Source: Candidatus Heimdallarchaeota archaeon
GTDB lineage: Archaea > Asgardarchaeota > Heimdallarchaeia > JABLTI01
Assembly: GCA_030614005.1 (NCBI GenBank)
Contig: JAUWKS010000073.1
Location: 1 to 14,794 of the forward strand
Length of the DNA stretch: 14,794 nt
Reading direction: 5' to 3'
The notes under the pieces were generated by a model. The model saw only the letters and a list, made by a program, of their open reading frames with translations. It was not told the origin of the DNA and did not search any database. Shown here one piece after another: positions 1 to 14,794 of this stretch (positions are counted from its first letter, which is position 1; each line of letters starts with the position of its first letter). The position numbers and the translations under genes are program-made.

Positions 1-3000
1 ATACTTACATTACCCCCATCCAAACCAAGAGTTAGGACCGATTTAGTTTGGTCTGATCTTCTACCTAAAGAAGCAGAAGGACTTGGAATAGTTCTTGAGT
101 CAATAGTGCAAAGTGCTCACCCCTATGAGCATCAAGCAGAAGCAATACAGCATTTGCTGAATTCAACAACCACCAATAACGGGTTAATCATTAATGGAGG
201 AACATATTCAGGGAAATCGCTCTCGTTTAGTGTTCCTGGAATAACTAAAATATTAACAGGTGAAACTGATTTTTTTGTAGTATTCTATCCATCAAAGCAG
301 CTTCTACTGGATCAATTTGACCGGATGAAAGAATTAGTTGTAAAATTAGAAGAGCAAAGTGGGAAACGATTAACCGTTAAGATGTATAGTGGTGATATTA
401 GTAGAGCAACAGGTTCAACAGTTAGTAAGCATGCACAGAAAAAAGAGCTATATGAAACAGAGCAACATCCACCAAACATCCTTTTAGCAACATTCGATAA
501 ATTCTGGTACCAGATAATGAGCGGAAAAACAAATCCATTACTCGATAAAATAACTAGTAGCCAGTATATGGTTTTTGATGAGATACATGCCTTTGAAGGT
601 TTTGCAGCAGCAATCATTAAAGGATTTACTCAGATACACAAGAAAAAGAATCCCAAATGTCAAGTTGTCCTATCCTCTGCAACGATTGATGATGTTGTGG
701 ATTTTAGGGATGATTTCTTACAAGGTGCGGGAATTATTACTTGCCCTCCTGTGCGTGGAGAACATGAATTCCTTGGAATAACAAAAGAACATACTGTACC
801 ATTTCTTGCCGATCTTTGGCATGAACTAGACTCTTTACCAGGAAAATTCTGCCTAGTATTTATGGACTCTAAAGAAGAGATTGAACTACTAGCAGAACGA
901 CTGTGTGCAAAGCTTAGGAAAAAGCACCCATTCTTTGAAGAAATAACTATAGCAATTATTCATGCAGACTTGCCATATCCTCAACGAAAAAAGATACTTG
1001 ATGAGATAAAGAAGGGAACAAGGAACAGAATCAAGATACTCATTTCCTCCTCTGTTTTAGAGCTAGGAGTGAATATACCAAATGTCCAAACAGTAGTAAA
1101 TATTGGGATACCAATTACTCAAAAGGATGGTATCGTTCAAAGATTCGCTCGTAACCGTTCTAACCCAAGTGAAAGACGTGTGAATGTCTGTATTTTCGAT
1201 TTGGTTAACTCTCGAGACAACTTCTATTGGCATCATCTTGAAATATTACGTACTATACTTGAAACAAATGCTTGCAATCCAATACTCTATCCAAGACAAA
1301 ATCCCAAGATTTTGGCTGGATTACTTGTCCTTCATTTACGATATGGTGTCAATGATTATCAAGAAATATTCTCTTTCTTTTTGAAAGAAGGAAGGAAAGT
1401 TTATGAAATAGCTCGGCAGCAACTCACTAAACTCATTAGTTTCAACGTGCTAAAAAAAGTGCCTGGTAAAATCTTGTTTACCAGTCAGGGAGAAAATAGA
1501 CTTCAACAATTAAAAAACAATAATGTTCTCGTTCCTTTATCTATTAGAGCTATTAGTACTAATTGGTCTATCCAATTGAAGAAAGGTATTGATTCCATTC
1601 GGTTAACAGATCAAACAACCTCATTAGGTAAAATTTCCACAAAAGATGTGCTCAAGAAAGGTTTGTCTGGCAATCTTATTATTAGGAATAGACAGAAATA
1701 TCTAGTTACTGATGTCGATAAGTGGCAAAAAACTATCCTAGTAAAAAAATATTTTATAAATGATTCGGATGATACTTTCTCTTTACCACCAATAAATCAA
1801 TTATATGACCCAACTATTTCCGTTGATGTATATCCGAAGAAAATTTTAGGAACAAGATTAGTGACCATCAATTTTGGACAGATCACTGCCAACCAAAAGC
1901 CAAAGATAATTGTAAATGCCAATCCAAATTCAATGCTACTTAATGATAAAGGCAGGGATGAGAACAACAACTATTTTTATCAGGAATTGACACAGCAAGA
2001 ATCCAATGAATTTGCAATAGCCGAAAACTCAGAAGGCATCATCATAAGCATGGAAACTGAATTATTAAAACCAAAAAACCTTACGACCAAGAAAATGCTA
2101 AAATTATTTGGTGAAATTCTGCTCATTGAAGCTGAGATGGTTCTTTCTATACCTGCTTCTGAATTTGAACTCGTGTATAATGCCAATCAATTGGCAATTT
2201 ATGATAAAGGAGAACCAAATGGAAACGCTGAATATTTGTTTTTACACTTACAAGAAGTAGCCCAACAAGCATTACTTAGATTAGAGCAATGCTCCTGTGA
2301 GCGAGGGTGTGAATATTGTTATGGAGAGATTCTGGGTCTTTTACCTGATGGTTCCAAAGAATATCTAAAACAATTGGTAAAAGATTTGGTAAATATTTCA
2401 AATTTAGAGTCGCTTGATAATACAGAAGCAATTGAACCCAATTTGCAAATCGATTCCCAAGAGAACAATATAATTGCTTTTTCCGATATTCATCTTACAC
2501 ATGAGTTATGCTTTCAAGAAGAATTTTTTGAAGCTATTAGTGAATTCAGCAAACAAGCGGTTATTATTATTATAAATGGTGACTTGCTGGACAAAGTGTC
2601 TGAGGAAAGTAAGGACGCATTCAATCAATTAAAAACAAAAGCAATACAAGAGGGATATTGGTCAAAATTAGTGTTTGTTCGAAGTTCTTCTATTCATGAT
2701 GGTAATCTCGAACAATTCTCTGGCTTTCTCCATCAAGACTATGTTTATATTGAAACTAAAACAGATCAAGTGCTTTTTGTCCATGGAAACAGAATTGGTG
2801 TTGATCCTAAAATTGTTGCAGAAAGAAAGGCTAAAGGAGCAACTATAGATGCAAAATGGAAACTAATTAGTAAAGAAGGTAGAAAGCGGTTGCCAAAAAT
2901 TACCAAAGAAACTCACCTTGTGGTAGGTCATTTGCATGAACGTTTCTTTGACGAAGAGAACAGGGTTTATGGTTTAGGTCATTGGTTAAAGAAAGGAAAT

Positions 3001-3099
3001 GCTTATCATCAAAAAAACTTGATGATAATTGATTCAACAAAGGATACAGATGAAATAAAGCTTTATCAGTTTGATAAAGCGAATTCATTCCTCTGTTAG
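1..3099 (+). CDS. YprA/MrfA-like DEAD/DEAH-box SF2 helicase with DUF1998-type C4 Zn motif, fused to a C-terminal calcineurin-like metallophosphoesterase (5' partial)
   Basis: The frame is open from base 1 (ILTLPPSKPRVRTDLVWSDLL...), so the GTG at 106 is probably not the true start. Motifs: Q-motif YEHQAEAI; Walker A GGTYSGKS (196-219); Ia YPSKQLLLDQ; II DEIH (577-588); III SAT; V LELGVNI; degenerate VI QRFARNR. These are followed by a winged-helix-like segment and CSCERGCEYC (2290-2319). From about 2467 come the phosphoesterase motifs SDIH, GDLLD, SIHD, VHG and GHLH. Confidence 0.85.
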   Translation: MLTLPPSKPRVRTDLVWSDLLPKEAEGLGIVLESIVQSAHPYEHQAEAIQHLLNSTTTNNGLIINGGTYSGKSLSFSVPGITKILTGETDFFVVFYPSKQLLLDQFDRMKELVVKLEEQSGKRLTVKMYSGDISRATGSTVSKHAQKKELYETEQHPPNILLATFDKFWYQIMSGKTNPLLDKITSSQYMVFDEIHAFEGFAAAIIKGFTQIHKKKNPKCQVVLSSATIDDVVDFRDDFLQGAGIITCPPVRGEHEFLGITKEHTVPFLADLWHELDSLPGKFCLVFMDSKEEIELLAERLCAKLRKKHPFFEEITIAIIHADLPYPQRKKILDEIKKGTRNRIKILISSSVLELGVNIPNVQTVVNIGIPITQKDGIVQRFARNRSNPSERRVNVCIFDLVNSRDNFYWHHLEILRTILETNACNPILYPRQNPKILAGLLVLHLRYGVNDYQEIFSFFLKEGRKVYEIARQQLTKLISFNVLKKVPGKILFTSQGENRLQQLKNNNVLVPLSIRAISTNWSIQLKKGIDSIRLTDQTTSLGKISTKDVLKKGLSGNLIIRNRQKYLVTDVDKWQKTILVKKYFINDSDDTFSLPPINQLYDPTISVDVYPKKILGTRLVTINFGQITANQKPKIIVNANPNSMLLNDKGRDENNNYFYQELTQQESNEFAIAENSEGIIISMETELLKPKNLTTKKMLKLFGEILLIEAEMVLSIPASEFELVYNANQLAIYDKGEPNGNAEYLFLHLQEVAQQALLRLEQCSCERGCEYCYGEILGLLPDGSKEYLKQLVKDLVNISNLESLDNTEAIEPNLQIDSQENNIIAFSDIHLTHELCFQEEFFEAISEFSKQAVIIIINGDLLDKVSEESKDAFNQLKTKAIQEGYWSKLVFVRSSSIHDGNLEQFSGFLHQDYVYIETKTDQVLFVHGNRIGVDPKIVAERKAKGATIDAKWKLISKEGRKRLPKITKETHLVVGHLHERFFDEENRVYGLGHWLKKGNAYHQKNLMIIDSTKDTDEIKLYQFDKANSFLC

Positions 3100-4536
3100 T
3101 TCCTCGTAGATGCCTTTGAATTGTTCTAAAGCAAATTCGAGATTTTCAACAATTTCATGAGCAATAACTTCTGGGTCCGGGAGATTTTCGAGGTCTTCCA
3201 TACTCTCATCTCTCAACCAGAAAATATCAAGGTTAACTTTGTCTCGCTGCATTAATTCATCATAAGTAAATGCTTTGAATCTCTCGGATTCTTTCCTCTT
3301 GTGTCTATTTTCAGAATTATAACATTCGATAAATTCCTCCAAATCAGTATATCGTAGAGGATTTTCCTTGAGTGTAAAATGTTTATTGGTACGTAAATCA
3401 TAAATCCAGAGTTTATCAGTCCATGGTTTATCGCTTGCAGGTTTCTTATCAAAAAAGAGAACATTAGCCTTTACACCCTGAGCATAGAAAATTCCTGTTG
3501 GTAATCTAAGCAATGTATGAACATCACATGTTGTAAGAAGTTTTTTTCTAATAGTTTCACCTGCGCCACCTTCAAAAAGAACATTATCAGGTACAACAAT
3601 AGCAGTTTTTCCATGTATTTTAAGGATTGTTTTCACATGTTGCAGGAAATTTAGTTGTTTGTTAGAGGTTGTTGCCCAAAAATCTTCTCGTTCATAAATT
3701 AACGATGATTTAGCTGCTTTTCCTTCAGAATTGGTGATTGTAATACTACTTTTTTTCCCAAAAGGAGGATTTGTTAATACATAGTCATAACGAATTTTTG
3801 GATCCGAGAGTAGTGAATCTTTACAATTAATAGGGCTCTCTTCACCACCAATACCATGAAGGTACAGATTCATAACACACAACCTAACAACATTATCTAC
3901 TATATCTGTTCCTTTGAAAGTTCTATATCGCAAGAATTCTTTTTGGTCTTTATCAAGAGAATACTTTTTGATAAATTCATGAGCTGCGAGAAAGAATCCA
4001 CCAGTTCCACAAGCAGGGTCACAAATTGTTTTCATAGGTTCAGGTTTCACAACAGTAACCATTGCTTTGATAAGTGGTCTTGGGGTGAAATATTGACCCG
4101 CACCGCTCTTAGTATCTTCTGCATTCTTTTGGAGTAATCCTTCATAGATTTCTCCTTTTATATCAATATCTAGACCCATCCAAATTTCTTCATCAATAAG
4201 TGAGAGTAATCTTTTTAATTTCGCTGGATCCTGAATTCTATTCTGCGATTTTCTGAAAATAACTCCAAGAGATCCTTCGCTTTTTCCTAAATTGAACAGT
4301 ACATTTCGATAATGATTCTCAAGTTCTGTGCCATCTTTTGAGATTAAACTCTGCCAGTTGAAATCTTCTGGAATAATTGATGTTATCTTTAGTATTCTTT
4401 CTTGTTCATCAGCCATTTTCAGAAATAATAAGTAAGTAAGCTGTTCTACATAATCGCCATAACTTACACCATCATCCCGTAATACATTACAATAATTCCA
4501 TAATTTTTGTACTATCGTTGCTGAATCTTTATTCAA
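3085..4536 (-). CDS. hsdM: Type I restriction-modification N6-adenine methyltransferase subunit M
   Basis: N-terminal KLWNYCNVLRDDG..YGDYVEQLTYLLFLKM, GQYFTPR, SAM-binding DPACGTGGF and catalytic NPPF. TTG start overlaps the hsdS stop by 8 bp. Confidence 0.96.
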   Translation of the reverse strand: MNKDSATIVQKLWNYCNVLRDDGVSYGDYVEQLTYLLFLKMADEQERILKITSIIPEDFNWQSLISKDGTELENHYRNVLFNLGKSEGSLGVIFRKSQNRIQDPAKLKRLLSLIDEEIWMGLDIDIKGEIYEGLLQKNAEDTKSGAGQYFTPRPLIKAMVTVVKPEPMKTICDPACGTGGFFLAAHEFIKKYSLDKDQKEFLRYRTFKGTDIVDNVVRLCVMNLYLHGIGGEESPINCKDSLLSDPKIRYDYVLTNPPFGKKSSITITNSEGKAAKSSLIYEREDFWATTSNKQLNFLQHVKTILKIHGKTAIVVPDNVLFEGGAGETIRKKLLTTCDVHTLLRLPTGIFYAQGVKANVLFFDKKPASDKPWTDKLWIYDLRTNKHFTLKENPLRYTDLEEFIECYNSENRHKRKESERFKAFTYDELMQRDKVNLDIFWLRDESMEDLENLPDPEVIAHEIVENLEFALEQFKGIYEELTEE

Positions 4537-5986
4537 AATCTTCTAACCTCGCTTGCTTTGTTTTTATATCTGCATTGGCAGAATTTATTTGAACATCTTC
4601 TTTAGATTTGCTTGTTAAACTATTTAATTCCAAATCTTTATCAAATTGAGAAATCAATTTTCCTTCAAAAGCTTTCTTTAAGATGCCTTGTTTCAATATT
4701 CTATTTTTTAGCAAAATGTTTTCAATATATTTTTCTATTTTCTCAATATTTGTTAATCGCCATTCGATTTTTTCTGCTATTTCCTTTTGTTCAATTTTTG
4801 TTGGTATAGGTACGAATTGATTTAACACATCAATATATCTAACTGCCGGATAACTAGAACCACGTTGAATTCTTGTTAATGAGTTAACAAATGAGTTTGT
4901 TAAAGTATAATAAAAAAGAAATTTAGGTACGATTATTTTTTTATTTGGTCTTAAAATACAAAATCCGGTTGAAGCAATTTGTTTATTATTTTGTTCCTTT
5001 ACAAATGCGATATTTCTTAGATAAGTTCTAACTGTCGAAAAAAGAACATCGTCAGTTTTTATTTGTTGTCTAGCTCTTGATGGAGCATTTTTCCCCAATA
5101 TTTTTTTTGGTTTAGTAATTTCATATTTATTAATTGATGAAATATCAATGTATGTGAAATATTCATTGGGTTTTTCAGAAGGTTTTACTTTTTTGACTTC
5201 TTCAGAAATATTACAAATTTGCATCATAGTCCATCCCAAATTTTGAGAAATAATACTCAATCGTCTATTTGAACTAGAATTAGACTTGTTAGTTTTTGAA
5301 ATAAGTATTTGTTCAGAATCAATTTCAACTAATTTCTTTAAATTGGTTGTTCTCCATTTTTCTGTTAATTTTCCTTCAAAAGCAGCCTTCAAAACAGCTT
5401 GACGATACCTAGCAAGTTGTAATTTAGTATGTTTGAGGGATTTAACTCCAGCATCTAGCTTGGTGAATAATTTCTCTAATTTAATCACTATCATTTCTTG
5501 TTGTTGTATTGGAGGTAATAAAATCTCAATTTTTCTTAAATCTTCTAAGTGTAGATTCTTAATAACTCCTCCTTTCACTGTTTGTTGAATATCTATACTT
5601 TTAATGTAATTATCTAATGAGTACATCAAGAAAAAAGGATTTACTTTATTTTTATCGGGCTTTAGTAAAGCAACACTAACGAATAAATCGAATTCTTGTT
5701 TTGTTTTAATAACAGCTGTTCTTCCAATTGTACCACTTTTAGTAATTAAAACATCATGATATTCTGGATTACACTTTTTTGTTAATTTTATATGTGCTTC
5801 TTTTGAAATATATTTGATATTTTTAAAGTCAATTTTTTTATCTCTGATGTTTTTTACTGAGATAAATGCAATGCCCTTTTCTGTGTATTTTGGTGTATGA
5901 TGCGCACCATCAGTAATTTTTATACATATTTCGTTTAAGTTTACCTTATGCCAATTGTTTTGTAAAAAAAAATTCTCCTTATTCAT
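4529..5986 (-). CDS. hsdS: Type I restriction-modification specificity subunit S (two TRDs)
   Basis: Layout is TRD1, helical conserved region (LPPIQQQ...AVLKAAFEGKL), TRD2, second conserved region (PIPTKIEQ...ILKKAFEGKL). It lies between hsdR and hsdM, with an ATGA overlap with hsdR. Confidence 0.95.
   Translation of the reverse strand: MNKENFFLQNNWHKVNLNEICIKITDGAHHTPKYTEKGIAFISVKNIRDKKIDFKNIKYISKEAHIKLTKKCNPEYHDVLITKSGTIGRTAVIKTKQEFDLFVSVALLKPDKNKVNPFFLMYSLDNYIKSIDIQQTVKGGVIKNLHLEDLRKIEILLPPIQQQEMIVIKLEKLFTKLDAGVKSLKHTKLQLARYRQAVLKAAFEGKLTEKWRTTNLKKLVEIDSEQILISKTNKSNSSSNRRLSIISQNLGWTMMQICNISEEVKKVKPSEKPNEYFTYIDISSINKYEITKPKKILGKNAPSRARQQIKTDDVLFSTVRTYLRNIAFVKEQNNKQIASTGFCILRPNKKIIVPKFLFYYTLTNSFVNSLTRIQRGSSYPAVRYIDVLNQFVPIPTKIEQKEIAEKIEWRLTNIEKIEKYIENILLKNRILKQGILKKAFEGKLISQFDKDLELNSLTSKSKEDVQINSANADIKTKQARLEDFE
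4656..5383. repeat. Pair of exact 17-bp direct repeats AATTTTCCTTCAAAAGC (4656-4672 and 5367-5383) inside hsdS
   Basis: Read directly from the sequence. The copies are 711 bp apart (237 codons, in frame) and both encode AFEGKL in the two conserved regions of HsdS. Confidence 0.85.
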
Positions 5987-8736
5987 GATATAAGCACCTC
6001 ATTAATCTCCACTAAAATTGCATTAAGCTTGTTATTGAAAAGTCTATTAGCTTTTACTTGCCCTCCTTTTTCAAAGAATGGTGCATATTGAAAATCAGAT
6101 TCTTCAATACTTAATGATGATATTATATGATTTTTAATTAAAACCAACCATTCCTTTTGTTCATCAGTAAATTTACGATTACTTTCTTCCTGCTCTTCCA
6201 ACCAGCTATTAAATCTGTGATTTATTTCTTCTGAAAATGGCTCTAATAATTCAATATCACCAAGCTCAAATCTAATGAGAGAAATGATATTGGTTAGTAA
6301 TTTTTGTGTTCCAACTCGTTTTACTTTAGCTTGATGTAATTGCTCATAGGCTTGCCAAAGTTGTTCTGTAGATAGACGATAGGGAGGTTTTTCAATTGCT
6401 TCTGCAAGTTCTTTGATTTGCTTAAATGTTAATTTTCTTTGACCATATGGCTTACTGTAGAAAATTTGCAGTGCTGTCAATTCATTCTTATTATCAACAA
6501 TAAATTTCTTAAAAGTATCAATTATTGTTTTCGCTCTTTCTCTTGCTTTATCATCATGACCAGCAAATAATATCTCATCTTTACTTATCTTATCAATTGT
6601 TTGTTCGTTTCTTGTTTTTATTTCAATTATCTTATTCCTTACTTTTGGTTCATAAAAAATCGCACAAGCAGCTTCTTTTTGTTTCTTCTCTATGTTCTCT
6701 TTCTGTTTTTTAGTAGGTTTATCTGTGTTGTATTCTTCCTTTGCTCTCTCTTCAATTATATCAGGATCAATTGAATCCAGCAGTCCATTTATTATCTCTT
6801 TTAATGGTTTATCTTTTGTAACAGCTAGTAATTCTTTCTTTGACTTTTCATCTATTTGATTATTCAACCTTGATAATCGACTGGCTAATGAGCTGATGGT
6901 ATCATTTTCTCTATTACCATAAACTATTGAATTCATTAATTTATCAAATTTAATTGATCTTTTTCGTTCTAATGGTCTAGAATCCGTTTTATCACTTTCA
7001 CATACACCAACCGCATCAACAATGACAAAATGAGTTTTCTCTTTAGCATCCATGGTTACTTGTTGGAAATCTGTTGACGAGATTGTTCTTGTTCCTCTTC
7101 CTTTCATTTGCTCAAAATAAACTCTTGATTTCACATCTCTCATAAACAGCAAGCATTCAAGTGGTTTAATATCTGTTCCAGTTGAGATCATATCTACTGT
7201 TACTACTATTCGTAGTGGATAGGAATTCCTAAAACTAGCAATCAAATCCTCTGGTTTTTCTCCAGATTTATAGGTTATTTTCTTACAAAATTCATTTCCT
7301 TTTCCAAATTCCTCTCGTATTATTCCTACGATATCTTCCGCATGTGAATCATCTTTAGCAAAAACTAGTGTTTTTGGTACATCTTTTCTTCCGGGAAAGA
7401 TCTCTGTGAATAGCTTCTCTTTAAATGTTTTAATTACCAATCTAATTTGGTCAACAGCAACAACACTTCTGTCTAGTTCTCTAGCAGTATATTTCAGTTC
7501 TTCGTCTAATATCTCCCATCTCTTTTTTCTTGTCAATTTGTCTCGTTTATCTATAAATTCCCCTGCTTCTACTTTGCTTCCCTTTTCAGTTATTTTTGTT
7601 TTTATTCTATAAACATCGTAATCAACATTTACTCCATCAGCTACAGCTCTATCATGAGCGTATTCCGTTACTAAATTTTGATTGAAAAATCCTAAAGTAT
7701 GTTTTGCAGGAGTAGCTGTTAAGCCTATAATAAACGAATCAAAATATTCCAAAACTTGACGCCATAAATTGTAGATAGATCTATGACATTCATCAGTCAC
7801 GATAAAATCAAACGTTTCTATTGGTATTTCTGGATTATAAACTACTTCTCTTGAAGCTTTCTCTCTTAATGGATCTATTTGGAACAATGACTTTTCTTCT
7901 AATTCATCCTCATATTCTTTTTCTCCCCTAAGCATAGAATATAATCTTTGTATTGTAGTTATACAAATTTTACTTACAGAATCAATTGTATTTGTTGTTA
8001 AATGCTCTACATTATATAATTCCGTAAACTTCCGTCCATCATCTGGTGTGATATATTGTTGAAATTCTTTATTGGTTTGTCTTCCAAGATTACTCCTATC
8101 AACTAAGAATAATATCCTTTTAGCTTTTGCGAACTTTATTAGACGATAGCCAAATGAAACTGCAGTATATGTTTTACCGCTTCCAGTAGCCATTTGAATT
8201 AGTGACCGTGGTCTACCATCATGAAATGATTTTTCTAAATTTGTAATTGCCTGAATTTGACAATCTCTTAAACCTTTAACATCTAAGGGAGGTAATTCTT
8301 GTAATTTTCCACGCAGACTTTTTTCTTGCTTTGACCACTCCAGCAATGTTTTTGGTTGATGAAAAGTAAAAACTCTTCTTGACCGAGGATTTGGATCCCT
8401 TAGATCGGCAAAAAAAGTTACTATTCCTGTTGTTTCATAAGTAAACAGTGGTTTTGCTTTCATATACTCAAATTTTTCTTCAAAAGCTGAAAGATATTTC
8501 TTCGATTGATCATACACACCACTTAGTGTCGTTCCTTTCGGTTTAGCTTCAACCACACCTAGTGGATTACCATTTACTAATAATAAATAATCTGCAAATC
8601 CTATGCCTAATGGAAATTCCCTAACAGCAACCCCCAATGCTGCTTTCGGATTAAAGTCCTTGTATTCTTGTAATAACCAACCTGCTTCTTCAAGTTGCTT
8701 ATCTATTTCCCTTCTTGCCTTTTCCTCTGGTTTCAT
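5983..8736 (-). CDS. hsdR: Type I restriction endonuclease/translocase subunit R (EcoAI/EcoEI-like architecture)
   Basis: N-terminal PD-(D/E)xK nuclease (ADYLL...VEAK, QSKKY = QxxxY), Walker A MATGSGKT, DECH, TATP, motif VI EQMKGRGTR, and a helical C-terminal region resembling EcoEI_R_C. Confidence 0.96.
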   Translation of the reverse strand: MKPEEKARREIDKQLEEAGWLLQEYKDFNPKAALGVAVREFPLGIGFADYLLLVNGNPLGVVEAKPKGTTLSGVYDQSKKYLSAFEEKFEYMKAKPLFTYETTGIVTFFADLRDPNPRSRRVFTFHQPKTLLEWSKQEKSLRGKLQELPPLDVKGLRDCQIQAITNLEKSFHDGRPRSLIQMATGSGKTYTAVSFGYRLIKFAKAKRILFLVDRSNLGRQTNKEFQQYITPDDGRKFTELYNVEHLTTNTIDSVSKICITTIQRLYSMLRGEKEYEDELEEKSLFQIDPLREKASREVVYNPEIPIETFDFIVTDECHRSIYNLWRQVLEYFDSFIIGLTATPAKHTLGFFNQNLVTEYAHDRAVADGVNVDYDVYRIKTKITEKGSKVEAGEFIDKRDKLTRKKRWEILDEELKYTARELDRSVVAVDQIRLVIKTFKEKLFTEIFPGRKDVPKTLVFAKDDSHAEDIVGIIREEFGKGNEFCKKITYKSGEKPEDLIASFRNSYPLRIVVTVDMISTGTDIKPLECLLFMRDVKSRVYFEQMKGRGTRTISSTDFQQVTMDAKEKTHFVIVDAVGVCESDKTDSRPLERKRSIKFDKLMNSIVYGNRENDTISSLASRLSRLNNQIDEKSKKELLAVTKDKPLKEIINGLLDSIDPDIIEERAKEEYNTDKPTKKQKENIEKKQKEAACAIFYEPKVRNKIIEIKTRNEQTIDKISKDEILFAGHDDKARERAKTIIDTFKKFIVDNKNELTALQIFYSKPYGQRKLTFKQIKELAEAIEKPPYRLSTEQLWQAYEQLHQAKVKRVGTQKLLTNIISLIRFELGDIELLEPFSEEINHRFNSWLEEQEESNRKFTDEQKEWLVLIKNHIISSLSIEESDFQYAPFFEKGGQVKANRLFNNKLNAILVEINEVLIS

Positions 8737-8790
8737 TAAATAACTTGCCTTCTTTCTTGTAAGTCTATGCTATATTTCCTTTCTGAATTT

Positions 8791-8808
8791 TATTTATATC
8801 GGTATAAA
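8791..8808 (-). promoter_or_regulatory. Candidate TATA box / palindromic operator upstream of hsdR
   Basis: TTTATA-TCGG-TATAAA (8793-8808) is a 6-bp inverted repeat. The minus strand reads TATAAATA at 8791-8798, about 55 bp upstream of the hsdR ATG. Confidence 0.3.
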
Positions 8809-9222
8809 CAAATAATACGATTGCTAAATTTGTTTTATTGCTTTCTAAATCGAAAGAAACAATTATTCTTTCACTCATATTAAAGACCTTTGAACAATAA
8901 TTTGAAATAGTTGAAAATTATTGGTTAACTAAAAGGATTTATAAATGATTAGACTACAAATTAAAAATAAGGAGTTTTTTTGGCATTAACTGCTGTAATC
9001 TCATATTGTGGATAAAACCATTTTAGAAAAAATTTCCAGTAGTAAATCTAACTCTTCATTAGAGAAGAAACTTGAAAACAAACACAACGAAAATTAAAGT
9101 TAATATTTGAACTATACTAATGGTCGCCAAAAAAGATTGAATTTTAAAATAATATACACGGATAAACAATCTATCTCTGTTGTAAATAAAAAAAATTACT
9201 TTGTAATGAGAGAGAACAAAAA

Positions 9223-11136
9223 ATGCTAATTAGTCAAGAAACATTGGATGAAATTAAATCGAAGATTCTAGCGAAAACACCTCCATCTGCAGATATATCT
9301 GAAATTGAATTTGAAGGACCAGAAGTGGCAGTTTATTCTCGTAATCCTCAGATACTGGTTGATAATGGTGAACTTGTTAAAAATTTAGCTAAGGAATTAC
9401 GTAAACGTATTGTTATTCGTTCCGATCCATCTGTTCGTATGAAGCAAGATAAAGCTAAAACAATTGTTGAAAAACTCGTCCCTAAGGAAGCAGAAATAAC
9501 CTCGATTCAATTTGATTCCAATATTGGCGAAATTCTTATTGAAGCTGTTAAACCTGGCCTTGTTATTGGAAAAAGTGGTGAAACTTTACGAAAAATAACC
9601 TCGGAAACGTTTTGGAGACCTAGCGTTTCAAGAACTCCACCTTTAGACTCACGTATTGTTAAAACTGTGAGAAATATTCTATTTACTGAAAGTGAGGCGC
9701 GCAAAAAAATATTGCGAAAAATAGGTCGAAGAATTCACCGAAAACAAATGTTTGATACGAATTGGGTTCGAATTACATCATTAGGTGGGTATCGAGAAGT
9801 AGGGAGAAGTGCAACTTTACTAAGAACTCCCGAAAGTAATATCTTAATTGATTGTGGAGTGAATGTCGGTCGTAATTCATCGAAAGAAATGTTTCCAAGA
9901 TTAGATGCTTTGGAATTTTCGATTGAGAATTTGGATGCTGTTGTTATAACACATGCTCATCTTGATCACAGTGGCTTTTTACCTTACCTTTTCAAATATG
10001 GTTATGAAGGACCTGTTTATACGACCAAAGCAACAAGCAATTTAATGACATTACTTCAAATTGATTATTTGGATGTAGCTAAAAAAGAAGGAAAACTTCT
10101 TCCATACATACAAAAAGATGTTAAAAAAACTGTTCTTCACACTATTCCATTAAATTATGGAGAAGTCACTGATATCTCACCTGATGTCCGTTTAACACTT
10201 CATAATGCAGGGCACATTTTGGGATCAGCAATAGTGCACTTACATATTGGTAATGGACTTTACAATATGGCAGTTGCTCAAGATTTTAAATATCGACAAA
10301 CTAATCTTTTAGATTCTGCAGTTTCAAAATTCCCACGACTGGAAGCGCTCTTTATGGAATCTACTTATGGTAATCCGCAGGATATAATGCCTTCCAATAA
10401 AGAAGCTGAAACTCATATTAGAAATGTTATAAGTGCTACCTTAGAAAGAGGTGGAAAAGTACTCATCCCAGTTTTAGCAGTAGGGCGTGCACAAGAATTA
10501 CAAATTGTGATAGAATCCTTGATTGCAAAGAAATTAGTACCTGCCGTTCCAGTTTATTTAGATGGTATGATATCAGAAGCTTCAGCTGTGACAACTTGTC
10601 ATCCTGAATATCTTAGCCGGAAACTTCGTGAGAAAATATTCCACATTGGTCAAAATCCATTCTTAGCTGAATGTTTCCATAGAGTGCAAGGAAGAGATGA
10701 AAGAAAACAAATCATAGGTGGAGATCCTTGTATTATTCTTGCAACTAGTGGTATGTTAACTGGTGGTCCTTCTGTTGAGTATTTTGAGAAACTATCTGGA
10801 GATTCAAAGAATTCCATTCTTTTCGTTTCTTATCAGGGTGAAGGTTCACTTGGTAGAAAAATACAGAAAAATGTTAATGAAATAACCCTTATGGAAAAAG
10901 GACATGCGCGAATGTTGCGAATTGATATGGAAGTTCATACTATCATTGGTTTCTCAGGTCATAGTGATCGAAAAGAGCTTCTAAATTACGCTCGTAAAGT
11001 GAGTCCCCGACCGGAAAAAATCTTCCTGATACATGGTGAGAAAAGCAAATGTATCTCTTTAGCATCAACATTGCATAAAATGCTCAAAGTTGAAACAAAA
11101 GCTCCAGAAGTACTTGAAACAATTCGATTATGTTAA
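9223..11136 (+). CDS. aCPSF1: Archaeal CPSF1 / FttA beta-CASP ribonuclease (KH domains + metallo-beta-lactamase + beta-CASP), transcription termination factor
   Basis: 637 aa. N-terminal KH region (EFEGPE...RIVIRSDP; KPGLVIGKSG), GGYREVGRS, MBL motif HAHLDH, HNAGHILGS, MESTYG, PVLAVGRAQE, GFSGHSD, HGE, and the typical C-terminal AP..LETIRL. Confidence 0.97.
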   Translation: MLISQETLDEIKSKILAKTPPSADISEIEFEGPEVAVYSRNPQILVDNGELVKNLAKELRKRIVIRSDPSVRMKQDKAKTIVEKLVPKEAEITSIQFDSNIGEILIEAVKPGLVIGKSGETLRKITSETFWRPSVSRTPPLDSRIVKTVRNILFTESEARKKILRKIGRRIHRKQMFDTNWVRITSLGGYREVGRSATLLRTPESNILIDCGVNVGRNSSKEMFPRLDALEFSIENLDAVVITHAHLDHSGFLPYLFKYGYEGPVYTTKATSNLMTLLQIDYLDVAKKEGKLLPYIQKDVKKTVLHTIPLNYGEVTDISPDVRLTLHNAGHILGSAIVHLHIGNGLYNMAVAQDFKYRQTNLLDSAVSKFPRLEALFMESTYGNPQDIMPSNKEAETHIRNVISATLERGGKVLIPVLAVGRAQELQIVIESLIAKKLVPAVPVYLDGMISEASAVTTCHPEYLSRKLREKIFHIGQNPFLAECFHRVQGRDERKQIIGGDPCIILATSGMLTGGPSVEYFEKLSGDSKNSILFVSYQGEGSLGRKIQKNVNEITLMEKGHARMLRIDMEVHTIIGFSGHSDRKELLNYARKVSPRPEKIFLIHGEKSKCISLASTLHKMLKVETKAPEVLETIRLC

Positions 11137-11140
11137 GAGC

Positions 11141-11161
11141 TTTCTTTCCTTTTTTCTTTTT
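11141..11161 (+). terminator. U-rich archaeal terminator tract directly after the aCPSF1 stop
   Basis: TTTCTTTCCTTTTTTCTTTTT, an uninterrupted 21-nt pyrimidine run beginning 5 nt after the TAA. Confidence 0.6.
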
Positions 11162-11645
11162 ATAATTTCATTTTCCAGATATTGTCATTGACATAATGGA
11201 TGCTTTTTATGGCTTTTCCTTTTGTCATTTCTTTAATTTCTTTACCATCAAAAAGTAATTCTCCAATAGCAAGTGCTTTGCCAAAGTTCTCATCGATAAT
11301 CATAATTATTGTTCCTGCTTTCAAATCATCTGCTATTTGTGTTATACCAGGAGCCATTACATCAGCTCCATTTGTAACGTATGGTACTGCACCCATGTCA
11401 ACAGTTACAGAAGGCATTTTTACTAATCCTTCATTTAGCACACGAAGGCTAGGAAATATTCTCTCTCCAATTTTGAAGGCTAATATCTTTTTATTTTCAG
11501 CGTAAAATTCGCCAATATCTGCTACTACTAATTCTGCTCCCTTCTCAAAAAGAATTTCTGCTTCTTCTCCTATAACTTCTTGTAATTTTTCTTTGAGCTC
11601 CTTGAAATCCTTTTTTCTCATTGCATGTCTACGAGTAATTTCCAT
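11160..11645 (-). CDS. PUA-domain RNA-binding protein (DUF1947 + PUA; MCT-1/Tma20-like archaeal family)
   Basis: 161 aa. N-terminal RRH.MRKKD.KEL, then IFPSLR, VTVDMGAVPYVTNGADVMAPGI, ALAIG and GKAIKSIHYVND, characteristic of the PUA domain of this family. Confidence 0.9.
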   Translation of the reverse strand: MEITRRHAMRKKDFKELKEKLQEVIGEEAEILFEKGAELVVADIGEFYAENKKILAFKIGERIFPSLRVLNEGLVKMPSVTVDMGAVPYVTNGADVMAPGITQIADDLKAGTIIMIIDENFGKALAIGELLFDGKEIKEMTKGKAIKSIHYVNDNIWKMKL

Positions 11646-11793
11646 TGCAGGCCATCCTTTGTTATTATTTCAAAAGTTATTTTGATTATTTTTTATTCTT
11701 TTGGAAACATTGGTCATATTTTTTTCATTGAGTTTAATGCACAAGTAATCAAAGCTCTTAAATTTATACAAAACTTAACAAGATTGAATATTT

Positions 11794-11810
11794 AAGAAAG
11801 CATTTAAAAA
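11794..11810 (+). promoter_or_regulatory. Candidate BRE-TATA promoter of the Sm gene
   Basis: AAGAAAG-CA-TTTAAAAA, about 60 bp upstream of ATG 11871. A GGAG Shine-Dalgarno-like motif lies at 11858-11861. Confidence 0.35.
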
Positions 11811-11870
11811 CTAATAGCTTTCATTGAAGAACAGAGTGTTCTAATCTTATATTCCTTGGAGAATAGTAAA

Positions 11871-12137
11871 ATGAGCAAACAGCAACCAGAAAGACGTTTG
11901 AGCAAAGATAGACCTATGGATCTTCTTTCAATGTCACTTGGAGGAATTGTCTTAGTGAAATTGAAAGGCGGACGCCAATTGAGAGGTAAACTGAAGAATT
12001 ACGATCCACATCTTAATTTAACTTTAGAAGATGCTGAGGAAATCCTAGATGATGGAAACAATTCCTTAGGAACAATCATCTTACGTGGTGACAATGTTAT
12101 AATCATTAGTCCACCTCCTGCAGTAGATAAGAAATAG
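11871..12137 (+). CDS. Archaeal Sm-like (Lsm/SmAP1-type) RNA-binding protein
   Basis: RPMDLL, VLVKLK, G.L..YD.HLNL.L (Sm1 motif) and IILRGDNVIIISP (Sm2 motif). ATG 11871 is preferred over TTG 11856 because GGAG lies 9 nt upstream of it. 88 aa. Confidence 0.93.
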   Translation: MSKQQPERRLSKDRPMDLLSMSLGGIVLVKLKGGRQLRGKLKNYDPHLNLTLEDAEEILDDGNNSLGTIILRGDNVIIISPPPAVDKK

Positions 12138-12181
12138 AAACAAAAGATTACAAGTAAAGATGACTTTTATTCTCATCTAAA

Positions 12182-12215
12182 CTTTTTCTTTCTATAGAGT
12201 TTTCTTCTGTTCTTT
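12182..12215 (+). terminator. Possible U-rich terminator of the Sm gene
   Basis: T-rich tracts CTTTTTCTTTCT...TTTTCTTCTGTTCTTT starting about 45 nt after the stop. Confidence 0.35.
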
Positions 12216-12410
12216 AATATTCAAAGATTTTACATTAATTACTACATTATCAATGATTTTTTTTAACTACTTTGCTTCAAAGAATATTTCAAGATGAAAT
12301 TAAAAGATGCTCATCATAATTAGCTCAATTTGTATTTTACTAAAATCCTATAGTTATTTTTCGCAACTAAATTCAAAACTATTAATTTTAAATTCTGGAA
12401 ATTGATTGAT

Positions 12411-12443
12411 AAAAAAAGAAAGTAATAGGGAAATTCCTTCCCT
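12411..12443 (-). terminator. Hairpin plus U-tract terminator of the longin-GTPase-7TM operon
   Basis: The minus strand reads AGGGAA-GGAAT-TTCCCT (perfect 6-bp stem, 5-nt loop) then ATTACTTTCTTTTTTT, starting 20 nt after the 7TM stop codon. Confidence 0.55.
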
Positions 12444-12463
12444 CAATATACAAACAGTTGAAT

Positions 12464-13423
12464 CTATGGATCAGCTACTTCCATGACAGTTTGTATTTCT
12501 GTCTTAGAAGTCTCAGAAGAGATAAATGAATATTTCTGAGTTGTCTTCTTCTTATCTAAGGACTTTACTATCCAAGCTTTTCCTCTTATGGCTTTCTTTA
12601 ACCAGTCTGGAAGAATCCAGCCAAGATAAGCAAAAACTACTACAGCTATGTTGAAAAGAATTCTAATGATATTAACGACAACTACGAGAGTACCAACATT
12701 AGTTATTGCTTCTTGAGTGAAGAGAATAGCAACTGCTCGTTCGAGAAAGATAAAAATAACCGAAATTAAAATAAGAGTAACTCCTGTTCTTGCTACTTTT
12801 TCCTTCAAATTTCTGCGAATGACAATTAACCTGTAGATAATTCTCACAAAGATAATCAGAATGATTGGCACAAAGATTACTAATGCAGCAAGCAAATGAG
12901 GAATAAACTGATATGTTCCAGTTCCTGCATAAGCAACATACTGTGTAAATCCTTCCTGATCAAGCCCCCAACCATAGATTCCTTCTGAAACACTAGGAAT
13001 ATATTCAGCTATTAATTCTGAAATCATCATTCCACCTAAAATTCCTAAGAGAAGTGTTAATGCTATTGAAGTAAATGATTTTGTTATATCACTATCTCGT
13101 AATATATGTCGGTTTGCAAAGTAATAGAAGAAAATGAAGCTAGCTAGATTGAGTATAAGGGAAATTATCTGTACGTATCCGTGAGCTAAAACAGAATTAT
13201 CACCAAATATCATTGATGCGTTAATCCAAGATCCCGCTTGAGTTAAAATATCTGCTAGAATAAATGTTCCGAAAAACAATAGCAAAAGACCTGTTCCAAC
13301 TGTTCTTTTTTTGAAGTAATTCCTAACGAGAATACCAAAAAAAACAATGAAAAAGGCACTACCAACAGCACCAAAAATAAGGTAAAACCAACCAGCATTT
13401 GTTACGCTTCCAAAAGCAACCAT
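12464..13423 (-). CDS. Seven-transmembrane protein of unknown function (receptor-like, predicted N-out/C-in)
   Basis: Likely start is ATG 13423 (MVAFGSV..., 319 aa), 1 nt after the GTPase stop and preceded by GGAGG. There are seven hydrophobic segments by eye, with basic clusters after TM1, TM5 and TM7 and a long loop between TM4 and TM5. Confidence 0.8.
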   Translation of the reverse strand: MVAFGSVTNAGWFYLIFGAVGSAFFIVFFGILVRNYFKKRTVGTGLLLLFFGTFILADILTQAGSWINASMIFGDNSVLAHGYVQIISLILNLASFIFFYYFANRHILRDSDITKSFTSIALTLLLGILGGMMISELIAEYIPSVSEGIYGWGLDQEGFTQYVAYAGTGTYQFIPHLLAALVIFVPIILIIFVRIIYRLIVIRRNLKEKVARTGVTLILISVIFIFLERAVAILFTQEAITNVGTLVVVVNIIRILFNIAVVVFAYLGWILPDWLKKAIRGKAWIVKSLDKKKTTQKYSFISSETSKTEIQTVMEVADP

Positions 13424-13424
13424 T

Positions 13425-13961
13425 TTATCGTTCCTCCATTTTTTCTTTAAACCAACTGAACGCTTCGATAATCCCTTCACCCGTTAAGGCAGAAGTCTCG
13501 AAGACCGCCCATTCTATTTCGTATTCAGTTTCTATTAAACCAAATCTCTTCACTAAATCAGCTTGACTAATTCGATCAGGTAAATCTTTTTTATTCAATA
13601 GAAGAAGTACGGGGATTTTTCCACCAATTTGATTAGCTAAGATGTCGTTAAAAATTCCTTTGGTTAAATCAAATCGCATATGATCAACACTATCAATAAC
13701 ATAAATAAGCGCATCTGTTTTTTCGTTTATCTCTTGCCAAATAGGCCGAAAATCTTCTTGCCCACCCATATCAAAGATATTTATTTGAAGTTTTGGAAAG
13801 TTAATAACTTCTCGATTGACTCCCATGGTTGGTGTTGTTTCTTTGAATTCTCCATGAATCAGGTAATTGATTATTGCTGTTTTCCCAGCTTTATCAAGAC
13901 CACAGATAGTCACAGTCACCGGTTTTGCTTTCTTTCTAAATAAGTTAAGTAAAAATGACAT
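13425..13961 (-). CDS. Arf/Arl-like small GTPase
   Basis: G1 GLDKAGKT, switch I TTPTMGVN, G3 FDMGGQ followed by FRPIW, YVIDSVD, G4 NKKD, G5 SALTGEG, and N-terminal amphipathic MSFLLNLFRKK. These match Arf-family signatures. SD GAGGT at 13969-13973. Confidence 0.93.
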   Translation of the reverse strand: MSFLLNLFRKKAKPVTVTICGLDKAGKTAIINYLIHGEFKETTPTMGVNREVINFPKLQINIFDMGGQEDFRPIWQEINEKTDALIYVIDSVDHMRFDLTKGIFNDILANQIGGKIPVLLLLNKKDLPDRISQADLVKRFGLIETEYEIEWAVFETSALTGEGIIEAFSWFKEKMEER

Positions 13962-13979
13962 TTGTATTACCTCTCACTT

Positions 13980-14480
13980 TTATTTCCAGAGATCATCTTG
14001 CATTGATACAGCAAATTCTTTGCCTGGATCTTCTTCACTCTTTTTTTCACTAGTAAAATCAAATTCTAATGTTACAACAGAGCTAATTTTTATTTTTACC
14101 TTTTCTTTACTTAATCCTTCATATAAATGAGGCAATATTTTAGTAATCATCTCGATATTGACCATTTGATTCTTTTCTAGTTCTGTAACTGTAAATGAGA
14201 AAAATCTTCGTATGTCTTCTCGCTTGTAATCAGATCCTTCAAAAACCGCTACTAAGGTCGCGATATTGTTTCTTTCTGCTCCTGGCACGCTAAATATATA
14301 GCTTTCAAAAACGCATTTATCTGCTGTACTTGATGAGAAGTCTCCTTCCTTTGAGCTCATTGGCATGCTTTTCAATACGATTTGATTCAAAGTGCTTTCT
14401 GGAACAACATCAGGATGAGCCTTTACTAATTCTAGACCTTTTTTCCCCATCTGTATTAAACATAAACTTATAGGTTTCAT
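13980..14480 (-). CDS. Hypothetical protein, putative longin/uDENN-like fold
   Basis: 166-aa ORF with SD TGAGGT (14487-14492). The by-eye secondary-structure order beta-beta-alpha-beta-beta-beta-alpha-alpha and the N-terminal hydrophobic strand-G-x7-P pattern fit longin domains. The fold call is inference. Confidence 0.6.
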   Translation of the reverse strand: MKPISLCLIQMGKKGLELVKAHPDVVPESTLNQIVLKSMPMSSKEGDFSSSTADKCVFESYIFSVPGAERNNIATLVAVFEGSDYKREDIRRFFSFTVTELEKNQMVNIEMITKILPHLYEGLSKEKVKIKISSVVTLEFDFTSEKKSEEDPGKEFAVSMQDDLWK

Positions 14481-14794
14481 TTTTTGACCTCATCAATTTG
14501 TTAATAACAAAACTAAAACTAGTTCTAACTATCAATTAACGTAGTTCTGTTTGTTATTGCTTTTTAAAGTAGTAGTCTATATAAATCTAACAATTTAGGC
14601 AATTACTGTTGCTACTCAATAATAAACAAATATGAATTTAACCAGCATTTTTTACTCTCAAAGTTACATCAAAATAATCTATACTATTGATAGTTTGCCA
14701 ATTTTGACATAAGCTGCTTAATGGTGTTGAAGAAAAATATATATCAGCCTTATATTTTTCAATTATTGAAAACATTCTAATAATCATTATTGAT

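Follow-up and report, generated by a model that had tools for sequence, protein, structure and literature searches.

A longin protein (gene A), an Arf-family GTPase (gene B) and a seven-transmembrane (7TM) protein (gene C) are encoded side by side in the window, meaning the whole 14,794-nt stretch of DNA analyzed here, and together they make up a cassette that is self-contained, is specific to its lineage within the Heimdall group of Asgard archaea, and has parts that duplicate and diverge together. We give about an even chance to the reading that this cassette is a membrane-anchored switch built from a receptor, a longin and an Arf GTPase.

Organization of the locus

All three open reading frames are co-oriented on the minus strand in the order A-B-C, and the following features were placed at the locus:

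13980..14480, minus strand: gene A, NPRL2-like longin protein, 166 aa (P0001), assigned from the AF2 model and Foldseek/VIA
13425..13961, minus strand: gene B, Arf-family small GTPase, 178 aa (P0002), assigned from Pfam Arf
12464..13423, minus strand: gene C, 7TM membrane protein, 319 aa (P0003), assigned from the AF2 model and the family alignment
13433..13437, minus strand: Shine-Dalgarno-like motif of C, GGAGG, 9 nt upstream of the ATG, in the 3' end of B
12411..12443, minus strand: candidate terminator, a short hairpin and, after it, a T-rich tract that contains T7, 21 nt past the C stop codon
14578..14585, minus strand: TTTATATA, TATA-box-like octamer, candidate promoter element, about 100 nt upstream of the A ATG

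A gap of 18 nt separates the stop codon of A (TAA, 13980-13982) from the start codon of B (ATG, 13961), and a gap of 1 nt separates the stop codon of B (TAA, 13425-13427) from the start codon of C. The longest open reading frame of C begins upstream, at a GTG within B (13480); the ATG at 13423 is the start that agrees with the family alignment. In addition to the motif of C, Shine-Dalgarno-like motifs precede A (TGAGGT, 6 nt upstream of the ATG) and B (GAGGT, 7 nt upstream of the ATG), so that the original prediction of three co-oriented genes with these two gaps and a ribosome-binding motif each was confirmed in both coordinates and motifs. The three are real genes, with homologue E values reaching about 1e-100 and lower. 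A shared downstream hairpin and U-tract had also been predicted, and of these the T7 tract is present, while the 7-bp hairpin 3' of C (12443-12427) was rejected as a meaningful terminator stem since it is no more stable than shuffled sequence (z -0.3), leaving only the T-run as a plausible archaeal terminator. The TATA-like octamer has two matches in the window versus 6.2 expected by chance, so its count is not significant by itself and its position is suggestive at most. DNA of this locus also occurs in marine sediment and cold seep metagenomes, and no RNA dataset was listed as containing it.

Distribution and co-evolution of the cassette

In total, 30 distinct modules were collected (19 A-B-C, eight A-C and three with A alone), and order and strand were the same in every one. 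The source genome holds three A-B-C and two A-C copies, and the number of A-family matches per genome reaches nine. Strong matches were confined to two Heimdall-group families, with none in the other families sampled. For each of the 18 full modules the distance from B to C was between -4 and 8 nt, and A and B were separated by a median of 25.5 nt. The trees of A, B and C recovered the same supported clades. At 23 loci the only recurrent flanking genes belonged to the A, B and C families themselves, and no fourth conserved cassette gene was found in these flanks. These 30 modules, mirrored trees and short B-C gaps bear out the expectation that the triplet is a conserved, co-evolving unit. A literature search found no paper describing the cassette, in agreement with the earlier statement that it is not a recognized named system.

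A-C makes up the constant core of this unit, to which roughly two thirds of copies add B. Nearly all A-B-C copies retain residues G46 and P66 of A and the helix after TM7 of C, with few exceptions, among them a decaying copy (L030); in both A-C clades these features are relaxed or truncated.

B is an Arf-family GTPase

Judged by its sequence, B is a complete Arf-family GTPase, as originally predicted. It matches Pfam Arf (PF00025) with an E value of 3.9e-43 (147.3 bits, cut-off 22.3), and its matches to Arf/Arl structures in the PDB and to the Asgard ArfR 8OUN have E values of 1e-31 to 1e-28; over Asgard ArfR/AArf and eukaryotic Arf/Arl proteins as a whole the range is 1e-31 to 1e-25. The P-loop reads GLDKAGKT and the DMGGQ motif carries the catalytic Gln68; the G motifs (GLDxAGKT, PTxG, DxGGQ) and Gln68 are intact in 17 of 17 cassette GTPases. 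Across these 17 proteins the residue three positions before the switch-I Thr is Thr, with no Arg there. The N-terminus, MSFLLNLFRKK, is a predicted amphipathic helix with a hydrophobic moment of 0.41-0.50, and MSFLLxLF is nearly invariant among cassette GTPases; since position 2 is Ser and not Gly, there is no myristoylation site. The cassette GTPases form one group (SH-aLRT 99), separate from the 11 other Arf-like genes of the genome.

Two other GTPase families were matched by B at lower significance. The match to the SR-beta family (PF09439) was weak, and that to G-alpha (PF00503; E 8.3e-10, 38.7 bits) fell under the cut-off of 48.8 and spanned residues 42-127 only, from switch I to G4. B was rejected as a G-alpha on the basis of this sub-cut-off score, its single 178-aa domain, the missing helical insert and the missing intrinsic Arg.

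A resembles the longin domain of NPRL2

The AF2 model of A (pLDDT 87) has the topology beta-beta-alpha-beta-beta-beta-alpha-alpha plus a hairpin, which is the longin fold, and longin domains fill its structural match lists from both Foldseek and VIA; no Pfam or NCBIfam match was found. The best Foldseek match was NPRL2 (E 6.5e-7; Swiss-Prot NPRL2, E 6.5e-8), and VIA aligned A with NPRL2 at Z 13.8-16.6 and an rmsd of 2.6-3.0 A over 139-143 residues. Adaptor sigma/mu or SNARE longins reached Z 8-10 by VIA, against 14-17 for NPRL2. By this modeled fold, the NPRL2 longin domain is the closest structure to A, by a clear margin. NPRL2 is the GAP subunit of GATOR1. Npr2, NPRL3, FLCN/FNIP, SMCR8, C9orf72, DENND10/11 and DENND1 were also among the fold matches, with coat and adaptor longins lower in the VIA results. 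The fold and the NPRL2-led matches support the original assignment of A to the class of longins that regulate small GTPases. A was rejected as an NPRL2/Npr2 orthologue (PF06218), having no Pfam match and consisting of a longin domain only, with no NPRL2 C-terminal domain; PF06218 (NPR2) gave zero matches across 300 Asgard genomes, with control genomes likewise silent.

Invariant positions of the A family are G12, G15, P23, P40, G46, F63, R70, S134 and W165. All 51 family members have R70, and distant relatives mostly carry Arg at this position too. The AF2 model puts R70 immediately ahead of beta-5, with the invariant G12/G15 loop as its neighbor; GAP longins are described as having the same arrangement of Arg and Gly loop (PMC12290439). 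The model aligns by VIA, without residue-level alignment, to NPRL2 residues 5-161, a range that includes Arg78. Profiles A1 and A5, searched against the PDB for a sequence bridge from A to solved longins, gave chance matches only, and because no sequence or profile bridge was found, R70 is at most a candidate residue-level equivalent of NPRL2 Arg78. R70 is also kept in eight of eight A-C copies, which have no GTPase gene, so its conservation is independent of a cis-encoded B; the target of R70 in these copies may be a GTPase encoded elsewhere, or the residue may have another role.

A GP motif before beta-2 has been reported for GAP-type longins (PMC12290439). The corresponding site in the cassette A family is G15-L16, with the Gly invariant and followed by Leu, and a GP or GSNP motif was found only in distant relatives of A. 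Eukaryotic GAP longins act as heterodimers of two longin proteins, whereas each cassette has one longin gene.

C, a 7TM protein conserved chiefly on its cytoplasmic side

In its AF2 model (pLDDT 82), C consists of seven long transmembrane helices in an N-out/C-in orientation, with a beta-hairpin in the outer loop between TM4 and TM5 and an amphipathic helix after TM7, at residues of about 270-292. The outer loops contain no Lys or Arg residues; the inner loops and tail together contain 22. Conservation is highest in the cytoplasmic segments (0.73-0.77), compared with 0.41-0.50 in the transmembrane helices and 0.30-0.41 in the outer loops, and the conserved cytoplasmic motifs are KKRTxGT, RHILRDxD and YxGWxxPDWLKKxIRGKAWI. 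Paralogues differ in their outer loops and keep the cytoplasmic loops as well as the post-TM7 segment.

Pfam searches with 26 family members gave no match, including to the 7tm families and to transporter families, NCBIfam gave nothing usable, and the clusters retrieved with C by a protein atlas feature search were all unnamed Asgard ones. All ten of the nearest Atlas folds were HisKA_7TM domains fused to signaling outputs, with TM scores of 0.56-0.66 and rmsd values of 3.5-4.4 A over 219-259 residues. HisKA_7TM proteins also appear among the AFDB matches. Membership of C in HisKA_7TM (PF16927) was rejected, as 0 of 26 members matched at E <= 1 and hhalign gave a probability of 0.2% against seven Heimdall-group HisKA_7TM domains. 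C is a candidate sensor by its fold and conservation pattern, no sequence or profile link to HisKA_7TM having been found. One C-family member carries the name HisKA_7TM in UniProt.

Matches to GPCRs were found at Foldseek PDB E values of 4e-3 or higher and TM scores of 0.36-0.52, and at VIA Z 13-16 for GPCRs of all classes, a level common for helical bundles. Class C GPCRs appear among the AFDB matches, and rhodopsin and TMEM87A among the VIA matches. Asgard clusters termed 'class C GPCR-like' are the subject of a preprint (10.64898/2026.10.28.762692). The receptor-like 7TM layout proposed for C thus held, together with a conserved cytoplasmic face, and homology to GPCRs was not supported, given the missing Pfam match and the generic fold matches.

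A candidate mechanism and its alternatives

As a membrane-anchored receptor-longin-Arf GTPase switch, the cassette would operate with C sensing a signal or serving as an anchor, in the manner of prokaryotic 7TM input modules, and the longin A would dock on the conserved cytoplasmic face of C. A would regulate the nucleotide state of the Arf GTPase B, most likely as a GAP supplying R70 in trans to B, which has the catalytic Gln and no Arg of its own. The N-terminal amphipathic helix of B would hold B-GTP at the membrane, beside the post-TM7 helix of C. Complex prediction with A, B, C and GTP gave a value of 0.54 for partner A, compared with 0.41 when C was replaced and 0.00 when A was replaced, and the required margin over controls was not reached, so that the result counts neither for nor against the switch; in this three-chain prediction the A-B contact is not separable from the A-C contact.

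There is a modest chance that the cassette is instead a membrane-remodeling or trafficking module, in which B bends or vesiculates the membrane like Arf1/Sar1 or ArvA, C is a landmark or cargo receptor and A is a recruiter or timer. The nearly invariant Arf-type N-terminal amphipathic helix of B fits this account, as do the GTP-dependent membrane binding of some Asgard Arfs (PMC11914678) and the haloarchaeal Arf-like GTPase ArvA, which shares its operon with two partner genes and drives vesicle formation (PMC10927574). Many paralogues per genome and variable outer loops of C, however, suit a sensor family better than one machine, no coat-like gene is linked, and the GTPase is absent from one third of copies. 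Longins are common in coat and adaptor subunits, and these are present among the lower fold matches of A, but A is far nearer to the GAP-type NPRL2 (Z 14-17) than to adaptor sigma/mu or SNARE longins (8-10). The same assembly could also run with A as a GEF or GTP-state platform for B, in the style of DENN, TRAPP, Mon1-Ccz1 or SRX/SR-beta, which we consider unlikely. The SRX longin of SR-alpha binds the Arf-like SR-beta, the family to which B has its weak match (PF09439, E 1.7e-8). The majority of longin regulators are GEFs or platforms (PMC3747258) and the longins of DENND10/11 and DENND1 are among the fold matches of A, yet longins of GAP complexes (NPRL2, Npr2, NPRL3, FLCN/FNIP) lead every structural search. 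Retention of R70 without a cis GTPase is not required of a purely catalytic finger; on the other side, the invariant Arg before beta-5 by the G12/G15 loop is as in GAP longins (PMC12290439), and B has a catalytic Gln without an intrinsic Arg.

The remaining accounts concern the nature of C. It is very unlikely that C is a transporter or channel whose activity or abundance A and B control, as a permease-regulator unit: the nearest folds of C are all signaling input modules, no transporter family was matched, and the moderate conservation of the transmembrane helices (0.41-0.50), with its peak on the cytoplasmic face, is unlike that of a conserved transport pathway. In favor of a transporter, C has no recognizable sensor or enzymatic domain, and 7TM folds also occur in transporters and rhodopsin pumps, with rhodopsin and TMEM87A among its VIA matches. 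A direct forerunner of the GPCR/G-alpha system, with C a true GPCR homologue acting as GEF for B and B a pre-G-alpha, is hardly probable. The GPCR-like topology of C and its helix after TM7, which degrades where B is lost, would suit such an origin, and matches to all GPCR classes (VIA Z 13-16), to class C GPCRs in AFDB and to the G-alpha profile from switch I to G4 (E 8.3e-10) point the same way. The GPCR matches are nevertheless what a helical bundle of any kind would be expected to give, HisKA_7TM modules are a closer fit, B lies below the G-alpha cut-off with no helical insert domain and no intrinsic Arg, and the longin, not the GTPase, is the constant partner of C. Strong matches in two Heimdall-group families only, with none in the other families sampled, also count against it. 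Descent between the cassette and GPCR/G-alpha, in either direction, was not supported, the matches of C being generic and that of B falling below the cut-off.

Comparison with known systems

The receptor-longin-Arf switch proposed here can be compared with several described systems. Its likeness to GATOR1 (NPRL2-NPRL3-DEPDC5) and RagA lies in the match of A to the NPRL2 longin domain over its whole length, including the extra hairpin, and in the invariant Arg before beta-5. GATOR1 differs in that A, at 166 aa, has no NPRL2 C-terminal domain, no NPR2 match and no detectable sequence similarity, and in that the cassette has neither NPRL3 nor DEPDC5 and a GTPase of Arf type, not a Rag with a roadblock domain. 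LYCHOS/GPR155 is a GPCR-like lysosomal protein that binds GATOR1 (PMC11525196). Together with GATOR1 and Rag it likewise combines a multi-pass membrane protein containing a GPCR-like bundle with a longin GAP and a small GTPase, here as analogy only. That the cassette is both a working ligand-gated 7TM receptor-longin GAP-Arf system and of common ancestry with LYCHOS-GATOR1-Rag or GPCR-G-alpha is quite unlikely.

The C9orf72-SMCR8-WDR41 (CSW) complex, a longin-domain GAP for Arf1, also pairs a longin-type regulator with an Arf-family GTPase, and A also matches the folds of SMCR8 and C9orf72, although more weakly (Z about 9 versus 14-17 for NPRL2). Heimdallarchaeia longins with a GP motif plus Arg finger (PMC12290439) are similar in that A has the Gly of the beta1-beta2 loop and the Arg, with GP in its distant relatives. 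The cassette departs from both in its G-L motif in place of G-P and in its single longin gene in place of a heterodimer.

Conservons, composed of the sensor kinase CvnA, the roadblock/MglB protein CvnB, CvnC and the Ras-like GTPase CvnD, are prokaryotic operons that also join a membrane sensor to a roadblock/longin-superfamily regulator and a small GTPase, an analogy and not a membership. PMC13621833 and PMC13343842, which cite Komatsu 2006, liken conservons to G-protein-coupled systems. Assignment of the cassette to the conservons was rejected: C lacks a kinase domain, A is a longin and not a roadblock protein, B is Arf and not MglA-like, and there is no CvnC-like gene; the hosts also differ, being actinobacterial for conservons and archaeal for the cassette. 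HisKA_7TM domains, the nearest predicted folds to C, are input modules of bacterial histidine kinases and of GGDEF, HD and LuxR proteins, and share with C seven helices and, as proposed for C, a place at the membrane input of a signaling protein, whereas C stands alone with no fused output domain.

Asgard ArfR/AArf proteins (8OUN, 8OUM; PMC11914678) and eukaryotic Arf/Arl proteins have the Arf-type switches, G motifs and amphipathic helix seen in B, which differs in forming a separate subfamily seen only inside the cassette and in its Ser at position 2. The Asgard operon of a LAMTOR1-like protein, a Rab-like GTPase and a DENN protein (10.1101/2020.10.19.343400, Liu et al.) is similarly a conserved operon of a roadblock/longin-superfamily protein, a GTPase and a regulator. 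Its GTPase and regulator families are different ones, it has no membrane protein, and it is Asgard-wide, compared with two families for the cassette.

Implications

Arf-like GTPases and longin proteins are both numerous in Asgard archaea. In the Lokiarchaeon MK-D1 the GTPase genes generally lie outside longin operons, so that matching the partners is hard (PMC10933270). According to one study, it is still to be established which proteins natively regulate the Arf GTPases of Asgard archaea (PMC11914678), and another asks if the Arg-finger longins of Heimdallarchaeia pair with ArfR or with Rag GTPases (PMC12290439). The cassette supplies the first concrete candidate native partners for Asgard Arf switches, in the form of matched triplets, each copy contributing a longin, an Arf and a membrane protein, and offers about 20 natural paralogous sets that are directly expressible and assayable. 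If C does control the switch, this would be receptor-coupled small-GTPase signaling in the closest archaeal relatives of eukaryotes, in a signaling system that combines an input module of prokaryotic type with GTPase parts of eukaryotic type.

Organisation and conservation of the cassette

The window spans all of C18, one contig of an Asgard MAG (3.6 Mb, 90% complete). At its right end the minus strand encodes, one behind the other, a longin protein (A, 166 aa), an Arf-family GTPase (B, 178 aa) and a seven-transmembrane (7TM) protein (C, 319 aa), with 314 nt between A and the contig end on the upstream side.

1-3099, plus strand: 5'-truncated helicase (>1030 aa) with DEAD, Helicase_C and MrfA Zn-binding domains and a further C-terminal part of ~250 aa without a domain assignment
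3085-8736, minus strand: complete type I restriction-modification system (HsdM, HsdS, HsdR), abutting the helicase
9223-11136: FttA/aCPSF1
11160-11645, minus strand: PUA-domain protein
11856-12137: LSm protein
12464-13423, minus strand: C, ORF
13425-13961, minus strand: B, ORF
13980-14480, minus strand: A, ORF

Reading of the ORFs and sequence bears out the original prediction of three co-oriented, closely spaced genes, with 18 nt from the A stop to the B start, 1 nt from the B stop to the C ATG, and Shine-Dalgarno-like motifs before A (TGAGGT), B (GAGGT) and C (GGAGG, inside B). The downstream hairpin and T-tract that it described are both present, the T-rich tract including T7, but shuffled sequences fold just as stably as the short hairpin 3' of C (z -0.3). 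A TATA-like TTTATATA lies ~100 nt upstream of A, the number of such matches not being above chance. The neighbours of the cassette are unrelated to it: an MrfA-like helicase, type I restriction-modification, FttA/aCPSF1, a PUA protein and a convergent LSm gene. The helicase and restriction-modification system may form a defence island, and the RNA-processing genes for FttA/aCPSF1, PUA and LSm are grouped at 9223-12137, just downstream of the cassette and convergent with it.

The linkage predicted from this single locus is kept elsewhere. A search of relatives with C and of a species-level genome collection with A gathered 30 distinct modules, comprising 19 A-B-C modules, eight A-C modules lacking B and three genes for A alone, with identical gene order and strand throughout. 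B-C gaps were -4 to 8 nt in 18 of 18 full modules, the A-B gap had a median of 25.5 nt, and locus tags of public MAGs showed the same spacing; no fourth recurrent protein family was found in the flanks of 23 loci. The same supported clades are common to the A, B and C trees, and the cassette evolves as one unit. Five A-C pairs are present in the window's own genome, three of them enclosing a B gene, with copies on C26 and C74 among those verified; a divergent A also stands by itself. In a set of 300 genomes from the phylum, strong A matches occurred only in the window's own family (8/10 genomes) and a sister family (~8/28), with up to nine A matches per genome, and a weaker A subfamily was found in a family outside the window's class, f14 (16/68 genomes). 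The A profile matched 115 of 1.84 billion cluster representatives. The cassette is narrow in distribution and richly paralogous.

Features of the three proteins

By its sequence, B is a complete Arf-family GTPase, matching Pfam Arf (E 3.9e-43) and both solved Arf/Arl proteins and the Asgard ArfR structure 8OUN (E 1e-31 to 1e-28). The P-loop, switch-I Thr, DxxGQ with its catalytic Gln, (N/H)KxD and SA are invariant in 17 cassette GTPases, across which the amphipathic N-terminal MSFLLxLF helix is nearly so. An intrinsic arginine is missing near switch I of B, and by established GTPase mechanism efficient hydrolysis should then require one given in trans. The cassette GTPases form one group in the tree (SH-aLRT 99), separate from the 11 other Arf-like genes of this genome. 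Another type of Arf and membrane-protein cluster, with all genes on one strand, is present in the same genome (L038, C119:1-7000), where two paralogous Arf-like genes flank a 241-aa ORF, a 283-aa ORF with ~six hydrophobic helices and a 297-aa ORF; the membrane ORF was rejected as a C-family member, falling outside that family.

L038, 1311-1889: Arf-like gene
L038, 4580-5164: Arf-like gene, paralogous to the preceding

A had no match in Pfam or NCBIfam. Its model (51 homologues, pLDDT 87) has the order beta-beta-alpha-beta-beta-beta-alpha-alpha followed by a beta-hairpin and a C-terminal helix, and its top Foldseek matches were NPRL2 and yeast Npr2 (E 6.5e-7 in PDB; human NPRL2 E 6.5e-8 among Swiss-Prot models), with NPRL3, a Lokiarchaeal longin, FLCN/FNIP, Lst4, DENND10/11, SMCR8 and C9orf72 lower. 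A second aligner, VIA, superposed residues 1-144 of the model on 5-161 of NPRL2 (Z 13.8-16.6, rmsd 2.6-3.0 A, 139-143 residues), the next protein reaching Z 12.2 and ordinary longins Z 8-10. Nine residues are invariant in the 51 sequences of the A family, including R70, which directly precedes beta-5, and two glycines of the beta1-beta2 loop, G12 and G15; from longin strand order, this loop and the beta-5 start would lie at the same sheet edge. Distant relatives mostly retain the Arg column and have a true GP or GSNP where the cassette family has G-L. No residue-level alignment of R70 to NPRL2 Arg78 was obtained in profile searches against PDB or in a Pfam NPR2 search in which controls were also silent. 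The weaker A-profile matches in f14 probably come from a second stand-alone longin subfamily related to A (alignment A5, ~165 aa), with GSNPE before beta-2, the conserved Arg and a basic C-terminus ending K-G-x-F/L. In addition, the 1034-aa protein P0159 gave eight separate matches to the N-terminal half of the A profile (residues ~11-69) and may consist of partial longin-like units repeated in tandem.

In the model of C (pLDDT 82) the seven helices are long, TM4 and TM5 are joined by a loop that carries a beta-hairpin, and TM7 is followed by an amphipathic helix. None of the four odd (outer) segments contains a Lys or Arg, against a total of 22 in the even segments, which indicates an N-out, C-in topology. 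The most conserved parts are the cytoplasmic loops and the post-TM7 segment (0.73-0.77), followed by the helices (0.41-0.50) and then the outer loops (0.30-0.41). Pfam profile searches gave no family match for any of 26 members. Against solved structures the only matches were to GPCRs, at generic levels: Foldseek gave E >= 4e-3, and VIA scored all GPCR classes, as well as TMEM87A and a rhodopsin, at Z 13-16. In all ten ESM Atlas matches listed, HisKA_7TM is joined to a kinase, GGDEF, HD or LuxR output (TM 0.56-0.66, rmsd 3.5-4.4 A), and the AFDB rows are similar; profile-profile comparison of C with seven HisKA_7TM domains of related genomes found nothing (probability 0.2%). On these results C forms an orphan 7TM family, the closest fold found being that of the prokaryotic 7TM input module. 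HisKA_7TM histidine kinases of ~600 aa were found in 4/4 genomes of family f3 (G013, G015, G017, G019; loci L039-L045) and 0/11 of the window's own family, f1, whereas the C family was found in f1 and f2 and in 0/14 f3 genomes, an apparently complementary distribution.

Loss of B and predicted contacts

A-C forms are nested among A-B-C forms in the C tree, and one copy retains a 73-aa remnant of B (L021:4502-4747 = L004:2717-2962) followed by ~300 nt without an ORF, which together point to repeated loss of B. A decaying copy (L030:4095-5870) is short of ~31 N-terminal residues in A and of ~16 residues in B, and a divergent lone A-family gene of 186 aa (L037:2996-3556; C21:16995-17555, minus strand) has no adjoining B or C. 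R70 is replaced only in these two, by Cys and Glu respectively, and is kept in 8/8 A-C copies; its conservation thus does not depend on having a GTPase gene in cis. Almost every A-B-C copy keeps G46 and P66 in A, the decaying one being among the exceptions, and half of the A-C copies have other residues there. The C motifs ICL1, ICL2 and YxGWxxP are kept in all copies, and in each of the two A-C clades the post-TM7 helix (W274, W284) is changed or truncated. This pattern suggests that the surfaces contacted by B would be the G46/P66 face on A and, on C, the post-TM7 helix, with A docking on the constant cytoplasmic core of C; as there were only two or three independent losses of B, it is suggestive rather than statistical.

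Proposed mechanism and alternatives

Taking gene linkage, co-diversification, folds and conservation pattern as observed, and inferring every contact and activity, the best-supported interpretation of the cassette is a membrane-anchored switch. C, whose outer face varies, would serve as sensor or anchor, its conserved inner face holding A; A, most likely an arginine-finger GAP, would set the nucleotide state of B; and B-GTP would sit on the membrane via its amphipathic helix. Rival readings would give B a membrane-remodelling role like that of Arf1 or ArvA (PMC10927574), make A a GEF or platform instead of a GAP, or make C a transporter controlled by the GTPase. The original interpretation is borne out in part. 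Least supported is direct ancestry with GPCR/G-alpha signalling, the kinship that headlined the original prediction: profile search shows that B is not a G-alpha, C is nearer bacterial input modules than GPCRs, and C is constantly paired with the longin rather than with the GTPase.

Relation to known systems

NPRL2-like longins, including fusions to two-component domains, have been described in Asgard archaea by Liu et al., whose conserved operons comprise only ESCRT and LAMTOR1-Rab-DENN neighbourhoods (10.1101/2020.10.19.343400). Asgard Arf papers do not discuss gene neighbourhoods and leave Arf regulators open (e.g. PMC11914678), Tran et al. report MK-D1 to be without general GTPase-longin operons (PMC10933270), and a 2026 preprint describes GPCR-like structural clusters in Asgard archaea without gene context (10.64898/2026.10.28.762692). 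No published description of the A-B-C cassette was found in the literature on Asgard Arfs, longins, conserved operons or GPCR-like clusters, in agreement with the initial impression that it is not a named system. Its closest analogues are the actinobacterial conservons, which combine a sensor kinase, roadblock GAP, GEF and Ras-like GTPase; GATOR1-Rag with the GPCR-like LYCHOS; and CSW-Arf1. The cassette belongs to none of these; its wider class is that of operons joining a small GTPase, a longin/roadblock regulator and a membrane sensor, and it makes the native regulators of Asgard Arfs a directly testable question.

Follow-up and report, generated by a model that had tools for sequence, protein, structure and literature searches.

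Binding to membranes in yeast and conformational switching have both been demonstrated for Asgard Arf-family GTPases; to our knowledge, no native regulators or membrane partners of Asgard Arf proteins are known. Eukaryotes have multi-pass membrane proteins that recruit longin GAP complexes acting on small GTPases: C9orf72-SMCR8-WDR41 is recruited by PQLC2 (PMC7039192), and GATOR1 is bound by LYCHOS (PMC11525196). Among prokaryotic systems, actinobacterial conservons have long been likened to GPCR systems (PMC13343842, PMC13621833). As for Asgard archaea, NPRL2-like longins were noticed in them by Liu et al. (10.1101/2020.10.19.343400), and the question of which GTPases the NPRL2/FLCN-like Asgard longins act on was posed in PMC12290439. 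Pairing is hard, since Asgard GTPase genes are rarely found in operons with regulators (PMC10933270). A 2026 preprint lists an Asgard-eukaryote 'class C GPCR' structural cluster, as well as earlier '7TM proteins', among signature proteins without further detail; these may or may not be the seven-transmembrane (7TM) family considered here (10.64898/2026.10.28.762692).

The window, i.e., the whole stretch of DNA analysed (14,794 nucleotides of contig JAUWKS010000073.1 from a Candidatus Heimdallarchaeota archaeon), contains a cassette of three genes on the minus strand. The first gene encodes a longin-domain protein (13980..14480, 166 aa), the middle one an Arf-family GTPase (13425..13961, 178 aa), and the last one a 7TM protein (12464..13423, 319 aa plus stop), delimited by its ORF and translation. 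The 7TM gene starts with the ATG at 13423, which follows the Arf stop codon after 1 nt and has a GGAGG sequence 8 nt before it; its stop codon occupies positions 12464-12466. The spacers of the cassette are 18 nt (longin-Arf) and 1 nt (Arf-7TM), a separate GAGG-type ribosome-binding site precedes every gene, and a terminator-like hairpin with a T-rich tail (12411..12443, minus strand) is located, within the cassette, only behind the 7TM gene. The hairpin at 12443-12427, called by a consensus scan as a consensus match only, begins 21 nt past the 7TM stop codon, and the T-run was read off the sequence. Elsewhere, the window, which is archaeal, carries the genes of FttA/aCPSF1, an LSM protein, and a PUA protein, with a type I restriction-modification operon beside them; by the names of its homologues, it falls within Candidatus Heimdallarchaeota.

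Relatives of the 7TM protein fall into 26 clusters when grouped at 90% identity; at 50% identity, 58 clusters were counted among 1.84 billion representatives. All of them are 108-380 aa in length and stand alone; thus, no fused output domain is seen, as the original prediction had stated. In 399 genomes of the phylum, strong full-length matches are confined to two families of one class: the window's own, in which 9 of 11 genomes have them, and one other. A genome carries up to five copies of the 7TM gene, and the one to which the window belongs has five cassettes. Weaker, partial matches in the TM5-TM7 region belong to a wider set of seven-helix proteins of 250-270 aa distributed across the whole phylum; a TM7-end motif, Y-L-G-x-x-M-P-x-W-L-K-R-R-I, is common to them, and the ICL2 motif described below is absent.

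Exact look-ups, a pattern scan, and whole-genome searches gave 26 distinct loci in Heimdall-type genomes, which were searched with HMMs of both upstream genes. In each of the 25 loci with upstream sequence, the next gene upstream, on the same strand, is the longin gene; the 26th locus is cut off there by a contig end. The Arf gene stands between the longin and 7TM genes in 20 of the 26 loci, with gaps of 1-25 nt; in one of these it is interrupted by a stop. The remaining six loci consist of the longin and 7TM genes without Arf, and one of these 7TM genes has stops. The outer flanks differ wholly from locus to locus. The 7TM protein was at first described as an orphan whose output might pass through the adjacent GTPase. 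It is in fact the product of a conserved, real gene and a member of a multi-copy family restricted to Asgard archaea of the Heimdall type. The GTPase neighbour is retained in most loci amid differing flanks, and gene order suggests an output through it; however, the constant neighbour of the 7TM protein is the longin gene, not the GTPase. The six loci without Arf indicate that the 7TM protein has no strict need of it.

Matrices of pairwise distance for the 7TM, longin, and Arf proteins correlate across cassettes (r 0.87-0.93, Mantel p about 2e-4), and the clades of the three proteins match. This means that the cassettes were duplicated and inherited as units, including the paralogues within one genome. 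Since tight operons co-diverge with or without contact between their products, the correlation of distances proves co-inheritance only.

Seven hydropathy peaks can be noted in the 7TM protein (Kyte-Doolittle, 19-residue window), at about residues 12-33, 42-62, 82-102, 117-140, 175-197, 212-235, and 243-267. An AlphaFold2 model based on 25 homologues (pLDDT 80.3, pTM 0.75) contains seven long helices coinciding with these peaks, followed after TM7 by two short helices (273-280 and 282-291). Residues 142-151, which are of low confidence, and the tail 292-319 are disordered in the model. In the 25 aligned members, the predicted inner loops contain on average 15.8 K+R residues versus 1.5 in the outer loops, with an inside minimum of 12 and an outside maximum of 4 without exception. 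Owing to this excess in all 25 members, the N-out/C-in orientation is well supported, and both the seven helices and the orientation originally read from the sequence are supported.

The long outer loop between TM4 and TM5 (aa 141-174; 12902..13003, minus strand), in which a beta-hairpin is predicted at residues 160-175 by the AlphaFold2 secondary structure, corresponds to the loop of about 35 aa noticed earlier at the ECL2 position. It exists in the window protein but is an insertion peculiar to its orthologous group; the other paralogues are about 13-17 aa shorter here. The mean conservation of this loop is 0.25, and a lower value (0.24) is found only in the disordered C-terminal tail.

The most conserved part of the protein is its cytoplasmic side. 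Among the 25 sequences, 39 of the 40 most conserved positions are located there, and mean conservation is 0.58 inside versus 0.38 outside (Mann-Whitney p 2e-18). The highest mean value, 0.72, belongs to the cytoplasmic end of TM3 together with ICL2 (aa 100-112; 13088..13126, minus strand), with the motif Y-x-F-x-x-R-H-I-L-x-D-x-D/E, in which Y100, F102, R105, and D110 are invariant in the 25 sequences. The ICL1 motif (aa 36-44; 13292..13318, minus strand) reads Y/F-x-K-K-R/K-T-x-G-T; its K39 is invariant in all 20 Arf-containing cassettes, and its G43 in 25 of 25 sequences. The end of TM7 and the next helix (aa 266-285; 12569..12628, minus strand) carry Y-L-G-W-I-L-P-D-W-L-K-K-x-I-R-G-K-A-W-I, with invariant Y266, G268, W269, and P272, and the family pattern after P272 is W-L-K-K-x-I-R-x-K-x-W-I/F. 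The inner ends of TM5 (R194) and TM6 (G214, I218) are also conserved. In the long-tail subgroup, the extreme C-terminus has the form E-[VI]-[SA]-[DE]-P, represented in the window by E-V-A-D-P (aa 315-319; 12467..12481, minus strand).

The motifs RNYFKKR, RRNLKEKVAR, LPDWLKKAIRG, and LADIL, as well as ER in TM6 and N/R/N in TM7, are all present in the 7TM protein; the 'polar transmembrane core' drawn from some of them is mostly unconserved. Two of its residues are retained in the family: Arg254 in the outer half of TM7 (codon at 12662..12664, minus strand; R in 23 and K in 2 of 25 members), which is the only strongly conserved position on the outer side and the sole conserved basic residue of TM7, and Glu136 at the outer end of TM4 (E/D in 22 of 25). 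Asp58 is D/E in just 10 of 25 members, and E228, R229, N251, and N258 vary.

Comparison of cassettes with and without Arf revealed a difference in the distal part of the conserved face. The R280-x-K282-x-W284 motif is present in 19 of 20 Arf-containing cassettes, whereas in all five intact Arf-less cassettes it is disrupted by indels or substitutions, and the register is lost. K39 is replaced in three of these five, while the ICL2 and Y-x-G-W-x-x-P-x-W motifs are retained in all of them. This suggests that the distal post-TM7 helix and ICL1 may relate to Arf, and the remaining face to longin or to the fold; the comparison amounts to about two independent lineages, and the suggestion is drawn from few events.

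Judging by its sequence, the middle gene of the cassette clearly encodes an Arf-family GTPase (Pfam Arf, PF00025, E 3.9e-43). The motifs GLDxAGKT (P-loop), PTMGVN, DxGGQ with Gln68, NKxD, SA, and MSFLxxLF are conserved among 19 cassette Arf orthologues, the last of them forming an N-terminal amphipathic helix; the myristoylation Gly2 is absent, being replaced with Ser2. Sys1 with Arl3p/ARFRP1 is presumably a similar case, in which membrane targeting of an Arf-family GTPase without myristoylated Gly2 needs a multi-pass protein. Sys1 has four helices and no known longin partner. The amphipathic helix and the catalytic Gln liken the cassette Arf to Heimdall ArfR/AArf (10.1101/2024.02.28.582541; PMC11914678). 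These two papers name no neighbouring genes, operons, or transmembrane partners of Asgard Arf, PMC12290439 and 10.1101/2020.10.19.343400 do not mention the cassette operon or a membrane partner, and the literature searched contained no account of a 7TM gene beside those of Asgard Arf. The 7TM and longin neighbours are, therefore, an addition to the published descriptions of Asgard Arf.

The longin gene has no match in Pfam. Its predicted model (pLDDT 83) shows the longin order of strands and helices, and in this model the fold is closest to NPRL2. A search of PDB sequences with the longin profile gave chance-level matches only (CsgE, hexokinase), so the relation to NPRL2 is one of fold. Arg70, invariant in 23 sequences and located in the loop between strands 4 and 5, could be a counterpart of the arginine finger of GAP longins (NPRL2 Arg78). 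A GP motif at the start of strand 2 has been described for GAP longins (PMC12290439); in the cassette longin, Gly15 is nearly invariant and is followed by Leu16, not Pro, i.e., the motif reads G-L.

To what described family does the 7TM protein belong? No Pfam family was found for the window protein or for any of the 25 members, and the family profile gave nothing among PDB sequences at E <= 10. Sub-threshold Pfam matches were rejected as chance: UNC-50 in one member only (16.5 bits versus a cut-off of 22.1), and DUF998, Ycf66_N, and DUF4293 in three members each. The look-alikes found with a protein language model are unnamed clusters, most of them Asgard; of the top three, one is mainly bacterial. 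In the nearest named cluster (score 0.86), HisKA_7TM is present in 10% of members.

Structural comparison placed the model near GPCRs, although weakly. Among the Foldseek matches listed against PDB, only GPCRs appear (E 4e-3, TM 0.35-0.53). In the exhaustive VIA-align search of 48,161 representatives, GPCR 7TM domains make up all of the best 50 matches: Drosophila GABA-B (16.6 and 16.4), GPR156 (15.1), many class A receptors (about 14), Ste2 (13.9), and Frizzled (13.7). These values, obtained with a model as the query, barely exceed what helical bundles reach through arrangement alone, and they point to a receptor-type packing of the predicted structure rather than to homology. The closest models in ESM Atlas are HisKA_7TM sensor domains from bacteria and one unnamed Asgard cluster; for HisKA_7TM, the TM-score by query is 0.54-0.64 over 215-254 residues, with predictions on both sides. 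Kinship to HisKA_7TM at the sequence level was rejected (hhalign against 12 Heimdall HisKA_7TM domains, probability 0.1%; hmmscan, 0 of 25 members), and no GPCR family (7tm_1, 7tm_2, 7tm_3, Frizzled, STE2, and others) was matched at E <= 1 in the 25 members in Pfam. The topology of GPCRs (seven helices, N-terminus out, C-terminus in) is found in the 7TM protein; as no sequence kinship to GPCRs or HisKA_7TM was found, the term 'GPCR-like' is justified for shape and topology only. As modelled, the 7TM protein has the shape of a 7TM receptor, yet it is a member of no described family.

Two further candidates were rejected because their defining residues are missing. The window protein has Arg254 instead of the Schiff-base Lys of a retinal rhodopsin, as predicted from the sequence, and neither Bac_rhodopsin nor Heliorhodopsin is matched. 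As for a PAQR or alkaline-ceramidase-type hydrolase, the only conserved His of the family is H106 in ICL2; there is no conserved His within the membrane and no Pfam match.

We propose, with moderate confidence, that the 7TM protein serves a longin/Arf switch as its membrane subunit, for docking or sensing. It would be the integral-membrane component of a Heimdall-type-specific cassette of an NPRL2-like longin, an Arf-family GTPase, and a 7TM protein, in which a bundle of GPCR/HisKA_7TM-like fold, with its N-terminus outside and its C-terminus in the cytoplasm, would dock the co-encoded longin on its cytoplasmic face and the co-encoded Arf on ICL1 and the distal post-TM7 helix. The GTP/GDP cycle of Arf would thus be tied to a defined membrane site or gated from it. 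The longin, by analogy with NPRL2, would be a regulator of the GTPase, probably a GAP, and the variable outer half of the 7TM protein may act as a sensor, perhaps of a different cue in each paralogue. The topology, predicted fold class, conserved gene order, co-divergence of the three genes, and cytoplasmic bias of conservation enter this scheme as observations; from gene order and conservation patterns we infer binding between the cassette products, while the assignment of partners to sites, the sensing, and the direction of signalling are put forward as putative parts of the scheme. A joint fold of the three cassette proteins, made with alignments and with the 7TM protein as partner, gave 0.29 against a mark of 0.32 without controls and is neither support nor counter-evidence.

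The 7TM protein might instead be the output of the switch, not its input, i.e., a transporter, a channel, or a membrane-shaping protein under the control of Arf-GTP and longin. Eukaryotic Arf proteins do recruit and regulate effectors at membranes (10.1101/2024.02.28.582541), PQLC2 and LYCHOS are themselves transporter-type or hybrid proteins (PMC7039192, PMC11525196), and a substrate path could be lined by the conserved Arg of TM7 together with the acid kept at the outer TM4 end. However, apart from E/D136 and R254, the core and the outer half are poorly conserved, which would be unusual given a fixed transporter substrate. Transporter, channel, PQ-loop, PAQR, and microbial-rhodopsin folds are not among the best 50 VIA-align matches, from which their exclusion does not follow, and PQ-loop/SWEET families have no Pfam match in the 25 members. 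We regard an effector of this kind as unlikely.

Another explanation is that the three proteins are co-transcribed and uncoupled, acting in one process such as envelope or membrane homeostasis but not as a complex; the cytoplasmic face would then be conserved for folding, for contact with lipids, or for an unlinked partner. Contact is not proved by gene order alone, and Asgard small GTPase genes generally lie outside regulator operons, so that rules derived from elsewhere may fail here (PMC10933270). Against this, the cassette remains unbroken in two families of the class and after repeated duplication, with spacers as short as those given above (1-25 nt), and a specific cytoplasmic motif is gone exactly where Arf is gone. 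The concentration of nearly all top conserved positions (39 of 40) on the cytoplasmic side also speaks against uncoupled proteins, and this explanation appears improbable to about the same degree as an effector.

A true GPCR-like mechanism would make the 7TM protein a ligand-gated GEF that activates the co-encoded Arf, with the longin as an off-switch like RGS or GAP. Fold and topology are compatible with it, the outer half is variable, and the paralogues are expanded as in a receptor family. The TM3 end, which reads Y-x-F-x-x-R-H-I-L-R-D and contains a conserved Arg, and the TM7 end with the helix-8 motif, which reads Y-L-G-W-I-L-P-D-W, are located where GPCRs contact G proteins, and the distal helix-8 motif follows the presence of Arf. 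No other exchange-factor-type gene is present inside the three-gene cassette, and we know of no Sec7-type Arf exchange factor in Asgard archaea. However, GPCR sequence homology is absent, the likeness of the motifs to those of GPCRs is positional only and does not amount to homology, and six cassettes do without Arf. Moreover, many longin and roadblock modules are GEFs; therefore, the longin of the cassette could itself be the exchange factor. A ligand-gated GEF seems quite unlikely to us. Still less should be staked on the boldest version, namely that the GPCR-fold protein senses an outside or membrane cue, perhaps through the TM4 acid and Arg254, and directly activates its own Arf, which the NPRL2-like longin deactivates; if true, this would amount to a functional equivalent of the receptor / G-alpha / GAP logic, possibly related to it, that predates eukaryotes.

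Returning to the 7TM protein as a docking or sensing subunit, its constant longin and usual Arf neighbours make it a testable candidate for a membrane partner of archaeal Arf. The cassette offers matched triples of one longin, one Arf, and one membrane protein, several per genome, which can be tested together. If the 7TM protein binds its partners, archaeal Arf would have in it a first membrane receptor or platform, and the cassette would stand as a prokaryotic equivalent of the lysosomal sensor / longin-GAP / GTPase systems. Should the 7TM protein drive nucleotide exchange as well, this would bear directly on the origin of receptor-coupled G-protein signalling.

Comparison of the 7TM protein with GPCRs of classes A, C, D, F, and T yields no match at the level of sequence or profile. 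The class A hallmarks, namely E/DRY at the TM3 end, CWxP in TM6, NPxxY in TM7, and the disulfide between TM3 and ECL2, are absent from it; the protein has no Cys at all, in agreement with the original prediction that a GPCR-type disulfide would be lacking. The putative partner is a monomeric Arf and not a heterotrimer. HisKA_7TM (PF16927) modules, whose predicted structures are the nearest in ESM Atlas, are prokaryotic 7TM sensors as well; however, they are fused to kinase, GGDEF, HD, or HTH outputs, whereas the cassette 7TM protein stands alone. In another family of the same class (f6), HisKA_7TM kinases are present in 19 of 22 genomes and the cassette 7TM protein was found in none of the 22.

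The eukaryotic systems resembling the cassette are GATOR1 (NPRL2-NPRL3), which acts on RagA/B with LYCHOS/GPR155, and C9orf72-SMCR8-WDR41, which acts on Arf with PQLC2 (PMC12290439, PMC11525196, PMC7039192). Unlike these longin GAP complexes, the cassette consists of three small single-domain proteins encoded by one operon, without DENN, the NPRL C-terminal domain, WDR41, DEPDC5, or Ragulator. In comparison with GATOR1, its GTPase is of the Arf type, not Rag, and the GP motif of GAP longins is G-L. The 7TM protein is likened to LYCHOS and PQLC2 by its proposed role and not by homology.

Conservons (CvnA-D) also combine, in a prokaryotic operon, a membrane sensor, a regulator of the roadblock/longin superfamily, and a small Ras-superfamily GTPase (PMC13343842, PMC13621833). 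Their sensor is histidine-kinase-like, while the sensor candidate of the cassette is a bare 7TM bundle; their GTPase is MglA/Ras-like and not Arf, and they include a fourth core protein, CvnC. Conservons are bacterial and have no sequence relation to the cassette. By analogy, LYCHOS-GATOR1 and PQLC2-C9orf72-SMCR8-WDR41 and, among prokaryotes, conservons would be the closest functional parallels, and the three-gene unit, which appears to be new to the literature searched, appears to be a variant of the 'membrane sensor + longin/roadblock regulator + small GTPase' arrangement.

The genome to which the window belongs (G000) contains four further paralogous cassettes beside the window's own, namely at loci L010 (contig C26, 39003–39860), L011 (C10, 2416–3255), L012 (C16, 16764–17615) and L013 (C74, 25124–25915). 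Two of the four comprise longin, Arf-family GTPase and 7TM genes; the other two comprise longin and 7TM genes only. When comparing these paralogues with each other, differences of 64–78% between the 7TM proteins and of 40–65% between the longins can be noted. Some cassettes among the compared loci are decayed copies: an in-frame stop splits the Arf gene of the L007/L014 cassette (Arf at 3433–3861 of L007), and the 7TM gene at L020 (1489–2307) is interrupted by two TAA stops. The remainder of the window includes, at 1–8736, a DEAD/DUF1998 (MZB) helicase gene convergent with a type I restriction-modification operon complete with hsdM, hsdS, and hsdR; these genes have no relation to the longin/Arf/7TM cassette.

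On the outer side of the protein, an alignment of 25 members of the 7TM family revealed only two polar residues that are conserved. These are Glu136 (window 13016–13018) at the outer end of TM4, where E or D is found in 22 of the sequences, and the conserved Arg254 (window 12662–12664) in the outer half of TM7. Both the longin and the 7TM protein end in a short conserved tail that follows a disordered stretch. In the longin, this tail is D-D-L-W-K (window 13980–13994), with a nearly invariant Trp; in the 7TM protein, it lies at window 12467–12481, and the long-tail subgroup carries Y-S-F-S-S-S, as well as E-V-[AS]-[DE]-P at the very end. These C-terminal tails may be docking motifs.

Seven-helix proteins of 250–270 aa are encoded across the Asgard phylum (loci L031–L042; for example, L034:1489–2268 and L036:1054–1806) and share a TM7-end motif, Y-L-G-x-x-M-P-x-W-L-K-R-R-I; the ICL2 motif of the cassette 7TM proteins is absent from this wider family. 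In L034, L035, and L042, the seven-helix gene is immediately preceded by a gene with weak, sub-threshold Sybindin/Fuz_longin/Roadblock matches; in L032 and L033, a divergently oriented Arf-family gene with an N-terminal extension is located upstream.

HisKA_7TM histidine kinases were found in neither the window's own genome nor the 11 other genomes of its Heimdall family that were searched. In another family of the same class (f6, loci L043–L054), such kinases of ~600–630 aa are present in 19 of 22 genomes, whereas the cassette 7TM was found in none of the 22. Thus, in raw genome counts, uncontrolled for kinship and sampling, HisKA_7TM kinases and the cassette 7TM appear to have a complementary distribution.
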